A model generated the notes under the pieces. The model did not search any database. It had not been told where the DNA came from and saw only the letters and a list, made by a program, of their open reading frames with translations. The translations under genes and the position numbers were made by a program. Source: a virus (lineage: Duplodnaviria > Caudoviricetes). Taken from it: a stretch of 64,000 bases of DNA. How positions within the stretch are numbered: position 1 is the first letter of the stretch; every line of letters begins with the position of its first letter. This document shows positions 1 through 64,000 of the stretch, one piece after another. The DNA is taken from the IMG/VR virus record IMGVR_UViG_3300031760_000010, positions 1-64,000 of that record, one strand, 5' to 3'.

Positions 1-1222
1 TTTTATCTGCCCATATAGAAGATGGGTTAGCATCTTGTGTAACGCCTTGGAATACAAATGGTTCGGGCATTGATGCTTGATACAAGAATCCGATAACGAG
101 GTATTTTGCATTAATTGGCGTTTTGACTATCTCATTGTGAATTTGCGTTACAGTGCCACCAGAATCGGATTCCTTACCGCTAATGAAATTATTATCTTCA
201 TCATAGAAAGCATACAGTCCTTGACTCCAAAAATGTTCAGTAGTAATCATTATCTTACTGTTTGGAACAATTTCTATATAACTACTGACTTTATTATTAG
301 TGCTACTTGCATCTGTTATTGCTCCAGTCTCACCGTTAAGATATTTAGAATCAATCAGTGTGAAGCTGACTGCACTGTAACTTAACTGATCTTTTACTAT
401 GCCTATATTTTCTCCAACGGCTTTGGCATCAGCAGGCACATTTGCAAGTGTTAAAGTGTCATCAGTGATTATCGCATGTTTTTCAGAATATGCCTCAAAG
501 ATAGTTTTTGTAGTTCCGCTTTCAAGCATAATCTGGTCATTAAAAGATTGTTCACAAAATCTTATATAAACAGTACCTTCCGGGAGTGCAAATGTTGACC
601 CATATCCCAAATAAGACAGAGAATCTTTGTGTGAATCATATACACAAACATGCCACATCGTAAATGCATTTCCATTGGTGTTACTCCAACAGTACACATT
701 TGAAAATCCTTCAACGTTACAGTAATCGCTAATACTCCATCTGTTATCTTGTATAAGTTGACCATCCGATCCAAGATAATAACCAGTCGTAAAGTCACCA
801 TTTATATTGAATCTGTTTTTGCTATAAACAATTTTGGCAACTTCGTTTAAATCAGCCTTTAAGTCAGTGATTGCTTCTTCTCTCGCCTCCGTTTCTGCGG
901 TCAGGGCGGATGTGTCCGCTTTGGCGGCAATCGCCGCCTGGAGGTTGGACTCTGCTGTTTGTCTAGCTGTGGCCTCTGTGGTAATGGCATCCCCAACCGC
1001 CTTTGCATCTGCCGCTTTACCTTCTTCAGCCAAAGTATTATCAATTAATACTTTAGTCGCGCCCACTGCGACATTATCTAATTTCTGTTTATCATCTTTA
1101 GTCATTAAGCCATCGGAAGTTGTAGAAACGGTGTCTGTCTTCTTCACAAAGATAGCGCTTGTCCTATCCCATAATCGTTGGACTGCATGGGTTAACGATG
1201 CAGTTTCAATAAAGTCTGCCAT
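1..1222 (-). CDS. Tail fibre / receptor-binding protein, partial (runs off the left edge)
   Basis: Not in the ORF track. Manual translation from ATG 1222 (RBS GGAGG) reads MADFIETASLTHAVQRLW... with no stop to base 1 (>400 aa). Contains 'DGLMTKDDKQKLD' and two 'D.TL......ADAKAVG' repeats typical of siphophage fibre proteins. Lies downstream of BppU. Confidence 0.75.
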   Translation of the reverse strand, partial: MADFIETASLTHAVQRLWDRTSAIFVKKTDTVSTTSDGLMTKDDKQKLDNVAVGATKVLIDNTLAEEGKAADAKAVGDAITTEATARQTAESNLQAAIAAKADTSALTAETEAREEAITDLKADLNEVAKIVYSKNRFNINGDFTTGYYLGSDGQLIQDNRWSISDYCNVEGFSNVYCWSNTNGNAFTMWHVCVYDSHKDSLSYLGYGSTFALPEGTVYIRFCEQSFNDQIMLESGTTKTIFEAYSEKHAIITDDTLTLANVPADAKAVGENIGIVKDQLSYSAVSFTLIDSKYLNGETGAITDASSTNNKVSSYIEIVPNSKIMITTEHFWSQGLYAFYDEDNNFISGKESDSGGTVTQIHNEIVKTPINAKYLVIGFLYQASMPEPFVFQGVTQDANPSSIWADK

Positions 1223-1226
1223 ATAA

Positions 1227-1949
1227 TCAGCCCTCCGTTCCTAATATTTCATCTAACTGTTCATCAATATCTGCTTGTACAGCCGCTTTCATTTCAGCTT
1301 TACTCCATAAAGCACTTAAATCTACAGTCTGCCCTAATGCATCCCATTCACTACCGTTCCAAGCATAATTCATACCATCCTTTTTAACATCCCATACGTC
1401 TCCCTGTTGAGGATCTGTTGGCAGTCCTTCATATAAAGCAACGCTGCCTTTATATTTGTAAACAGATGTTTGCATTACTTCCAAAGCCGCAGTTAACCGA
1501 TTAATCAGACCTTGCGCATTTGCCAGTAACTCCGTGAGTGCCTGATAATCATTAGATGCTATAACTTCATCATCAGAATACACACTCTCAAGCACATAAA
1601 TAATAAATGGCATAGAGCATAGCCGCGTTTCTTGATTTGCGTTATCTTCGTCTACAATAGATGCAACATCTATCTGTGCTTTGTGCCTGCCTGAAAAAGC
1701 AGTAACATTATCTGAAAGAATTACTTTTACTTTATCGTCTTCGATGGTAGACTGTACATAATAAAAGTTTCCTGCCGCACCAGCAATCTTTAGATAAGCT
1801 TTGTATTCAGAAGACGAGATGGGAATTGTTTGTCCATTATCCAGTAATGTGATTATAAGCTGATGTGTATCTTTACTATATTGTGGGATACGTACCACAT
1901 TCATTTTTTCTTGTTTTACATCCACACTAAATTCATGCGTAATCATCAT
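1227..1949 (-). CDS. BppU-like baseplate upper protein
   Basis: N-terminus resembles the BppU N domain (VVRIPQYSKDTHQLIITLLDNG). Sits after Dit. Confidence 0.7.
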   Translation of the reverse strand: MMITHEFSVDVKQEKMNVVRIPQYSKDTHQLIITLLDNGQTIPISSSEYKAYLKIAGAAGNFYYVQSTIEDDKVKVILSDNVTAFSGRHKAQIDVASIVDEDNANQETRLCSMPFIIYVLESVYSDDEVIASNDYQALTELLANAQGLINRLTAALEVMQTSVYKYKGSVALYEGLPTDPQQGDVWDVKKDGMNYAWNGSEWDALGQTVDLSALWSKAEMKAAVQADIDEQLDEILGTEG

Positions 1950-1968
1950 AATATCCTCACCTCACTTT

Positions 1969-2778
1969 CTAGAAACCAACTTTAATTGCTGGTGTATATG
2001 TTACAGTAATGTCGCATGCCTGATTTGCGGTAAATATATTTTTGGCATTATCATATGTGTTGAACACTCTTGGAAACATATAATTAAAATCAAGTGATAA
2101 ATCATGAGAGGAGAGTGAAGAATCGATCAATAGATATTTACCATCTATTGTTAATACTTCATCGCCAGAACAATTCTCTACTGACATAACACGAGTGTCA
2201 CGATCATTCTGTAACTCAAATGTTCCACCTGATTTTAAAGTGATCTCCATATTAGGAATGATATAACCTTCTTCATCTGATACACTTTCAATGACAAATT
2301 CTTCGTTCGCATTTACACTATAATTTAGTGTTACATCTTCTAAATATGCATAAGGAGCGTCTGCTGTAAATACTAACTGTAAACCAATAATAGAGCTTCC
2401 TGACATATACTGTTGGCTCGTAAAATAGCCATTCCAGTAAATGTCTTCATAGTCATCTGCAAGTATTTTGAATTTACAATATTGCGTTCTACGGCATAAC
2501 CACTTTTGAATATTTGATATTTCATATGGAGTGAATCCTGGGTTAGACGCATTTTCATCTATACAAGGATTCTTACATATCTCAAATGTAGCACTAAAAG
2601 GAGCATCATAGGAAGAAGAAAACATATCATATATGTCACTGCTGGAAGACTTCGCAGTTGAAAAGACGGTGCTGGCACCAGATGGCACCGCACCGTCTTG
2701 CATTCCACTAAAAGATGTTAATATGCATCCAAAATCTGATAACCGTTTGCCATCAAATTCAAAATCTATTGCATACAT
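1969..2778 (-). CDS. Distal tail (Dit)-like protein
   Basis: 'DFEFDGKRLSDFG' N-terminus and 'FTADAPYAY' motif typical of Sipho_tail/Dit proteins. 269 aa. Confidence 0.7.
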   Translation of the reverse strand: MYAIDFEFDGKRLSDFGCILTSFSGMQDGAVPSGASTVFSTAKSSSSDIYDMFSSSYDAPFSATFEICKNPCIDENASNPGFTPYEISNIQKWLCRRTQYCKFKILADDYEDIYWNGYFTSQQYMSGSSIIGLQLVFTADAPYAYLEDVTLNYSVNANEEFVIESVSDEEGYIIPNMEITLKSGGTFELQNDRDTRVMSVENCSGDEVLTIDGKYLLIDSSLSSHDLSLDFNYMFPRVFNTYDNAKNIFTANQACDITVTYTPAIKVGF

Positions 2779-2781
2779 ATT

Positions 2782-3222
2782 TTACTCCTTGTCTAATACT
2801 TCTACCTCATCTTCAGAAACCTTTTCTGCTTCTTCTTTCTGTCCAAAAACAGCATCCAATACTAAATATTCTTTTGCAGACATCTTAATATTTTCATTTC
2901 CAAGTGCTTCCATATCAAGTGGCTTGAAATCAATATCAAGATCCGTATTCAGCATTTCCTGCCATTTAGGATAGAACTCTGCTGGGTTCTGAATTTTAAT
3001 CTGAGTTTGTTCTTCATCTGCATAAACCACATTCCCATTTTCATCTTTTACAGCGTACTGATTAAGAAGTTCTGAGCGTTTCTTGTTAATAATTTCAAGT
3101 GGTTTTGCAAAAGCCTCAATATCTTTGGCAATACAAATAGCCATTTTCAATGAGATATCCGCATCTGCTAGTTTCGCTAAAATAGGTTCCAAATCTAATA
3201 GTCTAAAAGTTTTAATAGTCAT
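2782..3222 (-). CDS. Hypothetical phage protein (tail module)
   Basis: 146-aa ORF with RBS, co-directional within the tail module. Confidence 0.6.
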   Translation of the reverse strand: MTIKTFRLLDLEPILAKLADADISLKMAICIAKDIEAFAKPLEIINKKRSELLNQYAVKDENGNVVYADEEQTQIKIQNPAEFYPKWQEMLNTDLDIDFKPLDMEALGNENIKMSAKEYLVLDAVFGQKEEAEKVSEDEVEVLDKE

Positions 3223-3247
3223 TGTTTTGTTCTCCTTTTATTCTTTT

Positions 3248-6200
3248 TTATTGAATCGTTGCACATAGCAACTGTACACGTACTGCTACTTTTGCTGCCG
3301 CGCCATCACAATACCCCCACACACGTATTGCAGAATTACCGTTTACAGGATTAAAATACATTAATCGAATACGGCTAGATCCTTGACCGTCTGAAGAAGC
3401 ATTAGCAAACTGTACTGTTGATACACCAAGTAGCCGATAACCCGATGACATGGATGGCGTAAACTCAGTATAAAATGTTGAGTTGGCATTTACAGAGATA
3501 TTATCTTTTTCCATATAGATGTTTTGAATCGGAAGCTTACCATTAATATTGCCTTGTACTGTAAGGGTGGTATCATTATACTCCCAACCCGTTCTATCCA
3601 AAGCAGTGCCGCGCACATATACTTGATTAGCTTCTAATGAAATATAATCATCTGAGCCAATTGTCGCAGACGAGTATCCATACATATTAATATCTTCAGA
3701 CGCATAAACATTTAATCCATAACTGCCTTCTACGTTTTCAATGTATGTAATCCCGCCAACATTATTATTTCCGACTTCAAAAATAAGTTCTGTGGCTGAA
3801 TAGTCACTTTCATCACTATGTAAAATCAAAGTAGAACCGTTCACATAACACTCTCCGTTTTTCGTTACGTAGAATTTATTCGTGATAGATAATCCTTCAT
3901 CACCAAAATATGATACTCCACTAGTCTTAAAACTATTCGAATTACCTTTATAAATTGAAGTATCCGTAACTTTCCAAGGCCCTATAGTACTGTTAGCTCC
4001 TGCCTTCAAGACGCCTGAAATATTCGCGCTATTGGCATAAACAACACCAGTATTACTGACTCCAAAATTGGCTCCTATGGCAAACCGTAAGTCACTATGA
4101 GAAGTACCATTAATCGATCTAGTAAAATTACCATTGGACAGGGTAATATAACCAGCAGTTGTTCCGCCCTTGGATCCTGAATATATACCGTACGAGTCTA
4201 TAGTAAAGCCATTCGTTTTAGTTCCAAGATATCCACTGTTAGCCGTAATGGCACCGACAACCGACAATGTGCTACCATTATATGTCAATAAATCAGGACC
4301 GAAATTAAACGTCCCATTCGCATTGATCTTTACCTGATTACTCGTTCCCGCTGACAAATTACCACTACTGTCAATATAAATACCACTCGCACCAGCAGCG
4401 GATGTCTTAGACCCTGTAGACAGTGATGTGGCATTCACCGCACCAGTAAACGTAGCATTCCCGGAAGAATCTACTTTTACTTTTGCTGTTTTACCTTGTA
4501 GAATCTCAAAGATGTTACTGGCATTTGGATTGATTTTGACCGTTGCCGTACCGTTGGTAACATTAAGCCCATCACCATCCATTATCATACGATTGTCCGT
4601 TGCACCATCACCAGTGTATATCTTTAGATTTTGACCAAGAAATAATTTGCCAACAACAGTATTCGCAATTACACCATAATCGTCCACAAATTCTTTCGTT
4701 TCAGGGTCATAATAAGTAAATGCACCAATACCCGTACTGATCGTATCCCAATTATCCTGGGTAAGATACAAACCGTTGTTAATAATTTTTAGCTGATTAT
4801 CTGTATAGGAATCACTAATTTCATCATAACCTCTGGCAACAATACCGCTAGAGTCATATACAATATCCTGAGACATTGGGTTGTTAACATAACGAACAGC
4901 GGTTGCATCCATACCAGCATTCATCCAATCCTGTACTCGTTTGGCAGCTGGTGCCTGTTGTCTGACTTGCTGTTGGAAAGCTGAATAAGATCCCGCCATT
5001 GACCCAGCTTGTTTTAGCACAGACTGAATGTCCGTAGCGCCTGACCATATTTCCTCAACTGTAGAAAACTCTACATTGATTGTCTGTAATTCTGCGAAGT
5101 TGATGGAATAAGAGAGTAACCGTAAATTATATAGCTTCTCATCCACCAACATATTAATCCAATTACCAACTTCAAAGTCATCCTTAATTGGAGCAAAAGC
5201 TGGTAATTGCAGTAAGTTGTTTAAACTGCCAGATACGTTATACTGCAAATGAGATAACTTATATAGCTCTTTCTGCGCGGCATCCAATAAATCACCCGCT
5301 CTACGCATCAGTTCATTGTTATCCAGATCATCTGAGATATAGTTGTCATTCTTATAGTTATCTTCTCTGCGATAATTACAGAATACCTTATATAGATCGT
5401 CTCCTAAGAATAGCTCAAAATCCAATATAACTTTGGTTACACTTCTGTAATAATTGATATCATCCAAAACATCCTGCAGATCAGCCAACTGTTTCTCTCT
5501 AAGGGCAATTTCTTCTTCGATTAACTTCAACCGATTATTATATAACTTATAATATAATTCATTGATACGATTACTGTTTTCAATAATAATCCCCATACTA
5601 TCCTGATAAGATGGATAAACAATTTTGCTTAAAATATCCAGGCTATAATAATGCAGTCTTTCTTTAAAATCATCTGCCTCGTTGTCTTTAACAGACCCGT
5701 CAGGGTTTAAAGATGCTTGGTCAATATCTGTTAAATCGGTTAATGGCTTAACTTGGGCTTTGTTTCGTTGCGTAAGTTTTTCAATCTTTTGCTCAACGTA
5801 TTTTGCCATGTCATAGTTAACTGTAATGGTTAACGTATCTGTATCTTTGGTGTTTATAGATTCATATTTTGTTCCCTTGTATTCAATTGTCTGGACTCGC
5901 AATTTACCTCTCCACGTACCAGATCCAGTATCCGTAGAAGCTGGTGTCCAGGTTGCCGCCATCGCTGGAGAAATAGTAACATCATATAAAGACGTATTGA
6001 TTATGCACTTTGCACTTTGCAGTATTCCATTTTCTACTGTTGCTTGCGTAGAAGATTTAGGGTTAATCACTGCAATAGGAGATAAGTTACCAACTGTCAG
6101 TAACGCCATAGTATCATCCAGTGAAGTATTGTCTGTCACTACATCCGGGGTCATTGAATATTCATAAAAAGCCTTTAAGTCCAATGTATTATAATACAAT

Positions 6201-7516
6201 GCTGCCAATGATTGATAACCCACATATTTAGTATTTAGTGGTTTATACTGTTCGGTGGTTTCTTCTTTAAAATTGCCATCAATAAAATCAATTAAAGCAT
6301 CATATTTACTTTTCTGTTGATTGGAAAAAGTATAGATGCCTTTCTGCGAATCCTCATCACCATAATAGTATTTGTCATACTCTTCATTATATTCATCAAT
6401 CTTGCTTACAAGTTCAGGCGGCATTTCTACTTTATTCTCTTCCGAAAATTGGAAAATATATTGGCTTCCATTTGGATTCTGATTCATCACAGCTGCATCA
6501 AAATCATCATCTCCACCAGATACTTTTAAGCAATTAATCAATGAATCTTTGTTAGAGGAAACTTGCGCAGAGTTTGATAAATTATCTTTTGATACAACAA
6601 TCTTTGTAAATTTACCATACCCCTCAGTGATATCTTTTGAACCACATATCGGGCATTGATGATGAAAATCTCCTCTATAACGAGTATTGATATTTCGGTC
6701 CGCTTTCATTTGCAACCGATAGTCGCAATTATCGTTATTACATACACTGTACAAATCATAAGCAGATATAGTACGCCGTTTGGAGTTAATATCAAAATAC
6801 ACATGATACTGATCAGCAATATCACCAGTCAATACACTATACACATCTTTGTCATCCCAAGAAAACTGATACCATTCAGTTAACTGTTGTAAGGTGTCAT
6901 CAACATGACCGATTGAGTAATTGGGTAACTTATCCAATACGCGATGTAATAATGATACGTGTTTCATCTTACGATATGCCGTACTGGCCTTTGTATATAG
7001 ATCCACCGCTGCGGCGTAGCCATCAGAATTAGGGTCCGTAGACTCCAACGCTTCCTCAGCAGCATCCAACTGGTTTTTATATTCACTGAGATTACGATAG
7101 AAGATGGTATGATATTCAGCACTCCAATCTTCATCGTTTTCCATTTCTTCCTCTGTGTTCACTTCGTAATTATAAATAATAGTATGTGATAACTCAGATT
7201 CACCACGAGAAGTGGCAGTTATAGTTTTATAAACTCCACTGGTATCTTCATTTACTGTTACTTCCATTTCAAAGTAACCATCATCTCCCAACTCAGGGAC
7301 AAATAAATCATTATAATCATTTATCCGATCCCAGATTTGGTTATTATTATTTAGTTCTTTAAAAACCTTAAGAGATACTTCATCTGCACCATTAAAGTTC
7401 CGCTTATAATTAACATCACGGGCTTTAATTGATCCTAAAGCGGCATTATCTTTACGGACTATTACAAATGAAAAATCATCTATTTGGTTGTTTTGATTAA
7501 ATGATAAAACTGCCAT
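3248..7516 (-). CDS. Tal-like baseplate hub / tail spike protein
   Basis: 1422 aa directly after the tape measure gene. Hub-like N-terminus, coiled-coil middle, Gly/Ser/Thr-rich beta-repeat C-terminus. Confidence 0.7.
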   Translation of the reverse strand: MAVLSFNQNNQIDDFSFVIVRKDNAALGSIKARDVNYKRNFNGADEVSLKVFKELNNNNQIWDRINDYNDLFVPELGDDGYFEMEVTVNEDTSGVYKTITATSRGESELSHTIIYNYEVNTEEEMENDEDWSAEYHTIFYRNLSEYKNQLDAAEEALESTDPNSDGYAAAVDLYTKASTAYRKMKHVSLLHRVLDKLPNYSIGHVDDTLQQLTEWYQFSWDDKDVYSVLTGDIADQYHVYFDINSKRRTISAYDLYSVCNNDNCDYRLQMKADRNINTRYRGDFHHQCPICGSKDITEGYGKFTKIVVSKDNLSNSAQVSSNKDSLINCLKVSGGDDDFDAAVMNQNPNGSQYIFQFSEENKVEMPPELVSKIDEYNEEYDKYYYGDEDSQKGIYTFSNQQKSKYDALIDFIDGNFKEETTEQYKPLNTKYVGYQSLAALYYNTLDLKAFYEYSMTPDVVTDNTSLDDTMALLTVGNLSPIAVINPKSSTQATVENGILQSAKCIINTSLYDVTISPAMAATWTPASTDTGSGTWRGKLRVQTIEYKGTKYESINTKDTDTLTITVNYDMAKYVEQKIEKLTQRNKAQVKPLTDLTDIDQASLNPDGSVKDNEADDFKERLHYYSLDILSKIVYPSYQDSMGIIIENSNRINELYYKLYNNRLKLIEEEIALREKQLADLQDVLDDINYYRSVTKVILDFELFLGDDLYKVFCNYRREDNYKNDNYISDDLDNNELMRRAGDLLDAAQKELYKLSHLQYNVSGSLNNLLQLPAFAPIKDDFEVGNWINMLVDEKLYNLRLLSYSINFAELQTINVEFSTVEEIWSGATDIQSVLKQAGSMAGSYSAFQQQVRQQAPAAKRVQDWMNAGMDATAVRYVNNPMSQDIVYDSSGIVARGYDEISDSYTDNQLKIINNGLYLTQDNWDTISTGIGAFTYYDPETKEFVDDYGVIANTVVGKLFLGQNLKIYTGDGATDNRMIMDGDGLNVTNGTATVKINPNASNIFEILQGKTAKVKVDSSGNATFTGAVNATSLSTGSKTSAAGASGIYIDSSGNLSAGTSNQVKINANGTFNFGPDLLTYNGSTLSVVGAITANSGYLGTKTNGFTIDSYGIYSGSKGGTTAGYITLSNGNFTRSINGTSHSDLRFAIGANFGVSNTGVVYANSANISGVLKAGANSTIGPWKVTDTSIYKGNSNSFKTSGVSYFGDEGLSITNKFYVTKNGECYVNGSTLILHSDESDYSATELIFEVGNNNVGGITYIENVEGSYGLNVYASEDINMYGYSSATIGSDDYISLEANQVYVRGTALDRTGWEYNDTTLTVQGNINGKLPIQNIYMEKDNISVNANSTFYTEFTPSMSSGYRLLGVSTVQFANASSDGQGSSRIRLMYFNPVNGNSAIRVWGYCDGAAAKVAVRVQLLCATIQ

Positions 7517-7556
7517 GTCTCCTCCTTTCTATATCACTATAGTTTAATATCAAACC

Positions 7557-7624
7557 CTTAGATTATTGGCAAAAGGTTGTTTGTTTGCCAATAATCTAAG
7601 AGCTTGAGATAACCCCAAGCTCTT
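7557..7624. terminator. Tandem hairpins between the tape measure and Tal genes
   Basis: Perfect 17-bp stem CTTAGATTATTGGCAAA/TTTGCCAATAATCTAAG (7557-7600) overlapping a 9-bp stem AAGAGCTTG/CAAGCTCTT (7598-7624). Confidence 0.5.
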
Positions 7625-7628
7625 TGTA

Positions 7629-10600
7629 TTAGTTATATTTGAATTTACTCATTGAGTTACGACCCATAGCTGCTCCAAGTGTCATCTCTTGAAGTGCATT
7701 CTGGAATTGAGTATCCGCAACCAGTGCCGTCTTAAACTGCTCATAATCCTTAACACCCGACAGATTAAATACAAAGCTGATATCTCCAACCGTATTCTGT
7801 ACCTGTGAAGTGTTGTTAGAAATAATGGGCTGAGCCATAGATTCACTGATCATCTTAGGAATATTCATCTGAGCAATCTTCCAAAGATTCTCAGTCATAG
7901 CGTTGGTAAACACTTTATCACCCGCATCCAAACGAGTTAAGACTGCTCCGTCTGATTTACGATAAATCAATTCCTGGCCATCCTCTTGAGTATAAGCTGT
8001 TTGAGAATGAGTTATGTTACGAGATCCACTAGCATAACCAGCCACACCAAGCATACCTTCTAAATCATTAGCTGATTTCTCAAGGAAGTTCTGCTTCTTT
8101 TTAGGCACATAGACCACATGACCAGTGTTGAAGTTCTTCCACACTGACACAGTTTTACTGGTCATTATCTTCCGGTAACCCTGAGCCGCCAACATAGCTT
8201 CAGTACTCTGTTTGGCATTAGATCCAGCAGAAGTACCCGCACCCGTATTTGTACCGCCTGTATTACCCGTGTTATTCTTCTTAGCGGTTTCTTCAGCCAA
8301 CCTTCGCTGGCGTTCGGCCTCTTCATCTTCTTGTCTCTTATGAGCAGCTGCTTCTTCAGCCGCTTTCTTAGCCGCTTCTTCAGCTTCTTTCTTCTTACGA
8401 GCTGCTTCAGCTTCTTCATCCGCTTGCTTCTGTAAAGCATTAACAGTAGAACGAGCCTGCTCTAAAGCATCCTTGAAGTCTTGAGAGACCAGTTTCTTTT
8501 GAGCATCCGTTAAATTCGCAAATGATTTTTCAATACTGGCGATGCTGTCCTTATCCTGTAAAGTAATCTTTGAGGGATTAATGCCTTGCATCATTGCCTC
8601 TACGGTATTTGCAGCTTGCTGGTCCATTTGTGTTTTAATCAGCGCATCAAACTTATCCAGAATCAAATCAAGGTCTTTATGCAACGTACCCTCTGTTCCC
8701 AGAGCAGACTTTAATTCTGGAGTGATTGTACCATCAATTGCAGATAAAGTAGTAACCGTATCTGTAATGTTCGTACCAGCAGTCGTTACATGGTCACCCA
8801 AATGCTGAACATCATCGCTGAGTTCTGCCTTGGCATCCATGATTACCAGATCCCGTTGCTTCATATAAGAATCGATCCACTCCTCAAAGTTAGAAGATAA
8901 GTCGTCTAACATTTGCTGAGAATCAGATAGATATTTTTCATACTGTTGATCAGACCGATTGTCTCTGGCTTCTTTCAGATCTGCACGAAGTTTCTGAATC
9001 CTGGCAACCGCCTCTTCAGAGGTATTACCCTCATACGCCGCTAATTGCCGTTCTAACTTCGTAATATTCTGAGTAGATTCTGAAATCTGCTTTTGATAAT
9101 CATATGCTTCTTTCTCGGCATTCTTAAGTTCTTTGTATTTACTGATCGTCTTATTGAGATAGGAGAGTTGTGCCTCATAACCCTGTCTCATCAAATCAAT
9201 AATTGCCTGCTTTTCAGACTCAGCAGCTTCCATTGAAGCATATCTGGCATCAATTAACTCATAAATTCTATCTTGGATATTTTTATCAGTTGCATCGTAT
9301 TCACCAGATTCAATCTTCTTATATACGTCTGCTAACTCATCACCATACTTTTTGGCTTCGGCAATATAATATTCAAATGAGGTATTCCGCAGATCCAAAG
9401 CGGCCATACCATATTTAGTAATACCACCTTTATTGTCTGTGTCAAAGAATTCTTCATTTTGGATCATATTCAGGTAATGATCAATCTCTGTCTGCAACCG
9501 CTTGACACGAGCCATACCATCATCAAACTTTGTCCAATCCAACTCACGAATAGAGTTGGAGAGTTCTTTGATATCAGTTGTCAGCTCATTGATTTCGTTA
9601 ACAATGCCGTTAATAACATCCTGAGCCTGATACCATTCTGTATCACCGACACGAATCTCATTATTAGCTACTGCTTTCGCCAGCGAAGCCTGAGCATCAA
9701 TGTAGTTCTGCTGTAAGACTGCAAGGTTACGAGTGTCCATCTGAATCTGGTCAGTATAATCTTCAACATTCGTATAATGCCCATGTACGCCAGCACGATT
9801 AATCATCGCCTGGGACACTGTATTGTGCTGATTATTGGCCTGACGGTCATTCTCACCCTGAGTCTTAATATTATTGACTTGTTGTAAAGCACGAGTAGCA
9901 TTCTGCTGACGAATCGTTTCTGCATCAATCTTTTGCTGAGCCTCCGCCTGACGACGATGCTCAATAGCCTCGTTGTAATTGTAGCAAGCTTGATAGAACG
10001 CGAGGTCTACATAACCCTTCTCATAACCTTCGGCTAATTTACCAAGGCGAGTCGCGCCGATAGCTTCCCCTTTATTTACATTGTCAATTGCTTGTTGCAT
10101 ATAAACAGCATAAGGATTGTTTTTCGGCACAGAAGCAGCTTTTATAGGTCGCGCATAGGTTTCTACGGCATTTCTATAGAAATCCACTTCTTCCTGATTC
10201 GATTGCAGAATCTTCTTCGTTGTGTCAATTTGCTTTTGAATCAAAGCATTCTGCGCTTTGAAACCAATAGCATTTTCTAGCTGATTATCAAAATAAGAAA
10301 TATCATTATTTGCGGCTTCTTCGGCGTTCGCATAAGTCTGAGACTGCAAATTGAAATATTCCGTCTGATTCGTTGCATAATTTAATGCCTCTTCCATTCT
10401 GGCGGTTTCCAGGTTTTCTACGCCTTGGTTGTAAGCATATAGCTTGGCGTAAACATTTGGATTATTATTCGCAATCGTTTTTAAGATATCATCTGGTATT
10501 TGTTTATTCTGATCAATATAAGATTTGGCAGAATCTAAAGCCTTCTTATAATCGCCGCTAGCCTTTGTCTGCTTCTTTAAAATAGCTTGAGCGTCTTTTG

Positions 10601-13600
10601 CATATCCTTGTAAAGAAGATGCATTTCTAGTTGTAGCTAATGCATAAGCCTTATTGGATTCTTGCGTTTTAGTCTGGCTCAAATTTACACGAGAATTCGA
10701 ATTAGCATAAATGTTATCATTTTTGGCTTCGAAGTATCCTGTACCGACAGTGGTAACGTTAGAAATATCTTCAATACTCGCATCACGTTCTGCATCATGA
10801 ACTTCTTTAACAGCTTTAACTTGATCACGAAGTTGTTCGTTTAACTCTTGAATAGCCTTTTTAGCTTCGTAGCCTTTGTTGTACCATTCAGAGTATACAT
10901 CAATAACCTCACGAACCTTTTCGCTGTATTTCTTAATATCATTAGGACCGATTTTACCTTCAGCAACATTTTTTTTAATTTCTTCAGCCTGAGCTTTGGT
11001 CACTAGGCCAGCTTTAATAGCCGCGTTCATTTGTTTATCAGCAAAATCAAAATAGTGCTGTCCACCAGTATTTTCATTTGCGATTTGCTGATAAATAGCA
11101 GACATAGCTCGATTACGGCTTTCTTCGGCGGTATTATAAACACCACGATCTAATAACGACTCCGCTTTATCAGTCCATTTATCAATATTGTCAGTCCAAC
11201 GACCAATTTTAACTTCGATCCAGTCAACTAAGTTTTCAAGCTCTTCTTTGAATTTATCTAATGCAGATTTCTTTTTGCTCTTCTTCTTGGACTTTCCTTT
11301 TGATTTACTCTTGGATTTAGTGGATTTTTTCTTCTTAGAAGAACTAGAATCTGAAGTATCGGTTTTTGGTACATATGTAGTTTTCTTCGCTGATACACCA
11401 TCAGGATACGCTGTACCACCAGTACCGAACGCCCATGCTCTACCACGAGTATTAGTATAGCCATTATTTAACAGATCCTCTGTTTGGTCGGCGTTAAAGA
11501 TAATGTCACCTTTCCGCACGTCCCTAAATTCAGGACCACTTTCACCTAGAAGTTCCCAATGGCTGCCACGAACACGCATTTCAGGGCCAAGTTCTCCAAC
11601 AAGAGCCGTTTCTGTTTTCTTCGCGCCAATGTTGCCTTGTGCAAACGCAGCAGTACCCATCCAACTGCCAGTACCATCACCACCACCAGTTGAACCAGAT
11701 CCGCCAGAAGATACTGACGGAGCACTAACTTTCTTGTTTGATAAAGAAGAGAGTGTTGATGAAACTTGTCTAATTTTCCTGAGCAATATATCTACAGTTG
11801 AAGTGACCCCACTAAATATAGAGCTATCTAATCTTGACTTGTTGGCTTCAGCAATCGCTCCGGGGATATTCTTGGTTTGAGTAATGACTTTCTTTACGCC
11901 ACTTTCTGCTTTAGGGGCACCCAAGTCACCGATCTTAGCATTGGCTTTGATCTTGTCAGCACTATCGCCAACTTCCAAAAGGTTCTTTTTAGTATTCGCA
12001 AGATCTGAGTCAGCTTTTTTGGTCTCTGCTTTTGCTTCCAGTACTACCTGTTTAGCTTTGCTAGGACCAGATTTAGTAAAGACTGGTGTAGTAGTAGACA
12101 TTGTTGATTCTACTTTTGCTTTGATTTTAGGAGCTGCTTTAGCGACCTGCTTGTTGGTATTTGTTATTTTGCTACCAAGCGGGTTGCCTTGTGCATCGAC
12201 ATATGTTATTTTAACTCGACCGTCGATTTTCTTAATCGCTTCTTCAACTTGGGCAGTACCTTCAGCTAATGACTCCTGATTAAAGATGACTTTGATCTGA
12301 GCAGCCCCGTCATCACCGGTAGAAGAGTCAATTATTTGTTGTACTTTATCTATTTCTGCATCAATATCTTCTGCATACAGGTTTACACCAAGTTGCATTG
12401 CATATTGATAGCCAGAATCTTTGTTTTGCTGTAATGCTTTTTGATACAACTGCTCAACTACCTGACGCTGAGCAACAGATGCCTCATTGGTAACATTGCC
12501 TTGCAAAGTATTAATATAATTCAGATTATTCTGAGCTTCATGCAACTGTTGCAAAGTCTTGACAAAATCTGCAAAACCTTTGTCTTCAAACTGGCTAGTA
12601 TCAACAGACATGATCCATGGTTCTTCAAGCTCCTGTTTACTGATCAGAACATGAGCCATAGCAGTGTTAATATCCGATATTGCTGTTTGAACTTCTTCAG
12701 TTTGAACCTTAGGGCTGGATTCAAGTTCAGCTTTCATGCCAACCAATTCGCTCATCTTAGCATTTGCTTCATCCACACCACTAAAGACAATTGGAATTTC
12801 TTCTAGATGCTGCTGACTGCCCGCACGAGCTAATCCGGCATTGATACCACCAGTTAATTCATTCAGTTGATCAGAAGATGTGATTTTACTTTCTGCAGCT
12901 TGCAGAGCAAGGAGTCTTTGCTCAGACTGTTCAAGTAATTGGTTATAATATTCCCAAGTCGCAGTATGTTCCTGATTATTCTTTTTTAATTCTTCAATCT
13001 TTGCTTTCATCCGCTCAACGGATGCTTCAGCTTCTTCCACATTAGTGGAGTTTTCTCCACCTTTCAGGAAGTCGCCAATACCCGCTTCACTGAATTGCTC
13101 CAGGAAGATCTGCATCATGTCGTCAGTCATAATGAAGTCTTCACCAAACTTTTCTTTGAAGTGTTCAGACATCATCATGGCTAACTCATCGATATTCTTA
13201 AAGATCATTCCGCCATCTTCAGTAAACCAATCTGTGAGACCATTCTCTTTCAAAACAGATTCGATCTCATCATACATGGCAAACGCACCAGAAGCGTCTT
13301 CAGTAAAGAACTTCTTAGAGAACTTTTGGATCATGTCATAATAATCCGCAGCTCCACCTAATCCGAAGTCTTTGTCTCCAACAAACATTCTGGTAAATGC
13401 TTCAAAGTCATCGTTACCCCAGAAACCTTTGTCGTAAAGATCTTTATAAGTTTCCATCCAACCTTGGATGCTCTTATAGCGGTCACCATAATCTCCAGAT
13501 GAAACAGCAGCTTGCCAATCAGCATAAGAATTGGCAGTAGCTTTATATGCACCTTGTAATTCTTGTAGGGCATTGATATTATCAACAATCGCATCTTGAG

Positions 13601-16600
13601 CATTGATACGTTCTTGAATAGAATTATATAAAGTACGAGCTTCGTCTGACTCTGTATCACCCAAATTGTGATACTCATCAGTTAATTCTTTGATTTTTGC
13701 TTGGTTCTTATCATACTGTTCTTTTAACTCATCATACTTAGCCGCAATATCGGTTCTCAGATTTTCACGTTCTAATTGAGATAACCGTCTAGTCTCTTTC
13801 GTGTCAAGCTGTAAACCAGATGCAGTAGCAACTAAAGCATCTTTATATTGAGCGTTTGCAGTTGTTAATTTGTTATAGGTATCAGCAGTAACGTTGCCAG
13901 TAGAAGTCTGTTCTTTCAGAGCAGTAGTGAGAGCAGATGTAGAATCTGTCACAGATTTTAACTGCGTTTCAGTAGCCTCTTTCCATGCGGAAAAACTGTT
14001 TTGCATACCAGTAGCAGTATCGTCTACAATATACCCTAATTCAGATAGGAGAGTAATAGTTTCTTGAATAGCATTATTCGTATCAACAATACCATACTGC
14101 GAAGCCATTTGAGATAGGGCTTTAATTGACTGTTGTGAAGCAGTCAATCCATCTGTATCCCACTCTACATTAGATAGAGACAATACAGTTTCATCACCGA
14201 TATCTTGAACCAGTGAAGCATATTTTTCCTGCAGTGAAGTCTTAAACTGGTCTGTAAAGAAATTCTTTTGATTAAAACCAAGCACCTCTGCAACAGACAT
14301 ATCTTGGAGCGTCTGCCGAAGATTAATGCCTAGATTTTCTGCAATTGCACCAGCTTGGCTGTTTACTAAGCTATTAATCCTGTCATTAATACGACTCTGT
14401 GTATCAAGTACATCTAAGTTGCGTGATAGACTCTCCCAGTTTTCCTCCGTTAAGCCCATTTCCTGACGGAACTGGCTCATACGGGTTTCCATGATATTAA
14501 AATAATCAGTCGCTTTAATTTCTTTAAGGTCAGGATTGAAAATAGAATCCATTAAAGTAGCTATGCTATCTTCACCTGACAAGTCGGTACTTTGTAGCTG
14601 AAATAGCATATCTTCAAATTTAGTACTGCTAATATCATCCATCAAAGTAGATAAGTTCTCAAGATTCTGAATGGCATTAATTAATGTCTCGTCTTCTGTA
14701 TCAATACTAGAAACAAGAAGAGCATAATTCTGTTTTAACTCGTCTCTGGCAGTGGTTAGCTGATTGGTGACGTCTTCCAGTTCTTGAAGCAATTCTTGTG
14801 CATAAGGATCTGATGAAAAATCGTATATAGAACTAGAACCCTGTTCAACCCAACTATTGGTCATAATATCCCAATAGCCAGCTCCGTCAATTGTTGTTTT
14901 CTGCCCATCCTTAGCTCTTAAATCAGCTATTTCTTTTTCCAATTGCTGTTGCCGATCTACTAAAGAACGAGTAGAAGAATTGCCAGTATGGTTCCCATTC
15001 AGTATACCGCCAATATGCTCATCTGTATTGCCCGTCTGACGATCAATGTTCTCTCTCGCCTGTTCTCTAAGACTTTCTTGTTTAGCTAAGGTTAATTGCT
15101 TATATTGCTCAATCTGATCCTTAATTACATCAGTATTAGCAATAATGGCATCACCTTCATCTGTATAACCCGTAATAAGTACCGGGAACTGATCAGCAAT
15201 TTGCTGACGAACTTGATAGTATTCAGATGAACCAACCTCGGCTGCTTCATATTTATCAAGCAATGCCTGAAGAGAGTCTGCGTTATTTTGATATGATTTG
15301 ATTTCATCTTGAATGGCTTCGGTTTTTTTACGATCTGTAGCGAGAAGTTGCTGATTACGTTTGATGATAGCATCAGAACTAGTGTTTACTGCTTCAAATG
15401 CTTTGACCAAACCATAGATAACTACGGCCCCAGCTGCAATGCCAGCGAATAAAGCACCCCATGTAATACCCAAACCAGCAGTTGTTTCGGTCACGGTACG
15501 AGTGATTGCTTTACCAGAAGCATCTACCATTCCAGTTGCTTGTTCAAAAACTTTTGTGGTAGCGCCAACTTCTTTGCCTAGACTTTGGAATGCAGAGCCT
15601 AAGAGGGTGGCAACTTTCATGTTATTCTTACCGCTCTTTAACAGTACTCCGTATACTGCAATCAGCGCCGTCGCAGCGGTGGGAAGCAAACCAAAGTTAT
15701 TAACAAGATCAAGAGTTGCCGATCCTAAATCAATAAAGAAATTGATTACATCTCGATTGGCAGTTTGCGCCCAGGCTTGCTGCCATTTATTTTGAATCTC
15801 AGCGAGATGGCCTGAGATAGAGTCTTTATATTTCTGTAATTCTTCTTCAGCAGATCCAAAAGAATCTTGTGAAGATTCGTAAACTGAACGTAGTACATCA
15901 GGTGATTGAAGGACGGATGCGACTACGTTGGCACGGTTTTTTCCCGCCAGCGTTTCAAGCAAGCCTTGCGACCTGTTCGTGCCATATTTTTTATCAGTTT
16001 CTACAATTTCTTCAAATACATCTGCGATATCCTGCAATATTTCGTAGGTGCTTCGGAAATTTCCATTTTCATCTAATATATCAACGCCTTTGAAATCATT
16101 CGAGGCGACTGCAGTATAATCTTTAATAATCTGTCGAGATTTAGCTTCAGTTTGAACAACAAAATCATCAACATCTTCTCCTAATTCAGCTAACTGATCT
16201 TTTGCTTCTTGCGTGCCAACAATACGCAACGCAACTGTTCTAAACGCATTGCCCACTTTATTTGGGTCTTGAATAATTTGATTACCAGCAGTAATTAATG
16301 CAATACTCTCATCAATATCATTATTAGCAGTACGAAGAGTAGCAGCTGAGTTCTGCAAAGCTGTAGCTAATCCTTCGGTGGAAATTGAAAAGTTGTTACC
16401 GATATTATTTAATTTATCAAGAATATCTTCTTGCGATAAATCATCATAAGCGGCACTCATTGCAATTAAAGCATCGGTAGCTTCACTGATATCACTAAAT
16501 TCAGATACATTTAACAGGACAGAAGCATTTTTAGCAGACCGTTGGGCCTGATCCAAAGATTGCCCTAAGCGCATAAAATCTGCTGTACTTTGCTGAATAA

Positions 16601-19600
16601 CCAGACCAGTTGTACCAGCAGCGTTTGCTATGTCGTAACTAGCAGTTTGGAATTCTTTCAGGCGAGAGAGTGGTTCTTCAGATACTTTTGCCATTTCAGT
16701 AAGAGCGTCATCTAGATCATGGATAATTTGGAAGCCTTGCTTTAATTCATTCCATAAAGTCCTTAGACTAACATAAGATGCTAAATAGGCACCAATTTCT
16801 CTCAATTTTCCAACCAAATGAGTAGAAAATGTATCGCCGGTTTTATTTGCACGTATTAGCTCTTCTTCCAAACGATTAACTTGTGCAGTAGCTTGATCTA
16901 ATGTCGCTTGATTAACATGATCTAACCCCACTCGGATCTGCTCTAATTGTTGACGCATATCGTTACCCATTTTAGGGTTGCTTTGAATGATTCGACTAAT
17001 GCGCGATTGCAAACTTGTAATATCACGTTCTGACGCAGCTATTTTATCAGTATTTTGTAAGGATTTATTTAATTCTTCAACACGGTTGCATAATTGAGTT
17101 ACTTCTTCTAATTCCTGTGGATTTGTAATGTCAATTCCTTGCCGTACTTTTTCTTGAATAGCGGTTATTGTGTTGTTTAAATCCAATAAATCAGTACGAT
17201 ACTGAGTGAGAGATTCAGGCGTCACGCGATTTGTATCTAACAGGTGTTGGTAAGAACCTGTTTTCTTAGAATAATCATTCGCATATTTATTCAAAGCATT
17301 AGAATATTTACTCTGGGTAGCCTGAATTGTCCGTTGTATTTGTTTTTGTAATTTAGGGTCAAAATCTTCAAATGCTCGGCTCTCAACTATTTCAAAACGT
17401 TGTTGCAATTTTTCTGTCATTGACTGCAAAGCTGCTTGTAAATTTGATCCACCACCTTTTATGCCATTTACGCCTATAGACCCAATTTCTTTTAATAAAT
17501 TTTGTTCTTGCTCGTATACACTCGTTATATTATGTTTATGTTGTTCTGCCGCAGCTTTCTCTTTGTCTTTTTGTTGCTGCTCTTGCTCTTTTTTTGCAGT
17601 TTCTTGAGCAGCTGATTGTACAGCAAGTTGTTGCTCTTGTGCTACTTTTTGACGTTTCTCCAGCTCATTCTGTTCTTTCTGAGCCTGGGCAGCTTGTTTT
17701 TCTAATTCAATACTTTCCCGAATATTCGCTAATCTTTGTTTTAAAGCTTCTTCTATTTCCTGTAAAGTTTGTTGTTGTTCTGCAGAAAATTGCTCGAATC
17801 CACTAGATAATTGTTTGTTTACTTCTTTTAAATCTTCATACAAAGATGGGTCATTTTTAGACTGTTTTTCACGTTTTTCTAACAAAGCATATTTTTTACG
17901 TAAATTTTTTTCATAAGTGTCATACTGCTTTTGTTGATCTTGCTGGAGTCTTGACTCTTTTGCTACACTGTTTTCTACAGGTTTTTCACCAACCACACGG
18001 TTCATAAAAGCAGATTTTTTGTTAAAATCATACTGGTATCTATAAGTAACAGTCCTTAACACTCCCTCTACTTTTTCTTCGGTCTGATATACATACTCCG
18101 CTAAATGATTTGCAGCATCATATGCCTCTTGTAATTTAGACCAAATATCTTGATTAATAGTGCCGTTAGCAACATCCGCATCAAATTTCGCTCGTATGGC
18201 AACATCGGCTTCTTTACGCTCTAAATCACTAATGCCTTCTTTCTGTTTTCTTCCAACTTTTGAGGGTGCAGATGTATTACTTTGTTTAGAAGATTCTTTT
18301 GCTTTATTCGCGTTTCCCGCGATTTCTTTCGTCGCCGTTGCAATATTTGTGAAGTTTATACCTTGCAATTGAGAGTATTGTGTAATAATATTCGTTAACT
18401 GCCCATTAATATCAGATAATGCTTTATGTAATAACGATAAAACGCCTATTTCCGAATATACAGAATTAGAAACAATTCCCGCTTCAGCAATAAATAAATT
18501 ATTTTTTGTTGTAATTAGTTGATTGACTTCGCTTAGTTGTTTACGTAAAGACGATAAATCCACATTTTCATGCTGTATATTTGCTTCATTAGTAGGCTCA
18601 GGCGGATTAACAATAGTTTCTCCATTGTCTCCTTTAGAAAAAATCTCCTTTAATCCTAGAGAAGATGCGGTTAAATTTGCAATTGTTTCCAAACGATCAA
18701 TTAGAGTATTTAATTGGTCACTAACGGCAGTCAAATCCATTTGACTGCCGTTAAACAGCGATGACAATGCTTGCTCAGACTCTTTAGTCTCTTCTTGCAT
18801 TTTATCAGAAGCGGCAGCGATAATTTGCATTGCTTCAGCATATCTGCTTTCGAAACTACTGATATCCACACCCGCTTGACGAGCGGCTTCAGAAAGCGCA
18901 TTATACTGTTCTGTTTCCAGATCTAACCCAACTTGAGAACTTTTTTTATAAGCACTATGGCCACGCACAGTGTCTGCAAATTGCCAATATTGCCCAATTA
19001 CGGGAGTCCGTGCTTTTGAGTTACCTAAAGTTTGAAATAAATCGTCATTAATATTAGCTATTAAAGAAGTTGCCTTTTTATTATATTGGGCCATCGGATT
19101 CCCAATAGTATTGGCTTTTGTACCAACGGATAAATTGAAAACAGGAGCTTGCATAATTTGTTGCAATGCCTGTGCGCTTTCTTTTATTTCTGTTATAACA
19201 AGCTGAAGATTTTTAAATTGATTAATTAAATTATTAGCTTCATCTCCATCATCTATTTGCCCTATTACCTGCGTAAAAGACTGGACATTTGAAACCAACG
19301 TCTGTAGCAAAGTAATTAGTACTTGGAAGCCTTCGGCATAATCTCCAGTCATATCACTAGCATTAAAATTTAATGCTGCCTCTTCCAACTTATTTTGTAA
19401 GAAATCAATTTGATTGGCGTATGCTTTATAAGATTCCGCAGACTGATTTGACCATTCTATAAATTTTTGTTTGTCATCGTTGTCTCCACGCTCGTCTGCT
19501 GTAACGGCTCGATCATACCAATAATCTGTACTTTCTAAAGCTTCATCTCGTTTCTGCTTTAACTCATCCAGTTTTTCACCCAAAGCTTGAACATCATCCA

Positions 19601-20459
19601 AAATATCATCAAATTCCCACTGAAATTCAAATTCATTAAATTCACGCTCTGCTTCTAATAATTTTTGGATTTCGTCTCTGGTGCGACGAGCCATTTTTTC
19701 TTGTTTTTCAAAATCGCCATCACTAGGCACACTCCCAGAACCATCTCCACTCTCGTTATGATTATGGGCTGAAGTACGAGTATCATTTTGACCAATAGAT
19801 TCCAATACTTCTTTTAGAGATAAAGCAGTTGTATGCGCTTGCTCTAAAGAATCATTCAATCCCTCAAAGCCAGACATGTCTAATCCCTGTGCCTTTAAAC
19901 TATCTAAGACTTCAAACATCTTAGAAAAATTATCTATAGTTTCAGGGAAAGCTCCTTTTAAGCTATTATTAAAGCCATCATATGTTGAACGTAATTCTTG
20001 AACAAAATTGGCAACTTCATCACTTATTGTTGACAAGTTACCGCCACGAGCCTCAAAAGCATTTGCCCGCCTCCACAACTCACTAACATTTTTATCACGG
20101 AAAAACTGTTCTCCAGTAATTTTCCCTGTTTTCCAATCCGATAATAATTCTTTTTTTTCAAGGATCTGATTCCATGCTTGAATAACATGCTCTGACCCAT
20201 TAGTTAAGTTTTCATAAAACTTTTGGGGGTTCATCTTCTTTATTTGTTTGATACCAGCTACTTGAGTCAAAAATGCATTTAAATTTTGAGTAGCTTTTTC
20301 TAAATCAGATGTATTAATATCAAATTCAACTTTCATTTTTTTGTTTTTGCTAAGTTGCTCCATACCCTCAGATAAAGTTTTAGTAGAAGCTTGCAAACGT
20401 TCTATGGTGTCTATTGCTGCTTGGACACTCTCATCTAAAGAATAATCATCTTTTGGCAT
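7629..20459 (-). CDS. Tail tape measure protein (4276 aa)
   Basis: TP901-type TMP core (LDDALTEMAKVS...DKLNNIGNNFSIS...GNAFRTVALRI), extensive coiled coil, hydrophobic segments, position before Tal and Dit. Confidence 0.92.
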   Translation of the reverse strand: MPKDDYSLDESVQAAIDTIERLQASTKTLSEGMEQLSKNKKMKVEFDINTSDLEKATQNLNAFLTQVAGIKQIKKMNPQKFYENLTNGSEHVIQAWNQILEKKELLSDWKTGKITGEQFFRDKNVSELWRRANAFEARGGNLSTISDEVANFVQELRSTYDGFNNSLKGAFPETIDNFSKMFEVLDSLKAQGLDMSGFEGLNDSLEQAHTTALSLKEVLESIGQNDTRTSAHNHNESGDGSGSVPSDGDFEKQEKMARRTRDEIQKLLEAEREFNEFEFQWEFDDILDDVQALGEKLDELKQKRDEALESTDYWYDRAVTADERGDNDDKQKFIEWSNQSAESYKAYANQIDFLQNKLEEAALNFNASDMTGDYAEGFQVLITLLQTLVSNVQSFTQVIGQIDDGDEANNLINQFKNLQLVITEIKESAQALQQIMQAPVFNLSVGTKANTIGNPMAQYNKKATSLIANINDDLFQTLGNSKARTPVIGQYWQFADTVRGHSAYKKSSQVGLDLETEQYNALSEAARQAGVDISSFESRYAEAMQIIAAASDKMQEETKESEQALSSLFNGSQMDLTAVSDQLNTLIDRLETIANLTASSLGLKEIFSKGDNGETIVNPPEPTNEANIQHENVDLSSLRKQLSEVNQLITTKNNLFIAEAGIVSNSVYSEIGVLSLLHKALSDINGQLTNIITQYSQLQGINFTNIATATKEIAGNANKAKESSKQSNTSAPSKVGRKQKEGISDLERKEADVAIRAKFDADVANGTINQDIWSKLQEAYDAANHLAEYVYQTEEKVEGVLRTVTYRYQYDFNKKSAFMNRVVGEKPVENSVAKESRLQQDQQKQYDTYEKNLRKKYALLEKREKQSKNDPSLYEDLKEVNKQLSSGFEQFSAEQQQTLQEIEEALKQRLANIRESIELEKQAAQAQKEQNELEKRQKVAQEQQLAVQSAAQETAKKEQEQQQKDKEKAAAEQHKHNITSVYEQEQNLLKEIGSIGVNGIKGGGSNLQAALQSMTEKLQQRFEIVESRAFEDFDPKLQKQIQRTIQATQSKYSNALNKYANDYSKKTGSYQHLLDTNRVTPESLTQYRTDLLDLNNTITAIQEKVRQGIDITNPQELEEVTQLCNRVEELNKSLQNTDKIAASERDITSLQSRISRIIQSNPKMGNDMRQQLEQIRVGLDHVNQATLDQATAQVNRLEEELIRANKTGDTFSTHLVGKLREIGAYLASYVSLRTLWNELKQGFQIIHDLDDALTEMAKVSEEPLSRLKEFQTASYDIANAAGTTGLVIQQSTADFMRLGQSLDQAQRSAKNASVLLNVSEFSDISEATDALIAMSAAYDDLSQEDILDKLNNIGNNFSISTEGLATALQNSAATLRTANNDIDESIALITAGNQIIQDPNKVGNAFRTVALRIVGTQEAKDQLAELGEDVDDFVVQTEAKSRQIIKDYTAVASNDFKGVDILDENGNFRSTYEILQDIADVFEEIVETDKKYGTNRSQGLLETLAGKNRANVVASVLQSPDVLRSVYESSQDSFGSAEEELQKYKDSISGHLAEIQNKWQQAWAQTANRDVINFFIDLGSATLDLVNNFGLLPTAATALIAVYGVLLKSGKNNMKVATLLGSAFQSLGKEVGATTKVFEQATGMVDASGKAITRTVTETTAGLGITWGALFAGIAAGAVVIYGLVKAFEAVNTSSDAIIKRNQQLLATDRKKTEAIQDEIKSYQNNADSLQALLDKYEAAEVGSSEYYQVRQQIADQFPVLITGYTDEGDAIIANTDVIKDQIEQYKQLTLAKQESLREQARENIDRQTGNTDEHIGGILNGNHTGNSSTRSLVDRQQQLEKEIADLRAKDGQKTTIDGAGYWDIMTNSWVEQGSSSIYDFSSDPYAQELLQELEDVTNQLTTARDELKQNYALLVSSIDTEDETLINAIQNLENLSTLMDDISSTKFEDMLFQLQSTDLSGEDSIATLMDSIFNPDLKEIKATDYFNIMETRMSQFRQEMGLTEENWESLSRNLDVLDTQSRINDRINSLVNSQAGAIAENLGINLRQTLQDMSVAEVLGFNQKNFFTDQFKTSLQEKYASLVQDIGDETVLSLSNVEWDTDGLTASQQSIKALSQMASQYGIVDTNNAIQETITLLSELGYIVDDTATGMQNSFSAWKEATETQLKSVTDSTSALTTALKEQTSTGNVTADTYNKLTTANAQYKDALVATASGLQLDTKETRRLSQLERENLRTDIAAKYDELKEQYDKNQAKIKELTDEYHNLGDTESDEARTLYNSIQERINAQDAIVDNINALQELQGAYKATANSYADWQAAVSSGDYGDRYKSIQGWMETYKDLYDKGFWGNDDFEAFTRMFVGDKDFGLGGAADYYDMIQKFSKKFFTEDASGAFAMYDEIESVLKENGLTDWFTEDGGMIFKNIDELAMMMSEHFKEKFGEDFIMTDDMMQIFLEQFSEAGIGDFLKGGENSTNVEEAEASVERMKAKIEELKKNNQEHTATWEYYNQLLEQSEQRLLALQAAESKITSSDQLNELTGGINAGLARAGSQQHLEEIPIVFSGVDEANAKMSELVGMKAELESSPKVQTEEVQTAISDINTAMAHVLISKQELEEPWIMSVDTSQFEDKGFADFVKTLQQLHEAQNNLNYINTLQGNVTNEASVAQRQVVEQLYQKALQQNKDSGYQYAMQLGVNLYAEDIDAEIDKVQQIIDSSTGDDGAAQIKVIFNQESLAEGTAQVEEAIKKIDGRVKITYVDAQGNPLGSKITNTNKQVAKAAPKIKAKVESTMSTTTPVFTKSGPSKAKQVVLEAKAETKKADSDLANTKKNLLEVGDSADKIKANAKIGDLGAPKAESGVKKVITQTKNIPGAIAEANKSRLDSSIFSGVTSTVDILLRKIRQVSSTLSSLSNKKVSAPSVSSGGSGSTGGGDGTGSWMGTAAFAQGNIGAKKTETALVGELGPEMRVRGSHWELLGESGPEFRDVRKGDIIFNADQTEDLLNNGYTNTRGRAWAFGTGGTAYPDGVSAKKTTYVPKTDTSDSSSSKKKKSTKSKSKSKGKSKKKSKKKSALDKFKEELENLVDWIEVKIGRWTDNIDKWTDKAESLLDRGVYNTAEESRNRAMSAIYQQIANENTGGQHYFDFADKQMNAAIKAGLVTKAQAEEIKKNVAEGKIGPNDIKKYSEKVREVIDVYSEWYNKGYEAKKAIQELNEQLRDQVKAVKEVHDAERDASIEDISNVTTVGTGYFEAKNDNIYANSNSRVNLSQTKTQESNKAYALATTRNASSLQGYAKDAQAILKKQTKASGDYKKALDSAKSYIDQNKQIPDDILKTIANNNPNVYAKLYAYNQGVENLETARMEEALNYATNQTEYFNLQSQTYANAEEAANNDISYFDNQLENAIGFKAQNALIQKQIDTTKKILQSNQEEVDFYRNAVETYARPIKAASVPKNNPYAVYMQQAIDNVNKGEAIGATRLGKLAEGYEKGYVDLAFYQACYNYNEAIEHRRQAEAQQKIDAETIRQQNATRALQQVNNIKTQGENDRQANNQHNTVSQAMINRAGVHGHYTNVEDYTDQIQMDTRNLAVLQQNYIDAQASLAKAVANNEIRVGDTEWYQAQDVINGIVNEINELTTDIKELSNSIRELDWTKFDDGMARVKRLQTEIDHYLNMIQNEEFFDTDNKGGITKYGMAALDLRNTSFEYYIAEAKKYGDELADVYKKIESGEYDATDKNIQDRIYELIDARYASMEAAESEKQAIIDLMRQGYEAQLSYLNKTISKYKELKNAEKEAYDYQKQISESTQNITKLERQLAAYEGNTSEEAVARIQKLRADLKEARDNRSDQQYEKYLSDSQQMLDDLSSNFEEWIDSYMKQRDLVIMDAKAELSDDVQHLGDHVTTAGTNITDTVTTLSAIDGTITPELKSALGTEGTLHKDLDLILDKFDALIKTQMDQQAANTVEAMMQGINPSKITLQDKDSIASIEKSFANLTDAQKKLVSQDFKDALEQARSTVNALQKQADEEAEAARKKKEAEEAAKKAAEEAAAHKRQEDEEAERQRRLAEETAKKNNTGNTGGTNTGAGTSAGSNAKQSTEAMLAAQGYRKIMTSKTVSVWKNFNTGHVVYVPKKKQNFLEKSANDLEGMLGVAGYASGSRNITHSQTAYTQEDGQELIYRKSDGAVLTRLDAGDKVFTNAMTENLWKIAQMNIPKMISESMAQPIISNNTSQVQNTVGDISFVFNLSGVKDYEQFKTALVADTQFQNALQEMTLGAAMGRNSMSKFKYN

Positions 20460-20476
20460 TTTTTCACCCCCTCTGG

Positions 20477-21103
20477 CTAAATGTATCTTTTAATATTAGT
20501 TTGATTAATTAATGAAACTAAACCAGGATAAAATATACTATTAAAAATTTGATTAGGACGTTTTTGATATTGTGTATGAAAACTTTGTATCATAGATAAT
20601 ATAGGTTGAGACCACGCCGTTTCACCAGCCCATACCCCTGGTACTTTAACAGCATGCCAATAAGGGACGCCCACGTTTGGATGGTTTGGGCCTTTTTGTG
20701 CTCCTCCATGAGCGCCTCTCATAAAAGCTAAATAATATATATCTTCAGATGGTGCTCTATGAGTTCCGTGCATAAATTGCGGCCCATATAGCACAGATAC
20801 CCCATATTTGCCCGAAGATACTATCTTATATGCATTATACAAATCATAAGTACGATGATAAACATGTCCATTTTTACTAGTCTTCCGTGACCCTGGTTTA
20901 TAAGCATTATAATATTCTTCAATGCATCTATGATACCCCTCATTTAACTCCGACCGCATTTGACGAATAGTCGTCTTGACCGAATTTTCAATTAAATCAT
21001 TACTATGATCTGCTATATATTGTAAGCCATTTGAGAAATCTTGCATCGCTCTTAACAACCTACGCGGAGTTAAATCTATTGTTAAATCTATATGTTGCCG
21101 CAT
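20477..21103 (-). CDS. Hypothetical protein, possible tail component
   Basis: 208-aa ORF immediately upstream of the TMP gene, with RBS. Confidence 0.55.
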   Translation of the reverse strand: MRQHIDLTIDLTPRRLLRAMQDFSNGLQYIADHSNDLIENSVKTTIRQMRSELNEGYHRCIEEYYNAYKPGSRKTSKNGHVYHRTYDLYNAYKIVSSGKYGVSVLYGPQFMHGTHRAPSEDIYYLAFMRGAHGGAQKGPNHPNVGVPYWHAVKVPGVWAGETAWSQPILSMIQSFHTQYQKRPNQIFNSIFYPGLVSLINQTNIKRYI

Positions 21104-21123
21104 GGCTTCTCCTTTATTTGTTG

Positions 21124-21744
21124 TTATTCAGATATCATTACTTTTTGCATAATATCCGAAAATAGTTCTTGCATCTCACTTATATTTAAAGTATCTATAT
21201 TAATCCCATCAAATATATCATTTATCCCTTTGATCAATCCTTTATACACGGCGTTTGTAATATTATTAATATCCATTTGCCTCATCCCGTAATTTCTATC
21301 AAAATCATCTTTTGCCATACTTAACATAATATCAAAGTCATCCTTGTCACTTGGCATAGCTTCTACAATGATGTCCAATAAACGATTTTGATTTAAAATA
21401 TCAAACGTAATATTAAATGTATCACTGGGAACATCCAATTTTGTATATAAAGCTAAAATCGTGGCAATATACAGTTGATATTGTTTTGCTCCGTTATAAT
21501 GGATATTTCCATTTTTATCAAAACTTGAATTTTCAATAATTTGATTAGCATAAACAAATTTTTCGTTATATGGCACATAATAATCATTATTTCGCACTAC
21601 ACTTTGGATAAGGGCTTCTTTCGCTTTATCAGATGCCATTTTACTATATTTATTTACAAAATCTGCAATAGAAATTTTGTCCCCATTAGTATTAGGAGAC
21701 TCTACGTTTTCTCTGTTCAAATTCAGAATCTTTTCTTCACTCAT
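21124..21744 (-). CDS. Hypothetical protein, possible tail assembly chaperone
   Basis: 206-aa acidic, helical ORF near the TMP gene. Function inferred from position only. Confidence 0.5.
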   Translation of the reverse strand: MSEEKILNLNRENVESPNTNGDKISIADFVNKYSKMASDKAKEALIQSVVRNNDYYVPYNEKFVYANQIIENSSFDKNGNIHYNGAKQYQLYIATILALYTKLDVPSDTFNITFDILNQNRLLDIIVEAMPSDKDDFDIMLSMAKDDFDRNYGMRQMDINNITNAVYKGLIKGINDIFDGINIDTLNISEMQELFSDIMQKVMISE

Positions 21745-21772
21745 ATCAATATCCTCCTATTTTCTCCAGTCT

Positions 21773-22207
21773 CTAATCATAAATGATTTCGATTTCTGTT
21801 CGTGGATTCTCTTTATCATATGCCGTCTTAAGAGTTAAGCTATGAAGATGTTTTTCATCATCATCAACAATAAAACCTGCTTCGGTGAAAGAATCCAATA
21901 AAAATTTCGGAACCTGATTATCTACATCATGTCGTCTTTTTGAATTAAAATAGACAGTTTCAACAATGTCGAAACTGTCTAACTTCATATCTTTATATCC
22001 CAGGATAGTAAGCCACCAAACCCCAAAATCTTTCCATTTTTGTTTTAATGCATTCATCTGAATCCTCGGTAAAATACACCAAGTATTAATTGATGGATGG
22101 TATGGATGTTCGATTGGTTTCTTTTTAGCTTTTGGATGCAATTTGAAATAATAATCTGTATATTGATCAAGAACAACTTGATCCAACACTAATTTAATTG
22201 TTTTCAT
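21773..22207 (-). CDS. rusA: RusA-family Holliday junction resolvase
   Basis: RusA signature R.DxDN..K...D......DD appears as RRHDVDNQVPKFLLDSFTEAGFIVDDD. C-terminal 'NPRTEIEI'. Confidence 0.8.
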   Translation of the reverse strand: MKTIKLVLDQVVLDQYTDYYFKLHPKAKKKPIEHPYHPSINTWCILPRIQMNALKQKWKDFGVWWLTILGYKDMKLDSFDIVETVYFNSKRRHDVDNQVPKFLLDSFTEAGFIVDDDEKHLHSLTLKTAYDKENPRTEIEIIYD

Positions 22208-22213
22208 ATTTCT

Positions 22214-22612
22214 TTACCAAATCTCTCCAACTAGATTTACCCAACTGATGACTGGCTCTTCTTCATTCCGGTCCATCTGCAAATCGTCTACCCGCATATC
22301 ACAAGGAATATTCAGCACCATACTCTTATATCCCGACGCGTCATTAAAATCCAAATCCGTAATTCTGCCTATAAGCTTGATTTGACAAATTCTATTAGAG
22401 CGAGAGCCAGCAACATTGATTAACTCTGGAGATATCCCATAATAGTAAAATGAAAAATGCGATTCTTCACATACATGGTCACACTCTAAACTCCAATCAT
22501 CTTGTAACATTTTGATAGTAATTGGCTTATTCATACCATTTACAGTTAACACCACTTGTTCAATATCCATATGATAATTACTGCCATTTAATTCGCTGCT
22601 TAAAATCTTCAT
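22214..22612 (-). CDS. Hypothetical protein
   Basis: 132-aa ORF with RBS in the operon. Confidence 0.55.
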   Translation of the reverse strand: MKILSSELNGSNYHMDIEQVVLTVNGMNKPITIKMLQDDWSLECDHVCEESHFSFYYYGISPELINVAGSRSNRICQIKLIGRITDLDFNDASGYKSMVLNIPCDMRVDDLQMDRNEEEPVISWVNLVGEIW

Positions 22613-22632
22613 ATCCGTTTTCTCCTTATTAT

Positions 22633-22893
22633 TTAATTATCTTCCTCAATTAGTTCGTATGTAACATCTAAAGGAAGTATTATAGTCTGCATATCATAAT
22701 CATGCGTATCATGATAATAGTTGCGTTGTACCCATTGAGCTGCTTTCAGCTTTTCAGTTTTTGTTGCACCCTCTATATCCTTAATAAAAGTATATTTTGC
22801 TTCTCCTAATGTTTTATGCAAATACATAGTGGGAGAGGAGAGAGCCGCAATTACATACTTTCTACATTTCTTTTCTAAATGCTTAATTTCCAT
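22633..22893 (-). CDS. Hypothetical protein
   Basis: 86-aa ORF with RBS GAGG in the operon. Confidence 0.55.
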   Translation of the reverse strand: MEIKHLEKKCRKYVIAALSSPTMYLHKTLGEAKYTFIKDIEGATKTEKLKAAQWVQRNYYHDTHDYDMQTIILPLDVTYELIEEDN

Positions 22894-22902
22894 GGTCTAC
22901 CT

Positions 22903-23133
22903 CTATTTCAATTCATAATTATCCCATTTTCGTTTTAATTCATTCGCGTCTTTCCTTAAAAACACATAAACAATAATATCTTCTCCGTCATTATTAATTG
23001 ACGGATAAATATCAATAGGAAAGCACCTATATTTCATAAAGCGTTTTGCTTGTTCTGGGTTAATTATTCTATAAACTTCTTTCGTATTATAATCACGAGG
23101 TTGCAGATTTGATTTAATTTTCATGTTCATCAC
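22903..23133 (-). CDS. Hypothetical protein
   Basis: 76-aa ORF overlapping the methyltransferase stop. Confidence 0.55.
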   Translation of the reverse strand: MMNMKIKSNLQPRDYNTKEVYRIINPEQAKRFMKYRCFPIDIYPSINNDGEDIIVYVFLRKDANELKRKWDNYELK

Positions 23134-23713
23134 CGTCCTCGTTTATTTGCAATTCATTACCAAAACTATCCCAACCAAAACGAATTCTTCTGGCATACAT
23201 CTCTAACCTCGTCGCATTAGGATACAAATGCTCAATCATTTGGTAACTGATCAAAGGTTTCCTGCTATGAACAGTATTTTGTTCTTTAATAACCGAAGCA
23301 TATTTACCTTGAACCGCCTTTGCCGCCGATATAAATTTACCCTTATACATATATAGTAAGTATTCATGAGTAAATCGAATATCAAATGATGGGGCCTGTC
23401 CTCGGCCTTTGTCCCAAATGATACGAGTATGTAATTTCCATCCGCACTCTTCTGCTATACGTTGGGCTTCCACTAAAAATTTATCTGTAGCCCATAAAAA
23501 TAATATGGCATTATCAGTAGTATGCTCGGTAGCAAGTACCAAATGCTCTTTTATTCCATCCAATGTCATGGTTGGATAATCTAATGGTTTGCCGCTTGAA
23601 TTTGGTCTGGCTTTTTTCTTACCGCCTTTAGCTTGGGGCCAGGGCGGATCTGCCAACAATAAAGAATATTCTTGATTACTTTCTTTTAATTGTTCAATAT
23701 TTGTAAATATCAT
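23114..23713 (-). CDS. MT-A70 family adenine (N6) methyltransferase
   Basis: 'LLLADPPW' catalytic motif, 'LFLWAT', 'HSRKP' and 'RLEMYAR' match the MT-A70 family. Confidence 0.88.
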   Translation of the reverse strand: MIFTNIEQLKESNQEYSLLLADPPWPQAKGGKKKARPNSSGKPLDYPTMTLDGIKEHLVLATEHTTDNAILFLWATDKFLVEAQRIAEECGWKLHTRIIWDKGRGQAPSFDIRFTHEYLLYMYKGKFISAAKAVQGKYASVIKEQNTVHSRKPLISYQMIEHLYPNATRLEMYARRIRFGWDSFGNELQINEDGDEHEN

Positions 23714-23740
23714 CTTGTTTTTCTCCTATTCTTTGAGGCC

Positions 23741-23788
23741 AAAAAAAGGGGACACAGCTACTGGACTTGACAGTAGTTGTATCCCCTT
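23741..23788 (-). terminator. Intrinsic terminator upstream of the methyltransferase
   Basis: Minus strand AAGGGGATACAACTACTG-loop-CAGTAGCTGTGTCCCC followed by T7. Confidence 0.75.
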
Positions 23789-23892
23789 GTTGGAAATATT
23801 CAATTATTTTAGATCATAAATCTAATATTAATCGCCATACCTGGCTATTAACCCCTCGGTTATATCACTGTCAAATACTAATAAACAGTTGC

Positions 23893-24192
23893 TTACTCAG
23901 CGTCTGCTTTCTTCCTTTCCCTAATGCCCATAATTTCATTAACCCGCATTTTAATTACAGGATGGAACTGTTCTTTCTTTGTAATATCCAACTTAGATAG
24001 AGCGGCTTTGGCTTCGCCCTGGGTCAACAGGCCCTCTCCATATCTAAGCGTTACATCATATACATCATGGCAATTGTTTGAACAAAAAATACCATACCAA
24101 GTAGGTTTCATAATATCTTCGGCGCAATGATTACAGTATGAATACTGATCGCCGCAACAAATACATTTTCTTTCATATTTAATCGTAGCCAT
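23893..24192 (-). CDS. Hypothetical Zn-binding protein
   Basis: CxxC...CxxC...CxxxC motifs. Start at 24192 follows AAGGAGG. Confidence 0.6.
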   Translation of the reverse strand: MATIKYERKCICCGDQYSYCNHCAEDIMKPTWYGIFCSNNCHDVYDVTLRYGEGLLTQGEAKAALSKLDITKKEQFHPVIKMRVNEIMGIRERKKADAE

Positions 24193-24234
24193 AATTTGCC
24201 TCCTTATTTGTTTGTTGTACAAGCGGATAATAAT

Positions 24235-25521
24235 TTATGATATAGAAGGTAATGAATCCGCATGCAGCAACGAAGTAGGAGACAATTTGTCTCCTGAGTT
24301 GTATGCTTTTATACTAAACGGGGTATCAATCCCTAATTGTTTTCGTTTTTCATTTATATAAGTTTCAAGCTGGGCGGGGGTGGGGTCTAATCCATATTGT
24401 GAGTGCAAGCTTCCTTCATACCGTGGTAAATGACACTCTTCGCATAATGTAATGGCATTGTCCAAATCATATCTTAAGTCTGAATGATTCGCAAAGCTTA
24501 AAATATGGTGTGCATTCTTTTTAAACGAAGTGCATTTTCCGCAGCATTGACAAGTATAATGATCTTTTTTGTACACTTGCTTACAAAACTCCTTATATTT
24601 ATAAGAGCCTCTTTCAATATGATTTTTAGATGAAATTTCACCTCTCCAGTTATGAGCATTCTCACCAGATATTTGTTCAATATGATAACAACCGCAAGAA
24701 ACAATTACTCCTTTTCTCAAAGAATTAGCTGAAATACTTTTTAATGGCGAACCGCAAGAACATTGACACCACCAATAAGCCCCATCTTTTTGATTATCTA
24801 CATCTAACTTAACTACAGTAAGTCTCCCAAAAATTCGTCCCGTTAAATCCTCTCGCACTTTAATTGCTTGTGAAAGGCGAGAACACATAGGACATCTAAA
24901 ATCATAATCTACTGCATTTTCAACTTTTCGCAGATAATCATTATGTATATTATTTTTGCATTTCCACCAAACTTTAATAGAACTATGATGATTATAGTCC
25001 ATAGGAGTCTTATCATTTTTATCTGACCAGTATGTTAAAGCTTCGGGATAATTATAACCCAAAGAGTTCTCTTCACAAACTCTTTGTCCAGCACAATAAG
25101 GGCACCCAGGAAATTCTGTATACCTGGCGGGTTTAATTTTATATATCGGATGTTTTTTAGAACATTGTAACTCAAATTGGTCTTTTTCATTTAATGAACC
25201 GCGTTTAATAGAAAATAAGTTTAAAGTCGGATTCATTTTTTGGATTTCATCAAATCTGTCGCTTCCATCGTGATCTAAAATATATTGTGCGATTGAGCTG
25301 CATTTATCACATTTTGGAACTTTTCCTGGTCTGCTTGTTAAATAATTTAAAGACACTAACTTAGACTCATGCAAGCCTCTTGCACATCTAAACCAATATT
25401 TCTTATTCTGTCCGCGAGAAACTTCCGCGGGGCTAAGATTATTTAAATCTTCATCCCACAAATCAATTAAATCATGTCTATTATTCTCTAAACACCATTG
25501 TTCAAATGAAACTTTTATCAT
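24235..25521 (-). CDS. Free-standing HNH endonuclease with zinc-ribbon repeats
   Basis: C-terminal CQCCG...AHHI...N.ITLCEECH (HNH). Repeated 'WDEDLN..P..V..G..KKYWF.C..GLH' zinc-ribbon units and an 'EDLTGRIFGRLTV...WWCQCSCG' module. ATG 25521 follows AAGGAG. Confidence 0.85.
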   Translation of the reverse strand: MIKVSFEQWCLENNRHDLIDLWDEDLNNLSPAEVSRGQNKKYWFRCARGLHESKLVSLNYLTSRPGKVPKCDKCSSIAQYILDHDGSDRFDEIQKMNPTLNLFSIKRGSLNEKDQFELQCSKKHPIYKIKPARYTEFPGCPYCAGQRVCEENSLGYNYPEALTYWSDKNDKTPMDYNHHSSIKVWWKCKNNIHNDYLRKVENAVDYDFRCPMCSRLSQAIKVREDLTGRIFGRLTVVKLDVDNQKDGAYWWCQCSCGSPLKSISANSLRKGVIVSCGCYHIEQISGENAHNWRGEISSKNHIERGSYKYKEFCKQVYKKDHYTCQCCGKCTSFKKNAHHILSFANHSDLRYDLDNAITLCEECHLPRYEGSLHSQYGLDPTPAQLETYINEKRKQLGIDTPFSIKAYNSGDKLSPTSLLHADSLPSIS

Positions 25522-25630
25522 AATTGTATATCTCCTTATAATATACTCCTTATAATTAATAGCCAAAAGGGGAGCTAAGGAAACTCCCCTTTCAATAAGC
25601 TCATGACTTCTTATCTATTTGGCTAAATGT

Positions 25631-25659
25631 ATTATAACAAATATAAATTAATTTGTCAA
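25631..25659 (-). promoter_or_regulatory. Consensus sigmaA promoter for the HNH gene
   Basis: TTGACA (25659-25654), 17-nt spacer, TATAAT (25636-25631). Confidence 0.85.
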
Positions 25660-25662
25660 GTA

Positions 25663-26448
25663 TTAATACTCTTCTTCGTCTTCCTCAGCCCATACAAAGC
25701 GGTACAGTTCCTTCTCTGTGGAGCAATAGTCCACCTGCAGGTCACCGGTAAAATCGAGGGTCCCGTCTGTGGTTAGACTAATAGAAACCTCAGGGCTAGG
25801 CTGGAAGGACGGTAAAATCAAATACGCTGCCTTTAACGTGTCAGCAGAGCAAGGATCCACGGCGAGGACCTTCAAAACCAAACGAATTGTGCCCGGGAAA
25901 GCGTTCGCTTTGTTGGACACGGCTGCGCCTTCTTCAACTTCACGATCATATCTCACTACATACTGAGTAACACCCTCAGCCGTAGGGGTGGTCAACACAT
26001 TACCAGAAGACAGACCAAACTCTGTAGCGGAGGCAGTCTGAGCCTGAGTAAATGCATCACCCATAGTACCGTTATTAGCCAGAGCATTAACTCTAATAGT
26101 ACCAGACTTCAATCCAGTCAGAGTAGCAGTCTCGCCAGTTTTAACAGTAATAATCTTGGGCATAGTCACTTTATTAGTGGCAGAGGCAATGATAGGATCA
26201 GTACCAGCCGTAGCAGCCAGGATATTGAAGTTCAACATAGCATTAGTAGCCGTAAAGGTACCAGTCTTACCTTGCCAGAACTTCTTAACCAGCGTACCGT
26301 CTCTATCAGTAGCTTCCTTAGAATCCGCACTAATATCAATCGTTGCATCCTGTAGCTGAGTCAGGACATACAACGGCGTACCATCAAACTTTTCGGCGTA
26401 TCCAATCTGAATACGATCCACGATAATATCACCTAATGTAAAAGCCAT
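25663..26448 (-). CDS. Major tail (tube) protein
   Basis: About 260 aa, Thr/Ala-rich beta-type composition, codon usage like the capsid gene, located after the neck genes. Start after AAGGAGG. Confidence 0.7.
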   Translation of the reverse strand: MAFTLGDIIVDRIQIGYAEKFDGTPLYVLTQLQDATIDISADSKEATDRDGTLVKKFWQGKTGTFTATNAMLNFNILAATAGTDPIIASATNKVTMPKIITVKTGETATLTGLKSGTIRVNALANNGTMGDAFTQAQTASATEFGLSSGNVLTTPTAEGVTQYVVRYDREVEEGAAVSNKANAFPGTIRLVLKVLAVDPCSADTLKAAYLILPSFQPSPEVSISLTTDGTLDFTGDLQVDYCSTEKELYRFVWAEEDEEEY

Positions 26449-26524
26449 GATATTAATCCTCCTTTTTCGCAATATTTAAAAAGTTATAATAAAAAAGAGC
26501 CTCATGGCTCTGTAATTTATTATT

Positions 26525-27433
26525 TTATTTACTAAGATCCCTCATGAAATCAAATTGCTCTTTCGGTATCTTAGAAGTATCACAAAAACCGCTATAACTT
26601 CCAGATAAAAGAGCACGACTTGATTCATAAACTTGAAGACGTTGAACGCTGTCCATAAATTCCACAATGCCAACATCCATTAATTCTTTCTTAGTATATT
26701 TAAAACCCGGATGGTTTAAACATGATGAAATTAAAGGTAGAAGAGAAGACTGATATTTATCATTCTTATGCATGTTATAATTCCGTCTGTCTTCTTCAAT
26801 AATACTTTCTTTTGTAAACTTCCCTTTGGCCTTTTCAACTTTGGGAAAAATATTGAACATAGAACGGATATACCATGCAATTTTTTTATACGTCTCTTCA
26901 TCAATCTCAATTTCATTTTCGGGATCATAAAGCACTACACTGTCTTCTCCATCCAACGTTTTTTTAAAACGCTTTAATTTTGAAAAATCAACACCAGAGA
27001 ATAAGAATTCTGTTTGGTCTTTAGTAAGTGCTTGACATAATAATTGAAATAATTCATAATCTGAAATTTTATTCCAATCTACTCCTTGATCCCATAAAAA
27101 CAAACGATACATAGTTGTATTCGCCACAAAAACATGCACTGTAGAATATACTTTTTGTTCGCCAATATCAATTAAATTACCCACTGTTGGCTGAAGAATT
27201 TGAATCTTATCATTCAATTGAAAAGGCTTCCCAATGTACAACTGTAATTGATCAATCCCGTATTTCGAGCCATCTTCTTTACTAGAACGACTTTTCTCAT
27301 AAGCTGCTTTTTGCTCTTCCAGCTTTTTCTTGGCAGCCTCTTCCTTCTCTTTTAAAGCGTTCGCCTGAGTTTCGTGTCTAGCATTTATTTGTTTAATGGC
27401 TTGATCTTTTAAAGTATTACGGGAGTCGGTCAT
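26525..27433 (-). CDS. Hypothetical virion morphogenesis protein
   Basis: 302-aa ORF between the neck genes and the major tail gene. Confidence 0.55.
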   Translation of the reverse strand: MTDSRNTLKDQAIKQINARHETQANALKEKEEAAKKKLEEQKAAYEKSRSSKEDGSKYGIDQLQLYIGKPFQLNDKIQILQPTVGNLIDIGEQKVYSTVHVFVANTTMYRLFLWDQGVDWNKISDYELFQLLCQALTKDQTEFLFSGVDFSKLKRFKKTLDGEDSVVLYDPENEIEIDEETYKKIAWYIRSMFNIFPKVEKAKGKFTKESIIEEDRRNYNMHKNDKYQSSLLPLISSCLNHPGFKYTKKELMDVGIVEFMDSVQRLQVYESSRALLSGSYSGFCDTSKIPKEQFDFMRDLSK

Positions 27434-28031
27434 ACTTATTATTCAAACCTCGATAACCGTTACTTTGTACATTCGGAGTTTTGGATTCAAATTTTAGTGT
27501 TCTACAGTAATATCTGTCATCTATAATATCATCAAAATCAGAAATACACTGCAACTGTGTCCCCATGCAGTTAGACCAACACAATAAATCTTTAACTATA
27601 TATGAAAGAAGATCACAACGAGTAATGCCATATTCTGTATCCATGTCATCTTCATGTGCAAGACACAATACAATGATTTGTTGGTTTTTTATCATTTTAT
27701 TGAAATCTGAGACATTATAGTCACGAATATCAAACATGATAAAATTATTAACTTCTTTCTGGACACCATTCAATTTTAAATATGGAATGATCTGCGGTGT
27801 GTCTACACGTTTATTATATTCTTCAATCTCTGCCCGAAGCTCTTTTTCCTGAATAGTAGGATGATCTGGGTCAATAAACTTATTTAATGGCCTTTTATCT
27901 CTAACACCTAATACTTCCTTTAAATCAGGATCTTCATTAAAAACTTTTTCAAGGATAGACTTCCGATAAATAATATCATTATTTTTGGTAGATTCCAGAT
28001 TGCGTTTAATATTACTAAGATCACGCTTCAT
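27417..28031 (-). CDS. Putative tail terminator / neck protein
   Basis: 204 aa. Function from position in the head-tail joining cluster. Confidence 0.5.
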   Translation of the reverse strand: MKRDLSNIKRNLESTKNNDIIYRKSILEKVFNEDPDLKEVLGVRDKRPLNKFIDPDHPTIQEKELRAEIEEYNKRVDTPQIIPYLKLNGVQKEVNNFIMFDIRDYNVSDFNKMIKNQQIIVLCLAHEDDMDTEYGITRCDLLSYIVKDLLCWSNCMGTQLQCISDFDDIIDDRYYCRTLKFESKTPNVQSNGYRGLNNKYDRLP

Positions 28032-29220
28032 TATCTGTCACCTCCCACTCCACATTTGCAGTATAATTTCCGTTTTCTTGACTGGCGAATAACTGGAAAC
28101 GTTTCCCAACTAAGCTATAGGCTTTTGCTGGTTTAATAGCAATAACATTATCATCATATGCCGTTAATTTAATTAAACCTTCTAAACGCTTCTTTTCAGT
28201 ATCATCTATTAAATCATCAAGTACTCTAATTTCCCATGTTGCTGGAACATAATGCGTTCCTAATTTCGCTTGATAATAATATATATTACCAAGTTGTAAT
28301 TGAGATGTTGATAAACCGGGTTGCTCTATCAACTCTTCATTTTCGTTTGTAAATAATTGAATAATAGAAAATTCTTTTCCCGTCAAATCCTCATGAGATA
28401 TATCAGGTTGAGGGTCTCCCATATTTGTATAATAATCACAAACTCTTAATTTTATATTATCCCGTTTAGGGTTATATTCATCCTGTTTAACAGAATACTT
28501 ATATAAACCCAGAGGGGATACTTCTACTACTTTGGTTACTTGATATACTTTTGGATCCATTGAATTTGTTGTTAGTAAAAACCTTTGATCATGTATTATA
28601 GTTCGGGTATCTGGCAAACCTAATTTTTCACGCTGGTCTTCATAAACCAATGTTGTGTCAGGTGCCCAAAACCCAGTTAGGTTATCAAGGGTAATCGTCT
28701 TTTCTGCCCTCCAAATACCACTTGTGTAGGAATTGGCAGATCTAACAACAGCAAACAAATGATTAATCTCTCCATTATAAACCCAGTTAAATTCCCAATT
28801 ACATTGCAATATATTATATCTTACATAAGCATTTTGATTATCTCTATCAACAATTAACCACCATTGAGTCCTTTTCCGTACCGGCTGTTTAAATGGATTC
28901 GCAAATTCTTCTTGAGTTAAATTTAATTCTGAACTAGTATCATCAGGAACTAAAACATAACTTCCAATAGGATAATGAATTCCTGGTCTGAATTGCAGAT
29001 AATAGTCCACATTGTCCTTCGCAACCGACTGTGATTGGTGAAATTGATATTTTGCGTCTTCCCATTTCCAGCCATCTTTTGTTAAAATATACACTCGTTT
29101 ATATGTGGGATCGCCTGTCCAAGTCTGATTGATAATAGCATCTGATTGCTTGCGACGAATTTGTGCTAAATTCGCGCCATTCTGTCGTAAATATGATTTA
29201 TACTGAGATAGTCCAACCAT
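28021..29220 (-). CDS. Putative head closure / neck protein
   Basis: 399 aa in the head-tail joining cluster. Confidence 0.5.
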   Translation of the reverse strand: MVGLSQYKSYLRQNGANLAQIRRKQSDAIINQTWTGDPTYKRVYILTKDGWKWEDAKYQFHQSQSVAKDNVDYYLQFRPGIHYPIGSYVLVPDDTSSELNLTQEEFANPFKQPVRKRTQWWLIVDRDNQNAYVRYNILQCNWEFNWVYNGEINHLFAVVRSANSYTSGIWRAEKTITLDNLTGFWAPDTTLVYEDQREKLGLPDTRTIIHDQRFLLTTNSMDPKVYQVTKVVEVSPLGLYKYSVKQDEYNPKRDNIKLRVCDYYTNMGDPQPDISHEDLTGKEFSIIQLFTNENEELIEQPGLSTSQLQLGNIYYYQAKLGTHYVPATWEIRVLDDLIDDTEKKRLEGLIKLTAYDDNVIAIKPAKAYSLVGKRFQLFASQENGNYTANVEWEVTDNEA

Positions 29221-29570
29221 TATTTACATTCTTTGGGCTGTATTTTATCAATCAAAGCATGTGCGTCCAAAATTAATTTGCGATAGGGTTTATAATCAAA
29301 ATCTTGTTTTTGCGTTTCATGTAATGCGGTCTCTAAGACACTCATCATAATACATATTTCGGAAGGATAGAAGAGAAGACTATTCATTCCATCAATCTCA
29401 TGCATTACATGCGTAAAATATTGCTCATAATTTTTTTGGTCTACATCTGGGAATTGATCTTTAGTATTAGGGTCTTTATATATCAAGAGCCAAAATAATT
29501 TTTTGTGTAATTGTTTTTTATATTCGTTAAACTGCTCATCTGTAAATGTACCGTATTTATGATTTATCAT
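29220..29570 (-). CDS. Hypothetical protein (neck cluster)
   Basis: 116 aa, translationally coupled on both sides. Confidence 0.55.
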   Translation of the reverse strand: MINHKYGTFTDEQFNEYKKQLHKKLFWLLIYKDPNTKDQFPDVDQKNYEQYFTHVMHEIDGMNSLLFYPSEICIMMSVLETALHETQKQDFDYKPYRKLILDAHALIDKIQPKECK

Positions 29571-30040
29571 TGCGTTAAATCCTCCCCATTTACATAAGCA
29601 TTATAAATATATCCTCTGTCACCTATCATACGACGTTGCTCCTTTTTCCAACTATCCAAAAGACTTTTGTATGAATTTAGTGTCTGAGCTGGGCTAAAAA
29701 CCTTTTCCTCTTTACTAGCATAGACAGACCGCAAATTAACTAAACTGTTTACCTTAGGAGAAAGCCAGTTGATACCCAATCCCAACGCCAGTAATTCAAT
29801 CACAAAATCTTCATCTTCAGTGTCGTTGGTAGTGGTTTTTAATTCATATGTTAAGCGCATGATATCATCATCAAAGCTTAGTGATGAAAACAATCTACGA
29901 ATATAAGGCGGACGAGCTGATGCATGAATCCAATTACACAATAATTCTTGCACAATATTGTCGTCCATTTCTAAAAAATCATAAGCTTCTACCTTAAGAT
30001 AGAAGCTTTGATAAATGTCATTATAATCAATAGAGGCCAT
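29567..30040 (-). CDS. Putative head-tail adaptor
   Basis: 157-aa helical protein two genes after the capsid gene. Confidence 0.5.
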   Translation of the reverse strand: MASIDYNDIYQSFYLKVEAYDFLEMDDNIVQELLCNWIHASARPPYIRRLFSSLSFDDDIMRLTYELKTTTNDTEDEDFVIELLALGLGINWLSPKVNSLVNLRSVYASKEEKVFSPAQTLNSYKSLLDSWKKEQRRMIGDRGYIYNAYVNGEDLTQ

Positions 30041-30059
30041 TGGTATTTACCTCCATTTC

Positions 30060-30617
30060 TTATTCCATCAAAGACGCCAATAAATTTAATTCTGTTCCGA
30101 ACAAATCGTCAAGGGCCTTGATCTTTCTCACACTATCCAATTGACCGCTGGATACTAGCGTTGAAGCAATACTCTTCAATGAATTAACTGCACGAGGTGG
30201 TAAAGTCTGAATGGTTGCAACCATATCATCTACACTTAAATCTAACACACCTCTTAAATCATCAACTGTATATTGCTCATCATAATATTTCTGTAACTGA
30301 GGAAACTCAGCAATGAATTCATCATCTTCAATTACAAAAAATGGGCCAAAAATATAATTAGAGCGACTTCTTACAGAGGCTACCAAATCCCGATATTCGA
30401 TCTCTGTCTCATCTCCGTACTCTACAAAATTGTACGTCAAACCAGATTTCGGGCCAGTATACCATAACCCGCCCACTGTAACAGAACGACACATAATGCC
30501 GTCTTCCTGTGCGAATTTCTTTTTTGTAATTTCTTTTTCAACCTTCTGAGTCACTTCAGTCTCTTGCACCTCAGATTTCGCGACCTTCGGCGCGGACGTT
30601 ACTTTTCTATTTGCCAT
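30060..30617 (-). CDS. Hypothetical protein following the capsid gene
   Basis: 185-aa ORF with RBS AAGGAG. Confidence 0.6.
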   Translation of the reverse strand: MANRKVTSAPKVAKSEVQETEVTQKVEKEITKKKFAQEDGIMCRSVTVGGLWYTGPKSGLTYNFVEYGDETEIEYRDLVASVRSRSNYIFGPFFVIEDDEFIAEFPQLQKYYDEQYTVDDLRGVLDLSVDDMVATIQTLPPRAVNSLKSIASTLVSSGQLDSVRKIKALDDLFGTELNLLASLME

Positions 30618-30642
30618 AGTAGTATCTCCTTTTTATTCCGAA

Positions 30643-30673
30643 TAAAGAGGATAGATACTCCATCTATCCTCTT
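30643..30673 (-). terminator. Terminator after the major capsid gene
   Basis: Stem AAAGAGGATAGAT / ATCTATCCTCTTT. Confidence 0.7.
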
Positions 30674-30685
30674 TCTTTGTTATAA

Positions 30686-31828
30686 TTACGCAGTCAGCGT
30701 CCACTGTCCAAACCTTCTCTTAACACGAACAGCCATACCCCAACTCATCTGGATCTCATATTTACCCAGGTCATCATACCGGCCATGCTCTTCGCCCTTC
30801 TCAGTGATTTCGTCAATCTCAGTCTCACCATCTGTAAACATATCAATTAATTTGTTGTCTACACCCTTGGCAAGGAACAGGATCTTAGTATCATCAAACA
30901 GCTTGGTCGTCAGAGTCTTGTCAGCAAAACGCTGTTCCACAACTACTAACTCAGTACCTTCATAGTCGCCCAGTAGGCCAGTATGAGCCACGGATTCCTT
31001 CATAGAGGGAGCAATCCAGTTCACGTCGCCTAGCTTAGCAAAGTTCTTCAGAGCAGTACGAGTACCAATAGCAACAACCTCAGCACCATCATTAGCCGCG
31101 CTAACATTCTCAATGATAGCATCAACAGCTGCCTTGGTAGCAGCACTAAATGCACCAGAAGCAACAAAACCAGTCTGTACAGGTAGCTTGGCCGCAGCAT
31201 TCATAGCCAGATTATAAATCTCAACCTGCTGCTTCATAATGAAAGATCTACCCAGCATAGCGATCAGCTTAGCCCAATCTTCCTGACCAGCCATATACTT
31301 ATTAAGCTCCATACCAACCGCAGCACCATAACGAGCTACCGGGATAGTATAGGATTCACCCACACCGGGACGCTGCAGAATATAATCATGATGAGAAGTA
31401 CCAACCTTGGCAATACTCAAAATCAGATCTTCATCCTCTACCCAGAACAGGTTGTCCTGGCCCAGAGCGCGAGATCTAACATTCACAAGCTGGTTAAACA
31501 GTTCGCTCTCTCTCATGCCATAGGAAATATACTCATCAACGACTTCTTCAATAATCTCAAACCACTCCTGGCCATGGCGCTTCATCGCACGGTTAAAGGC
31601 ACGATCAGAACGTAGAGAATCTGCGTCCAGCTCAAACATAGCCAGAGTCATATCACGTAGCTTCTTATCAGCTTCTTGCTGAGAAATACGGTTACCTTCC
31701 TCATCAAAAATCTCTCTGCGGAGAGCGAGGTCAGTCATGAGGTTTTTAATTCCCTCGGCGTCAGTTTCAAACTGACTAAATACCTGTGTCATATGATCAG
31801 TCACAATCAATCTACGATTTCTATTCAT
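30686..31828 (-). CDS. Major capsid protein
   Basis: About 380 aa in the order portal-protease-decoration-capsid. High-expression codon usage, followed by a terminator. Confidence 0.75.
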   Translation of the reverse strand: MNRNRRLIVTDHMTQVFSQFETDAEGIKNLMTDLALRREIFDEEGNRISQQEADKKLRDMTLAMFELDADSLRSDRAFNRAMKRHGQEWFEIIEEVVDEYISYGMRESELFNQLVNVRSRALGQDNLFWVEDEDLILSIAKVGTSHHDYILQRPGVGESYTIPVARYGAAVGMELNKYMAGQEDWAKLIAMLGRSFIMKQQVEIYNLAMNAAAKLPVQTGFVASGAFSAATKAAVDAIIENVSAANDGAEVVAIGTRTALKNFAKLGDVNWIAPSMKESVAHTGLLGDYEGTELVVVEQRFADKTLTTKLFDDTKILFLAKGVDNKLIDMFTDGETEIDEITEKGEEHGRYDDLGKYEIQMSWGMAVRVKRRFGQWTLTA

Positions 31829-31853
31829 TATCACTTACCTCCTTTCCACAAAA

Positions 31854-32315
31854 TTAAGCCCCAACAACATACTTGCCACTTGCAAAAGTGACTGCCTTGC
31901 CTGCTGTGGGTGTACCAGTAAATCCAGCGGGAGACACCTCAAAGATATCGCCCTTAATAAGAGAATATGCCTTAACAGTCTTACCAGACTCGTTGTAGAA
32001 ATTCTCTTCTTTCGCAAATTCTTTGTTATAATCCTCTGCAATCACAGGAGCGTCATATACAAACAGTGCCTCTGTATCATCAGTTACCTCAATATACCAA
32101 TTACCATTCGCAGCCTGTTCCCGAATCACACCAGCAAAAGTAGGGGTAGCGGCCTGCTCATATTCATCAAAAGCAATCCAATCGCCACGTCCCACCAAAG
32201 CTGTATTATCAGTATCTTCAGTCAAACGAATATTGTAAATGTGTCCCCCACCGTAGCCAGATACTACCTTGCTGGGGAAACCAAACGCATGCTTCGCAAT
32301 AGTATACTTAATCAT
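31854..32315 (-). CDS. Putative capsid decoration protein
   Basis: 153-aa beta-rich ORF between protease/scaffold and capsid. Confidence 0.55.
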   Translation of the reverse strand: MIKYTIAKHAFGFPSKVVSGYGGGHIYNIRLTEDTDNTALVGRGDWIAFDEYEQAATPTFAGVIREQAANGNWYIEVTDDTEALFVYDAPVIAEDYNKEFAKEENFYNESGKTVKAYSLIKGDIFEVSPAGFTGTPTAGKAVTFASGKYVVGA

Positions 32316-32382
32316 AGCGTCGTTCTCCTTTCATTAAAATAGCCAGCAAATACTGGCTTCTATGTTATTATTAATTTGTTGA

Positions 32383-34113
32383 TTATCTCTTTTTAGAAAA
32401 TAGATTTCCATACCTTGACTTCTTTGGTGTACCTTTAACACCAGACGGAGATAAACTCATCCGTGCTGGAGCGCGATTTTCAGGCTTAGCAAATGTCAAG
32501 TTACCACTCTTAGCATAATTCAAAAGCATTTGATCTACGGTGCTCTTTAATTCCTCAAACGTCATTTCATTTTTGCCGTCGTTTACTTCGGCTGCCAATT
32601 TTGAAAAATCCTCTTTGTCAGCTATAGCTGCATAGTCAGCAGAAGCAACTAATTCTTGCTTCTGGTACTGAGCCAATTGACCACAGACGCTCTCATAATT
32701 CTGACGCATGTTTTCAATACTGATCTTTTCAGATTCGGTTAATAGCATAATAAACAACTGAGTGCGTTCACCATTCAAGGACAGATTGTCGCCATCTTTG
32801 GTGTAACTCTGTTTCCAGACCTTGTTGGAATCCCAATCGTACATGATGAAATAGTCTTCATAAACATCTTCAACATAACACCATTCTTCATCGTTACGAT
32901 AAATAGAACACAGAGCATTTAGTCCTTGACGAATTTCGTCAAAACTTAATTCAAACAACTGATCAAAAAGTTCGCTCTTACTCAATTCATTATTCTGTCT
33001 CTTGGGATCAGACTCATCATTATTATTGGCGGCTCCGTCATCTGAACCATCCTCACCGTCTGCACCATCACCATCTTCATCTTCTTCAGTACCAGCATCG
33101 TCATCTAAAGTATCATCAGTTTCAGGGTCTGCTTCCGGGTCGGTTTCAGGATCGGTTTCAGAATCACCATCAAACTGCTGAGTTCCAAAATCCTCCGACC
33201 CAGAATTATCTTCCTGCTCTGCAAATGCTCCCGCAAAGGCGGTTTCCAATTCTTCGTCAGACAAGCCTTCGTAACTAAAAGTTATGTCCTCAGCAGTTTT
33301 ACCGTACTTTTCTAAAAGTTCGTTAAACTTATCCATTGGCTTTTCCTCCTTTCCGTTAGCATTATTTATTTTTAACTCTTCCAACGTTTTATTTAACGCC
33401 TCAAGAGTCTCAATCAATTTATCATTTTGTTCAAAATGCATATTATTTTCATCTGCCGCAAAATCTTCAATCTGAAGATGAGACCCAGCCATACCAGGTT
33501 TACGGTCTGCCCCAAGAAGTGTAATTCCGGCCAATTCAATGTCCTCTAATAAAAGTTCTTTTTTCTTGGCATCATACGACATCTTATTAACATATAATTC
33601 TGCGGACACATCTGTGCCACCACGACGATCAATTATATCCGCAGCGGGAGTATATTCTCTAGGGATCGCGCATTTTGCATATACATAATAACGTTTTGTA
33701 GATCTATCATATTTTATTACAGGCTCATCAGCAGTAATACATCCAACTTGCTTTTCAAGATATATAACGTTACCGTCACTATCTACATCCATATCATGGG
33801 CGGTAAAATCCAGGGCCTCTGACCCGTCTTCCAATGTAACGGTTTGATAATTGCATAAAATCGGTTTATACGCAAAACCTTGCAAACTATTTTGCATTGC
33901 TTCCTTTGTTACGTTGCTACCATTATTATTTTTATTAGTGTGAAAAGCTTTTACATTTGCAAACATCATAGAATCCAAATTAGATTCTTCTTGTTCAAAC
34001 TCCGCTGGCATGCTGACACACAACTGATAGCCTGCATTTTTAGAATCAAATTCAGCAAAATTTTGCTCTTCACAAAATCTCACCAAATCTTCAACACTCA
34101 TTATCTTTTTCAA
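32383..34113 (-). CDS. Prohead protease / scaffold fusion
   Basis: N-terminal protease-like domain (H..N.N, 'VSAEL', 'GITLLG...PGM'), acidic linker with DPET repeats, helical C-terminus. Follows the portal gene. Confidence 0.7.
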   Translation of the reverse strand: MKKIMSVEDLVRFCEEQNFAEFDSKNAGYQLCVSMPAEFEQEESNLDSMMFANVKAFHTNKNNNGSNVTKEAMQNSLQGFAYKPILCNYQTVTLEDGSEALDFTAHDMDVDSDGNVIYLEKQVGCITADEPVIKYDRSTKRYYVYAKCAIPREYTPAADIIDRRGGTDVSAELYVNKMSYDAKKKELLLEDIELAGITLLGADRKPGMAGSHLQIEDFAADENNMHFEQNDKLIETLEALNKTLEELKINNANGKEEKPMDKFNELLEKYGKTAEDITFSYEGLSDEELETAFAGAFAEQEDNSGSEDFGTQQFDGDSETDPETDPEADPETDDTLDDDAGTEEDEDGDGADGEDGSDDGAANNNDESDPKRQNNELSKSELFDQLFELSFDEIRQGLNALCSIYRNDEEWCYVEDVYEDYFIMYDWDSNKVWKQSYTKDGDNLSLNGERTQLFIMLLTESEKISIENMRQNYESVCGQLAQYQKQELVASADYAAIADKEDFSKLAAEVNDGKNEMTFEELKSTVDQMLLNYAKSGNLTFAKPENRAPARMSLSPSGVKGTPKKSRYGNLFSKKR

Positions 34114-34166
34114 AATATACTAACCTCCTTTCCCACATAATAAAAACTCCTCAACAGGAGAGGAGA

Positions 34167-34340
34167 TTACATAAACAATTTATTGGTATAAATTGTTTTA
34201 TCGTTTAATTCAAAATGAATTTTATCATCATTGACAAAAGTCCAGCCATTGGTTGATTGAGGAGCAACTTCTAATAGTCCTTTCTTTCTCAACACATCCG
34301 CTGTTTCTTTTGAAGTGGTATAAATAAATTTTTTTTTCAT
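34167..34340 (-). CDS. Small hypothetical protein (57 aa)
   Basis: Not in the ORF track. MKKKFIYTTSKETADVLRKKG...NKLFM* with RBS AAGGAG, followed by a hairpin and T-run. Confidence 0.65.
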   Translation of the reverse strand: MKKKFIYTTSKETADVLRKKGLLEVAPQSTNGWTFVNDDKIHFELNDKTIYTNKLFM

Positions 34341-34349
34341 GTTTTCTCC

Positions 34350-35915
34350 TTATGACTGTGCATTATCTCTACCTTCAGCACTTTTTTCTCCCGCTGTAGT
34401 TTGCTGCGCATCCGCAGGACGACCACCCGTTTCGGGATCTGTGCCTTCTGTCACAGTCCCAGTATTCGTAAATGAAGAATTTAACGGATAGATCATAATA
34501 TCTTGTAACTTCAAAATATTGTTTTCCAGATTACTCAGCGCCAATGTATCCATTTCTGAAAAACCATTTAAAGTCATATACGCCAACTTCGTCGGCAGAG
34601 AATATTGAGCAGCTTTCATCATATCCTCTTTAAATTGTTCTCTGGTATACACTGAAATAGGAAAGAATTTAACAGTGCAAGGATTAGTACAGAGATAGCT
34701 TAACTGACGATTGACAAATGCTTGCGTTTGAGGTAGAAGAGAAGATATAGCAAATTCTGTATTTGCCACTTGTGAATATCTAAACGCCTCCGCGCCCGAA
34801 ATAGTTTCGCCGTTCAATATTTCTGCACCACCAGCAGTATTTAATACAGTTTTCGTAGCATTGGAAATCTTGCTAGTATCTCCAGCTGCCTGATCTTCGA
34901 AACCAATATAATCTAATTTACCTGGCACGATTGCGGCACTAACATAATCTGGTAATGCTTCATTGATCATTCTTTGGAAATAAGCCAGCATCAATTCAGG
35001 ATTAATTTTCCAGTCATCAATATCTTCGCCAATCGTTTCCATTTGTAACCAGATCATTTTATAAATCTCTTGTTCATCTGCGATTGCCTGAATATCTTCA
35101 AGGTCCGCTAAATTAATTAATGCATTAAATATTGCTAGAAAAGGTGGAAGAATTGTTTCATAATCTTCATACCTATATTTTAAACAAATGGCATATTTGT
35201 CAGGCACAGGAACCCATTTTTGATTAGTACGCTGATATTCTTTATACATGGCATCAAATGGTTCTGGCATATACTCTAATAATTCTTGGCGAGATCTAAA
35301 ATAAGTCATATCCATACTAATCGCAAAATCACCTGTCATATATTTACCATCAATACGAGCATAATCTGCGGGTATTTGCCAAATAAACACTCCAGTTTCG
35401 TCAATAAAATACGCACCATAAAATACGTCCTGTACAAAGCACGTCAAATAAATATTATAAAATTCCTGTTGCAAATGCATGGTTTCCAACCATCTCAAAG
35501 TTTCTTGATATGATTTTAAAGTCTTATTTGCATCAGGAATTTTAATTAAATCATATTGAGGAATTACTGAGCGCCCATTCAAATAAAACATATTAGCATA
35601 AAAGTGGCATAATCGCATATATGTCATGGAACGATAAAACAAAAACCACGATAGATTTCTTAAGTTTTGTTCATTACTTCCCAAACTCTGCATATATCTG
35701 CGCAACAATTCTTTGTTAAAAACGCTAATTGTTTTAGTTTGAGTTTTTGTAGTATCTCGTAATTTTATAATATTCTTACGATCTTCTTCAAATTGTTTTA
35801 GGCGCTCATTTGCTTGTTCATATTTTTGAATCAATTCTTTTTGTTCTGCGACTGTAAGCCGCTGGGTAGCCGAAGATGCCGAGGCTCTCTTCGGAGAAGA
35901 TTTTACTTGTGCCAT
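34350..35915 (-). CDS. Portal protein
   Basis: About 520 aa immediately after the terminase large subunit gene. Confidence 0.75.
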   Translation of the reverse strand: MAQVKSSPKRASASSATQRLTVAEQKELIQKYEQANERLKQFEEDRKNIIKLRDTTKTQTKTISVFNKELLRRYMQSLGSNEQNLRNLSWFLFYRSMTYMRLCHFYANMFYLNGRSVIPQYDLIKIPDANKTLKSYQETLRWLETMHLQQEFYNIYLTCFVQDVFYGAYFIDETGVFIWQIPADYARIDGKYMTGDFAISMDMTYFRSRQELLEYMPEPFDAMYKEYQRTNQKWVPVPDKYAICLKYRYEDYETILPPFLAIFNALINLADLEDIQAIADEQEIYKMIWLQMETIGEDIDDWKINPELMLAYFQRMINEALPDYVSAAIVPGKLDYIGFEDQAAGDTSKISNATKTVLNTAGGAEILNGETISGAEAFRYSQVANTEFAISSLLPQTQAFVNRQLSYLCTNPCTVKFFPISVYTREQFKEDMMKAAQYSLPTKLAYMTLNGFSEMDTLALSNLENNILKLQDIMIYPLNSSFTNTGTVTEGTDPETGGRPADAQQTTAGEKSAEGRDNAQS

Positions 35916-35932
35916 AGACACCTCCTATATAA

Positions 35933-37978
35933 TTAAGACCAGCTAGAGTAACGAGTGGCTGGTCTAATAACCAGTTGATCTAATAATGATTGTGTATTAG
36001 TAGTTTTTCGTCTTTGAGTAAGATGCTTACGACGTTCCTGCTGAAGAGCGTAAGCAAGCAGACAGGCCGTATAGAAGCGGTCGTCATGGAGCTTTCCTGC
36101 CTTTTCTGGAGCGAGATCAAAAGAATCTTTCCCAGAATCTCTCTTTTTACGCACTATATTAACTATTTCTTCTTTCATTGCATCAATGTTAGCTAGTGCT
36201 AATTCTTCTTGCCAATCAAGTTTAATAGTTTTTGTAGAAACAGATTGAACTTTAGATAATTCTTCTTCGAATTGCTCTTCAAATTGTTCCTTACTTAATT
36301 TTTTCTTCTTCAGTCTCTTTCTAATTTCTACTTTAGCTTTTTCGAGCTTCTCTTCATCTACATCAAAAACAGTTAAATACCCTTTGTTATCATAAGGAGC
36401 AGTAAAACTAATTTTATCTTGATTAACTAACTCGATTAATGCTTCAGCCATTTCTGATTTGTAAGCGGAAGGAGACATTAAATGTAATTTATTAACGGCG
36501 TTAGGGAATCTTTTAACATATTCAGCAGAATACTCTTTATCAATTAGCCCTCTGTGATTTTTCCCTGATTTATCTTCCCAATCTTCCATAAGAAAATCGG
36601 CTATATTAACTCCTCCGCCACCAGAACCCGCATCAATATAAATACCTACTATATTACCATATGCATCCAATTCAGCATTATATTCAAGTATTAATTCTTT
36701 TAAATATTTAATTTGATCAGGGGTCTGCATGGGGGATTTTATTTTTTTGCCAATATCCATTAAGTTAATACAATTACAAATTCTCATTTTAATATCATCA
36801 TCACCATTAACATCTTTATCATGGTATATTTCACCAACGGATATCACACTGTTATCTCTTGAACGGGCAGGATCATAAGCAATAACAAATTTTTTATCTC
36901 CTGTATCATTAGATAATAATGGCCGACGAGTTTCTTCATTACGAGTAATCGTGCCTCTACGAATAATAGCATCTGCACCAACGTCTGTTGTAAATATACA
37001 ATAATACTCTCGTCTGGCTTTTTCGGGATTACGTCTCATTTCAGATTCAATTGTAGAACGAGAAAGAAGAGGAGTAATTAGTTCTCCACGTAAAGTCGGC
37101 TTAAGCGCTTGTTCACAATCAATATGAATTACACAAAAGTCTGGATTGCCCATTATTTGTTCTTTTGAAAAATCTCTATATAATTTATAAAACTCCGTGT
37201 CTGTGCTAGACGCGGAAGAAATATAAAATTTTTGATATGGTAGATTTGTAGCAAAGGTTCGCTGTCTAATCGGATCAATAGATTTGCCAGACGAATCTTT
37301 ACCTGTTTTTAAACTTTTATTCGTAGCGGCAAAAGCACCATAAACAGCAATCATCTCGCTAGACAAAAAACCGCACTCATCAAAAATCACTGTACCACGT
37401 TTACCTCTTTTGGCCGAAATATTGCTATTGAGGGTGGTAGTCTGTGAGCCATTATATAAATTATAAGAAAAGCCATTAGACGAATGACTAAATCCATCTC
37501 CGCCAGCTTGCTTTACTTCGATTTCTTGTTTAAAAATATACCCCGTTGATCCAGCAAATGTATCTATATTATCATTCGCCAATTTTTCGAGTGTCATAAA
37601 TGTTTCCTCTGCCTGCCCACCAGAGCCACTAGCGATATATGTCCATACATTGCTAAAAGCCATATCTTTTGCCATAGTCTCCAAATCTATAATAGTAGAC
37701 TTACCATAGCTTCGGGTACAAACACATAAAACATTTGGACAAAACCAAGATCTTTGCACAATTAATGCCTGTCCATCCAACAATTCATAATTAAACATAA
37801 TATCAATCATTCGAACAGGATTACATTGAAAATATTTTTGCATAGCGGCTATAGCCAATAAGCCATCAATTTTTCTTTGAGAAAGAGGATAGTTTATTGG
37901 TTTTACAAAAACACCATAATCCTGATAAAAATCTTTATCATAATTATCAGGAATCCATATATTACTCTGAGCCAGCAT
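35933..37978 (-). CDS. Terminase large subunit
   Basis: Walker A (TRSYGKST), Walker B (VIFDEC), coupling motif (YISSA), RNase H-like nuclease (IAYDPA, IYIDAGSGGGG, HDDRF). Confidence 0.9.
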   Translation of the reverse strand: MLAQSNIWIPDNYDKDFYQDYGVFVKPINYPLSQRKIDGLLAIAAMQKYFQCNPVRMIDIMFNYELLDGQALIVQRSWFCPNVLCVCTRSYGKSTIIDLETMAKDMAFSNVWTYIASGSGGQAEETFMTLEKLANDNIDTFAGSTGYIFKQEIEVKQAGGDGFSHSSNGFSYNLYNGSQTTTLNSNISAKRGKRGTVIFDECGFLSSEMIAVYGAFAATNKSLKTGKDSSGKSIDPIRQRTFATNLPYQKFYISSASSTDTEFYKLYRDFSKEQIMGNPDFCVIHIDCEQALKPTLRGELITPLLSRSTIESEMRRNPEKARREYYCIFTTDVGADAIIRRGTITRNEETRRPLLSNDTGDKKFVIAYDPARSRDNSVISVGEIYHDKDVNGDDDIKMRICNCINLMDIGKKIKSPMQTPDQIKYLKELILEYNAELDAYGNIVGIYIDAGSGGGGVNIADFLMEDWEDKSGKNHRGLIDKEYSAEYVKRFPNAVNKLHLMSPSAYKSEMAEALIELVNQDKISFTAPYDNKGYLTVFDVDEEKLEKAKVEIRKRLKKKKLSKEQFEEQFEEELSKVQSVSTKTIKLDWQEELALANIDAMKEEIVNIVRKKRDSGKDSFDLAPEKAGKLHDDRFYTACLLAYALQQERRKHLTQRRKTTNTQSLLDQLVIRPATRYSSWS

Positions 37979-39257
37979 CTTCTGATACCTCCTCAGGATC
38001 TTCTTCCAAGCTAGAGAAGACAGAATACATATCTTTTAAATTGGCATATTGCTTGTCTGGCTTCATACTGTTCTCTTCAAGATAATCTTTTAAATCTAAA
38101 TTTTCTTGAAGTAATATTCGATTGATTTCTTTGTATTGATCTTTCTCTTTTCTAAGGGCAACAATAGTCTCTCGCATTTGAGCAACCATATCAGACCATT
38201 CAGACTCATCAAGCGCCAACTGTTTCATAATAGAAGCGTCGCTCATTTCTTGAACTTGTTGCATTCCACGACAAGTTTGAATATCAAATCCATTAACATT
38301 AGCAGCTCTCAGATTTAAATCACGAATTTTTTTGATTTTGCCAGTCCAAGTATTTTCACCCTTTTTAGCATTCTTGCTATTTTTCAAACTAATGCAGCTT
38401 TCCGCAGCTAGATCTTTAATCATCCCGGTAACTTTACCCTTACTTTCCTGAAGACTTTTGATTGTTGCCGAATTAGTTTGCACCTGTGATAAATCACTCA
38501 TCAGTTTGGCAATAGTATCATCAATCTTACTAAGCTGAAGAAAGCCTCTGACAATGCTAATACAACTAGCTGTCCGCATCATATCATCGTTTGCATCTTC
38601 ACTTGCGTCAAGTAATCCCAATAATTGAGAATATAAAAAAGGTTGATCTGATATTTTTTCCTGTTCAAACGGATCGTAAGAAAGAAGACGAGTAACATCC
38701 GCCTTATTCTTTAAAAAATCAGAATAAGTGTCCTGGTCTTCTCTGCCCGCAACGACATCCTCAACCGTTTTCTCATCTTCGTATTTAATATGAGTCTTGA
38801 ACATATCAGAATCACGCCACCCTTGGCCTATGTATTGAGGCATAGCAGAGTTCTTTACCAAAGAAGCCCATACATTATGTTTTACCTGGCCAGAAGCTTC
38901 ATTAGCTACCTCACCCAAACTAGAATCCCATAACTTTTCGGTAAAAGGTCTATTCAAATAAAACAAAGCTTCTTGACAAGACTCCTTTGTTGGTTCATGG
39001 TCTTCACCATTAGCATCTCTCCGCAATGCAATTGCTTTTGCACAATCACGGCATATACCAGAATAATGACTCTGAGAACGAGGATCGCTATCAAAATAAA
39101 AATAATCTGGTTTCTTTTTCTTACCACAAAGTCGGCACCATAACTTACTTTTTTCGTTTTCCAGTTCTTCTTCTAATTCATGTACTCTTAATCGTGCCTC
39201 TGCTGCGGTCAACTTGACCTCTGATTGTGGTTTCATCTTTGTTGTTTTGGCAGCCAA
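37962..39257 (-). CDS. Hypothetical protein, candidate terminase small subunit
   Basis: About 430 aa with N-terminal CxxC...CxxC, overlapping the TerL start. TTG at 39257 is best placed to the RBS. Confidence 0.55.
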   Translation of the reverse strand: MAAKTTKMKPQSEVKLTAAEARLRVHELEEELENEKSKLWCRLCGKKKKPDYFYFDSDPRSQSHYSGICRDCAKAIALRRDANGEDHEPTKESCQEALFYLNRPFTEKLWDSSLGEVANEASGQVKHNVWASLVKNSAMPQYIGQGWRDSDMFKTHIKYEDEKTVEDVVAGREDQDTYSDFLKNKADVTRLLSYDPFEQEKISDQPFLYSQLLGLLDASEDANDDMMRTASCISIVRGFLQLSKIDDTIAKLMSDLSQVQTNSATIKSLQESKGKVTGMIKDLAAESCISLKNSKNAKKGENTWTGKIKKIRDLNLRAANVNGFDIQTCRGMQQVQEMSDASIMKQLALDESEWSDMVAQMRETIVALRKEKDQYKEINRILLQENLDLKDYLEENSMKPDKQYANLKDMYSVFSSLEEDPEEVSEDAGSE

Positions 39258-39298
39258 ATTGACCACCTCCTTTTATCTTTTTTTATCCTAAAATATAA

Positions 39299-39372
39299 AG
39301 TCTTATGTCAGATTCGAACTGACCCCGCCAGTTTGGAAGACTGGTATGCTATACCGCTAACACTAATAAGAC
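39299..39372 (-). tRNA. tRNA-Gly(TCC)
   Basis: Cloverleaf: acceptor GTCTTAT/ATAAGAC, anticodon arm CCAGT-CTTCCAA-ACTGG, T arm GTCAG-TTCGAAT-CTGAC, discriminator T. CCA not encoded. Confidence 0.88.
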
Positions 39373-39408
39373 AAAATGCTCCTCGACGTTTTTTCGCGAG
39401 GAACATGA

Positions 39409-40620
39409 TTAAACCAACTCAATTGGATATATTGATTTAATTTTTTTATTATTACAAATAATAACAGTTTGGGACGGTGCTCCTTTAAGACGTTTACGTT
39501 CTGTAAATTCATCACCGTTATGTAGACACCCACTTTGAATCACCTTCACACCAGAAACTTCGTTCATCGCAGGATGATGCATATGTCCCATTAAAATAGC
39601 ATAGGGGAAATACCCAACATATGCACATAATTTTTGTATAGAAGTATCATTCAACCCGTCGTAGTCTCCATGGCAAATTAAATACTTGCTTTCACCAATG
39701 GCAAATTCAGAATACGTGTCATGTTTTTTATCTACATCAATATGATATTGTTTTTGATGCGCGAATATATGACTTAAAAACCATGGAACTAAATTATCTA
39801 GACGTTCTCCTAAAAGTGAATCATCTGCATTTTTCTCAATACGACTATGGTTCCCCGGCACATTATAAAAACTAATGTCTTCAAAAATTTCACCTAATTT
39901 ATACATAAAATCCGCAATTAACTCACAAGCAACCATTACTTGTTCCACAAGATTTTCTCTGTTTGCGATTTGGATTGAAAGATGAATAGTACCAGATACT
40001 AGGTCGCCTAAAGCTGCCACAACGCATTTTTTCGTATGATGCATTTCCGCAATCTCTTTAATTTCATTCAAATATTGTGTCAATCGATCTTTGGCTACTT
40101 CAGTATTAAATTCTTTTGTCTCTAGCCCTAAATGCAAATCAGATAAACATATAATCATAGTATTTGGATTTAATGCACTATAATCCCATAAAGAAGGAGA
40201 TAAATAAAACGGATATCGTTCTTTCCCCAGCTTTTCGATCTTTTCTTCTAAGATGCGTTGGTTCTCTTCATGACGTGCTTCATCTCTTAATAATTTATTT
40301 AATTCATTGCGTTCATCTTGGAGTTTTCTCTTGGCTTTATATATTTCTTGCTCTTTAGCAATCATATCTTTGATAGCTTCTTCAGATGTCTTCCCAATAA
40401 CTTTGTTTTTATAAAATTCTCTTACAAAATTGCCACCTAAAATGTTACGTCCCATCGATTCAGAAATACGCCTGCGATCAAATGGAAGATTATATTTCTC
40501 AATAATCTCAACCCAATCTATATCATTCACTCCGTTAATCTTATCTGCACAATCTTGTAAAAACTCTTCATAAGATTCTGGAGTAAGACCAACTAGTTTT
40601 AATTCGGTTTCTATATTCAA
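39409..40620 (-). CDS. Calcineurin-like metallophosphoesterase (SPbeta YonJ-like)
   Basis: Motifs SDLH, GDLV, GNH, HGD and GHMH. Confidence 0.85.
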   Translation of the reverse strand: MNIETELKLVGLTPESYEEFLQDCADKINGVNDIDWVEIIEKYNLPFDRRRISESMGRNILGGNFVREFYKNKVIGKTSEEAIKDMIAKEQEIYKAKRKLQDERNELNKLLRDEARHEENQRILEEKIEKLGKERYPFYLSPSLWDYSALNPNTMIICLSDLHLGLETKEFNTEVAKDRLTQYLNEIKEIAEMHHTKKCVVAALGDLVSGTIHLSIQIANRENLVEQVMVACELIADFMYKLGEIFEDISFYNVPGNHSRIEKNADDSLLGERLDNLVPWFLSHIFAHQKQYHIDVDKKHDTYSEFAIGESKYLICHGDYDGLNDTSIQKLCAYVGYFPYAILMGHMHHPAMNEVSGVKVIQSGCLHNGDEFTERKRLKGAPSQTVIICNNKKIKSIYPIELV

Positions 40621-40647
40621 AGCATAATCTCCTTATTGTCATCTATA

Positions 40648-40851
40648 TTAATCAAAATCATTACTTTCTAATTCAATAATCTCTTCAGATTTAGCGGTAC
40701 AAGCTAATGAGAAAGGCTCATCACCATACACTTCTTCCAAATTGGCAATTAAATTTACAACTTCACCTGATTCAAAATCCACAATCTGATGCTCTTTCAT
40801 AACTAAATCCTTAAATTTAATATCTGTCTTTACTGTTCTTTTTGCTTCCAT
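40648..40851 (-). CDS. Small protein, possibly YonK-like
   Basis: 67 aa between HU and the phosphoesterase, as in the SPbeta gene order. Similarity is weak and judged by eye. Confidence 0.45.
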   Translation of the reverse strand: MEAKRTVKTDIKFKDLVMKEHQIVDFESGEVVNLIANLEEVYGDEPFSLACTAKSEEIIELESNDFD

Positions 40852-40926
40852 AATTTTCCTCCTAAAAAATAGGAGAGAGGACATAATCTGCCCTCTCTCC
40901 CGATTTATTATTTATTTGCTTCCTTA

Positions 40927-41109
40927 TTATTTATAAACATAAGTAGTTGAATTCTCCCTATACTCCTTTAGTTTATATAGCGCCTTCCGATCTTCCGTTA
41001 AATAATATCTTTTAGCACGACCTTTATGTGTCGCACTAGAAACATGCACTAAATAACCTAACTTTTTTGACCGCAGATAATCTGCTTCATCATGAGTAAT
41101 CTTAATCAT
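40927..41109 (-). CDS. Small hypothetical protein (60 aa)
   Basis: MIKITHDEADYL... The longer track ORF reads through the tRNA-Thr gene, so the start was trimmed. Confidence 0.55.
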   Translation of the reverse strand: MIKITHDEADYLRSKKLGYLVHVSSATHKGRAKRYYLTEDRKALYKLKEYRENSTTYVYK

Positions 41110-41150
41110 ATTTATTCCTGTGTCTTTCTTAATATTTCCTGTAAAGGATA

Positions 41151-41223
41151 AGCTCCCGCCCGGACTTGAACCGGGAGCCTGTTGATTACAAATCAACCGC
41201 TCTACCAATTGAGCCACAAGAGC
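41151..41223 (-). tRNA. tRNA-Thr(TGT)
   Basis: Acceptor GCTCTTG/CGGGAGC, D arm GCTCAATTGGTAGAGC, anticodon arm GTTGA-TTTGTAA-TCAAC, T arm CCCGG-TTCAAGT-CCGGG. Confidence 0.93.
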
Positions 41224-41293
41224 AAGATCCCCGGCCCGAAAGCCGGGGTACAAAATTGAACATATTATCAGAATAGATAATAAGAAATGCCAC

Positions 41294-41566
41294 TTACATT
41301 ACTTCTACCTTAAAAACTTTTCCAAACTTCACCTTTGGAGCATACTTTTCGGCCACCTGGACCGCTTCTCCGGTCCGAGGATTGCGACTCATACGAGCTG
41401 GCTTATAAGTACGGGCAAACGTTACACCATCAAACATCTTAACTTCTTCATCTGCCTTAATAGTATCAATCAGCACTTCCTGGGCTGTTTCAAAAACAGT
41501 CTTAGTGTCCTTAATCGTCATACCCGTCTTCTCAGCTACCGCACGATAAAATTCATTCTTGTTCAT
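41294..41566 (-). CDS. hup: HU-family DNA-binding protein
   Basis: MNKNEFYRAVAEKTG...ARMSRNPRTGEAVQV...PKVKFGK is the HU/IHF signature. Confidence 0.93.
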   Translation of the reverse strand: MNKNEFYRAVAEKTGMTIKDTKTVFETAQEVLIDTIKADEEVKMFDGVTFARTYKPARMSRNPRTGEAVQVAEKYAPKVKFGKVFKVEVM

Positions 41567-41772
41567 CTTTTTTATCTCCTTATATTCATATATTTAGGCT
41601 GGATTAACCGCCAGCCTTTCGGTTATTGGTCATGACAGCTTGCTTGTATACCGCATTGCCAAAAAAGCGGTTGATATACTTGATTTTTCCTATTAAATGT
41701 TTCTATCATTTATCCACAAAATATTGCCTTAAAAAAGTGCAATAAAATATTAATATTTTATATAACGTATAA

Positions 41773-44700
41773 TTATCCAGCCGCCGATTTTTTACTTATA
41801 AAACATGCTAAAAAGCACTTTGAGTTAACTTCGTAGAGGGTCTTCAATAATAAAGCTTTGTTATAGTTAGTTGATGAAACCATCTTTGCGATGTTACTTT
41901 TTACCCCTGGAGTAATCACAAAAGCTCTATTAATTAATTTAGAAACTAAGCCAACATAATTTTTAGATAAATAAATTTGGCGGATATCTTCTATAAGCTT
42001 TTCAAAATCTTCCGCCAACATCATAAATAAATCTTCATCCGTTGGATCATCAGCCACTCCATGAGATAACAGTTTCAAAGAATATTTTTCAATCATCTTT
42101 TCAACTTTTCTTGACACCCTATGATGTTCCGTAAATTCATGTTTAATAAAAAAGTCCTGAATTGGAAGAGTGGAAGTAGTTGGATTATACGACTTTGGCT
42201 TTAATCTATATACATAATTCATTGGACATTTTAGTTGCTTATTCATTTTCTTCTTATCAAATTGCGGTCTTATCAATCCCCAAAAAGAAGGGTACCCACG
42301 TTGGTCAATTAGCATTGATTGCTTAATCAATTTTATTTCTTCCATTATATCAATGTCATATTTTCTTTTAGCATTGTCAATAGCACATTGAGCAAGAACA
42401 CTTAAAATACAAACATTATCATATAATTTCTGATCATCATAATTGTATGTATAAGACAATGCTATCTGTGCCAAGTTGCTGGATTCACCTATTGCCCGCT
42501 GGCTGGCCGCAAGGTTATTATCAATTCGCGCAAAATCTGCTAAAGTATTATTATAATGGTTAGCATCTTTGGGTATATTATTTACTATAGTAGGATATTC
42601 CCGATAAAATCTCCGGGCACTATCCACTACAGACGGTTGATTAGTAACGTATAGCGAATCTGAATCTTGATCTGCCTATTTGTTTCGTCCCAGGCTCTTT
42701 ATCCTGGGCGGCTCCGGGTTTCCCCGGAGTGTCGGACTATATCTTCACCTACGACTTTACGTTTAGGTGTTCGGCGCTCGTGGATGAATTATCGCTTTAC
42801 CCGCTCGTCATCTAGTCTCTAAGCTTTCCCATCTTTATTCGGTATTGGATGGGCTTAGTAATTGATTGGCTTATGTGTGTGATAATAATTAATTAGCCAT
42901 TTCGAAATAATAATTGTGATATAATTTCTGCTTTTTTGCCGCTCTTGATATGCAAGAAATCATACTTGATATTTTAATAGATAGTTTGCATTGCTCTTTA
43001 ATCCATGCGCAAGCATCCATTATCGTATCTGTGGTTAGTATATAATTTTTGTTTTGATCATATATATGAACTCGTTTGGCATTGGGATTTTCTTTTCCGG
43101 TTTGATGAGATAGGCGGTTTTTTGTTTTCGCTAACCACTGTTGATACTTTTCATCCGACATTCGTTCTTTTGGGGAAACCCCAAACATCGCGTTATTAGC
43201 ACCCGATGAAGTAATGCTGTATCGCTGTTTTAATTCGGCTACTTCTTCAGGCGTCTTTAACTCCCAATAATTGATTCCATAGGCAGGATTCTTTTCCCCT
43301 TTCATGGCCTCAGAATGTTGAATACACCATTCTTTGCTATGCACCATCCCCACACTACCATCTCCTCCAAAAGTATGGTTGGTTAAATGCCCTGGTTCAT
43401 TCTGACGATTATTATAACCAATAATATCAATCCCATAGCCTTTATTAAAAACATAATCCATAACAGTTTCATGTTCTAGTCGGTATGCTTCTTCTTCAGA
43501 TAAATTATCATAAAGAATATTTACACGCATTCCCACTTTATTAACAATTCTATCATGATGTTCGTTCCGTCTAGTATTGTAAGCTCGTTTCTTTCGTCCT
43601 TTTCCCACATAAAAACAAGTATCATTATCTAATCTAATATGCTCATATACACAATATCCTTGATCTTCTATATATTACACCTCCTTTTTAATTTAACTAT
43701 TATCACACACACTTAGCGTTCCAATTTTCACCGAATATTTTTTACGCATATTTCTATACGCTGGCCCAGTATGTTAAGCCGTTATTCCGATCCTGTGCAT
43801 CCGTTCCAATCATATTTAATGCTATAATCAATTTCCCAAATGTGAAATACCTCTTAAACCGTTCATCATAATGATTATGTAAATAATCCAGATTATTTCT
43901 ACTATTGAAAGGGTTCCTGAATCCAGCAAGATATTCACCATCTTCAAATCGTTCCGTATAACATTGAATTGCACCGTCTTCAATCATCAACGTATCATCT
44001 TTATGATAATCATCCCCGGCTGAAGCCAACAACATAGCATACGGAGATCCAACAATTACAAGATTGTCTGCTTGTTGAATAAGTTTACCTGTCTTTACAT
44101 TTTTTACATACGTACGAATTATTTCTTTTTTTCTTTCTCTAAAATAATCACAACGTATGAATTCCGGGTTATGCTCAACTAATGCGACAAGTACTTCATA
44201 ATCATTTGCAAAATTAGTATTTCTTCTCAAGTAATCTACAAATACAGCATCATTCCGCTTTAATTGCTGTATATAATCCAGAGTCTCTTGGCATATATTC
44301 TCCATTAGGTCTATATCTAATGCATTAACCATCTGATAGCTCATACGCTGTACCTCACCCAATTTACTAGGATGAGCTGTCTTCACTATACCAAACTGGC
44401 AGCCATTTTTTCGTACCCATTCAGACCAATATTCAAAATCAACATGAAACTTAAGCCACTTAAGTGCGTTTTCAGTGGTAATCAATTTTACATTCCTTGC
44501 TAATATTTTATGACCCCACATGTCTTCAACTTCAGCAGTTTCATATTGATCACCAAAATAATCTTGATAGAAGAGTTGTATATTGCTTCGAAAGGCTGCC
44601 ATCTTACAGAAATGATGTCGTAAGAGAATATAACCCTCCCCCCATTCCGGGAAAATGCTCTCATCAATTAATGCCTGTCCATCAAATAATGTATTCTTTA

Positions 44701-45481
44701 CTTTATAATCTTGTCTGGGAACTGCTACACAATGTTTGTTTTGATCCAATTCAACACTAATGACATTTGTTTTAAAATGGGCATCAATATCCTTTATAAC
44801 TAATATCTCTTCAGGTTTTATGGTGATCTTACCAACAATAGTACTAGTCACGAGAGAAGAGTAGGCTCCTATTTCCACAACAGGAGCGTTTTCATCAGGA
44901 AGTTGTATCCCCATACGCAAAAAAGAGATAGCCGCATCATAAAGGCCATCTCTAATAAACATACATGTTCCCTTCTTAGCTTTTCCGGGAGTCCTATACA
45001 GCATCTTATAATGTATTACATCAGTCTTAATTACTTCGCCCTTTTTATTATGCGTCTCATACTTTATATCTACACCATTTATATAATAGTATTCTCTTAA
45101 TGTTTGTCTTGTAACCTTTATAAACTTATCTTGATTTTCTTCTGCTTTTTCTTTAAGACGATGCATTACATTAGTATATTCTGTCAGTTCCTTATCAGAA
45201 ACTTTGCCCTTATCGTATTCTTTTTGTTTGTTTTTAATTCGTTGTTCTATCGAACGAATTTCTTCTTTATAACTCTTGACACCATAACTAAATTCCAAAC
45301 AAATGACGTCGCGGGTACTTTCTTCCTTCCAAACATTTAGCCCATTCTCTTTTAAAAAATCTAAGAATAGGCTATTAGTTAGCATAGCGTCCGTAGTATC
45401 ATATTTATCACGAATCCCTAAATCATATCCATAAATAGAGCCAGCTTGATAGTTTTTTATCTTGTAGCCAAATTGGCCCAT
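41773..45481 (-). CDS. yonO: YonO-like single-chain (two-barrel) RNA polymerase, split by a group I intron: exon 1 45481-43777, exon 2 42674-41773, 868 aa spliced
   Basis: Motifs FDGQALID, LLRHHFCK, SYQMVNAL and FRNP. Splicing restores DRNNG-SDQDSD, a DxDxD Mg-binding motif. Located upstream of HU and the late genes as in SPbeta. Confidence 0.85.
42675..43776 (-). mobile_element. Group I intron (1102 nt)
   Basis: 5' exon ends GGCU and pairs with intron GGCC with a U-G at the splice site (P1). R-like GAGACUAGA (42819-42811), S element AAGAUAUAGUCC (42745-42734), P9 hairpins and terminal G. Exons join in frame. Confidence 0.92.
42889..43671 (-). CDS. Intron-encoded GIY-YIG-like homing endonuclease with NUMOD-type C-terminal domains
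   Basis: Extending the track ORF upstream gives YCVYEH...FYVGKG...R...E...N (GIY-YIG pattern). NUMOD3-like 'HS.EW...S.AMKGEKNP.YG' repeats. Likely ATA start 8 nt after GGAGG. Confidence 0.82.
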   Translation of the reverse strand: MEDQGYCVYEHIRLDNDTCFYVGKGRKKRAYNTRRNEHHDRIVNKVGMRVNILYDNLSEEEAYRLEHETVMDYVFNKGYGIDIIGYNNRQNEPGHLTNHTFGGDGSVGMVHSKEWCIQHSEAMKGEKNPAYGINYWELKTPEEVAELKQRYSITSSGANNAMFGVSPKERMSDEKYQQWLAKTKNRLSHQTGKENPNAKRVHIYDQNKNYILTTDTIMDACAWIKEQCKLSIKISSMISCISRAAKKQKLYHNYYFEMAN

Positions 45482-45510
45482 ATAACATCACCCCTTTTGG
45501 CTGAAAATAA

Positions 45511-45705
45511 TTACCGTCGATTTAAATCATTAATTTTATATTTAACATATTCAATCAACTTCCGTCCTGTTACAATATCCTCATCTCCTATTGCAAATTC
45601 ATAGGTCTGTAAATAACGTTCTGCAGTAGAAATCACCCAACTAACTCCCTCTACATAACCATATTCATAACCATTTTTATACTCATTTTCTTCCATTAAA
45701 CTCAT
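45511..45705 (-). CDS. Hypothetical protein
   Basis: 64-aa ORF in the operon upstream of the RNAP gene. Confidence 0.5.
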   Translation of the reverse strand: MSLMEENEYKNGYEYGYVEGVSWVISTAERYLQTYEFAIGDEDIVTGRKLIEYVKYKINDLNRR

Positions 45706-45708
45706 AGC

Positions 45709-46161
45709 TCACCACCATAGATTTCTAAAGTATTTTGCGAACAAAACCAACCCCACCTGAATTTGTTCATTATATTTATCCCAACTGGAACGCCATTCTT
45801 GCCTCACATCAGGGTCAATATTAGAAGAATAAACCTTTTTACCGTCTTCTTCTTTTATAACGGTTGTAATAAAATCATCAGATATTAAAGGCTCCCGATC
45901 ACCATATGCCACTTCTCCAAAAGACCAAATCATTTTATCCAAGATATCCTGCCAACGTTGTTCTGCGTCTTTAACAAACCCTGGATCTTGCCGCAAATTC
46001 CCTTCTTCATCTAATAAGAACTGCCCTGGACACCCGGTAACTTTCTTAAATTTCTTTAATCTTGGAAGGATAAACTTAGCAATCGTCACATCCAAGCTCC
46101 ATAGTTCTTCATCTTTAAACCGGGTATAAATACCGCGCTTTTTCTTCTGCCGTTTATTCAT
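45709..46161 (-). CDS. Hypothetical phage protein
   Basis: 150 aa with a 'WSLD..IA.FILPRLK.F...W..ILDKMIWSF...GL.LF.KYF..LW' pattern common in phage hypotheticals. Confidence 0.65.
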   Translation of the reverse strand: MNKRQKKKRGIYTRFKDEELWSLDVTIAKFILPRLKKFKKVTGCPGQFLLDEEGNLRQDPGFVKDAEQRWQDILDKMIWSFGEVAYGDREPLISDDFITTVIKEEDGKKVYSSNIDPDVRQEWRSSWDKYNEQIQVGLVLFAKYFRNLWW

Positions 46162-46885
46162 TCACTTTCCTCTTTCTATTCTTCCAACGTATCTTAGTTA
46201 CGATTTCACTAATATCATACGTCTCTGTTTTTTCATTGCCATTACTCCAAGTGGTCATTGTATAACTGGTGGGGATTTTTTCATCTCCCGTATAACCCGC
46301 ATCTTGCAGCCGCACTTCATAAGGTATTCTATCTAATTTAGAAATACGAGATGGAAGATTGTAACAACGCTTACATAACGGTAGGAACCATCCATAATTA
46401 TTTACAATGTGAGCATCCAACGCACCGCATTTAATGCATATATGTTCTGAAATAACTTCAAATGCATTTGTAACATGTGCTATTGGTTTAGCATAATTAT
46501 TATGGTAAACCCGAAGCTGCCCATATTTTTCTTTCATTTGATTGATACGAAAAGAAGTAACAAAATTAGTTGCTTCCAGGGCTTTTTGCATTTCTTCGCA
46601 CCAAATATCTCCAAAAGCTTTCCGCCAGCCATTGTCCATTGCATCTAATTCAATGTGATCGTAAGGACGTGACACCCAGCTTATCTTATCTGTCCATACG
46701 TTGCGAGGTACCAGCCAGGGATATTTCTTGCAAAGTTTCTTGTTACGAATTCTTTCTTGTTTCAGTTTTATTCCGTTTTTCCTCCCATGGCGGTGATACG
46801 GACGCTTGCCATACGTTTTAGCAATTTTCCGCTCCGTCCATTTATCAATGATCCGCCATCTTGGATTGCTTTTTTTATTTTTCAT
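46154..46885 (-). CDS. Hypothetical phage protein
   Basis: 243 aa with 'QMKEKYGQLRVY' and CxxCG...CxxC motifs. Confidence 0.65.
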   Translation of the reverse strand: MKNKKSNPRWRIIDKWTERKIAKTYGKRPYHRHGRKNGIKLKQERIRNKKLCKKYPWLVPRNVWTDKISWVSRPYDHIELDAMDNGWRKAFGDIWCEEMQKALEATNFVTSFRINQMKEKYGQLRVYHNNYAKPIAHVTNAFEVISEHICIKCGALDAHIVNNYGWFLPLCKRCYNLPSRISKLDRIPYEVRLQDAGYTGDEKIPTSYTMTTWSNGNEKTETYDISEIVTKIRWKNRKRKVNE

Positions 46886-46896
46886 GTCTACGCCTC

Positions 46897-47283
46897 TTAA
46901 TCATTAGCTGTAAATGTGAATGGAACAATTGCCTTAGGAATATAATTAATTTCATAATGATACTTGCTTACCGCAGCACCGCCAAGATCTTCAACCACGT
47001 ACATATTATTATCGGTAAGATTTATGATATGTTTGTGATACCGGCCATTATCATCTTCCACAATAGCGTCAATTCTGCCAGAACCCACATTAATACTCAT
47101 CTTTCCAATAACTTCAAATTCAACTTTATCAGTACGAGTATTAATAATAACTATGCGGCGGTAGACATTAAAATTATCTGCTTCTTTTGCAATATTCTCA
47201 CTTACTTTATCTGCCTCTGTGCACCCTGTTAAAGACAACGCCATAACGAACAACATCATAATAGCTATAAATATTTTTTTCAT
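46897..47283 (-). CDS. Putative lipoprotein
   Basis: Signal peptide with lipobox LTGC. Confidence 0.75.
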   Translation of the reverse strand: MKKIFIAIMMLFVMALSLTGCTEADKVSENIAKEADNFNVYRRIVIINTRTDKVEFEVIGKMSINVGSGRIDAIVEDDNGRYHKHIINLTDNNMYVVEDLGGAAVSKYHYEINYIPKAIVPFTFTAND

Positions 47284-47483
47284 AACTTCTCCTTTATTCC
47301 AAAACGATCACATAATGTATTAAAGAATTGGATCTGAGCCTGGTATAAATCATTTTGTATCTTTTTAACATTAACCCCACGCGCTTCTAATTCTTCTTTA
47401 TACTTATCCAAAGAGCGCATCATTGCGGCACGAGAATCAGCTGCGTCAATTTCTTTCGAGTCCCAAAACTTTTTTCCACTCAT
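47280..47483 (-). CDS. Hypothetical protein
   Basis: 67 aa, coupled to its neighbours. Confidence 0.5.
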   Translation of the reverse strand: MSGKKFWDSKEIDAADSRAAMMRSLDKYKEELEARGVNVKKIQNDLYQAQIQFFNTLCDRFGIKEKL

Positions 47484-47485
47484 TT

Positions 47486-47746
47486 TTAACTATGCCCCGC
47501 TTTCATATAAGCTCCACAATTAGGACAATAGGGAGAGTTGTTCCAAGGCTGTACATCATATCCACATGCAGAGCATATATAAGTCATGACATCAGTGCCC
47601 GCCCATACCCAATGGCCTGTTTTTATTGGCGGTAGTGCTGAAAATGCTTCTGCTAATACATCAGGATCAATATTGTATTTTTCATAATCTCCATCCATTC
47701 CTATATAACAATTGCGGTCATCGTCTATATCAATCCATCTACTCAT
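47486..47746 (-). CDS. Small zinc-ribbon protein
   Basis: 'GHW...CSACG...YCPNCGAYM' phage zinc-ribbon pattern. Confidence 0.7.
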   Translation of the reverse strand: MSRWIDIDDDRNCYIGMDGDYEKYNIDPDVLAEAFSALPPIKTGHWVWAGTDVMTYICSACGYDVQPWNNSPYCPNCGAYMKAGHS

Positions 47747-47769
47747 AGGAATTTACCTCAGATTCCATC

Positions 47770-48111
47770 TCACTCATTCCGTTCACTCCAATCCAGTTTT
47801 TGCCCGCATTTCGGGCAATGCTCAAAATGATAGATCATATAAGCACTGCAGCTGGGACAAAGTGGGTCATTACGATAATAAGATGGGTCATAAGGTTTTC
47901 TTGGCGCCATCTTTTGCAGACTCTTGGTATCAAACCAATATGCTCTGCGTTTCATCTCATCCTCCTCGTCAAATACAGCACTTACCTCCGCGTATGAAAA
48001 GTTCCCATTCTTATCTATTTCAATATAGAAACGATTCTTTCCCCAACCCAGGTCTATATAATGATCCTGATGTAACTGTTCAATCTGTTCTGGTGTCAAC
48101 TCTATTTTCAT
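47770..48111 (-). CDS. Small zinc-ribbon protein
   Basis: 'CPSC...HCPKCGQKLDWS'. Confidence 0.7.
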   Translation of the reverse strand: MKIELTPEQIEQLHQDHYIDLGWGKNRFYIEIDKNGNFSYAEVSAVFDEEDEMKRRAYWFDTKSLQKMAPRKPYDPSYYRNDPLCPSCSAYMIYHFEHCPKCGQKLDWSERNE

Positions 48112-48127
48112 CCTCTACTCCTTCCAA

Positions 48128-48376
48128 CTACGGTACCAACTCAGGCGGCACTACTGGTAACTGCAATTCTTTAACTTTATCTTCATATATCGGGTCGTAT
48201 CCCTCACAGATACCAGCATATACAGGACCATAACACATATCTGCAAAATAACCACAATTATCACAATATATATGAAACTCTACCGGACCGATTCCGTATT
48301 CCGACCATTGCGTATATTGTATTTCTGAATTACAGACAGGACACTTCATTATCATCTTACTCATTAGAACCACCAT
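48128..48376 (-). CDS. Small zinc-ribbon protein
   Basis: CPVC...CDNCG motifs. Confidence 0.55.
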   Translation of the reverse strand: MVVLMSKMIMKCPVCNSEIQYTQWSEYGIGPVEFHIYCDNCGYFADMCYGPVYAGICEGYDPIYEDKVKELQLPVVPPELVP

Positions 48377-48935
48377 TTAATTTATCATGTAAAGAATCAA
48401 ATGATTTGTACTCTTTGTATACCCAATACCAAGCAGTTGTTTCCGGCCAGCCATTTGCTATCATCTCTTCATATAATTCTTTACGATAATATTGATGCAT
48501 TGAGAGATGAAGCCCCTCTGTATTTGCTTTTTTACCATACTCAGCTACCCGGTCCGCTATAGAATAATCTATATCTGATACAAAGTACCCCCCGGTATGA
48601 AGAGCTGCTTCTTCCGTATTATAAGGTACATGATTCCTTTTACAACGATTGTAATAACGAAGGGTATACTTCAGTTTCCAATTCAGACGTTCCTGTTCTT
48701 CCTCATCCACAAAAGAGGAAGAGGAGAGATGAATCCTTCCTTGATTATTATAATAACCAGCCATAGTAACTAAATAGGGGTAATAAGGTACTAAATCTTT
48801 TTCTGAGGTTATATGTAATGGTACTATATGCCCGGCAGCATATACTTTAAGAGTTCCCTCTATTATATTGTTGATCCGTTTCTCATCCAGACAATCATAA
48901 AAGTCGCATTTACCTGAAAATCTGCTCATAATCAT
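48357..48935 (-). CDS. Hypothetical protein
   Basis: 192 aa, first gene after a consensus promoter, RBS AAGGAGG. Confidence 0.65.
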   Translation of the reverse strand: MIMSRFSGKCDFYDCLDEKRINNIIEGTLKVYAAGHIVPLHITSEKDLVPYYPYLVTMAGYYNNQGRIHLSSSSFVDEEEQERLNWKLKYTLRYYNRCKRNHVPYNTEEAALHTGGYFVSDIDYSIADRVAEYGKKANTEGLHLSMHQYYRKELYEEMIANGWPETTAWYWVYKEYKSFDSLHDKLNGGSNE

Positions 48936-48949
48936 CCTCCTTTTAGGAT

Positions 48950-48978
48950 AGTATATATTATTTTGGATTAATTGTCAA
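48950..48978 (-). promoter_or_regulatory. SigmaA-type promoter driving the operon that leads to the RNAP gene
   Basis: TTGACA (48978-48973), 17 nt, TATACT (48955-48950). Confidence 0.8.
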
Positions 48979-48992
48979 GTACGTTAATTAAT

Positions 48993-50009
48993 TTATTCAG
49001 TATAAAGAGTAATGAGATAATCTGAAAGCTTACGCTGGGCAGACAACCAGGCTTCTGTATAATAAGGATGTTCTGAATTCATTGAAGTAATGTATTGCTT
49101 TACGGATTGATTATTCAGAAACTGAAATACTTTTAAATTAAGATCCCGTTTTATCTGGTCCTTATTAGTCACTTCACTTAATACTTTGTAAGAATAATAC
49201 AATTTATAGGTCTTATAATAAAATAACCAGTCAGGTCTTGCTTCCTTCATTAATTGATCCAGCTCCTCATAATATTTCTTCTTCTTTCCTTCGTTTAACC
49301 ATAACTCACGTATATCTTTGATCCCCTGGCGCTGCATAGCTTCCTTTTGTAATTCAATAATACATTGTCTGTCCTCAGTCGTAGCTTCACGTAATATTGC
49401 TTCATTATTATTCTGTTGCACCCGGATTACATAAGTCTCCACATACTGAATAATACCTCTGTTCTTCATTGAATTAAGAGAGGATACCAGAACATCCCGA
49501 AAATAAGAATCAGTTCTTAAATAAAAAGAGGAGATATCTGAAGTTAGTAATTTGAATTCCTTAGCTAATTGTGTCTGGTCTTCATTCTGATGATACCGGG
49601 CATACCGCTGATTCGCCAGCCCACAGATAATACTCAAATCAATAGGCTTCAAATATAATACTTGTTCTCCTGAATTATAGATATAAGAAGTTAATATATC
49701 TATTACATCTGATGCATATTTGCTGGATGACGTTACTGGAAGATAAGGAAGAGGAGACGGATAAATCTCTGATATAAAGTATTTGCTTCCTACCTTTTCA
49801 TAATTAAACCATCTGCTTAGTTCCAGTAACTGACGCTTCTTTTGTGAACCGGCAACTGCGGGTAAGTTTAATAATGAACAGAGTGACTTATATGTATATG
49901 GTGTATTGGTAACTAATGCAGCTGTATCAAGTTCTGTTATCTGAGGCAACAGCTTGTTGTTCTTATTACTTACTTCTTCTTCATTACCTCTGAAACGAAT
50001 GATATCCAT
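48993..50009 (-). CDS. Hypothetical DNA-binding protein (338 aa), candidate replication initiator or regulator
   Basis: ATG 50009 after AAGGAGG. N-terminal 'YKSLCSLL...GSQKKRQL.EL.RWF.YEK.G.KY.I.EIY' looks winged-helix-like. Adjacent to an AT-rich tract and palindrome. Function is inference. Confidence 0.55.
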   Translation of the reverse strand: MDIIRFRGNEEEVSNKNNKLLPQITELDTAALVTNTPYTYKSLCSLLNLPAVAGSQKKRQLLELSRWFNYEKVGSKYFISEIYPSPLPYLPVTSSSKYASDVIDILTSYIYNSGEQVLYLKPIDLSIICGLANQRYARYHQNEDQTQLAKEFKLLTSDISSFYLRTDSYFRDVLVSSLNSMKNRGIIQYVETYVIRVQQNNNEAILREATTEDRQCIIELQKEAMQRQGIKDIRELWLNEGKKKKYYEELDQLMKEARPDWLFYYKTYKLYYSYKVLSEVTNKDQIKRDLNLKVFQFLNNQSVKQYITSMNSEHPYYTEAWLSAQRKLSDYLITLYTE

Positions 50010-50155
50010 AAACACCTCCTTTACATTGCATCCACATGGTAAGGATTGCGAATTCAAAGCGATTTGTATGTATAATAATTTGTTAAATAATAAATTAAAA
50101 GATAATATGTTAAATTGTATATACAATACTTTATTATCTTATGCGGCGACTTAAT

Positions 50156-50221
50156 AAAGTTAATTTTTGACTCTAAAAACCCAATACTATATATTTTATT
50201 ATTGGGTTTTTGGAGACAAAA
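50156..50221. repeat. Imperfect inverted repeat; a third copy of the arm lies at 62451-62484
   Basis: TTTTGACTCTAAAAACCCAATA ... TATTGGGTTTTTGGAGACAAAA. Confidence 0.85.
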
Positions 50222-50819
50222 GTTTAAAAAAAGCCAAGTGAGAATTGGTAAAAATTGAGGTGGAGGGTATAGCAAAAATTTATGTCACAATTTTATTGTA
50301 GATGGAATAATGGCTGATGGGGGTTGATATAATCGTTGATAAAATAATAATGGGTGGTTGGGCTGATAAAAGATTGATGGGATTATAGCATGGATGAGGA
50401 GATGTGTCAAGGATGGTGGGGGATGGAGTGGGAGATGGAGAGATGGGAAGATAAGTGTTTATACTTAACTGTTTTATGATTTTAATATTTTTCGATTTAA
50501 TGGCCGATGAATAATTTTTAGAGCTGTATTAACAAGGTTACTATGAAAAAGAAAAATAAATTAAAGAAATATGAGATAAATATGAGATTGAAAAAATGAG
50601 TCAGTGTAAAAATGGACCCGCTATTGGGAAAATTGAAAAAATTTGTCGAATTTTGGTTCAAACACCCCCTGATTTCCTCAAAAAAACTGTAATTTTTCGC
50701 AAAAAAGTTTGGTTTTATGGTAGTATTGAATCGGAGGAACTATGTAAACCGCTTTTCGAAAACACTTTTCAAAAACACTTTATTAAAAGCGCCGATTGTA
50801 TCGGCAAAAGGAGGCTTAT

Positions 50820-51926
50820 ATGCGTACACCTAACACACTATCCGAACAACTCAATTCTTTTTTCGGTATTTCAGAAAATAATTATCCGATACCGCAAAAT
50901 TCAATCGAACGCTATCAAAAAACAGTTGAACTATCTAATCTGTTTAACGAATTGAACGAAAGTACCGCCGAAAATAATGACGATATTTTTTCGCCGTATA
51001 TTTCAGAAAAATCGTTATTAAAAGCGTTTTTTGACCGTCTAAGCGACGCCGAATATCGTGTAAAAATGGATGAATACGACGAAAGTCTAAAAACCGCCAA
51101 GTATCATTTTACACCATTCATACCTGCGTCAGAATTTACCGATATAGGCGAGTATATTGCCCAAAACAATTTGCATATCATTTTAACTAAAGTTGTCTTA
51201 AAAGGACTTTTGAGATATTCAACTAGACGAAAAGCCCATATTGCAAATACGGCGAAAAAAGCGCCGTCTTTCCGTAATGATTGGGCGATAGAACGAATAA
51301 TCACTAGTGGTTACAACGATCAAATTTTTGACGATATGACACAAAATGTAGCGTTGTGTATTTACGAAACTTTGATTCCAAATGGTATGATTAGTTTTGT
51401 ACCATTCGAGAATGATTTATGCTTATTTGATATTCATTTTGACATAGACCAAAAAGCGTATATCAAATTATGGAATGTTGTACAAAATACATTTACTCAA
51501 TGCCATGGTCACTCATATAGCGTGAAACATGCGTCAATTGAATCATTATCGGAAATAGGTGTACAATTTCAGACCGCCGAAAATGACATTGAAACGCGAC
51601 TTGCAAATATAAGATATATTGATAGTTTTCACGCAAATATGTGCATAATGAAAATATTCATGAAAGATAAAATGTATCATGAATTGACCGCTATCATTGA
51701 GGGAATATTAAAAGGATATAATCTTGAAACAATCAATAAAGCAACGAATATTCGTTGCGACTATGTTATCTCAAAAGCGCGTTTTTTCCATTGTTTCGCG
51801 CTTTTAGTACAAAAAGGACACACACAAAACTATATCTGTAAAACTATGAATATATCTGAAAAAACTTATAATAGGTATATAGCAAAATTGCCTGCCGACT
51901 TTGGGAAAATGGAATTTGCAATCTAA
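50820..51926 (+). CDS. Divergent sigma-70/ECF-like factor
   Basis: Region-2-like 'FDDMTQNVALCIYE', 'SIESL' linker and C-terminal region-4-like HTH 'GHTQNYICKTMNISEKTYNRY'. ATG 50820 after AAGGAGG. Confidence 0.5.
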   Translation: MRTPNTLSEQLNSFFGISENNYPIPQNSIERYQKTVELSNLFNELNESTAENNDDIFSPYISEKSLLKAFFDRLSDAEYRVKMDEYDESLKTAKYHFTPFIPASEFTDIGEYIAQNNLHIILTKVVLKGLLRYSTRRKAHIANTAKKAPSFRNDWAIERIITSGYNDQIFDDMTQNVALCIYETLIPNGMISFVPFENDLCLFDIHFDIDQKAYIKLWNVVQNTFTQCHGHSYSVKHASIESLSEIGVQFQTAENDIETRLANIRYIDSFHANMCIMKIFMKDKMYHELTAIIEGILKGYNLETINKATNIRCDYVISKARFFHCFALLVQKGHTQNYICKTMNISEKTYNRYIAKLPADFGKMEFAI

Positions 51927-51940
51927 TTAAACTATATCGA

Positions 51941-51971
51941 ATACCGCCGACTTCGGCGGTATTTTTTTTTT
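51941..51971 (+). terminator. Intrinsic terminator after the sigma-like gene
   Basis: ATACCGCCGA-CT-TCGGCGGTAT hairpin followed by T10. Confidence 0.88.
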
Positions 51972-52190
51972 GAAAAAAATTGGTTTTTTCTAGTCTTGAT
52001 TGATAGTTATAGTGTAAGGATTGATTGAGAATGACATAGAAATATGTCATTAGAAAAAACCAAAGATAATTCTATGTTTTTTCAAACATGGAATTATTTT
52101 TCAAATTTTTTTGAAAAAAATTGGTTTTTTCTAGTCTTGATTGATAGTTATAGTGTAAGGATTGATTGAGAATGACATAGAAATATGTCA
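51965..52190 (+). repeat. Perfect 85-bp direct repeat (51965-52049 and 52106-52190)
   Basis: Identical copies 141 nt apart, each ending in a TGACATA-GAAA-TATGTCA hairpin. Confidence 0.95.
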
Positions 52191-52617
52191 ATCATTCATT
52201 CACTTGCAAGTGCGGTTAGTTAGAGTCGCAACCGCTTTTCCGAATGACTTAAAATGGACTTTGTGAATGAACGGTTGACATTGGGAAGTGTCAAATCCTC
52301 ATCAATCTGCGCACACCGCATGGTTAGAGCGAGTCTCGGCGGACAGGGGCGAAGCTCAGACGAATCTAGCCAGACTTTGGATGACCGTCTTAAAATGTCA
52401 CCCCGCTTGTTACCGCAGACGTTAAGGCGGTAACCGCCAAACCCGGCAGGCTGTAGAAATGTTCCGGGTTGCTTTTCGGTGGATCGTTGACCCTGAGAGG
52501 AGTCTCTCAGGAACCGATGAACGTCTTCTTAGTCTTGCACCCTTGCAAATTCTAGGGCATAGTTCTAGGACTTGCAAGGATGCAAGACTGCATCCTAAAA
52601 ATAATATTTTTAGGAGG
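52158..52617 (+). ncRNA. Candidate large structured RNA / 5' leader (~460 nt)
   Basis: No credible ORF. At least ten stems and a 7-bp pseudoknot visible by eye (see findings). Confidence 0.6.
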
Positions 52618-52624
52618 TCATATT

Positions 52625-53584
52625 ATGACGTACAACAACATGAAGAAGGCTGAGCTTGTGAACCTGTGCAAAGAGCGGAATCTTCCCAGTAATGGCAAGG
52701 TTGCCACGCTGATTGAGCGCTTGGAGACTGCAGACCGTAAGGCTGCTGAAGCTGCCAACGCCGGGATTGGCGTTGGAGCGAACTCCAAGAAGTCCTATGC
52801 CGTGAACGCGATGCGTCCGGCAATCGTGGCGGCAAATGAGGCGAATAATCGCCGCGCCATCACTAAGGACGACGCCGCAGAAGCGGGCGTAGACGAGGAA
52901 CGCTGGCAGGAATGGAAAAAGTGGTGTGCAGATCTCCACGAGATCGTTTCCACCTACGTGGAGGCAAAACGCTCCAGATCTGCATCTTCTGCATCTACTG
53001 AGATGCGCCAGACGTACCGCCAGAAGATCTACCCGGCATGGAGAACCATGCTGAAGGTAGGGGAGGAAAACATTTTTTCGCCGAAGATGTACCTGCGAGA
53101 GGATGACGTAGAGTCCCTGATCGGATTCTGCGAAGACTTCGTGGGGACTGCAATGGGAACTGAGCAGGCCAACGCAACCGAAGGGAAGTTCCGCAAGTTG
53201 GTGGAGACCCTGATCGGTTGCCGCATTAAGGGATGTGAGACGCTTCCTGCAAAGGATCGCGATCTGATCATCCTGTACGAGAGCGCTCTGCGCTCCAAAG
53301 AGAAGGCTGAGAAGGCACTGAACGGAGACGGAAAGAATATCGTGGGTATCATCCGCGAACTGCAGGCTGCTGAAGTGCAGACTGAGAAATTCGTAACGTC
53401 TCTGCGGGAACTGGGACTGACCGAAGAGCGCATCGCCGAGGTGACGGCGCCGTTCTACGTGAAGGTAAAGGATCTGAAGGAAGCTAAGAAGCGTTCGGAA
53501 AAGGCTCTGAAGAAGGCCGAAGAGACGATCGCCGCGAAGAAAAATGCGGCGCAGGAGATCTACGATCGCATCAAGAGCCGCTAA
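52625..53584 (+). CDS. SAP/HeH-domain protein with C-terminal coiled coil
   Basis: 'YNNMKKAELVNLCKERNLPSNGKVATLIERLE' matches the SAP domain consensus. ATG 52625 after AGGAGG. Confidence 0.75.
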   Translation: MTYNNMKKAELVNLCKERNLPSNGKVATLIERLETADRKAAEAANAGIGVGANSKKSYAVNAMRPAIVAANEANNRRAITKDDAAEAGVDEERWQEWKKWCADLHEIVSTYVEAKRSRSASSASTEMRQTYRQKIYPAWRTMLKVGEENIFSPKMYLREDDVESLIGFCEDFVGTAMGTEQANATEGKFRKLVETLIGCRIKGCETLPAKDRDLIILYESALRSKEKAEKALNGDGKNIVGIIRELQAAEVQTEKFVTSLRELGLTEERIAEVTAPFYVKVKDLKEAKKRSEKALKKAEETIAAKKNAAQEIYDRIKSR

Positions 53585-53593
53585 ATTAAAACC

Positions 53594-53617
53594 GGGGAGG
53601 TGAAATACCTCCCCTTT
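53594..53617 (+). terminator. Hairpin / weak terminator after the SAP gene
   Basis: GGGGAGGT-GAAAT-ACCTCCCC followed by TTTAT. Confidence 0.6.
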
Positions 53618-53619
53618 AT

Positions 53620-53672
53620 GGACTCATGTGCAAGCCTCCCCGTGGCGAGTCTGGATTCGAACCGATTGCACA
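53620..53672 (+). ncRNA. Minimal HDV-like self-cleaving ribozyme #1
   Basis: P1 GGACUC/GAGUCU with G1-U wobble, P2 UGUGCAA/UUGCACA, P3 GCC/GGC, L3 UCCCCGU, P1.1 GG-CC, vestigial P4, J4/2 CCGA. Confidence 0.8.
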
Positions 53673-53719
53673 AGAAGGGAACCTTATGGTATAATGCTCT
53701 GAGGTAAAGGAGGGTTATT

Positions 53720-53872
53720 ATGCACACAGTATCTGTTTTCTATGACGGAGAGTGGTTGACGTATGAAAACTGCAGCCCGCTCACCACACTTTGCATGATT
53801 AACGACGCTTTAGCGCAGGGGCTGCGTGTAAAGCGTGACGGCAAAGAGATCGTAGAATCTTCTTACACTTGA
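53720..53872 (+). CDS. Small hypothetical protein (50 aa) between the two ribozymes
   Basis: Not in the ORF track. MHTVSVFYDGEWLTYENC...ESSYT* with RBS AAGGAGG and an upstream TGGTATAAT extended -10. Confidence 0.7.
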   Translation: MHTVSVFYDGEWLTYENCSPLTTLCMINDALAQGLRVKRDGKEIVESSYT

Positions 53873-53884
53873 AACGACCAATGT

Positions 53885-53950
53885 GTCCCCAAAAGGGAAG
53901 CGTCCACGTCGCGGGGGATGGGCAACGGGAATTATCCCGGCTGATTTCCT
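53885..53950 (+). ncRNA. HDV-like self-cleaving ribozyme #2
   Basis: P1 GUCCCC/GGGGAU with G1-U, P2 AGGGAA/UUUCCU, P3 GCG/CGC, L3 UCCACGU, P1.1 GG, J1.1/4 GCAA, P4 CGGGA/UCCCG, J4/2 GCUGA (putative catalytic C53941). Confidence 0.85.
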
Positions 53951-53958
53951 AGAAGGAG

Positions 53959-54387
53959 GTGTGTCATATAGGCGAGAAAGGAAAAATACTATCCCTTTCC
54001 AATGAGGATCTTTTAGAGACGCTCCAGAAGAACAACCCGGAGTTACTCAAAAGTGCTTTATCCAAAATTGAGGAGGGCCTCCGTGAAGAATCGGAGGGGA
54101 CTTGTTTCGTGCCCGCCAAGGCAAAGGAATTTGAAAACCTATGCGTAGAGCTTAGGGAAATCGTTTCCGCCTTGGAGGGCGAAGTCATCGCCATTACTCC
54201 TATTGGGAGAAAATGTTTACGCCATTATATAGACGTATGCATCCCGGATGAGGCAGTAATGGATGCCGAAACGTTCCAGCGTTTTTTGGAATGTCTCAGG
54301 CATTTCAATTATTGCCATTGGAGTATTGAGGATGGCGATGACTTAATTACTCTGGGATTGTCCTTTAGTGGGATTTACCAGAAGTAG
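53959..54387 (+). CDS. Hypothetical protein
   Basis: About 140 aa. RBS position suggests an ATA start at 53968. Confidence 0.6.
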   Translation: MCHIGEKGKILSLSNEDLLETLQKNNPELLKSALSKIEEGLREESEGTCFVPAKAKEFENLCVELREIVSALEGEVIAITPIGRKCLRHYIDVCIPDEAVMDAETFQRFLECLRHFNYCHWSIEDGDDLITLGLSFSGIYQK

Positions 54388-54491
54388 GGTACGGAAATCA
54401 TTTTATTCCAGACTAGAACACAGGAGCTACGGAAACGAATTCCGACTCCTGTGTTTTAGTATGCAATAAAATGCAAAATAAGGAGGAACCA

Positions 54492-54734
54492 ATGGAAACT
54501 GAAACCAAGAAACTCACCGCAACCCGGCAAAAAGCTATTGCGACCGCAATAGCTTTATGCTATCCTGTTTCTGTGGTCTCCAAATTAACGGAGGCAACAA
54601 CGGAAACGGAAATCAATCGCATTATGACGACAGCCCGCCATGACGCGATCAAGGCAGACGAATTCCGGACACGTTCCCGGATCGTCTGCAACTTCAAGCC
54701 CCATTCTCGTGGGGTTGTGGTATTTGCAAGATAA
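54492..54734 (+). CDS. Hypothetical protein
   Basis: 80 aa, RBS AAGGAGG. Confidence 0.6.
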   Translation: METETKKLTATRQKAIATAIALCYPVSVVSKLTEATTETEINRIMTTARHDAIKADEFRTRSRIVCNFKPHSRGVVVFAR

Positions 54735-54772
54735 CGGAAACTAATGCACAAATTAAAATTAGGAGGGAAACT

Positions 54773-55381
54773 ATGTGCTACAATGGAAATTTTAACGTTT
54801 TATTCAACTCTGAGCAGTTCTGGGCAGAGTCCGAAATCTTCTGGGATCACGCAGATGACGGAGACCTTCTGGAGTGGCTTGCGCCGCGCCGAGAGAAGGA
54901 AAACGAGATGGACGCAATGGAAACACCTGCAAAGGTGATGTTCCGTGGTAACCGAAACAGCCAGTACCGCTATCGCGTGATGAAGCGCGAGAAGGCGAAA
55001 TACGGCAAGACAAAAGCAGATCGCCGTCAGGGACGGAAGGATTATCGCGACCTGTGCCGGGAGATGCACGAGTTCCGTGTATACAATGCCGGGGACAAAA
55101 AATCCCGGAAGGCAAAGGAGCAGTTCGCCTCCGCCCTGGGTGACGAATGGGACGTCACCCGGGGACAGGCAAACAACATTGCCGCAACGGAAGTTGTGGC
55201 CGAAGATTTTGTAGAGTCCCGGAAGGCAGAGCTGAAGGCAGTACAGGAAGAGATCCGTAAGGTAAACCTGAAGTGGTCCGATCTGCTGGGCCAGATGATG
55301 GCTCTGGAAGACGAACTCGCTGAACTCGCTCCCGGTTGGAAAGAGTGGGAAAGCTACAAAGCAAAGGAGGAACGGAGATGA
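54773..55381 (+). CDS. Hypothetical protein
   Basis: 202 aa, RBS AGGAGG, coiled-coil C-terminus. Confidence 0.65.
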   Translation: MCYNGNFNVLFNSEQFWAESEIFWDHADDGDLLEWLAPRREKENEMDAMETPAKVMFRGNRNSQYRYRVMKREKAKYGKTKADRRQGRKDYRDLCREMHEFRVYNAGDKKSRKAKEQFASALGDEWDVTRGQANNIAATEVVAEDFVESRKAELKAVQEEIRKVNLKWSDLLGQMMALEDELAELAPGWKEWESYKAKEERR

Positions 55382-55797
55382 AAAAACTCATCATCAGACT
55401 GGCTCTGATCGCCAGCCTTGCGTCTGCAACGGAAGCTACCGGGATCAGTCCCTATAGCTTCTACAAGAAGCTGGTCAAGAAACAGAAAATCGGTGTGGTA
55501 AGGGAATACTATACCGATAAATTGACAGGAGATATTCTTCGTAATCGCGGTGATGACATCATCGTGGAACGGATCATCGGCAAGGTAATTGACAACAAGG
55601 GCAATGGAAAAGTCCTTGGTGTTGAGGATTATGACTATATTTCCTACAACGGAGTCAATGGAATCTGCAAAGGAGATATAGTCATGACGGTGTGTATCTA
55701 CGCACCGAACAGTGACGGCGAAGATGATATAATTGAGCGGTTTGATTATATCATCGACCGAAAGGGAAAGAAGGTGAAAAACGCGAAGAATAAGTAA
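55378..55797 (+). CDS. Hypothetical secreted or membrane-anchored protein
   Basis: Signal-peptide-like N-terminus MKKLIIRLALIASLASA. Confidence 0.6.
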   Translation: MKKLIIRLALIASLASATEATGISPYSFYKKLVKKQKIGVVREYYTDKLTGDILRNRGDDIIVERIIGKVIDNKGNGKVLGVEDYDYISYNGVNGICKGDIVMTVCIYAPNSDGEDDIIERFDYIIDRKGKKVKNAKNK

Positions 55798-55812
55798 TAC
55801 ATAAATTAAAAC

Positions 55813-55906
55813 AAATCCTGCTCAGTACTGGTGTACCGCTAGTGAAACGAATGACGGAATAGCTTGCGTCTGGGTTCAATTCTCAGATGAGTGGTTCTGC
55901 GGATTT
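55813..55906 (+). ncRNA. tRNA-like element
   Basis: T-arm (T)CTGGG-TTCAATT-CTCAG(A), acceptor-like stem CTGCTCA/TGAGTGG, outer stem AAATCC/GGATTT. No canonical anticodon arm. Confidence 0.5.
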
Positions 55907-55932
55907 ATCGCAAAGCAAAGGAGGAATTATCC

Positions 55933-56142
55933 ATGAGCAGCAAGGAAAAGGAACTGAAAGAACTGGAGTGCTTCGAACAGTACTTCGACCCAAATCGCCA
56001 ACCTTTGGTTGACGAGTATTTCTGCAAGGTAACCCGAAGGGAGACGATCCTGCGGAAGATCAAGAACGCGATTCTTGATTTCATCTGCAATCCGTTTGTG
56101 CTGATGATGGCCGCTTTTGTGGGATGCATCATCTACGGCTAA
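55933..56142 (+). CDS. Small membrane protein
   Basis: 69 aa with a C-terminal hydrophobic helix, RBS AAGGAGG. Confidence 0.6.
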   Translation: MSSKEKELKELECFEQYFDPNRQPLVDEYFCKVTRRETILRKIKNAILDFICNPFVLMMAAFVGCIIYG

Positions 56143-56210
56143 TTACAACTTAATATTGGTAATATACAAAATAATAAACACATAGCCAACAAGGCAAAGG
56201 AGGAACAATT

Positions 56211-58175
56211 ATGTTCAACGTAGGCGACATTGTAACCGGTATTGATTCTAAGCAGTATTGCATTACGAACGATGCAGCGATCTGCAGAGTTATGGCGGTA
56301 GGGATCGCTGGAAATCCAGACAAAATCAAGGTAAAAGTTCTGGAACGAACCGATGGAGAGTATGAGGAGAGTGTCGGGGACATTTATCCGGTAGACGCCC
56401 GGCACTTCAAGTTGGTTGAGGGGTATCAGGTAGTAAGCGAGATCCCGGAACCTGAATATGATCTGACGCCAGTGTCGGATGAGATCATTGACCGAATCGC
56501 AAGTGAAATGGCAGTATTTTTTGATAAGTACGGTCATAGGCACTCCATGGAGGGTATCAGGGAAATCCTTCGGGTGTATCTGGAAAACAACATGCCGCTG
56601 ATCGGCATCCTGCGTCAGCATCCGAATTGGGATGAAGAAAAGCTGGCAATCGTGTTCTCCAAGGGATACGTCCGCAGCGTCCAGTATCAGCAGGTAGTGG
56701 AGTTTACTGACTGGTTTCTTGCGAAGAAAGTGGAGCAGATCAACGCAAACGAAGTCAAATACTGCGGTAAGTCTTACCGTTGGTGGATGAGCCAGTATCG
56801 CCAGTTAGACCGAGCTGTAGATTTCATAAGCAATCTTGAGAGTGGCTTTTCTGCTTCTATTTCGTTCAACGGAATGGAAATCGATCCCAGACAAGAAAAA
56901 AGATTTGCCAGAAAAGCAATCGAAAGTCTGGATAATTTCCCGACTGTTACGGGAAAATATGTAAACTATACTTACTTTGCGGATTACGACAAGGTAAAAT
57001 CTTTCCGCCAGGTACTTCTGAATTATTTCGGTCAGGAAGATCCGAGTACCATTTCTCCGGTAGCCACAAAGGAACTGACGGATAAAATTAACGAGATTTA
57101 TCCCGGTATGGCTGTAGAGGGACAGAAGATCTCCCGGATCGTAGGGAAAATCGGCAAGCTCCTTGGGTTCGATCAGATTAAGGAAAAGTGGAACGGTCGT
57201 GACTACGGTTGGAACAGACAGTTCGCCATGTTCGCAGATGCTATTAATCCACTGGAATATACAAAGTATACTCTCATTTCCTTAAATCCTATGGATTTCC
57301 TGACCGCCAGTTTTGGTCACGGTTGGGCGTCCTGCCAGACTCCTGATTACCAGAACTTAAGAAATTGTTCACATACTTACGAAGGCATGTACATGAGCGG
57401 TACTCTTAGCTACATGCTGGATGGGGTATCCATGGTATATTACACGGTAGATGCCGATTACAAGGGAGATGAGTTCTGGAAACAGGATAAATCACAGCGG
57501 TGCATGTTCCACTACGGAAACAACGTACTGGTTCAGGGCCGGGTTTATCCTGATGGCAGAGATGGTGGAGACGGAAGTCTTGCTTCTCAGTTCAGGGCGG
57601 TCATGCAGGAAGTAATTACTACCTGTACAGGGAAACCGAATCTGTGGACTCTAAAGAAGGGAAGTGGTTCTATCAGAGAATTTACAGAATCTCATGGTAC
57701 CCATTACAGAGATTACCAGCAGTATAATGATTGCACGATCTCTCTGCTCAAGGGATGTGAGCACAAGATAATCCATATTGGTCACAATCCGATCTGCCCG
57801 GAGTGTGGAAGGGAACACGAAATCTGTGGTCAGTTAACCTGTGATCGCTGTGGTCGTACAAAATACTGTAACCATTGCGGATGCGAGGTTGATCCTGATT
57901 TTGCAATCGAAATTGACGGCAACGTATTCTGCGACTCTGAATGTGCTGAAGCGTCTGGTTATGTGAATACTACCGATGACGGATGGCATGAAAGGGAAAG
58001 TTGCTTGTATGATGACCTGGAAGATGAATGGTACTGGGATTACGAAAGCAGTTACGTGGTAACGGAAGATGGTCATAGTTATATTGACGAAGACAACGCA
58101 AGGGAGGCTGGTTATGCCCAGAACGCAGATGGCGAATGGGTTGATGCTGCCAGTCTGAGCGAGGAGGCGGAATAA
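56211..58175 (+). CDS. Large hypothetical protein with Cys-rich C-terminal zinc-finger repeats
   Basis: 654 aa. Central 'SLNPMDFLTASFGHGWASC' and 'QGRVYP' motifs, multiple CxxC, acidic tail. Confidence 0.7.
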   Translation: MFNVGDIVTGIDSKQYCITNDAAICRVMAVGIAGNPDKIKVKVLERTDGEYEESVGDIYPVDARHFKLVEGYQVVSEIPEPEYDLTPVSDEIIDRIASEMAVFFDKYGHRHSMEGIREILRVYLENNMPLIGILRQHPNWDEEKLAIVFSKGYVRSVQYQQVVEFTDWFLAKKVEQINANEVKYCGKSYRWWMSQYRQLDRAVDFISNLESGFSASISFNGMEIDPRQEKRFARKAIESLDNFPTVTGKYVNYTYFADYDKVKSFRQVLLNYFGQEDPSTISPVATKELTDKINEIYPGMAVEGQKISRIVGKIGKLLGFDQIKEKWNGRDYGWNRQFAMFADAINPLEYTKYTLISLNPMDFLTASFGHGWASCQTPDYQNLRNCSHTYEGMYMSGTLSYMLDGVSMVYYTVDADYKGDEFWKQDKSQRCMFHYGNNVLVQGRVYPDGRDGGDGSLASQFRAVMQEVITTCTGKPNLWTLKKGSGSIREFTESHGTHYRDYQQYNDCTISLLKGCEHKIIHIGHNPICPECGREHEICGQLTCDRCGRTKYCNHCGCEVDPDFAIEIDGNVFCDSECAEASGYVNTTDDGWHERESCLYDDLEDEWYWDYESSYVVTEDGHSYIDEDNAREAGYAQNADGEWVDAASLSEEAE

Positions 58176-59182
58176 TGAAAAACAAATCTACATTCCCGGA
58201 ATTCATTGAGATCTGCAAGAAAACGGAAAAGGAATTGAAAGTATTCCTTGAAGGCGAACTGAAAAAGTATTATACGGAAGTCATCAACGCAAATGGCTTC
58301 CTGTATGCCAAAGCAAACAATTGTCCGGTGCTTCTCACAGCTCATATGGATACAGTTCACAAGGAAACGATCAAAGATTATTACGAGGACATTTCCTGTG
58401 GTCAGCATATGATTTCCTCACCTCAGGGAATTGGTGGTGATGATCGGTGTGGAATCTATATGATTCTGCGAATCCTTAAGGAAACGGATATGAGGCCGGC
58501 AGTACTGTTCTGCGAGCAGGAAGAGATCGGCGGTGTTGGTTCGAATAAGTTTTGTACGACCGAGCATCTGGAAGATATTAAGAAACTGAAGTTCTGTATT
58601 GGACTGGATCGTACCAATGCAAAAGACTTGGTATTCTATGATGATGACAATGAAGAGTTTCAGGATTTCTGCGAGAAGGTAACTGGATATAAAACTGCTT
58701 GGGGATCATTCAGTGATATCAGTCATATCTGCCCGGATGCAGGAGTATCTGGTGTGAATATCTCATGTGGATATTACAGAGCACATACAGTTCAGGAATA
58801 TGTCATCATGGAGGAGATGATTGAAAGCATCAGTAAGGTAAAGGAGTTAATGCAGGAGGCAAACAAAGAGGAAACTGAACAGTTCGAATTTGTCCAGACG
58901 CCGTACAAGGGATACCTTTGGGAACGCTATGATGCGTATGATGATTATTACAATCATAACTACAGTTATTATGGCAGATATTACGGGAACTATAACAAAT
59001 CCAAAGCACCTGTGAAAATGAATCCGGGATATGAACTGTATATCCAGTTTGTAGAGGAGGGAGTACACAAAGAAGATTGTATTGACGGAGTAAGTGAAAG
59101 CGACTGCTGGCTGACGTTTTTTCTGGATCATGCGTCTGTATGCTTTAATGATGTGTTAGATTGGGAGGGATACGACATCTAA
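58175..59182 (+). CDS. M20/M28-like zinc peptidase/hydrolase
   Basis: AHMDTV, GGDDRCG, EEIGG, SD and YYRAHT metal-binding motifs. Confidence 0.82.
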   Translation: MKNKSTFPEFIEICKKTEKELKVFLEGELKKYYTEVINANGFLYAKANNCPVLLTAHMDTVHKETIKDYYEDISCGQHMISSPQGIGGDDRCGIYMILRILKETDMRPAVLFCEQEEIGGVGSNKFCTTEHLEDIKKLKFCIGLDRTNAKDLVFYDDDNEEFQDFCEKVTGYKTAWGSFSDISHICPDAGVSGVNISCGYYRAHTVQEYVIMEEMIESISKVKELMQEANKEETEQFEFVQTPYKGYLWERYDAYDDYYNHNYSYYGRYYGNYNKSKAPVKMNPGYELYIQFVEEGVHKEDCIDGVSESDCWLTFFLDHASVCFNDVLDWEGYDI

Positions 59183-59290
59183 TATAGATACATAATACAA
59201 CCGAAATTAAAAATAGAAGTTTACAACAGAAAGCAAAAATAGGATTTGGAGAATTGTTTTAGAATTCATATATAAGAAAGGAGTAACATT

Positions 59291-59863
59291 ATGGCAACAA
59301 TGGAAACGACGACAGAGCATATCCGAGACAACATCTATAAAACTCTTATGTCTCCTATCTGGCAGATGGATAAAGTAGATAAATGCCCGCATAGAAAATG
59401 GAATGATTTGGTTATCTGCTATAGATATAAGATTGATGATGAACATTGTGCATTAATTACAAAGGAGATTGCGGACCAGCTTGAGATGACAGAAGAAGAT
59501 CTGTATCAGGGAAGCAAAACAGACCATGTCATGATACAGGGAATGTTTGATGTACTTACTGCTTATGGTTGTGAATACACTGGAGGTGCAAGTGAAAACT
59601 TTTTAGTGGTTAACCCTAATACTTTGCATGGTGCATCTAGTATTTTGAATGAAAAAGAATTTAAGGAAAAAGTCAAGGCAGATTGTTATCTGATTCCTTC
59701 TTCTATTCATGAATGGCTGTTATTAAATCCGGCTGTTATTGATACGGATTCTGTCAAAGAAATGGTTAAAAGTGTTAATAATTCTGAAGTCGATCCAAAA
59801 GACAGACTGAGTTATAACGTATATTGGTACGATGCTGTTAACGGTATGATTACGATTCTGTAA
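59291..59863 (+). CDS. DUF5688-like protein
   Basis: 'YLIPSSIHEWLL...EMVKSVN..EVDP.DRLS..VYWYD' pattern. Confidence 0.7.
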   Translation: MATMETTTEHIRDNIYKTLMSPIWQMDKVDKCPHRKWNDLVICYRYKIDDEHCALITKEIADQLEMTEEDLYQGSKTDHVMIQGMFDVLTAYGCEYTGGASENFLVVNPNTLHGASSILNEKEFKEKVKADCYLIPSSIHEWLLLNPAVIDTDSVKEMVKSVNNSEVDPKDRLSYNVYWYDAVNGMITIL

Positions 59864-59924
59864 GTAATAAAGCAAATAAATAATATCACACACATACATA
59901 TTTAATTATCAAGGAGGTCATATA

Positions 59925-60878
59925 ATGAAGTTTAGTTTTGGTAAGAATGAGAAGGCTCTGAAGATTGTTGCTCCCGTTGCTGAGAAGTCCGCAGAAGAGA
60001 AAGTCCTGGATCGTCTGTTTGATCTTACGGAAAGTAATAAGCAGGTGATTGGTGGTAAGGTATACGCCAATATCCCGGTGGAACTGCTAAAGCTGGATGA
60101 GCTTTATCAGAGAACCAATACTTACAATCTGGATACGGTAAGACGCCTGACGCTGCAGTTTGATCTGAAGCAGATGGATACGCTGATGGTATCTGTCCAC
60201 GAAGAAGAGAAGCGGTATTACATCATGAATGGTATGCACCGTTTCTTGGCGGCAACTGCGAAGGGAATTGATGCACTGCCTTGTGAGATTCAGTTCATTG
60301 ATGGTGATGCAGAGACTCGGAGAAAGGCAGAAGCAAAGTATTTCATCTCTCAGCAGATTCTGGTGGACAAGATGAGTCCGCTTGATCAGCACAAAGCACA
60401 TGTTGTTCTGGGAGATCAGGAGTATGTTGATCTGGATGACATTGTGAATAACACAGACGGTATTCAGTTCAAGAAGAATCGCCACAAGGGAAGACAGCCG
60501 AAGGGAACTCTGACCGGGTATGCTCAGGCAGTTGCCATTACGAGTAAATACGGAAAGGAGCATATGCAGAATGTATTTGACATTTTGATTGGTGCTCATT
60601 GGAATGAAGTCGGTACTGGTCTAAGCTATTATGCACTGCGCATGGTTTCTGATGTACTTGCGGCTCATAATACTGCGGAAGTGAAAGCAGAGATCACCAG
60701 AGTACTTCGCAAGTGGGATCCGAAGCTGTTCCAGGCAGTTGCTTGGAGTCATTACACTACGAGAACCCAGGGCAACGCAAATGCACTGTTCCTTGAAGAC
60801 TACGTTTGCACGAATCTGAATATTCCTCGTCTGATCGATAAGGAAGTAACGGAAAGATTCAATCCGAACGTTGCATAA
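59925..60878 (+). CDS. ParB/Srx-like N-terminal domain protein (DUF6551-like)
   Basis: 'YQR' and 'YYIMNGMHRFLAA', a variant of the ParB DGxHR motif. Confidence 0.7.
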   Translation: MKFSFGKNEKALKIVAPVAEKSAEEKVLDRLFDLTESNKQVIGGKVYANIPVELLKLDELYQRTNTYNLDTVRRLTLQFDLKQMDTLMVSVHEEEKRYYIMNGMHRFLAATAKGIDALPCEIQFIDGDAETRRKAEAKYFISQQILVDKMSPLDQHKAHVVLGDQEYVDLDDIVNNTDGIQFKKNRHKGRQPKGTLTGYAQAVAITSKYGKEHMQNVFDILIGAHWNEVGTGLSYYALRMVSDVLAAHNTAEVKAEITRVLRKWDPKLFQAVAWSHYTTRTQGNANALFLEDYVCTNLNIPRLIDKEVTERFNPNVA

Positions 60879-61018
60879 TAGGTAAATTAAATAAAACGGG
60901 GAGTCTGTATCACACGGGTACAGGCTCCCCGCCAATGAGTGGTGTAGTTAAATATTCATGACAATGAATGTTTAGTTATGTTACTCATTCACCAAGCATA
61001 TTAATGGAGGGAAACAAA

Positions 61019-61261
61019 ATGGAATCGAACAACAAGGAAACGGTAGAAATGATGATCACTTATTTTTTGAATGAAATTGAATTTCAGAAAGAGCTGATTC
61101 GTCATGCGAAACACGATATTGATGACGCAACGGAAGATGGTGATAATTCGAAACTTAGAATTCATACCAAGATGCTGCGGAGAAGAGAAGCGAAGATGAA
61201 TGATCTTCACCGGATGTTGGACTTTGTACAGAGGCTGCATTACGAAATGGAGGTACAGTAA
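61019..61261 (+). CDS. Hypothetical protein
   Basis: 80 aa, RBS GGAGG, coupled to radC. Confidence 0.55.
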   Translation: MESNNKETVEMMITYFLNEIEFQKELIRHAKHDIDDATEDGDNSKLRIHTKMLRRREAKMNDLHRMLDFVQRLHYEMEVQ

Positions 61262-61728
61262 TGAGAGCAATTCAGTATGATACCAGATTGAGCCGGGATC
61301 GGTTGCCGATGCTTGTAAAAGAAAGCAGCTTCAATTACAGCGGTAATGTTTACTTGACTTCTCCTGTTGCGATCTATCAGTTTCTGCGTCAGGCAGATGA
61401 TGTTGAGACGTTGGACAAAGAAAAAGTGTATTTGTTTTGCTTTAATAACAAAAGCAAACTGATTGGTTGGTTCATTGTATCTGAAGGAACGATCAATCTT
61501 TCGTTAATGTCCTCAAGGGAAGTGTTTATCAAAGCGCTTGCCGTCGGAGCGGTAAATATTATTCTGGTTCACAATCATCCGAGCGGTGATCCCTCACCCA
61601 GTACAAACGATGACAAAGTAACAGAAAATGTTAAGCAAGGTGGTAGTATTCTGGGAGTACCGTTATTGGATCATGTTATTATCGGTGACAGAACTTATTA
61701 TTCCTATATGGAGAATGGGAGGTTGTAA
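61261..61728 (+). CDS. radC: RadC-like JAB/MPN domain protein
   Basis: E...HNHPSGDPSPSTND...LLDHVIIG. Confidence 0.92.
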   Translation: MRAIQYDTRLSRDRLPMLVKESSFNYSGNVYLTSPVAIYQFLRQADDVETLDKEKVYLFCFNNKSKLIGWFIVSEGTINLSLMSSREVFIKALAVGAVNIILVHNHPSGDPSPSTNDDKVTENVKQGGSILGVPLLDHVIIGDRTYYSYMENGRL

Positions 61729-61729
61729 T

Positions 61730-62026
61730 ATGAATAACAATACGGAAATTATTTCCGGGTTTACATTCTGTATTCGGGGCAGAGATTACTTTGTTCCGTC
61801 TCAGTTAGTGAAACGGACAAAAACGTTCTCAAAGAAGATTCTGACCAAGTTAAGTTACCCGCTGACAGAAGCGAATGTGAATTGGATGTTCGATCACATT
61901 CAGAAATGTGATAAGGAACAGACTTCATATGGGCTGAGGATTTGCGGTGACCGCTACGGAAATAAATTCACGCTCTGCATTCCGTATGGAGAAAGAGAAG
62001 ATTATATAGAAATGGAGGTAAGCTGA
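61730..62026 (+). CDS. Hypothetical protein
   Basis: 98 aa from ATG 61730 after GGAGG. Confidence 0.6.
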   Translation: MNNNTEIISGFTFCIRGRDYFVPSQLVKRTKTFSKKILTKLSYPLTEANVNWMFDHIQKCDKEQTSYGLRICGDRYGNKFTLCIPYGEREDYIEMEVS

Positions 62027-62205
62027 TGCGGTATCCAAAGGAAGTGTTCCATGTCCGTGAGGATGTAACCAGGGAAAATATGAGAGCTTACGAAGCAAAA
62101 CGAGATCGGTTCTACAAAAAGTGTGAGGAACTGTTCCCGGATTTCTGGTCACTGCCGTTTAGAGAAAGAATGGAAATTAAAAAACTGGTAGAGGAGGAAA
62201 TGTAA
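62026..62205 (+). CDS. Small hypothetical protein (59 aa)
   Basis: Not in the ORF track. MRYPKEVFHV...EEEM*, TGATG coupling and RBS. Confidence 0.6.
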   Translation: MRYPKEVFHVREDVTRENMRAYEAKRDRFYKKCEELFPDFWSLPFRERMEIKKLVEEEM

Positions 62206-62363
62206 TGAATCAGATTGTTGTGGAAGAAGATATGTTCGCAAGGGAATTCACGAAAGAAGAAAGATGGGATCGTGCGGCTAAGTTGGGTCGTCACAATCTT
62301 GAGCAGTGGAGAAAATTACATGAACGGTACAATACGTTAGGTAAAGAAAGGGAGAATGCGTAA
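62205..62363 (+). CDS. Small hypothetical protein (52 aa)
   Basis: Not in the ORF track. MNQIVVEEDM...ENA*, TAATG coupling and RBS. Confidence 0.6.
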   Translation: MNQIVVEEDMFAREFTKEERWDRAAKLGRHNLEQWRKLHERYNTLGKERENA

Positions 62364-62612
62364 AGCAAAATAACAGTCAGTGATAATAATTAATAGTATA
62401 TATAATATACATAATGAAATAGAAAAAATTCTACATATGTATTTATATAATATTATTGGGTTTTTGGAGTCAAAAATTAACTTTGTAAAGTAAAAGAGGT
62501 GTTTGACTTAATAAAATTAAGTGATAATAAGCGACATTAGGTAAAATTACCCAGTATTAAGTTCGCCTTGAAACATGTTGGAAACGATGTTGACATTGAA
62601 ACAGAAAGGGAT

Positions 62613-62900
62613 ATGAATATGTATTATGTAATTATGTCACACAATTTTGATGCAGAGACTTGCATCTGGGAATTCGATGAATATCAGGTAGCGGTTGCAT
62701 TCCTGCATTGGGAATGGGAAAGATATTACAATGAAGAGATCGCTTGCGAAAGCAGACTGAATGAAAATGAATGCTTCCATGACTGGGATTATGCCAAGGT
62801 AGAATGGTCTGATGGTGATTATACGGAATTCACTTTGGTTGAAGGTTTGGATGACGTTCCATCTGAATTTGAAGAAGAATGGGAACGGTATGCACCGTAA
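62613..62900 (+). CDS. Acidic hypothetical protein
   Basis: About 95 aa, very rich in E/D/W. Confidence 0.6.
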   Translation: MNMYYVIMSHNFDAETCIWEFDEYQVAVAFLHWEWERYYNEEIACESRLNENECFHDWDYAKVEWSDGDYTEFTLVEGLDDVPSEFEEEWERYAP

Positions 62901-62918
62901 AGCAAAGGAGGTATACAC

Positions 62919-63074
62919 ATGCGGTATTATTACAGATTCATTATTGTAGACGGTTCCGGGGCTGAGGTAAGCAGAGATTACGTCACAAGAAAAGACGCTG
63001 AGTTCGATCTGCCTGAGTACAAGAAACTGTGTGGTGGTTGTCGCATTAAGAGAAGACGGTATTACTATCAGTAA
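62919..63074 (+). CDS. Small hypothetical protein (51 aa)
   Basis: Not in the ORF track. MRYYYRFIIV...YYYQ* with RBS AAGGAGG. Confidence 0.6.
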   Translation: MRYYYRFIIVDGSGAEVSRDYVTRKDAEFDLPEYKKLCGGCRIKRRRYYYQ

Positions 63075-63085
63075 AGGAGAATAAC

Positions 63086-63478
63086 ATGAAATATTACATC
63101 GTACCGAAGAATGAAATTGCAATGGAAATCAATGCCAATATCATGAAGTGTGAATCCGCAGCGGACGCCATGTCCTTTTTCGCCATCAATATGGATTCTG
63201 ATATGAATACATATTTTGAAGCTGTAAGCGAAAATGATTGGGCAATGTATCAGCTTAAGCGAACTCAGACAGAAGAGAAACGAATATTTCTTGAGTTCGC
63301 AGAAGATGTTTTAGAGGAAGACTTCGATGATATTGAAGAAGACGATATTCCTGCTTTGGCAGAATATGCTTGGGAGCTGTACTGCGGAGAACGCAAAGGA
63401 GGTGAGGGACTGACAGAGTATGAGTGCATTGAGAAGGCGGTTGATGATAATTATGAAACGATTGAGGAGGAAGAATGA
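63086..63478 (+). CDS. Acidic hypothetical protein
   Basis: 130 aa, strongly acidic. Confidence 0.6.
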   Translation: MKYYIVPKNEIAMEINANIMKCESAADAMSFFAINMDSDMNTYFEAVSENDWAMYQLKRTQTEEKRIFLEFAEDVLEEDFDDIEEDDIPALAEYAWELYCGERKGGEGLTEYECIEKAVDDNYETIEEEE

Positions 63479-63807
63479 TGTCGTGGACTAGCATGAAAAA
63501 TTCCAGATCTTATCTGAAGGCAGATACGAAGAGAAGAGATTATAATGATCCATATGCAGAAATAGCTGCAGCTGCTGTTCGTCAGGCTGTGAATGATTGG
63601 GTGGAGTTACATAAGAAGAGAGGCAAACCTGAATGGTTACGTGACCCGCCTGGTACGAAAAAAGAGAATCGGCGCACGAAGGCAGATGAAATTCGTAACA
63701 TTGAAGAGTTTTTCTTGAGTGAAGACTTTCAGATGTACACGGATATTGATGGGAAAAAGCTGTTGGAATATCTGAAAGATCTGTATCTGTTGCGGAGAGT
63801 TGTATAG
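63475..63807 (+). CDS. Hypothetical protein
   Basis: 110 aa with 'AAAVRQAVNDW...IEEFFLS..F..YTDIDG'. Confidence 0.6.
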   Translation: MMSWTSMKNSRSYLKADTKRRDYNDPYAEIAAAAVRQAVNDWVELHKKRGKPEWLRDPPGTKKENRRTKADEIRNIEEFFLSEDFQMYTDIDGKKLLEYLKDLYLLRRVV

Positions 63808-63830
63808 GTTAAATTAAACGGAGGCAAACA

Positions 63831-64000
63831 ATGGATGTATTACTGCAGAAAATGTTTTTGGAACCAGAGAGATGGACCGAAGCGATTGAAATTGGTGTTG
63901 GTAAAAACATCAGCAAAACAGAAATGAGACAGTTATGTGATCCTGAAGTACGGAAAGCATTGTTGTACAAGATTGCAACAGATCAGTACAGAATTGCTCC
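63831..64000 (+). CDS. Partial ORF, possible N-terminus of a reverse transcriptase
   Basis: MDVLLQKMFLEPERWTEAIEIGVGKNISKTEMRQLCDPEVRKALLYKIATDQYRIAP... with RBS GGAGG. The end resembles the 'I..G.Y...P' lead-in to RT motif 1. Catalytic motifs lie outside the window. Confidence 0.4.
   Translation, partial: MDVLLQKMFLEPERWTEAIEIGVGKNISKTEMRQLCDPEVRKALLYKIATDQYRIA

Follow-up and report, generated by a model that had tools for sequence, protein, structure and literature searches.

Tandem promoters with UP elements are found at rrn P1-P2 of E. coli, and tandem early promoters occur in phages such as T7 (A1-A2-A3). Common to these systems and to the locus presented here are at least two promoters (putative ones in our case) on the same strand, 80-145 bp apart and preceding an early operon or a long structured RNA, with A/T tracts upstream of the core promoter. 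In contrast to both, our locus has a terminator between the promoters, so that the upstream one would not be simply additive, its two copies agree in all 85 bp, of which 30 are presumably transcribed, and the -35 element is replaced by a G-core/T-run element located 25-26 nt from the -10 region. A second known arrangement is lambda PR'-tR', where a phage promoter is followed within ~100-200 nt by an intrinsic terminator and a short RNA, 6S, is made by default; its counterpart in Stx phages, StxS, has gained a regulatory role (PMC7547250). The same order is predicted here, but no Q-like antiterminator or qut site was recognised and no family of Q type was found among the neighbouring proteins. 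Furthermore, an identical promoter would follow the terminator, and expression downstream need not depend on read-through. A third is the CI RNA of P4, in which, according to the summary in PMC4825925, seqB is complementary to seqA and seqC. In our locus a central segment likewise complements both flanking direct repeats perfectly, 13/13 to each copy. Unlike in P4 as outlined in that summary, however, the 13-mers lie at ~-40 to -28 of the putative promoters and would enter a transcript only if polymerase read through T0 or T1 (see below), the locus shows no sign of a lysogeny module, and no processing signals are known in it.

The locus lies within the window, i.e., the whole stretch of 64,000 nt that was analysed, which is part of a 122-kb record of an uncultivated phage of the cattle gut. 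As judged from its sequence, the 85-bp repeat is probably, though by no means certainly, a terminator-insulated tandem early-promoter array, in which copy 1 would give a terminated RNA of ~80-93 nt and copy 2 the large RNA.

Layout of the repeat and its surroundings

Two direct copies of 85 nt, 51965-52049 and 52106-52190, were 100% identical and offset by 141 nt from start to start; a perfect repeat of such length cannot be a chance match in 122 kb. The perfect duplication and the inverted 13-mer described in an earlier, sequence-only reading were thereby confirmed, and so was the hairpin with a T-run after copy 1, which was found between the copies. The features are as follows.

50820..51926, + strand: first gene of the rightward arm; its 368-aa product has a C-terminal HTH and belongs to a fast-evolving family
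51939..51964, + strand: T0, intrinsic terminator of the 368-aa gene (11-pair stem with 6 G-C pairs, then a T-run; dG -17.6)
51965..52049, + strand: repeat copy 1 (85 nt), candidate promoter P1 and the first ~30 nt of its predicted transcript
51965..51979, again 52106-52120, + strand: T7-G-A7 tract, UP-element-like as read from sequence
51980..51992, again 52121-52133, + strand: 13-mer X, a G-core then a T-run, 25-26 nt 5' of the TTAT box
52008..52013, again 52149-52154, + strand: -10-like box TATAGT, 5/6 to TATAAT, kept in relatives
52030..52051, + strand: 9-pair hairpin 1 (GAAA loop) of the predicted short RNA, with a shorter form in copy 2 at 52171-52190
52051..52063, - strand: inverted 13-mer X', flanked in the predicted short RNA by hairpin 1 and the terminator hairpin
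52062..52112, + strand: T1, terminator-like element, an 18-pair AT-rich hairpin (52062-52101), then CAAA + T7
52106..52190, + strand: repeat copy 2 (85 nt), candidate promoter P2 and the 5' end of the large structured RNA
52161..52620, + strand: large structured leader or non-coding RNA, 5' of the SAP-domain gene (folding z = -7.15)
52625..53584, + strand: gene of a SAP-domain protein (319 aa; Pfam SAP, E 2.2e-08), the first gene downstream

The T-run of T0, a strong terminator, is at the same time the start of repeat copy 1. X' is the exact reverse complement of X in both copies; of 2000 simulated 141-nt units (first-order Markov), 4 contained a perfect inverted repeat of at least 13 nt, which corresponds to a chance of about 0.002. 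The 56-nt spacer between the copies was only 25% identical to the sequence 3' of copy 2 and is not a copy of it, hence the repeat is not a plain tandem duplication. Within the spacer, the T1 hairpin has a dG of -16.3 kcal/mol, with T-runs at 52097-52101 and 52106-52112, and a 101-nt region containing it folded at z = -4.65. The U-run of T1 lies partly inside the stem and is followed by CAAA and U7. T1 was absent from the consensus terminator scan because its stem has fewer than three G-C pairs, namely two. In the large RNA, the 5' strand at 52159-52178 pairs with 52288-52308 and closes the first RNA domain, i.e., the segment just 3' of the candidate promoter forms one strand of the closing helix. 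Neither the repeat nor the short or the large RNA in 51800-52750 matched any Rfam family at gathering or E-value thresholds; the best matches were miRNA models on the hairpin at 52530-52590, with at most 26 bits, not above noise. A 41-aa reading frame at 52044-52169 was rejected as a small ORF: unlike the genes of this phage it has no Shine-Dalgarno sequence, and it crosses the terminator into copy 2.

The sequence-only reading had proposed that the repeat holds a promoter not used by sigmaA. Its first part stood, in that the repeat is most likely a promoter together with the first ~30 nt of its transcript, the box of which recurs in relatives. The repeat adjoins a strong terminator on its 5' side and a 460-nt structured leader on its 3' side, and no better promoter candidate was found between them. 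The starts would lie near 52019-52021 in copy 1 and 52160-52162 in copy 2, and with a start near 52020 the T7-G-A7 tract would fall at ~-55 to -41. On the second part the evidence was divided. TATAGT agrees with the -10 box of SigmaA (sigma-70 group 1) promoters in 5/6 positions, and some units of the relatives carry canonical sigmaA boxes; on the other side, the best -35 match was 3/6, the extended -10 TG was lacking, and the site was not listed by the consensus scan, whereas perfect TTGACA-17-TGnTATAAT promoters are present elsewhere in the same phage. The holoenzyme may be either that of the host sigmaA, aided by the A/T tract, or the core enzyme with the neighbouring sigma-like protein. 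A genome-wide search for the motif, suggested in the same reading, gave no further copies: promoter words of 14-35 nt were present in the 122-kb record only in the two repeat copies. A looser word (A-tract, TTGGTTTT, TAGT) at 50701-50728, 5' of the 368-aa gene, has a different spacing to the -10 box and was not counted as the same class, and a 15-mer match at 76041 was considered a chance match within coding sequence.

Assemblies and depth of the duplicated form

The duplication was confirmed as real DNA from three assemblies and from k-mer depth, the repeat being twice as deep as its flanks. Besides the IMG/VR record, the duplicated form was found in a 78-kb ENA contig (L005, MEGAHIT k141), identical over 9.1 kb. 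The Logan k31 contigs of X1, a bovine-gut run, gave a depth of 46.7 for the unitig of the 85-nt repeat, of 18.6 and 21.4 for the flanks, and of 23.4 for the unitig linking copy 1, spacer and copy 2. X1 may be the source sample and is therefore not independent support. The possibility of an assembly artefact, which the sequence-only reading had left to a check at read level, was answered by these unitigs and by L005. The offset of 141 does match the k in the names of the ENA contigs, which were assembled with MEGAHIT at that value; however, k exceeds the 85-nt length of the repeat, which means that all spanning 141-mers have to be present in the reads, the JGI/IMG record carries the same two copies, and the k31 unitigs show the repeat-spacer-repeat topology with the repeat at twice the depth of its flanks. 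We give practically no credence to an artefact.

A single-copy form was assembled as well. A 1957-nt contig from another sample (L006) was identical to the window except for the presence of one copy, a precise loss of 141 nt. In run X2, which had low coverage, the spacer unitig was still present at 2.8x, with flanks at 3.9-5.2x and the repeat at 7.3x, and one X2 contig ended at the same base as L006. Since the spacer unitig was still found in X2, the single-copy form is either a co-existing natural variant or a slip of assembly at low coverage that skipped the loop.

These data bear on the view that the duplication is recent and selectively neutral, an accident of recombination or template switching that is now being lost through the 85-bp repeats. 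The full identity of the copies, the contig with the precise 141-bp loss, the X2 depths, which fit a mix of forms, and the presence of one unit in the closest relatives by SAP protein (L007, L009, and L013) agree with such a history. On the other hand, the spacer holds a well-formed hairpin of 18 pairs with a U-run, at the folding z given above, and is not junk; it is unlike the sequence 3' of copy 2; and diverged arrays with several units recur independently in other lineages. We regard a neutral accident as improbable. If the promoter-array reading were false, the locus would be merely a recent and unstable duplication in a non-coding region.

Promoter-like units in related phages and the neighbouring protein

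Relatives were found through homologues of the SAP protein at 35-62% identity. A blastn search of the phage GenBank collection gave no match, nor did scans of IMG/VR, for which both flanking proteins, a SAP alignment and two exact DNA words were used. At the syntenic position, the relatives carried the same bipartite promoter-like unit, in one copy in four lineages and in two, three or four copies in others; the copies within a locus were diverged and often had terminator hairpins between them. The units of the window, L016, L033, L034, and L009 were aligned with the TTAT box as anchor. The G-core/T-run element was at a constant distance of 25-26 nt in all of them, and a TATAGT-type box at this fixed distance from it occurred at the same site in at least five other phage lineages. 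13-mer X is the counterpart of the TTGTAC + T-run element of the relatives, and the word TTGTAC-N18-CGTTAT was found only in the arrays within the relatives' loci examined. Three units, 79-95% alike, were present in L016 at spacings of 85 and 137; four in L033, 67-78% alike to the reference copy, at spacings of 80, 89, and 143; and two in L034, 81% alike, at a spacing of 92. The units of L016 include near-consensus sigmaA boxes (10/12), and that of L007 has an extended -10. Terminator hairpins part the units in L016, L014, and L033, mirroring the order of copy 1 and terminator in the window, and the equivalents of T1 in L016 and L014 are canonical intrinsic terminators. The three-unit array of L016 type was identical in four contigs from different samples, so arrays of diverged copies are kept for a long time. 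Sequence blocks of the large RNA were common to L007, L009, and L013, and in L007 the segment just 3' of the candidate promoter has the analogous place in the closing helix with changed bases.

The comparison also bears on the decoy, feedback or guide-like role which the sequence-only reading had ascribed to the short RNA. A trans-acting RNA from copy 1 could act as a mimic of the large RNA in its 5' strand and first hairpin, competing for the partner strand at 52298-52308 or for a protein, or it could pair, with its single-stranded A-rich 13-mer as the antisense seed, with transcripts in which the 13-mer occurs, as P4 CI RNA does with seqA and seqC. The predicted molecule is shaped like a small RNA, with 10 free nt at the 5' end, a hairpin, a free A-rich stretch and a terminator hairpin. 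It would share 30 nt with the large RNA, just as units 2 and 3 of L016 share their first ~35 transcribed nt; the 13-mer has perfect complements on both sides, beyond chance; and there are precedents in StxS (PMC7547250) and in P4 CI RNA, the latter as given in summary in PMC4825925. However, the units of L033 and L034 have the promoter part in common but not the transcribed part, which means that the short RNAs are not conserved as sequences. Both direct 13-mers lie upstream of the putative starts, where only read-through would transcribe them, and the other matches to the 13-mer in the genome were just two 11-mers within coding sequence. A functional regulator appears unlikely to us. The proposed role found no support, because what is conserved among the relatives is the promoter part of each unit, whereas the short transcripts are not. 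It is still less likely that a highly divergent sigma-like product of the first early gene, a dedicated terminator-embedded promoter array beside that gene which this product recognises, and short transcripts acting on the large RNA, as 5'-strand mimics or 13-mer antisense, constitute a self-contained control module of protein, promoter and RNA of a kind not yet described.

The protein encoded next to the repeat had been labelled sigma-like. Its sequence did not bear this out: no Pfam or PHROG family was found at standard thresholds, Pfam gave no sigma domain and only a sub-threshold match to HTH_36 at E 0.01, and the protein stood alone in a word-indexed search. Syntenic homologues were 22-25% identical, and a profile search found 37 proteins. 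Two distant members of the family matched Sigma70_r4_2, P0027 at 25.8 bits against a cut-off of 25.7 and P0029 at 18.5 bits, under the cut-off; Sigma70_ECF and Sigma70_r4 gave weak matches to one member each, and the family profile matched sigma-H in PDB at E 0.011. A first structure model, from a 5-sequence alignment, reached a pLDDT of 58.7 and its structure searches were uninformative. The AF2 model from a 36-sequence alignment (pLDDT 72.3) had two confident helical domains. About 18 of its best 50 structural matches were sigma factors, collinear with sigma-2 and sigma-4 and all with Z at most 5.9; in many chains, sigma-2 was matched by residues ~100-238 and sigma-4 by residues ~260-365. 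They include 3mzy_A (Z 5.9, rmsd 3.5, 72 aligned), 8i24_F (Z 5.1), 6dv9_F (Z 5.1), and 9m7y_F (Z 4.9), all Z values being below the trustworthy level for helical matches, and LuxR-type HTH proteins scored alike. Foldseek with this model gave nothing at E <=0.001, and ESM Atlas no usable match. The structural matches gave a weak but recurrent signal in favour of the label, and the 368-aa protein may have a sigma-2/sigma-4-like fold. The weak, collinear alignment of its two confident domains extends to phiEco32 gp36 (PDB 9m7y chain F; PMC12276001). Compared with phage-encoded divergent sigma factors, it differs in the lack of a sigma domain at sequence level, in an extra N-terminal part of ~100 aa, and in that the promoter class beside it was not found elsewhere in the genome.

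Possible functions of the proposed array

In the promoter-array reading, which we prefer, each cassette would consist of an upstream A/T tract, the G-core and T-run of the 13-mer, the TATAGT -10-like box and the first ~30 transcribed nt. The large structured RNA, which extends towards the SAP-domain gene, would start at P2, and the 5' strand of its closing helix is the leader segment duplicated in the repeat. P1 would fire identically, but its transcript would meet the AT-rich hairpin and U-run after ~80-93 nt and mostly end there. One to four promoter units, each just behind a terminator-type hairpin and ahead of a long leader RNA, would then be a lineage-wide design. As for its benefit, we can only guess that extra insulated promoters raise the local loading of polymerase on the last, productive promoter: a terminated polymerase may slide and re-initiate nearby, while the terminators would ensure that the large RNA has a precise 5' end. 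In vitro, polymerase has been reported to slide and to re-initiate once it has stopped at an intrinsic terminator (PMC6978380, PMC6978322, PMC10372574).

Several observations speak against the array. No RNA run was listed as containing the locus. The promoter is weak by sigmaA standards in a phage with consensus promoters elsewhere, its motif occurs nowhere else in the record, and the putative terminator between the copies has a stem poor in G-C pairs. That the copies do not differ at all is as compatible with a very recent event as with selection, a single unit is enough for four related lineages, and a single-copy form was assembled in one sample. If the array reading holds, a group of uncultivated phages of cattle and human gut starts its rightward early programme from promoter arrays, each promoter being embedded in a terminator tail, beside a possible phage sigma factor and ahead of a large unclassified structured RNA. 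It would provide a concrete case for terminator-promoter spacing, polymerase recycling and insulation of the exact 5' end of an RNA, and for promoter specificity co-evolving with a fast-evolving sigma-like protein. The putative start sites and the unit boundaries give anchors for the study of the large RNA.

Two further functions were weighed against the promoter array. In a transcription-activated replication origin, the tandem promoters would make primer or R-loop RNAs beside AT-rich unwinding DNA, as at the primary origin of T7 with its promoters 1.1A and 1.1B (PMC8373140), which also combines tandem promoters and AT-rich DNA near the likely start region of replication. The locus is AT-rich, with A/T tracts and repeated sites, and the strand switch and the minimum of cumulative GC skew, near 50 kb, are 1.8 kb away. 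The minimum, however, coincides with the change in gene orientation and is not specific for an origin, and we recognised neither an initiator gene nor an iteron array. Unlike in T7, the promoters would feed a conserved structured leader and gene, to whose start the units are linked, and a promoter role explains this link more simply; an origin is very unlikely in our judgement. The three 13-mers, two direct and one inverted, 70-71 bp apart, could otherwise be a protein-binding array at DNA level, either operators of a phage regulator or recombination sites flanking a small invertible segment. Three perfect copies are present, the neighbouring gene product has a C-terminal HTH, and a similar word (ATTGG, G or T, T5, two bases, AG) was noted at 50185(-), 50201(+), and 62455(+). 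This likeness was, however, a post hoc observation, and at the scale of the genome chance would be expected to give 14/17 matches; 70-71 bp does not correspond to a whole number of helical turns, an invertible segment of 57-58 bp would be unusually short, and none of the contigs showed an inverted form. We consider such an array highly improbable.

A further observation concerns the large RNA, where the sequence-only reading had compared the 141-nt offset of the repeat with the spacing of two motifs downstream and allowed for coincidence. No 141-nt periodicity was found across the large RNA. The two CTTAAAATG motifs, at 52248 and 52389, are indeed 141 apart, but the identity of the large RNA with itself at this offset, 0.263, was close to the mean over all offsets (0.248, sd 0.024), and the equal spacing is thus a matter of chance.

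The duplication and its surroundings

The phage record behind the window is a linear IMG/VR sequence of 122,559 bp with an estimated completeness of approximately 80%, and the runs containing the repeat locus are bovine-gut metagenomes. Leftward genes extend to ~50.1 kb and rightward genes begin at 50.8 kb, and the cumulative GC skew turns where the orientation switches (~50 kb). The repeat is surrounded by the following features.

50820-51926, plus strand: first rightward gene, coding for the 368-aa protein
51939-51964, plus strand: strong terminator of this gene, directly ahead of repeat copy 1
52625-53584, plus strand: SAP-domain gene, first gene past the non-coding gap

The non-coding gap ahead of the SAP-domain gene was 699 nt, and G+C climbs from ~0.32 to ~0.5 at the end of repeat copy 2. 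Several other elements were noticed in the window. A perfect sigmaA promoter lies on the minus strand, with its -10 near 50387, in the divergent control region 50127-50795, and at ~50330-50480 a run of GATGG/GGAG-type repeats makes the plus strand rich in G, which would give the leftward transcript a C-rich leader. A group I intron (42712-42963, minus strand; Rfam gathering-score match, 50.8 bits) was found between the minus-strand ORFs 41773-42627 and 42889-43608, together with tRNA-Gly(TCC) at 39299-39372, tRNA-Thr(TGT) at 41151-41223 and a strong promoter-like site of the extended -10 type (TGCACA, 17 nt, TGG TATAAT) at 53662-53695, plus strand.

Repeat search and folding bore out the duplication with inverted 13-mer and hairpin described in the sequence-only reading. 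The 85-nt copies, 51965-52049 and 52106-52190, are 100% identical and 141 nt apart, while the 13-mer at 52051-52063 matches 51980-51992 and 52121-52133 perfectly in reverse complement. In the 56-nt spacer, an AT-rich hairpin of 18 pairs (52062-52101, dG -16.3) is followed by CAAA and T7. When the 141-nt unit was simulated 2000 times with a Markov model, a perfect inverted repeat of at least 13 nt arose 4 times. Both CTTAAAATG words in the large RNA (52161-52620) are also 141 nt apart, an equality which was noted earlier, as perhaps chance, and which holds. However, identity at offset 141 across this RNA was 0.263, where the mean of all offsets was 0.248 (sd 0.024), and the sequences downstream of the two copies are only 25% identical. 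The shared spacing is thus chance, and the copies flank a spacer (A-spacer-A) instead of forming a plain tandem repeat. A word like the 13-mer (ATTGG, G, T5, two bases, AG; 14 of 17 bases) occurs at 50185(-), 50201(+) and 62455(+), a likeness that is statistically marginal and was noticed post hoc.

That the duplication is real DNA was supported by two sources. Firstly, the ENA MEGAHIT contig L005 (78 kb) matched the window without a difference across 9.1 kb, both copies included. The 85-nt repeat is shorter than k = 141, so words spanning it must derive from reads; the agreement of the repeat offset with this k is a coincidence. Secondly, in the Logan k31 contigs of X1, a bovine-gut run and possibly the source sample, the flanks had depths of 18.6 and 21.4, the unitig running from copy 1 through the spacer to copy 2 had 23.4, and the 85-nt repeat unitig had 46.7, which corresponds to two copies per genome. 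The ENA contig L006 (1957 nt), from a different sample, showed an exact 141-nt loss, leaving a single copy, and was otherwise identical. One contig of X2, another bovine-gut run, ends at the same base as L006. Depths in X2 (spacer unitig 2.8x, flanks 3.9-5.2x, repeat 7.3x) fit a mixture with about two thirds two-copy genomes, and also allow the assembler to have skipped the loop at low k. A one-copy/two-copy polymorphism is likely, judging by the contigs and unitig depth.

The promoter-like unit and its arrays in relatives

Each copy was resolved into the same succession of elements.

5' end of each 85-nt copy: T7-G-A7 tract
Next after this tract: the 13-mer, a G-core and then T6
52008-52013 and 52149-52154: TATAGT box, 5/6 to the sigmaA -10 consensus
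After the box in each copy: ~30 further nt

The -35 window of this unit matches only 3/6, and there is no TG. If starts lie near 52020 and 52161, ~7 nt past the box, the A/T tract would span about -55 to -41. This is where UP elements are found, upstream of the core promoter.

No near relatives of the 368-aa protein were found. Homologues of the SAP protein (35-62% identity) led to contigs syntenic with the window, in which a strand switch is followed by a large first gene (368-498 aa), a terminator, 550-1080 nt of non-coding DNA and a SAP-like gene. The first gene product is distantly homologous to the 368-aa protein, and in the gap a structured region with blocks of the window RNA lies downstream of a promoter-like unit.

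Promoter-like units in the window and at the loci of syntenic relatives (L-numbers)
Window: 2 units, 100% alike, spacing 141
L016, L017, L018 and L025: 3 units, 79-95% alike, spacings 85 and 137
L033 (199-kb contig): 4 units, 67-78% to the reference copy, spacings 80, 89 and 143
L034: 2 units, 81% alike, spacing 92
L014 and L015: at least 2 boxes, at contig ends, spacing 87
L007, L009, L013 and L032: 1 unit

Four contigs of different samples carry the L016-type array in identical form. The diverged arrays of two to four units (L016:2960-3260, L033:4358-4723, L034:4350-4498, L014:1-110) lie past the first early gene and ahead of the long leader, each unit consisting of TTGTAC with a T-run, ~18 nt and a CG(T/G)TAT box. 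Contigs L014, L015 and L031 are broken inside arrays, L031 ending 20 nt inside its first unit.

When loci were anchored on the TTAT box, the window 13-mer aligned with TTGTAC and the T-run of L016, L033 and L034, and with CGG and T8 of L009, at a constant 25-26 nt from the box in all five. We therefore take the 13-mer as this phage's version of an upstream element that these putative promoters conserve. The earlier proposal that the repeat holds a promoter gained from this comparison, since the same putative -10-type unit occurs at the syntenic site in at least five other phage lineages. The evidence on its non-sigmaA character points both ways. Neither a -35 nor TG is present in the window unit, whereas perfect TTGACA-17-TGnTATAAT promoters occur in this phage at 50387(-), 25636(-), 80766(+) and 81143(+). 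The conserved upstream element is 21-22 nt from the hexamer and not 17, and the hexamer is without its final T in two of the L033 units, all four of which keep the invariant block ahead of it. On the other side, the -10 boxes are sigmaA-like, units P1 and P2 of L016 match the consensus at 10/12, and L007 has an extended -10. A genome-wide search for the bipartite motif, as the earlier reading had proposed, gave no further copy in the sequenced part of this genome, which argues against a broad phage-sigma regulon there.

Recent neutral duplication is a real alternative explanation of the two copies. It would account for their perfect identity and for the single-copy contig L006; however, the spacer holds a well-formed terminator-like hairpin, and independent, diverged arrays occur in other lineages.

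Predicted transcripts and a proposed role of the array

The segment 52150-52630 folds with z = -7.15, as a strongly structured RNA. The last 30 nt of copy 2 form the 5' strand of its closing helix, 52159-52178 pairing with 52288-52308, and the homologous leader of L007 makes the corresponding downstream pairing with other bases. These 30 nt lead into the spacer in copy 1 instead. The predicted copy 1 RNA begins with 10 unpaired nt, followed by a hairpin of 9 pairs, an unpaired A-rich stretch with the inverted 13-mer and a terminator-like hairpin. Blocks of the large leader RNA are common to window 52161-52620, L007:3160-3600, L009:3245-3670, L013:3230-3630 and L032:1890-2270, with an identical 25-mer at window 52468-52492 and L007:3481-3505; the longer leaders of L016, L033 and L034 have a second set of blocks in common. 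In relatives, an extra ORF of 77-104 aa with a strong ribosome-binding site, absent in the window, lies between the RNA and the SAP gene.

Transcription from copy 2 would yield the large RNA as well as the transcript of the SAP operon. The copy 1 promoter, the same from about -55 to +30, would fire equally, its RNA ending at the terminator-like element 52062-52112 after ~80-93 nt. Units are also separated by terminator-type hairpins in L016 (two hairpins), L014 and L033, the one in L014 and L015 being a canonical terminator separating the two boxes, and the 3' arm with its T-run is often the upstream part of the next unit. Conservation between units covers the promoter part, and likeness extends into the short transcribed part only for the window (30 nt) and L016 (~35 nt), not for L033 or L034. 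Since relatives keep promoters and terminators but not short RNAs, we favour, from these comparisons, a role of the array at the DNA level. There are known cases of tandem promoters, of promoter-proximal terminated RNAs and of leader-derived antisense RNAs. Particular here are the placing of a putative upstream promoter element inside a terminator tail, the duplication of what would be the first 30 transcribed nt of a large structured RNA, and a neighbour which is possibly a divergent sigma, as modelled. Extra insulated promoters would raise local polymerase loading; three reports of work in vitro have polymerase staying on DNA after intrinsic termination, sliding and re-initiating nearby (PMC6978380, PMC6978322, PMC10372574). 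The terminators would also fix the large RNA start exactly at the closing helix.

A trans-acting short RNA is a less likely reading; it could act as a mimic of the 5' strand or as an antisense through the 13-mer like that of P4 CI, as summarised in PMC4825925, and StxS is a precedent for a by-product RNA acquiring function (PMC7547250). Comparative support was absent, however, the relatives conserving the promoter part and not the transcripts, and the decoy or guide role proposed earlier was not backed. An origin with primer promoters, by analogy with T7 promoters 1.1A/1.1B (PMC8373140), and an operator array of 13-mers would be minor alternatives to the favoured DNA-level role.

The neighbouring 368-aa protein

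From its position, the 368-aa protein would be the obvious candidate factor for the adjacent promoters. It showed no sigma domain and no Pfam or PHROG family at standard thresholds, with HTH_36 below threshold (E 0.01). A profile search gave a family of 37 members, in which two distant members had Sigma70_r4_2 matches, one just at the Pfam cut-off; against structures, the family profile reached sigma-H at E 0.011. The AF2 model, made from a 36-sequence alignment, had a pLDDT of 72.3 and confident domains at ~100-230 and 265-365. Foldseek gave no matches with this model at E of 0.001 or lower. In an exhaustive structural aligner about 18 of the 50 best entries were sigma factors, with collinear sigma-2 and then sigma-4. 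These included 3mzy_A (Z 5.9), 8i24_F (Z 5.1), 6dv9_F (Z 5.1) and 9m7y_F (Z 4.9), the phiEco32 sigma (PMC12276001), all Z values being below the level trusted for helical structural matches. LuxR-type HTH proteins scored like sigma factors. We therefore treat the sigma-like label given earlier as a reasonable lead, with an even or slightly better chance of being right, rather than as a finding.

Some family members (P0016, P0017, P0020, P0029) carry an N-terminal SAP domain, the DNA-binding domain also present in the downstream gene product. The promoter region of the 368-aa gene (50701-50728) comprises an A6 tract, TTTGGTTTT and an extended -10 (TGG TAGTAT), and resembles the start of the 85-nt repeat with a different spacing.

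Follow-up and report, generated by a model that had tools for sequence, protein, structure and literature searches.

Conserved RNA structures, among them two predicted HDV-like ribozymes, between the early genes of a cattle-gut tailed phage

The early gene block and its structured gaps

We analysed a 64,000-nt stretch of a phage record (the window; all coordinates are window positions). The early gene arm of this ~122-kb tailed phage from the cattle gut corresponds to the plus-strand block at ~52.1-61 kb, which has the following features.

51965..52190, +, ~85-bp repeat in two copies, each with the word TATAGTGTAA (at 52008-52017 and 52149-52158)
52185..52624, +, leader RNA of the SAP-domain gene, non-coding and structured (z -4.6)
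52531..52589, +, hairpin of the SAP-gene 5' UTR, 27 bp and two 1x1 mismatches; RNase III-type duplex
52594..52614, +, A/U-rich hairpin, its 3' strand overlapping the Shine-Dalgarno sequence of the SAP gene (52612-52617)
52625..53584, +, gene of a SAP-domain protein, 319 aa (Pfam PF02037, E 2e-8)
53594..53614, +, terminator-type hairpin, 7-bp stem rich in G+C, followed by a weak U-tract, UUUAU (dG -16.4, z -4.2)
53620..53672, +, predicted HDV-like ribozyme 1, minimal, without P4 (descriptor; model R1)
53666..53695, +, sigma-70-type promoter: -35 TTGCAC, 18-nt spacer, TG-extended TATAAT at 53690-53695
53720..53872, +, 50-aa ORF with a good ribosome-binding site, between ribozymes 1 and 2
53885..53949, +, predicted HDV-like ribozyme 2, with P4 (Rfam RF02682, CPEB3 model, model R1)
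54399..54473, +, long hairpin after the 139-aa gene, 15-bp core stem, A-tract before and UUUU after
55819..55893, +, tRNA-like cloverleaf
60897..60931, +, 15-bp hairpin without a U-tract, directly after the ParB-like gene (dG -28.2, z -7.6)
60934..60989, +, 26-bp G-U-rich hairpin, second candidate double-stranded RNA target

An earlier note on this DNA had reported strong structures in most of the longer intergenic gaps. This was indeed the case for six of the nine gaps of at least 60 nt between 51.9 and 61 kb; in the other three (56143-56210, 59183-59290 and 59864-59924) strong structure was not found. Three kinds of RNA element are present in this one co-oriented block, namely predicted self-cleaving ribozymes, an RNase III-type long duplex and a tRNA-like cloverleaf, and all three are kept in related phages, with compensatory changes. 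On the basis of this sequence comparison, we consider that the early genes of the phage are separated by conserved RNA structures and that these structures are real.

The leader of the SAP-domain gene

The word TATAGTGTAA may be a phage-type promoter, and from its second copy the leader RNA would start near 52160. A similar word is found upstream of the leaders of two related loci, L003 and L005, and also after their tRNA-like elements. The leader itself, which had been described as ~460 nt of structured RNA, was confirmed by folding against shuffled sequences (52185-52625, dG -157.5; z -4.6 on the plus strand and -6.1 on the minus strand). Residues 52185-52203 pair with 52263-52281 in a long-range stem (an inverted repeat), and RNAalifold analysis of four phages indicated a stem-loop at ~52449-52480 with eight pairs, five of them changed on both sides. 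No Rfam family match to the leader was found.

The hairpin at 52531-52589 has a folding energy of -35.9 kcal/mol (z -7.6) and the same stability on the minus strand (-35.9). In L003, L005 and L008 the counterparts of its arms are inverted repeats of 26-28 nt, located 289-359 nt apart and bracketing an ORF of 84-104 aa; the arm sequences vary among these phages and their complementarity is kept. The same three loci contain hairpins equivalent to 52594-52614, with changed A/U pairs. Homologues of the SAP-domain protein, with 35-62% identity, were found in syntenic phage contigs.

Two predicted HDV-like ribozymes

The two HDV-like folds of the earlier note were both recovered, one by Rfam RF02682 (53885-53951) and the other by a descriptor and a model (53620-53672). 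Each forms a nested double pseudoknot, in which P1 and P3 are nested, P2 crosses P1, and a P1.1 of 2 bp joins L3 to the residues that come after P1.

Ribozyme 1, +: P1 53620-25/53647-52; P2 53627-33/53666-72; P3 53634-36/53644-46; P1.1 53638-39/53653-54
Ribozyme 2, +: P1 53885-90/53914-19; P2 53895-99/53945-49; P3 53900-02/53910-12; P1.1 53904-05/53920-21; P4 ~53926-30/53935-39

Cleavage is predicted between 53619 and 53620 for ribozyme 1, with C53662 as the catalytic residue, and between 53884 and 53885 for ribozyme 2, with C53941. Both cytosines align with a C that is invariant in all copies (the first position of J4/2). The first residue, G1, closes P1 in both cases (G53620-U53652 and G53885-U53919), and across ten copies this pair is G-U in seven and G-C in three. 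The descriptor matched ribozyme 1 on the plus strand only, and its eight matches were all on the plus strand, compared with 0-2 per shuffle on both strands. Both ribozymes scored below the RF02682 gathering cut-off of 44 bits, ribozyme 2 with 36.2 bits (E 3e-5, local search, 53885-53951) and ribozyme 1 with a partial match of 12.5 bits. Ribozyme 2 obtained 17 bits with the CPEB3 model and 42.6 bits with model R1, which was built from ribozyme 1 and its relatives; ribozyme 1, being itself in the training set, scored 51.3 bits with that model.

The comparison of copies pointed in the same direction. When ten ribozymes were put in register by hand, 173 of their 174 helix cells proved to be paired and the P1 sequences were all different, and the orthologues of ribozyme 1 after the SAP gene in L003, L005 and L012 have P1 strands that are different yet complementary. 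The formal pair count in the alignment fitted to the model was 73.5%, in comparison to 62.3 +/- 2.1 for shuffles; none of 500 shuffles reached 73.5%, and slid partners gave at most 50.5%. We conclude that 53620-53672 and 53885-53949 are HDV-like ribozymes, predicted to be self-cleaving.

These co-oriented ribozymes, at 53620 and 53885, flank the single 50-aa ORF, for which tblastn found no homologue in the related loci; there, the promoter leads straight to the 139-aa gene. In the window, the ribosome-binding site of the 139-aa gene begins 5 nt after ribozyme 2. Of six related phages, five have a ribozyme at the junction after the SAP-domain gene. The elements are exchanged among relatives there, one of which has a terminator and promoter only and another ribozyme arrays; in L009 and L012, non-coding stretches of 580-830 nt contain up to four ribozymes in a row with no ORFs between them. 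There is no tRNA within 5 nt 5' of either cleavage site in the window, both ribozymes follow protein-coding genes, and the only tRNAs detected in the window by ARAGORN and Rfam, at 39299 and 41151, are on the minus strand.

Terminator-type hairpins, an internal promoter and long duplexes

The hairpin at 53594-53614 ends 5 nt before the predicted cleavage site of ribozyme 1, and in relatives a hairpin is found 2-9 nt before this site, the L005 copy having a run of nine T. On the other side, the promoter at 53666-53695 showed 10 of 12 matches and an extended -10 element in the promoter scan, and its -35 TTGCAC is the 3' strand of P2 of ribozyme 1. L003 and L005 also have the TTGCAC/TATAAT pair, with 16-18-nt spacers, and the ribozyme-free L008 contains TTGAAA-18-TATAAT. 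The order terminator, ribozyme, promoter is kept in the window, L003 and L005.

The hairpin at 54399-54473 folds with -36.9 on the plus strand (z -8.2) and -38.9 on the minus strand. Its core stem is followed by UUUU and AGUAU, and the stem of 53594-53614 by UUUAU; the rule of the plus-strand scan selected neither. In L003 and L005 both junctions are occupied by canonical terminators, those in the place of 54399-54473 being of the stem-plus-U-tract type, and the window hairpin there is probably an intrinsic terminator. The earlier observation that most of the structures lack a U-tract holds largely; this hairpin, however, has four U after its core stem and a flanking A-tract.

The three long hairpins listed before, 52531-52589, 54399-54473 and 60934-60989, were all confirmed (z -7.6, -8.2 and -6.5), and 60897-60931 is a further one; at its position, L003, L005 and L012 have a hairpin of unrelated sequence. 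Only one of those three, 60934-60989, is specific to the plus strand (-21.8, as compared to -9.2 on the minus strand). The claim of G-U pairs working only on the plus strand is thus correct for this hairpin and, by nature, for the ribozymes, and incorrect for 52531-52589, 54399-54473 and the whole leader. For 52531-52589 and 54399-54473, which are as stable on one strand as on the other, a DNA-level role is thus possible. With 26 and 27 pairs, respectively, 60934-60989 and 52531-52589 both have the length of double-stranded RNA, about two helical turns or more, that is expected of RNase III substrates. L003 and L005 contain a longer bulged hairpin at the position of 60934-60989, with two compensatory pair changes between them, and in run X3 the window hairpin showed one change, in the loop, against ~7% divergence around it.

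A tRNA-like cloverleaf

The tRNA-like fold proposed earlier is real in the comparison of homologues and weak as a single sequence (z -1.4 and -0.8); the cloverleaf is the minimum-energy fold of 55819-55893.

Acceptor stem, +: 55819-25/55887-93
D-like hairpin, +: 55825-36
Arm closing the 18-nt loop 55844-61, +: 55839-43/55862-66
T arm with loop UUCAAUU, +: 55870-74/55882-86

Distant homologues are present in L005 (8746-8821) and L036 (230-307, minus strand). The 18-nt loop is invariant across the three copies, 48 of 51 stem cells are paired, and double changes occur in the acceptor, arm and T stems. The window copy has three wobble pairs and two mismatches, one of them in the acceptor, and could be decaying. 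A 127-nt unitig covering 55777-55903 is identical in a strain with 8% diverged flank.

The cloverleaf shares with tRNAs a 7-bp acceptor and a T stem of 5 bp that is closed by G-C and has the loop UUCRANN; however, it has a loop of 18 nt in place of the 7-nt anticodon loop and no CCA end. ARAGORN did not call it, even with introns allowed or a relaxed score, and neither did the Rfam tRNA models (best 12.7 bits, E 4.8). A true tRNA was rejected because of the 18-nt loop, the missing CCA and the silence of the tRNA finders.

How the message ends may be formed

According to the earlier note, one early transcript would be cut by a mixed toolkit of RNA-processing elements. The toolkit is there, as three kinds of element, each conserved, in one co-oriented block. 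The single message fared worse: a conserved promoter directly follows ribozyme 1, and terminator-type hairpins are located before this ribozyme and after the 139-aa gene, a pattern that the note itself had named as contrary. Because some of these junctions also contain conventional promoters and terminators, the idea is only partly supported; that the 52.1-61 kb block is one transcript is weakened and not demonstrable, and most message ends could be explained by the internal promoter and terminator-type hairpins alone. We favour, with middling confidence, several overlapping transcription units whose RNA ends come from a mixture of ordinary signals and RNA-level punctuation.

The two ribozymes are predicted to cut 5' of G53620 and G53885. 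Ribozyme 1 starts 5 nt past a weak terminator and the -35 of the following promoter coincides with its final helix strand, so it would be present only on read-through RNA. Its cut would leave the SAP message ending in the hairpin and a 2',3'-cyclic phosphate and would uncouple it from the downstream unit, as a natural insulator or back-up terminator. Ribozyme 2 would split the 50-aa ORF from the 139-aa gene, the message of which would then begin with a 5'-OH inside the compact ribozyme fold. The stems at 52531-52589, which in relatives brackets a small gene, and at 60934-60989, which is plus-strand specific, are likely substrates of host RNase III, and the cloverleaf (55819-55893) would probably be processed by host RNase P and RNase Z, and may in addition be a functional small RNA itself. 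The hairpins at 53594-53614, 54399-54473 and 60897-60931 may serve as terminators or 3'-end protectors. No genes for RNase III, CCA-adding enzyme, RNA ligase or RtcB were found in the phage record (~80% complete), thus all non-ribozyme cuts would rely on the host. Among RNA sequencing runs, none was found to contain this phage.

Alternatively, transcription may be modular in the ordinary way, with short units having their own promoter and terminator, hairpins that are only terminators or 3' stabilisers, and nothing partitioned; the cloverleaf and parts of the leader would be stand-alone non-coding RNAs, e.g. decoys for host defence nucleases directed at tRNA or rRNA, and the ribozymes would trim them or clear read-through. 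We regard this as possible, although doubtful. It agrees with the conserved sigma-70-type promoter after ribozyme 1 and with the canonical terminators of relatives, which follow the SAP gene in L005 and the 139-aa gene in L003 and L005; the ORF-free arrays of L009 and L012 resemble small-RNA release, the invariant tRNA-like loop in distant copies suggests a sequence-specific function of its own, and the L012 leader contains a mimic of a 23S rRNA fragment. However, the promoter scan found no promoter-like site after the hairpins at 54473, 55893 and 60989, so the genes beyond them need read-through or processing. Between ribozyme 2 and the ribosome-binding site and gene immediately behind it there is no promoter, and what the long-range stem encloses in the relatives is a protein-coding cistron and not a small RNA.

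That the perfect or nearly perfect inverted repeats at 52531-52589, 54399-54473 and 60897-60931 are DNA-level features, either sites for phage proteins (e.g. centromere-like sites for the adjacent ParB-like protein) or recombination or insertion hot spots exchanging gene cassettes, seems to us quite improbable. The equal stability of the first two on both strands would suit such a role, as would the location of the third directly after the ParB-like gene (PHROG 1033, E 3e-8); the ORF found in relatives between arms that are adjacent in the window resembles a hairpin-loop insertion or deletion, and the mosaic nature of the region shows in a sharp breakpoint at 54527 common to several metagenome contigs. 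Nevertheless, the arms change and their complementarity is kept, for which pairing is a simpler account than a sequence-specific protein site; 60934-60989 needs G-U pairs and folds only as plus-strand RNA, and the ribozymes and cloverleaf are left unexplained. It is equally improbable that the leader acts as a processive antitermination or regulatory RNA in the lambda/HK022 style, by which polymerase would pass the hairpins, and hairpins and ribozymes would act post-transcriptionally on one regulated early transcript. Its length, its strong structure and its location right after a candidate promoter would suit this, as would the covariation, in four phages, of one of its stem-loops, the loop of which is conserved, and the weak or absent U-tracts of several downstream hairpins; but the leader matches no Rfam family, the leaders of relatives are largely unalignable, and a 96%-identical relative has the whole leader module replaced by an unrelated one.

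To return to overlapping units with mixed signals, one may speculate, with little expectation of being right, that this rumen phage group sets its early RNA ends by interchangeable modules, largely independently of host termination. The modules would be the terminator-ribozyme-promoter insulator, RNase III stems bracketing cistrons, and a tRNA-like RNA, of a family not described before and with its invariant 18-nt loop, excised by RNase P/Z and then acting as a small RNA, e.g. a decoy for a host nuclease.

Most genomic self-cleaving ribozymes have no known job, and this phage family provides a concrete context for them, with ribozyme 1 locked between a weak terminator and a promoter, ribozyme 2 placed before a ribosome-binding site, and arrays in relatives. 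If the predicted cuts occur, this would be a natural counterpart of the engineered ribozyme insulators of synthetic biology, and would mean that message ends can be set by phages with no need for host termination. With its invariant 18-nt loop, the tRNA-like RNA may represent a new small RNA family and, together with the gene-bracketing stem, bears on phage recruitment of host RNase P, RNase Z and RNase III. Self-cleavage combined with two host RNases in one gene block would, if true, be a new kind of phage RNA-processing system.

Comparison with known systems

RNase III processes T7 early mRNA and rRNA precursors, and 16S and 23S rRNA are bracketed by processing stems. Like these sites, the candidate phage duplex is of at least two helical turns and located in a non-coding spacer, and its arms in relatives bracket a whole cistron as the rRNA stems do. 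In contrast to T7 sites, which have internal loops, the window stem is nearly perfect; it lies in a 5' UTR and, in this phage, not between two genes.

Polycistronic RNA is punctuated by tRNAs in mitochondria, and tRNA-like elements such as mascRNA are found at 3' ends; for recognition, RNase P and RNase Z need no more than an acceptor stem stacked on a T arm. The phage cloverleaf likewise has an acceptor stem on a canonical T arm inside an mRNA spacer; however, it is no tRNA, having the invariant 18-nt loop and no CCA and being uncalled by the finders. In the synthetic ribozyme insulator RiboJ, as proposed here, a self-cleaving ribozyme upstream of a gene strips the upstream RNA context from the message. 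The phage ribozyme differs in being natural, in overlapping a promoter and in its HDV type, which stays on the downstream fragment.

Theta ribozymes are minimal HDV-like ribozymes of gut Caudoviricetes, and 42% of their phage occurrences are not beside a tRNA, with function left unknown (Kienbeck et al. 2024, PMC10879173). The phage ribozymes share with theta and RF02682 (HDV-F-prausnitzii) the nested double pseudoknot (P1, P1.1, P2, P3), G1 and the C at the start of J4/2, and with theta ribozymes also the lack of P4 (ribozyme 1), the animal-gut setting and the sense orientation in non-coding DNA. They differ in that neither adjoins a tRNA, both are below the Rfam cut-off, and ribozyme 1 is placed between a terminator hairpin and a promoter, sharing its P2 strand with the -35.

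Self-cleaving ribozymes flanking single prophage genes, including anti-restriction genes, cleave in vitro and in vivo, and the role proposed for clustered hammerhead ribozymes was to divide long phage transcripts into messages of gene length (Perreault et al. 2011, PMC3088659). Here too, two co-oriented ribozymes flank one small gene in a phage early/anti-defence-type region; the class, however, is HDV-like, and the block also contains a long duplex, a tRNA-like RNA and terminators. Ribozyme-flanked prophage genes (PMC3088659) and non-tRNA theta ribozymes (PMC10879173) are already published; what seem to be new variants are the module of terminator, ribozyme and promoter, the tRNA-like RNA, and the combination of different element types.

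Early gene block and its relatives

The window makes up the first 64 kb of a 122.6-kb record, and its DNA was found in bovine gut metagenomes. The - strand up to ~50 kb carries the virion genes, including that of a 4276-aa tape-measure-like protein, and all genes from 50.6 kb onward are on the + strand. The G+C content is 46-49% across 52000-58000, compared to ~35% in the remainder of the window. The + strand block is a typical early or anti-defence arm, which encodes a SAP-domain protein, an M28-type peptidase, a DUF5688 protein, a ParB-like protein and RadC, as well as many others without a family match. No RNase III, CCA-adding enzyme, RNA ligase or RtcB is encoded in the record, the completeness of which is estimated at ~80%.

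Searches of GenBank phages (megablast, blastn) revealed no close relative, and protein patterns found none in IMG/VR. Homologues of the SAP-domain protein were present on five distinct phage contigs (L003, L005, L008, L009 and L012) with the gene order kept, which made the comparison possible. The only match of this family in a cellular genome, with 35% identity, was in Butyrivibrio sp. INlla21 (L039, NZ_FPCC01000002.1:245485-254201); it may hint at the host clade, possibly a rumen Lachnospiraceae such as Butyrivibrio. No RNA run was found to cover 52000-61100. The four sequencing runs compared consisted of contigs only, and two of them, labelled metatranscriptomic, are probably DNA and display no transcript ends. 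Apart from the block, a group I intron was matched in the - strand gene arm (42712-42963, - strand) with 50.8 bits, which is at the Rfam gathering score.

HDV-like ribozymes downstream of the SAP-domain gene

The two HDV-like folds proposed in the earlier note were borne out. The Rfam HDV-F-prausnitzii model matched 53885-53951 with 36.2 bits (cut-off 44; E 3e-5 in a local search), and an HDV double-pseudoknot descriptor found this site together with a second one:

53620-53672, + strand, ribozyme 1, HDV-like
53885-53949, + strand, ribozyme 2, HDV-like

In the relatives the descriptor indicated six further sites, each of them on the + strand and in a spacer close to the SAP gene; random sequence of equal size gave 0-2 matches. 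A covariance model added two copies in L012 and one variant in the L009 leader. Ten copies were then tabulated with their register set by hand: of the 174 cells in helices P1, P2, P3 and P1.1, 173 were paired, with ten different P1 sequences and a first pair that was always G-U or G-C. The formal count on the model-fitted alignment, several rows of which are one column out of register, gave 73.5% of cells paired, in comparison to 62.3 +/- 2.1% for shuffled partners (0 of 500 reached the observed value) and at most 50.5% for slid partners. The predicted catalytic C of junction J4/2 is conserved as C53662 in ribozyme 1 and C53941 in ribozyme 2. Both elements are very probably genuine HDV-like ribozymes. 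Scans with the ribozyme model gave no further copies in the window, in the near-identical phage contig L021, in the metagenome contig L036 or in the Butyrivibrio locus, and Rfam scans of the block with E up to 10 detected no other ribozyme family. A hammerhead core, sought by eye in 55840-55895, was rejected because its order and pairing did not fit.

Ribozyme 1 is minimal and lacks P4. The SAP stop codon is followed by a G+C-rich hairpin (53594-53614), five bases and the ribozyme, and the 3' strand of the ribozyme P2 forms the -35 hexamer of a TG-extended sigma-70-type promoter (53666-53695). This hairpin-ribozyme-promoter order is repeated in L003 and L005, with promoter spacers of 16-18 nt; the L005 hairpin, which has nine T, amounts to a full terminator. 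L008 carries a terminator and a promoter without a ribozyme, and long non-coding stretches hold one ribozyme in L009 and four in L012. Since ribozyme 1 is placed after the hairpin and before the promoter, only transcripts reading through the hairpin can contain it. Ribozyme 2 possesses P4 and lies 3' of a 50-aa ORF absent from the relatives; its end is 5 nt from the ribosome-binding site of a 139-aa gene, with no promoter between.

The four ribozymes of L012 (2009-2960) stand in a row within ~950 nt with no intervening ORF, and the leader variant of L009 (9460-9538) has a 30-nt insertion in loop L3. In its start region (53954-53970) the 139-aa gene has a strong Shine-Dalgarno sequence, at normal spacing from which ATA (53968) is the sole start in frame; the L003 homologue likewise has no ATG (ATT or ATC), L005 has ATG and L008 has TTG.

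Leader and recurring words

The leader is strongly structured (z -4.6), and so is its complement. It matched no Rfam family, a search with the leader alone returned only chance-level microRNA-type hairpins, and RNAalifold indicated a single stem-loop covarying across four phages; the leaders of the relatives did not align beyond short blocks. L021 is 96% identical to the window from 54527 to past the window end. The breakpoint is sharp and falls inside an 80-aa gene, and it is shared to the base by contigs from two other runs. Upstream of it, L021 has a G+C-rich leader unrelated to that of the window and a different first gene, of 335 aa, in a module of ~50% G+C, so that the leader module is exchangeable. 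The candidate promoter word TATAGNGTAA occurs twice, at 52008 and 52149, and showed no enrichment over the window as a whole.

An A/U-rich hairpin (52594-52614) overlaps the SAP-gene Shine-Dalgarno sequence and has counterparts with changed pairs in L003, L005 and L008; it may be a translational operator or thermometer. In L012, the leader of the SAP-gene homologue (750-880) matched positions 46-180 of bacterial 23S rRNA (56.8 bits, E 3e-14), an rRNA-fragment mimic in a phage 5' leader which is absent from the window. The word AAATTAAA was noticed in + arm spacers at 53583, 54750, 55803, 59204, 60884 and 63811 (+ strand), where it either closely follows a stop codon and precedes a structure or stands immediately in front of a ribosome-binding site. 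Of its 25 + strand copies past 50.5 kb, 12 are intergenic, where intergenic DNA makes up only ~16%. In L003 and L005 it flanks both hairpins that follow the ParB-like gene. The word may serve as a cleavage site or as part of a promoter.

Long stem and other hairpins

The hairpins considered here were the following:

52531-52589, + strand, 27-bp hairpin (z -7.6) with equal folding on either strand
54399-54473, + strand, hairpin with an A-tract, a 15-bp core stem and UUUU
60897-60931, + strand, perfect 15-bp hairpin without a U-tract, after the ParB-like gene
60934-60989, + strand, G-U-rich hairpin 3' of the preceding one, folding only as + strand RNA

The folding limited to the + strand that the earlier note had described was therefore seen for 60934-60989, and applied neither to 52531-52589 nor to the leader. 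The counterparts of 52531-52589 in L003, L005 and L008 are inverted repeats of 26-28 nt, 89-92% complementary and 289-359 nt apart, which bracket an ORF of 84-104 aa with its own ribosome-binding site; the arm sequences vary between the phages with complementarity maintained. The same geometry is found in the stems around rRNAs that RNase III cuts, and it is the best support for the RNase III processing proposed in the earlier note. The arrangement is also compatible with an event at the DNA level, namely the gain or loss of a cassette in the hairpin loop. No further long-range stems were found in 51.9-64 kb. Hairpin 54399-54473 is read as a putative terminator, and L003 and L005 carry textbook terminators at this junction. 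Two hairpins also follow the ParB-like gene in L003, L005 and L012, with compensatory changes between L003 and L005.

tRNA-like fold

As a single sequence the tRNA-like fold (55819-55893) is weak (z -0.8 to -1.4), and neither ARAGORN nor Rfam recognised it; Rfam on the spacer alone gave a 12.7-bit tRNA-Sec match, and the rest of the leader and spacer searches was at chance level. Its cloverleaf is nevertheless paired across two homologues, L005 (8746-8821) and L036, in which the 18-nt loop is identical. Between the copies, sequence varies in the acceptor, arm and T stems with pairing kept in 48 of 51 cells and double changes in every stem, and the minimum-energy structure of the L036 and window copies is the cloverleaf. 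In run X3, which contains a diverged strain, a 127-nt unitig over the element equals the window sequence, and the gene just upstream is 8% diverged. The loop word had 24 metagenome matches, of which only those in L021 and the metagenome contigs L036/L037 are real; the others were discarded as chance matches in coding DNA. ARAGORN (introns allowed, relaxed scores, tmRNA mode) called none of six tRNA-like elements as tRNAs, and its relaxed score gave two doubtful calls, one of undetermined type (L005 second-type element) and one tRNA-Gln on the opposite strand (L005 first-type element).

The second-type element combines a T arm with a perfect 7-bp acceptor stem and has an aberrant core; it was observed in L003 (12467-12537) and L005 (7927-7989), one gene earlier than the tRNA-like fold. 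T-arm-topped hairpins occur in L008 (~9139-9176) and L021, and the L003, L005 and L008 elements are all in early-gene spacers. Spacers with tRNA-like elements are thus a habit of this phage group, and we infer that RNase P and RNase Z may cut them. Past the end of the window, T arms and acceptor stems of canonical tRNA type are densely arrayed (G000:C1:81100-85500, + strand), in what looks like a phage tRNA gene cluster; no HDV-like descriptor match adjoins any of them.

Transcription units

The earlier note had proposed that one early transcript is cut by self-cleavage, RNase III and RNase P/Z. In this simple sense a single transcript is improbable, given the two copies of the candidate promoter word, the promoter 3' of ribozyme 1 and the terminator-type hairpins ending two units. 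However, no promoter-like site follows 54473, 55893 or 60989, so that the genes beyond need read-through. The outcome that the earlier note had named as refuting its proposal, a separate promoter and terminator for each gene, was seen at one junction and not at the others. We give about an even chance to overlapping units, whose ends would be determined in part by termination and in part by cuts in the RNA. Among these cuts, sequence allows only those of the two ribozymes to be predicted, at 53619/53620 and 53884/53885.

The main rival, ordinary transcription units with stand-alone small RNAs, is a weaker though real possibility. DNA-level roles of the perfect repeats, which the ORF-bracketing arms also fit, seem improbable, and the structured leader is equally unlikely to be an antitermination element.

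Comparison with published systems

In prophages, Perreault et al. 2011 (PMC3088659) observed single genes flanked by hammerheads and suggested that cleavage divides long phage RNAs into messages one gene in length; a 2019 review (PMC6765202) repeated this idea for twister ribozymes. Kienbeck et al. 2024 (PMC10879173) reported that 42% of theta-ribozyme occurrences do not adjoin a tRNA, and assigned no function to these. In the present phage, the terminator-ribozyme-promoter module, the tRNA-like RNA with a fixed loop and the co-occurrence of the three element types seem to be new.

Follow-up and report, generated by a model that had tools for sequence, protein, structure and literature searches.

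Organization of the locus

The DNA analysed here, hereafter the window, comprises 64,000 nucleotides (positions 1 to 64,000 of IMG/VR record IMGVR_UViG_3300031760_000010) from a phage of the Caudoviricetes whose DNA is present in two bovine gut metagenome runs. Between a 368-aa gene and a gene for a SAP-domain protein lies a folded non-coding RNA of about 460 nt, probably the leader at the start of an early operon of this uncultured cattle-gut phage. No open reading frame covers the leader in genetic codes 11 or 4 or with TAG read as Q. The features of the region are collected in Table 1. The initial annotation of the window had called the upstream gene "sigma-like", a label that was supported neither by Pfam nor by PHROGs nor by the protein atlas; the atlas was uninformative for both flanking proteins.

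The upstream gene ends in an intrinsic terminator, which indicates that the leader is transcribed separately from it. The terminator is followed by two copies of a perfect 85-bp direct repeat, with no third copy within the window. The first copy holds a -10-like TATAGT (52008-13) along with A/T-rich upstream DNA, and it also takes in the initial ~30 nt of the leader with the palindrome TGACATAGAAATATGTCA. Judging by their sequence, the repeats probably function as promoters, which would place the 5' end of the leader near 52160. TATAGT/TATATA-type boxes after A/T tracts recur before the leaders of the relatives L004, L006, L010, L014 and L020, often in two or three copies. The hairpin pair downstream of copy 1 (fold of 52018-52112: -26.7 kcal/mol, z = -5.7) looks terminator-like, and copy 1 may yield an RNA of ~95 nt; the 18-bp hairpin was not called by the consensus terminator scan because its stem lacks G-C pairs.

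The product of the first cistron carries a Pfam SAP domain at residues 2-38 (E = 2.2e-8). The remainder is all-helical (AF2 model, pLDDT 80), and the model had no PDB match at E <= 0.001. Its core domain represents a large uncatalogued phage family of 484 clusters at 50% identity, for which there is no Pfam model. Farther downstream the operon contains an HDV-like ribozyme (53885-53951, 36.2 bits, E = 7e-5) and other long intercistronic hairpins; those at 54399-473 and 60934-89 are, as judged by eye, not followed by a U-tract. The ribozyme and the hairpins fit a message that is cut into pieces.

Table 1. Positions of features in and around the leader (window coordinates; paired arms are joined by "with")
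Feature	Position	Strand	Description
Intrinsic terminator of upstream 368-aa gene	51939..51974	+	11-bp G+C-rich stem, then T-run; terminator scan
85-bp direct repeat, copy 1	51965..52049	+	100% identity to 52106-52190
Hairpin pair downstream of copy 1	52030..52112	+	9-bp hairpin, then 18-bp A/U-rich hairpin and U-run
85-bp direct repeat, copy 2	52106..52190	+	-10-like TATAGT at 52149-54
5' rod domain	52160..52307	+	closed by GAUUGAU.GAG / CUC.AUCAAUC
Rod closing pair	52160-70 with 52298-307		GATTGATTGAG with CTCATCAATC
Rod palindrome	52173-90		TGACATAGAAATATGTCA
Rod stem	52195-203 with 52263-71		TTCATTCAC with GTGAATGAA
Rod cap	52212-17 with 52230-35		GCGGTT with AACCGC
Rod stem	52275-82 with 52287-94		TTGACATT with AGTGTCAA
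Central element	52321..52372	+	helix UGGUUAGA/UCUAGCCA enclosing hairpin GUCUCGGC/GCUCAGAC
Central stem	52321-28 with 52365-72		TGGTTAGA with TCTAGCCA
Hairpin of central domain	52409..52434	+	GUUACCGC-AGACGUUAAG-GCGGUAAC, present in sequence
Arms of the same hairpin	52409-16 with 52427-34		GTTACCGC with GCGGTAAC
P_a	52440..52470	+	7-bp helix AACCCGG/CCGGGUU; arms 52440-46 with 52464-70
Junction strand	52469..52492	+	UUGCUUUUCGGUGGAUCGUUGACC; most of longest conserved block
P_b	52476..52517	+	UCGGU/ACCGA, enclosing conserved internal loop and P_c
P_c	52492-52511		CCUGAGAG/CUCUCAGG; arms CCTGAGAG 52492-99 with CTCTCAGG 52504-11
Long hairpin	52531..52589	+	27 bp (10, 8, 9), two 1x1 mismatches, 3-nt loop
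Possible alternative pairing	52578..52595	+	GGAUGC (3' arm of long hairpin)/GCAUCC (overlaps anti-SD strand)
Anti-SD and start-codon hairpins	52593..52629	+	UCCUAAAAAU/AUUUUUAGGA (52593-615), then GUCAU-AUU-AUGAC
SAP-domain gene, 319 aa	52625..53584	+	first cistron after leader

Folding of the leader

The leader is divided into four parts, namely a 150-nt 5' rod, a central domain, a core of ~95 nt, and the 27-bp hairpin with two small hairpins. All stems listed in the initial annotation are present where it had placed them. The minimum free energy (MFE) of the leader is -168.4 kcal/mol (z = -6.4), and inverted 7-, 8- and 9-mers number 31, 13 and 5 compared to 6.4, 1.8 and 0.3 expected from dinucleotide shuffles, counts that were reached by none of 300 shuffles. 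The z-score is not specific to the leader, as the SAP coding region (-5.2) and the upstream gene (-3.4) also score low. The minus strand of the leader region folds equally well (-7.1). When modules were folded separately, a thermodynamic signal came only from the 5' rod, from the 27-bp hairpin and from the hairpins that cover the Shine-Dalgarno (SD) sequence and start codon. Neither the central segment 52311-52440 (z = -0.7) nor the core 52436-52530 (z = -1.2) is more stable than shuffled sequence, and the support for both is entirely comparative.

The rod comprises ~35 bp in four stacked segments and is capped by a small hairpin; its MFE (-46.8 kcal/mol, z = -4.0) and centroid structures agree. 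The rod of L004 has the same architecture, closed by AGAUUGAAA/UUUCAAUCU, with a different interior sequence, and that of L006 is longer. In the central element, the conserved ACAGGGGCGAAGC (52343-55) lies in the loop of the inner hairpin. The window, L004, L016 and L009 have the loop motif ACAGGGGC in common, and the two stems around it differ in sequence yet pair (24/24 and 19/20 pairs within sequences, fractions of 0.53 and 0.34 across sequences). The element is unrecognisable in L006. In place of the hairpin at 52409..52434, L004 and L016 have a hairpin of other sequence (AGUAU/AUACU).

Two further points of the initial annotation fared less well. A 7-bp pseudoknot between AGACGTT (52417-23) and AACGTCT (52520-26) is not kept in relatives: L004 has another 7-nt complement at a comparable 3' position, which its close relative L016 lacks. 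By contrast with a rare event, about six 7-nt complements are expected by chance; we rejected it. The repeated CTTAAAATG does occur at 52248 and 52389, but such a 9-mer repeat was also found in 33 of 300 shuffles and is not significant.

Conservation of the core among relatives

Homologues of the SAP gene are 35-62% identical (60-62% within the clade). Every recovered gene of the family, from about ten lineages, follows a leader of ~240-880 nt, mostly G+C-richer and non-coding, although some of these leaders contain a small loop gene. A core recognisably like that of the window is found in four lineages, and five helices in it stay paired through changes on both sides. In the MAFFT alignment A4, 85.5% of cells are paired and double changes affect 13 of 19 pairs; covariation as high was seen in 0 of 500 shuffles, and slid controls gave 30-50%. 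Covariation of the core helices among homologues, which the initial annotation had named as a check, is thus borne out by the MAFFT alignment and RNAalifold, and the latter predicts P_a and P_c unaided. When helices chosen by eye were aligned by hand, including those of the distant L009, L028 and L010, pairing was 0.93-1.0 within sequences and 0.34-0.86 across them. The covariation statistics are thin because this leader type is represented by only five sequences from three or four independent lineages.

Within the core, both-sided changes occur in 6 of the 7 pairs of P_a, which pairs with other sequences also in L009 and L028; its 17-nt loop (AGGCUG..GAAAU) is conserved in sequence. P_b is replaced by GGGUU/AACCC in L006, GGUAG/CUACC in L009 and GUGUU/AACAC in L028, and P_c shows double changes in 7 of 8 pairs. 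The longest conserved block, a 25-nt run at 52468-52492, is identical between the window and both L004 and L016, although the SAP proteins are just 62% identical to that of the window. It is present in a single copy and has no complement elsewhere in the phage genome.

In the covarying helices G·U pairs outnumber A·C combinations 15 to 2, which identifies the + strand as the folded RNA. This bears on the alternative that the region is a DNA-level signal, its palindromes and repeats being operators, promoters or origin elements at a strand switch and the RNA folds incidental. The rod palindromes could indeed be DNA operators: the duplication is perfect over 85 bp, the 7-4-7 palindrome adjoins the -10-like box in both copies and is followed by a second TGACA/TGTCA pair, the minus strand folds just as well, and a GC-skew switch and a G-rich repeat tract lie ~2 kb away. 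Such a signal can account for the first ~130 nt only, however, while the helices downstream, which exchange sequence yet pair with the G·U excess just given, are explicable only by selection on the + strand RNA. We therefore regard a DNA-level explanation of the leader as very unlikely.

The conservation does not extend far. The search model R1 finds its seed sequences only (L028 scored E = 0.3 and L009 E = 3.6) and misses the leaders of L010, L014, L017, L018, L020 and L021; no G+C-containing k-mer is common to all leader types. The lack of a shared detectable motif in distant leaders of the family argues against a family-wide conserved protein-RNA recognition site. A blastn search of the leader against the phage collection gave no match, and IMG/VR scans with the SAP protein, the SAP alignment and two core DNA patterns gave nothing or chance coding matches. 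Scanning GTDB genomes for the core pattern gave at least 120 matches, and R1 recognised none among the 80 loci listed.

Comparison with known RNA families

As the initial annotation had suggested, we searched Rfam, and no family matched the leader, whether gathering scores or the looser limit of E up to 10 were applied. When the whole window was run through cmscan at gathering scores (4227 Rfam families together with ROOL RF03087, GOLLD RF01998, OLE, raiA and HEARO) the only matches were two tRNAs and a group I intron, all elsewhere. Between 51800 and 52800 at E up to 10 there were sub-threshold chance matches only, the best being mir-19 on the long hairpin with 26 bits against a threshold of 50. 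The leader is a new RNA family that is confined to a small clade and has no Rfam counterpart. Viewed as a possible riboswitch, the leader shows an invariant junction within its conserved core and, farther downstream, a platform at the ribosome-binding site (RBS); it matched no known aptamer class and has no metabolic gene context.

The sequence CGGUGGAU..hairpin..CGAUGAA.CGU suggested that the leader might mimic the 5' end of 23S rRNA, offering a ribosomal protein or an assembly factor a decoy or an autoregulatory site. A segment of the leader of another SAP homologue (L014:750-880, upstream of P0008) does match LSU_rRNA_bacteria 46-180 with 56.8 bits and E = 3e-14 (z = 7.2 against shuffles). 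In the window, however, there is no LSU match at E up to 10, the local alignment to nt 1-600 of E. coli 23S rRNA (rrlH) was equalled by 57 of 200 shuffles (z = 0.7), and L004, L006 and L009 do not retain CGAUGAACGU. The segment is also missing from L017, a relative of L014, and L021 has no Rfam match. We consider mimicry extremely improbable and rejected it for the window and for L021.

The long hairpin and the SAP ribosome-binding site

The long hairpin (-37.6 kcal/mol, z = -8.5) exceeds the ~20 bp of near-continuous double-stranded RNA generally taken as the minimum for RNase III, and its modelled fold makes it a candidate processing site for a double-strand-specific (RNase III-type) enzyme. 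It is not a terminator, as it is followed by GCAUCCUAAAAA instead of a U-tract, and the terminator scan found no terminator-like site from 52113 to 52625. In L004, L016, L006, L009 and L028 the arms of the corresponding helix are ~270 to 390 nt apart and lie around a gene of 77-104 aa, whose products have no PHROG match. The outer 16 bp of this helix are paired at 109 of 112 positions in 7 sequences, with double changes in 10 columns. By looping out the small gene, the long-range helix of the relatives links the core with the ribosome-binding region of the SAP gene.

The SD sequence AGGAGG (52612-17) and the SAP start codon (52625) are both covered by hairpins (z = -4.6). Modelling of the full leader gives unpaired probabilities of 0.15 (SD) and 0.09-0.10 (AUG), and this holds for most forms shortened at the 5' end. 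The anti-SD hairpin is also present in L004, L006, L009, L028 and L010 (44 of 44 pairs); it occurs in 6 of the 6 lineages examined. Together, the low predicted accessibility and the conservation of the hairpin support the earlier proposal that a hairpin masks the RBS of the SAP gene.

A possible alternative pairing between the 3' arm of the long hairpin and the anti-SD strand is longer in L004 (10 bp), L006 (9 bp) and L010 (7 bp), and its sequences covary. As a switch it appears weak in the window, since it lifts SD accessibility just to 0.44 and only in the modelled form with its 5' end at 52578. No clear on-state is predicted, because the RBS hairpins of the window stay closed in nearly all modelled processed forms. 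A CU-rich tract paired with the MKK codons of SAP no better than shuffled tracts did, and this pairing was discarded.

The initial annotation had left open whether the element is a novel large non-coding RNA or a complex regulatory leader. That it is structured beyond chance and non-coding holds, and the evidence favours the regulatory leader: there is no terminator before the SAP gene, and the helix joining the 3' end of the leader to the SAP RBS region is kept by covariation even with a whole gene inserted between its arms.

Possible functions of the leader

The most likely role of the leader is control of the processing and translation of the SAP gene. More specifically, we give about an even chance to its being a multi-domain, cis-acting 5' leader of the rightward early operon, transcribed from duplicated strong promoters. 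The SAP cistron would then be translationally masked by default, and the long helix would be an RNase III-type site where a cut detaches the structured leader. The conserved core could be a platform to which a trans-acting factor binds, thereby determining SAP translation or the fate of the message. The leading candidate for this factor would be the SAP-family protein itself, giving autogenous control as in the lambda N leader.

A bolder version, which we hold to be unlikely, assigns to the core (P_a loop, invariant junction, P_b and P_c) together with the ACAGGGGC loop a specific tertiary structure for binding either the SAP-family protein or a small effector. The leader would then be the first known case of a new class of large phage riboregulators or of ribonucleoproteins, and once excised at the long helix it would also persist in trans-acting form as an abundant early RNA. 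If so, the 23S-like module in the sister leader L014 would show that these leaders can swap in mimics of host RNAs.

It is also possible, although rather doubtful, that the ~370-nt part upstream of the long hairpin is a stable stand-alone RNA that is processed out and acts in trans, either as a decoy or anti-defence RNA at the start of infection or as the RNA subunit of a complex with the SAP-family protein; its link to the SAP gene would then be co-expression only. The large size of the RNA is in line with this, as are the strong purifying selection on some unpaired nucleotides, including the 25-nt block shared with L004, and the tandem strong promoter-like repeats upstream. The 27-bp helix could serve as the release site in an operon that is otherwise partitioned by a ribozyme and hairpins. 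However, the 3' end has neither a terminator nor a ribozyme, and the 3' arm pairs with sequence adjoining the SAP RBS, an arrangement kept across an inserted gene that speaks for coupling in cis. Moreover, two conserved motifs have no complementary target elsewhere in the phage genome, and the sequence diverges beyond recognition between clades.

The position of the leader at the start of a long operon, right behind the promoters, and the occurrence of a hairpin followed by a conserved single-stranded U-rich block recall nut- or rrn-like leaders. P_a followed by UGCUUUUCGG..GGUGGAU would correspond to boxB-boxA-boxC and load a host Nus or phage factor onto RNA polymerase, providing processive antitermination or anti-Rho activity and thus read-through of a structured, partly untranslated operon. 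The lambda N leader shares this order of elements, with nutL, a structured region for RNase III and autoregulation of N (PMC5725501). However, compared with the boxA consensus GYUCUUUAANA given there, GCUUUUCGGUG after P_a has U at position 4 and another 3' half, and we rejected its identification as boxA; the consensus is of E. coli type and may not be that of the host. In E. coli, a C4T/T6C double mutation of boxA, which includes position 4, abolished association of Nus factors (PMC5725501). L009, L028 and the remaining leader types all lack the block, and none of the hairpins examined (52531-89, 54399-473, 60934-89) is followed by a U-tract, leaving no such terminator to override. Antitermination thus seems quite improbable.

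If the cis-acting leader controls or partners the SAP protein, it would offer an entry to the first minutes of infection by these phages, as it is tied to the first gene of the early operon, a member of a large uncharacterised phage protein family. Few bacterial or phage RNAs longer than ~350 nt are known to have a conserved structure, and new examples have usually brought new biology to light. For an mRNA, a helix looping out an entire gene is in itself an unusual arrangement. If the leader only stabilises or processes the message, it would be an ordinary though elaborate case of T7- or lambda-type early-message processing.

Comparison with known systems

The early genes of phages T7/T3 and SP82 are separated by RNase III processing hairpins. 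Like the long hairpin of the leader, these are long and near-perfect, lack U-tracts and lie immediately in front of ribosome-binding sites on polycistronic early messages; the operon in the window has several hairpins of this kind. The T7 sites are isolated hairpins of ~60 nt, whereas the long hairpin forms the 3' part of a leader of 460 nt, and in the relatives, unlike at the T7 sites, the arms span a whole gene. In rRNA operons, RNase III cuts long-range helices that enclose 16S or 23S rRNA. Similarly, the arms of the ~25-bp helix of the relatives lie ~270 to 390 nt from each other, and an entire functional unit is looped out between them; what the helix encloses is a small protein gene in place of an rRNA, and the window has lost or never had this insert.

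The leader resembles ROOL, GOLLD, OLE, raiA and HEARO in size class (>350 nt) and in its occurrence in phages of gut or rumen bacteria. Unlike these RNAs, to which it has no cmscan match, it is physically and structurally coupled to a downstream RBS, and it is conserved in sequence over ~95 nt in a handful of contigs.

The lambda pL N-leader combines nutL, an RNase III-sensitive structured region and N autoregulation (Wilson et al. 1997, 2002; as summarised in PMC5725501). Both are leaders of a first early gene encoding a nucleic-acid-binding regulator, and in both a promoter is followed by a protein-binding RNA element (putative in the window), a long structured region of RNase III type (a candidate site in the window) and a repressed RBS some 200-450 nt downstream. 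The two differ in that the window has no match to the lambda leader in sequence or model and deviates from the boxA consensus, that the SAP-family protein is unrelated to N, and that the leader is about twice as long and contains a covarying multi-helix core.

A further parallel is offered by autogenous operators such as that of T4 gene 32 and by the csRNAs found upstream of phage genes in IMG/VR, a survey of 10,006 candidates (PMC10690425). Like these elements, the leader is structured and located directly upstream of a gene for a phage nucleic-acid-binding protein, and access to the SAP RBS may plausibly be under the control of the gene product. Compared with both the T4 gene 32-type operators and the csRNAs, the leader described here is much larger and is built of several domains.

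Results

The leader, a folded stretch of about 460 nt (~52160–52617) between an upstream gene and the gene for a SAP-domain protein, is a real, conserved and previously uncatalogued structured RNA. No reading frame covers it under genetic code 11, with TAG read as Q, or under code 4. As the initial annotation had supposed, it matches no known class: Rfam 15 yields nothing at gathering scores, and a search at E values up to 10 returns sub-threshold chance matches only.

The window covers the initial 64 kb of an IMG/VR virus record 122.6 kb long, and near-identical DNA is contained in two bovine-gut metagenome runs. Genes run on the minus strand up to ~50.1 kb and rightward from 50.8 kb, where the GC skew changes sign. 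The leader lies between the terminator of the first rightward gene and the SAP gene (see table). The first rightward gene had been called sigma-like, a label that is unsupported because its product has no match in Pfam, PHROG or the protein atlas. At the strand switch, adjoining very A/T-rich DNA, a non-coding tract (50230–50450) is composed of GATGG/GGTGG/GGGAG-type repeats, and its GC skew reaches +0.78; it is a possible origin or iteron region. The window also contains tRNA genes (Gly-tcc at 39.3 kb, Thr-tgt at 41.2 kb) and a group I intron match on the minus strand (42712–42963; 50.8 bits, just at the Rfam gathering score).

Features of the leader region in the window and in contigs from relatives (L numbers)
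Feature	Coordinates	Strand	Basis or remark
Upstream gene, 368 aa	50820–51926	+	first rightward gene
Strong intrinsic terminator of upstream gene	51939–51964 + T-run	+	terminator scan
Perfect 85-bp duplication, promoter-like	51965–52049 and 52106–52190		repeat search
SAP gene	52625–53584	+	N-terminal SAP domain, Pfam E 2.2e-8
HDV-like ribozyme matches	window 53885–53951; L010:5437–5510; L020:3490–3557; L017:2084–2157		Rfam HDV-F-prausnitzii, 34–44 bits
Loop genes	L004:3602–3916; L006:3670–3924; L009:3624–3914; L028:208–441		small acidic proteins, 77–104 aa
23S-like segment, 131 nt	L014:750–880		bacterial 23S rRNA positions 46–180; 56.8 bits, E 3e-14 (Rfam LSU)

Nine homologues of the SAP protein occur in a collection of 5.8 billion clusters. 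The core domain of this protein (residues ~55–316), for which there is no Pfam model, defines a large phage protein family (proteins P0011–P0158); a profile search found 484 clusters at 50% identity, of which 103 reach E ≤ 1e-30. Most of the 484 lack the SAP domain or have Rho_N or HeH in its place; the N-terminal modules (SAP, Rho_N, HeH or none) are interchangeable. DNA of about ten lineages was retrieved for comparison. In every lineage with upstream DNA available, the family gene is preceded by ~240–880 nt that are non-coding except for a small loop gene in some lineages, and the relatives' leaders sit behind the terminator of a weakly related upstream gene.

The leader sequence itself is recognisable in four lineages (L004 with its 91% relative L016, L006, and L009 with the partial L028), this leader type being known from five sequences only. 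SAP protein identity to the window is 60–62% in L004, L006 and L009, and 56% over the partial L028 protein. Related leaders have in common the block ACAGGGGC in a hairpin loop and AGGCUG(A)..GAAU in the loop of core helix P_a; a 25-nt junction block is identical in the window, L004 and L016, and UCUUGYA…URCAAGA forms the outer arms of the long helix. Between these anchors helix sequence varies while pairing is retained. In an unedited MAFFT alignment, 85.5% of the cells in the three core helices (P_a, P_b and P_c) are paired, compared with 30–50% in slid controls, and 13 of 19 pairs show double-sided changes, a value reached by none of 500 shuffles. Helices P_a and P_c are also predicted by RNAalifold unguided. 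As secondary evidence, helices aligned by eye on the conserved blocks (including L009, L028 and the contig L010), a control biased by helix choice, gave pairing of 0.93–1.0 within a sequence and 0.34–0.86 across sequences. The 5' rod (52160–52307) keeps its architecture and not its sequence in L004 and L006. The helices contain 15 G·U against 2 A·C combinations, so the molecule under selection is RNA of the plus strand.

All stems, the long hairpin and the RBS hairpin of the initial annotation are present at the positions assigned to them. The minimum free energy of the 460-nt stretch is −168.4 kcal/mol (z = −6.4 against dinucleotide shuffles; −7.1 for the reverse strand). Perfect inverted 7-, 8- and 9-mers number 31, 13 and 5, compared with 6.4, 1.8 and 0.3 in shuffles, and none of 300 shuffles matched these counts, which shows that the self-complementarity is real. 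The energy score is not specific to the leader (SAP coding region −5.2, upstream gene −3.4), and much of the early operon is also negative in a sliding fold scan. Folding by module places the signal in three modules only: the 5' rod (52160–52309; z = −4.0), the long hairpin (52531–52589; −37.6 kcal/mol, z = −8.5) and two small hairpins over the SD and AUG (z = −4.6). The central section (52311–52440; z = −0.7) and the core (52436–52530; z = −1.2) are no stabler than shuffles. The 7-mers AGACGTT and AACGTCT are complementary and correctly placed, but the pseudoknot proposed for them is not upheld, with about six such pairs expected by chance and no conserved counterpart; likewise, a 9-mer is repeated as described, but 33 of 300 shuffles match it.

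In the window the long hairpin consists of 27 bp and a 3-nt loop. In L004, L016, L006, L009 and L028 its two arms are separated by ~270 to 390 nt, with a gene that has its own SD sequence between them, and a local hairpin competes with each arm; L018 and L027 have the same arm-gene-arm layout in unrelated sequence. Over the outer 16 bp, 109 of 112 positions are paired in seven sequences, with double changes in ten columns. The loop gene is absent from the window, and its products have no match in PHROG; those of L004 and L006 look alike by eye. The long helix is not a terminator, because no U-tract follows it in a terminator scan. Long and near-perfect, it has the structure required of an RNase III site and may be cleaved as such.

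Downstream of the long helix, an SD-pairing hairpin occurs in all 6 lineages examined, and a second one over the AUG in the window, L004 and L006. Ensemble folding of the window gives unpaired probabilities of 0.15 for the SD and 0.09–0.10 for the AUG, in agreement with the masking of the SAP RBS initially proposed. A covarying alternative pairing of the 3' arm with the anti-SD strand is found in L004, L006 and L010; its window counterpart is short (6 bp), and in one modelled form it raised the unpaired probability of the SD to no more than 0.44, a partial opening.

Relatives carry A/T-rich tracts with TATAGT/TATATA boxes before the leader, often in two or three copies, to which the 85-bp duplication corresponds in the window. 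A rival explanation of the region at the DNA level can account for no more than the palindromes near the promoter. Within 51965–52112, a 13-mer present in both repeat copies recurs after copy 1 as its reverse complement, TAGAAAAAACCAA, and a terminator-like 18-bp A/U hairpin with a U-run comes next; copy 1 may be the source of a separate ~95-nt RNA that would have the same first ~30 nt as the leader. In the window, L004, L006, L009 and L010, the upstream gene has a G+C content of 0.31–0.39 and the SAP gene one of 0.48–0.55; the rise is weaker in L020 (0.38 to 0.45), and the L014 SAP gene has 0.38, with no upstream gene for comparison. Along window positions 52200–58000, the step from ~0.33 in the upstream gene to 0.46–0.55 in the leader and SAP gene, also seen in those four relatives, is followed by several kb of raised G+C.

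Discussion

We infer that the RNA functions as a cis-acting, multi-domain leader, which is the best-supported reading. Transcription would begin behind strong promoters, the conserved helix would physically couple the leader to the SAP RBS, and the RBS would be left masked. In the early operon there are other long hairpins between cistrons and at least one HDV-like ribozyme, which makes it plausible that the operon message is cut into pieces; all HDV-like matches, in the window phage and relatives, lie downstream of the SAP-family gene. Between the two options first offered, a novel large ncRNA or a regulatory leader, the helix coupling and the masked RBS favour the leader, and a released trans-acting RNA is retained as an unlikely rival.

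That the leader mimics 23S rRNA was considered because the L014 leader, upstream of the SAP homologue P0008, carries a genuine 23S-like segment. The segment covers helices around the 5' end of domain I, two distal helices being degraded, and could be phage-captured host rRNA or a true mimic module. It is absent from L017, a relative of L014; the contig L015 is identical to L014 and possibly from the same sample. The resemblance of the window leader to 23S rRNA is within chance and not conserved.

Compared with an E. coli-type boxA consensus, which may not be the host's, the leader differs at a critical position, and the reading as a Nus/boxA antitermination site fails on it. The cis-acting leader has its closest known analogue in the lambda N leader. 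By this analogy the conserved core might serve as a binding site for a factor, with the SAP-family protein as one possibility; this is made less likely because no motif common to the window leader and those of more distant family members was found. In lambda, according to PMC5725501 (summarising Wilson et al. 1997 and 2002), nutL lies ~200 nt upstream of N, and N and Nus factors bound there repress N translation.
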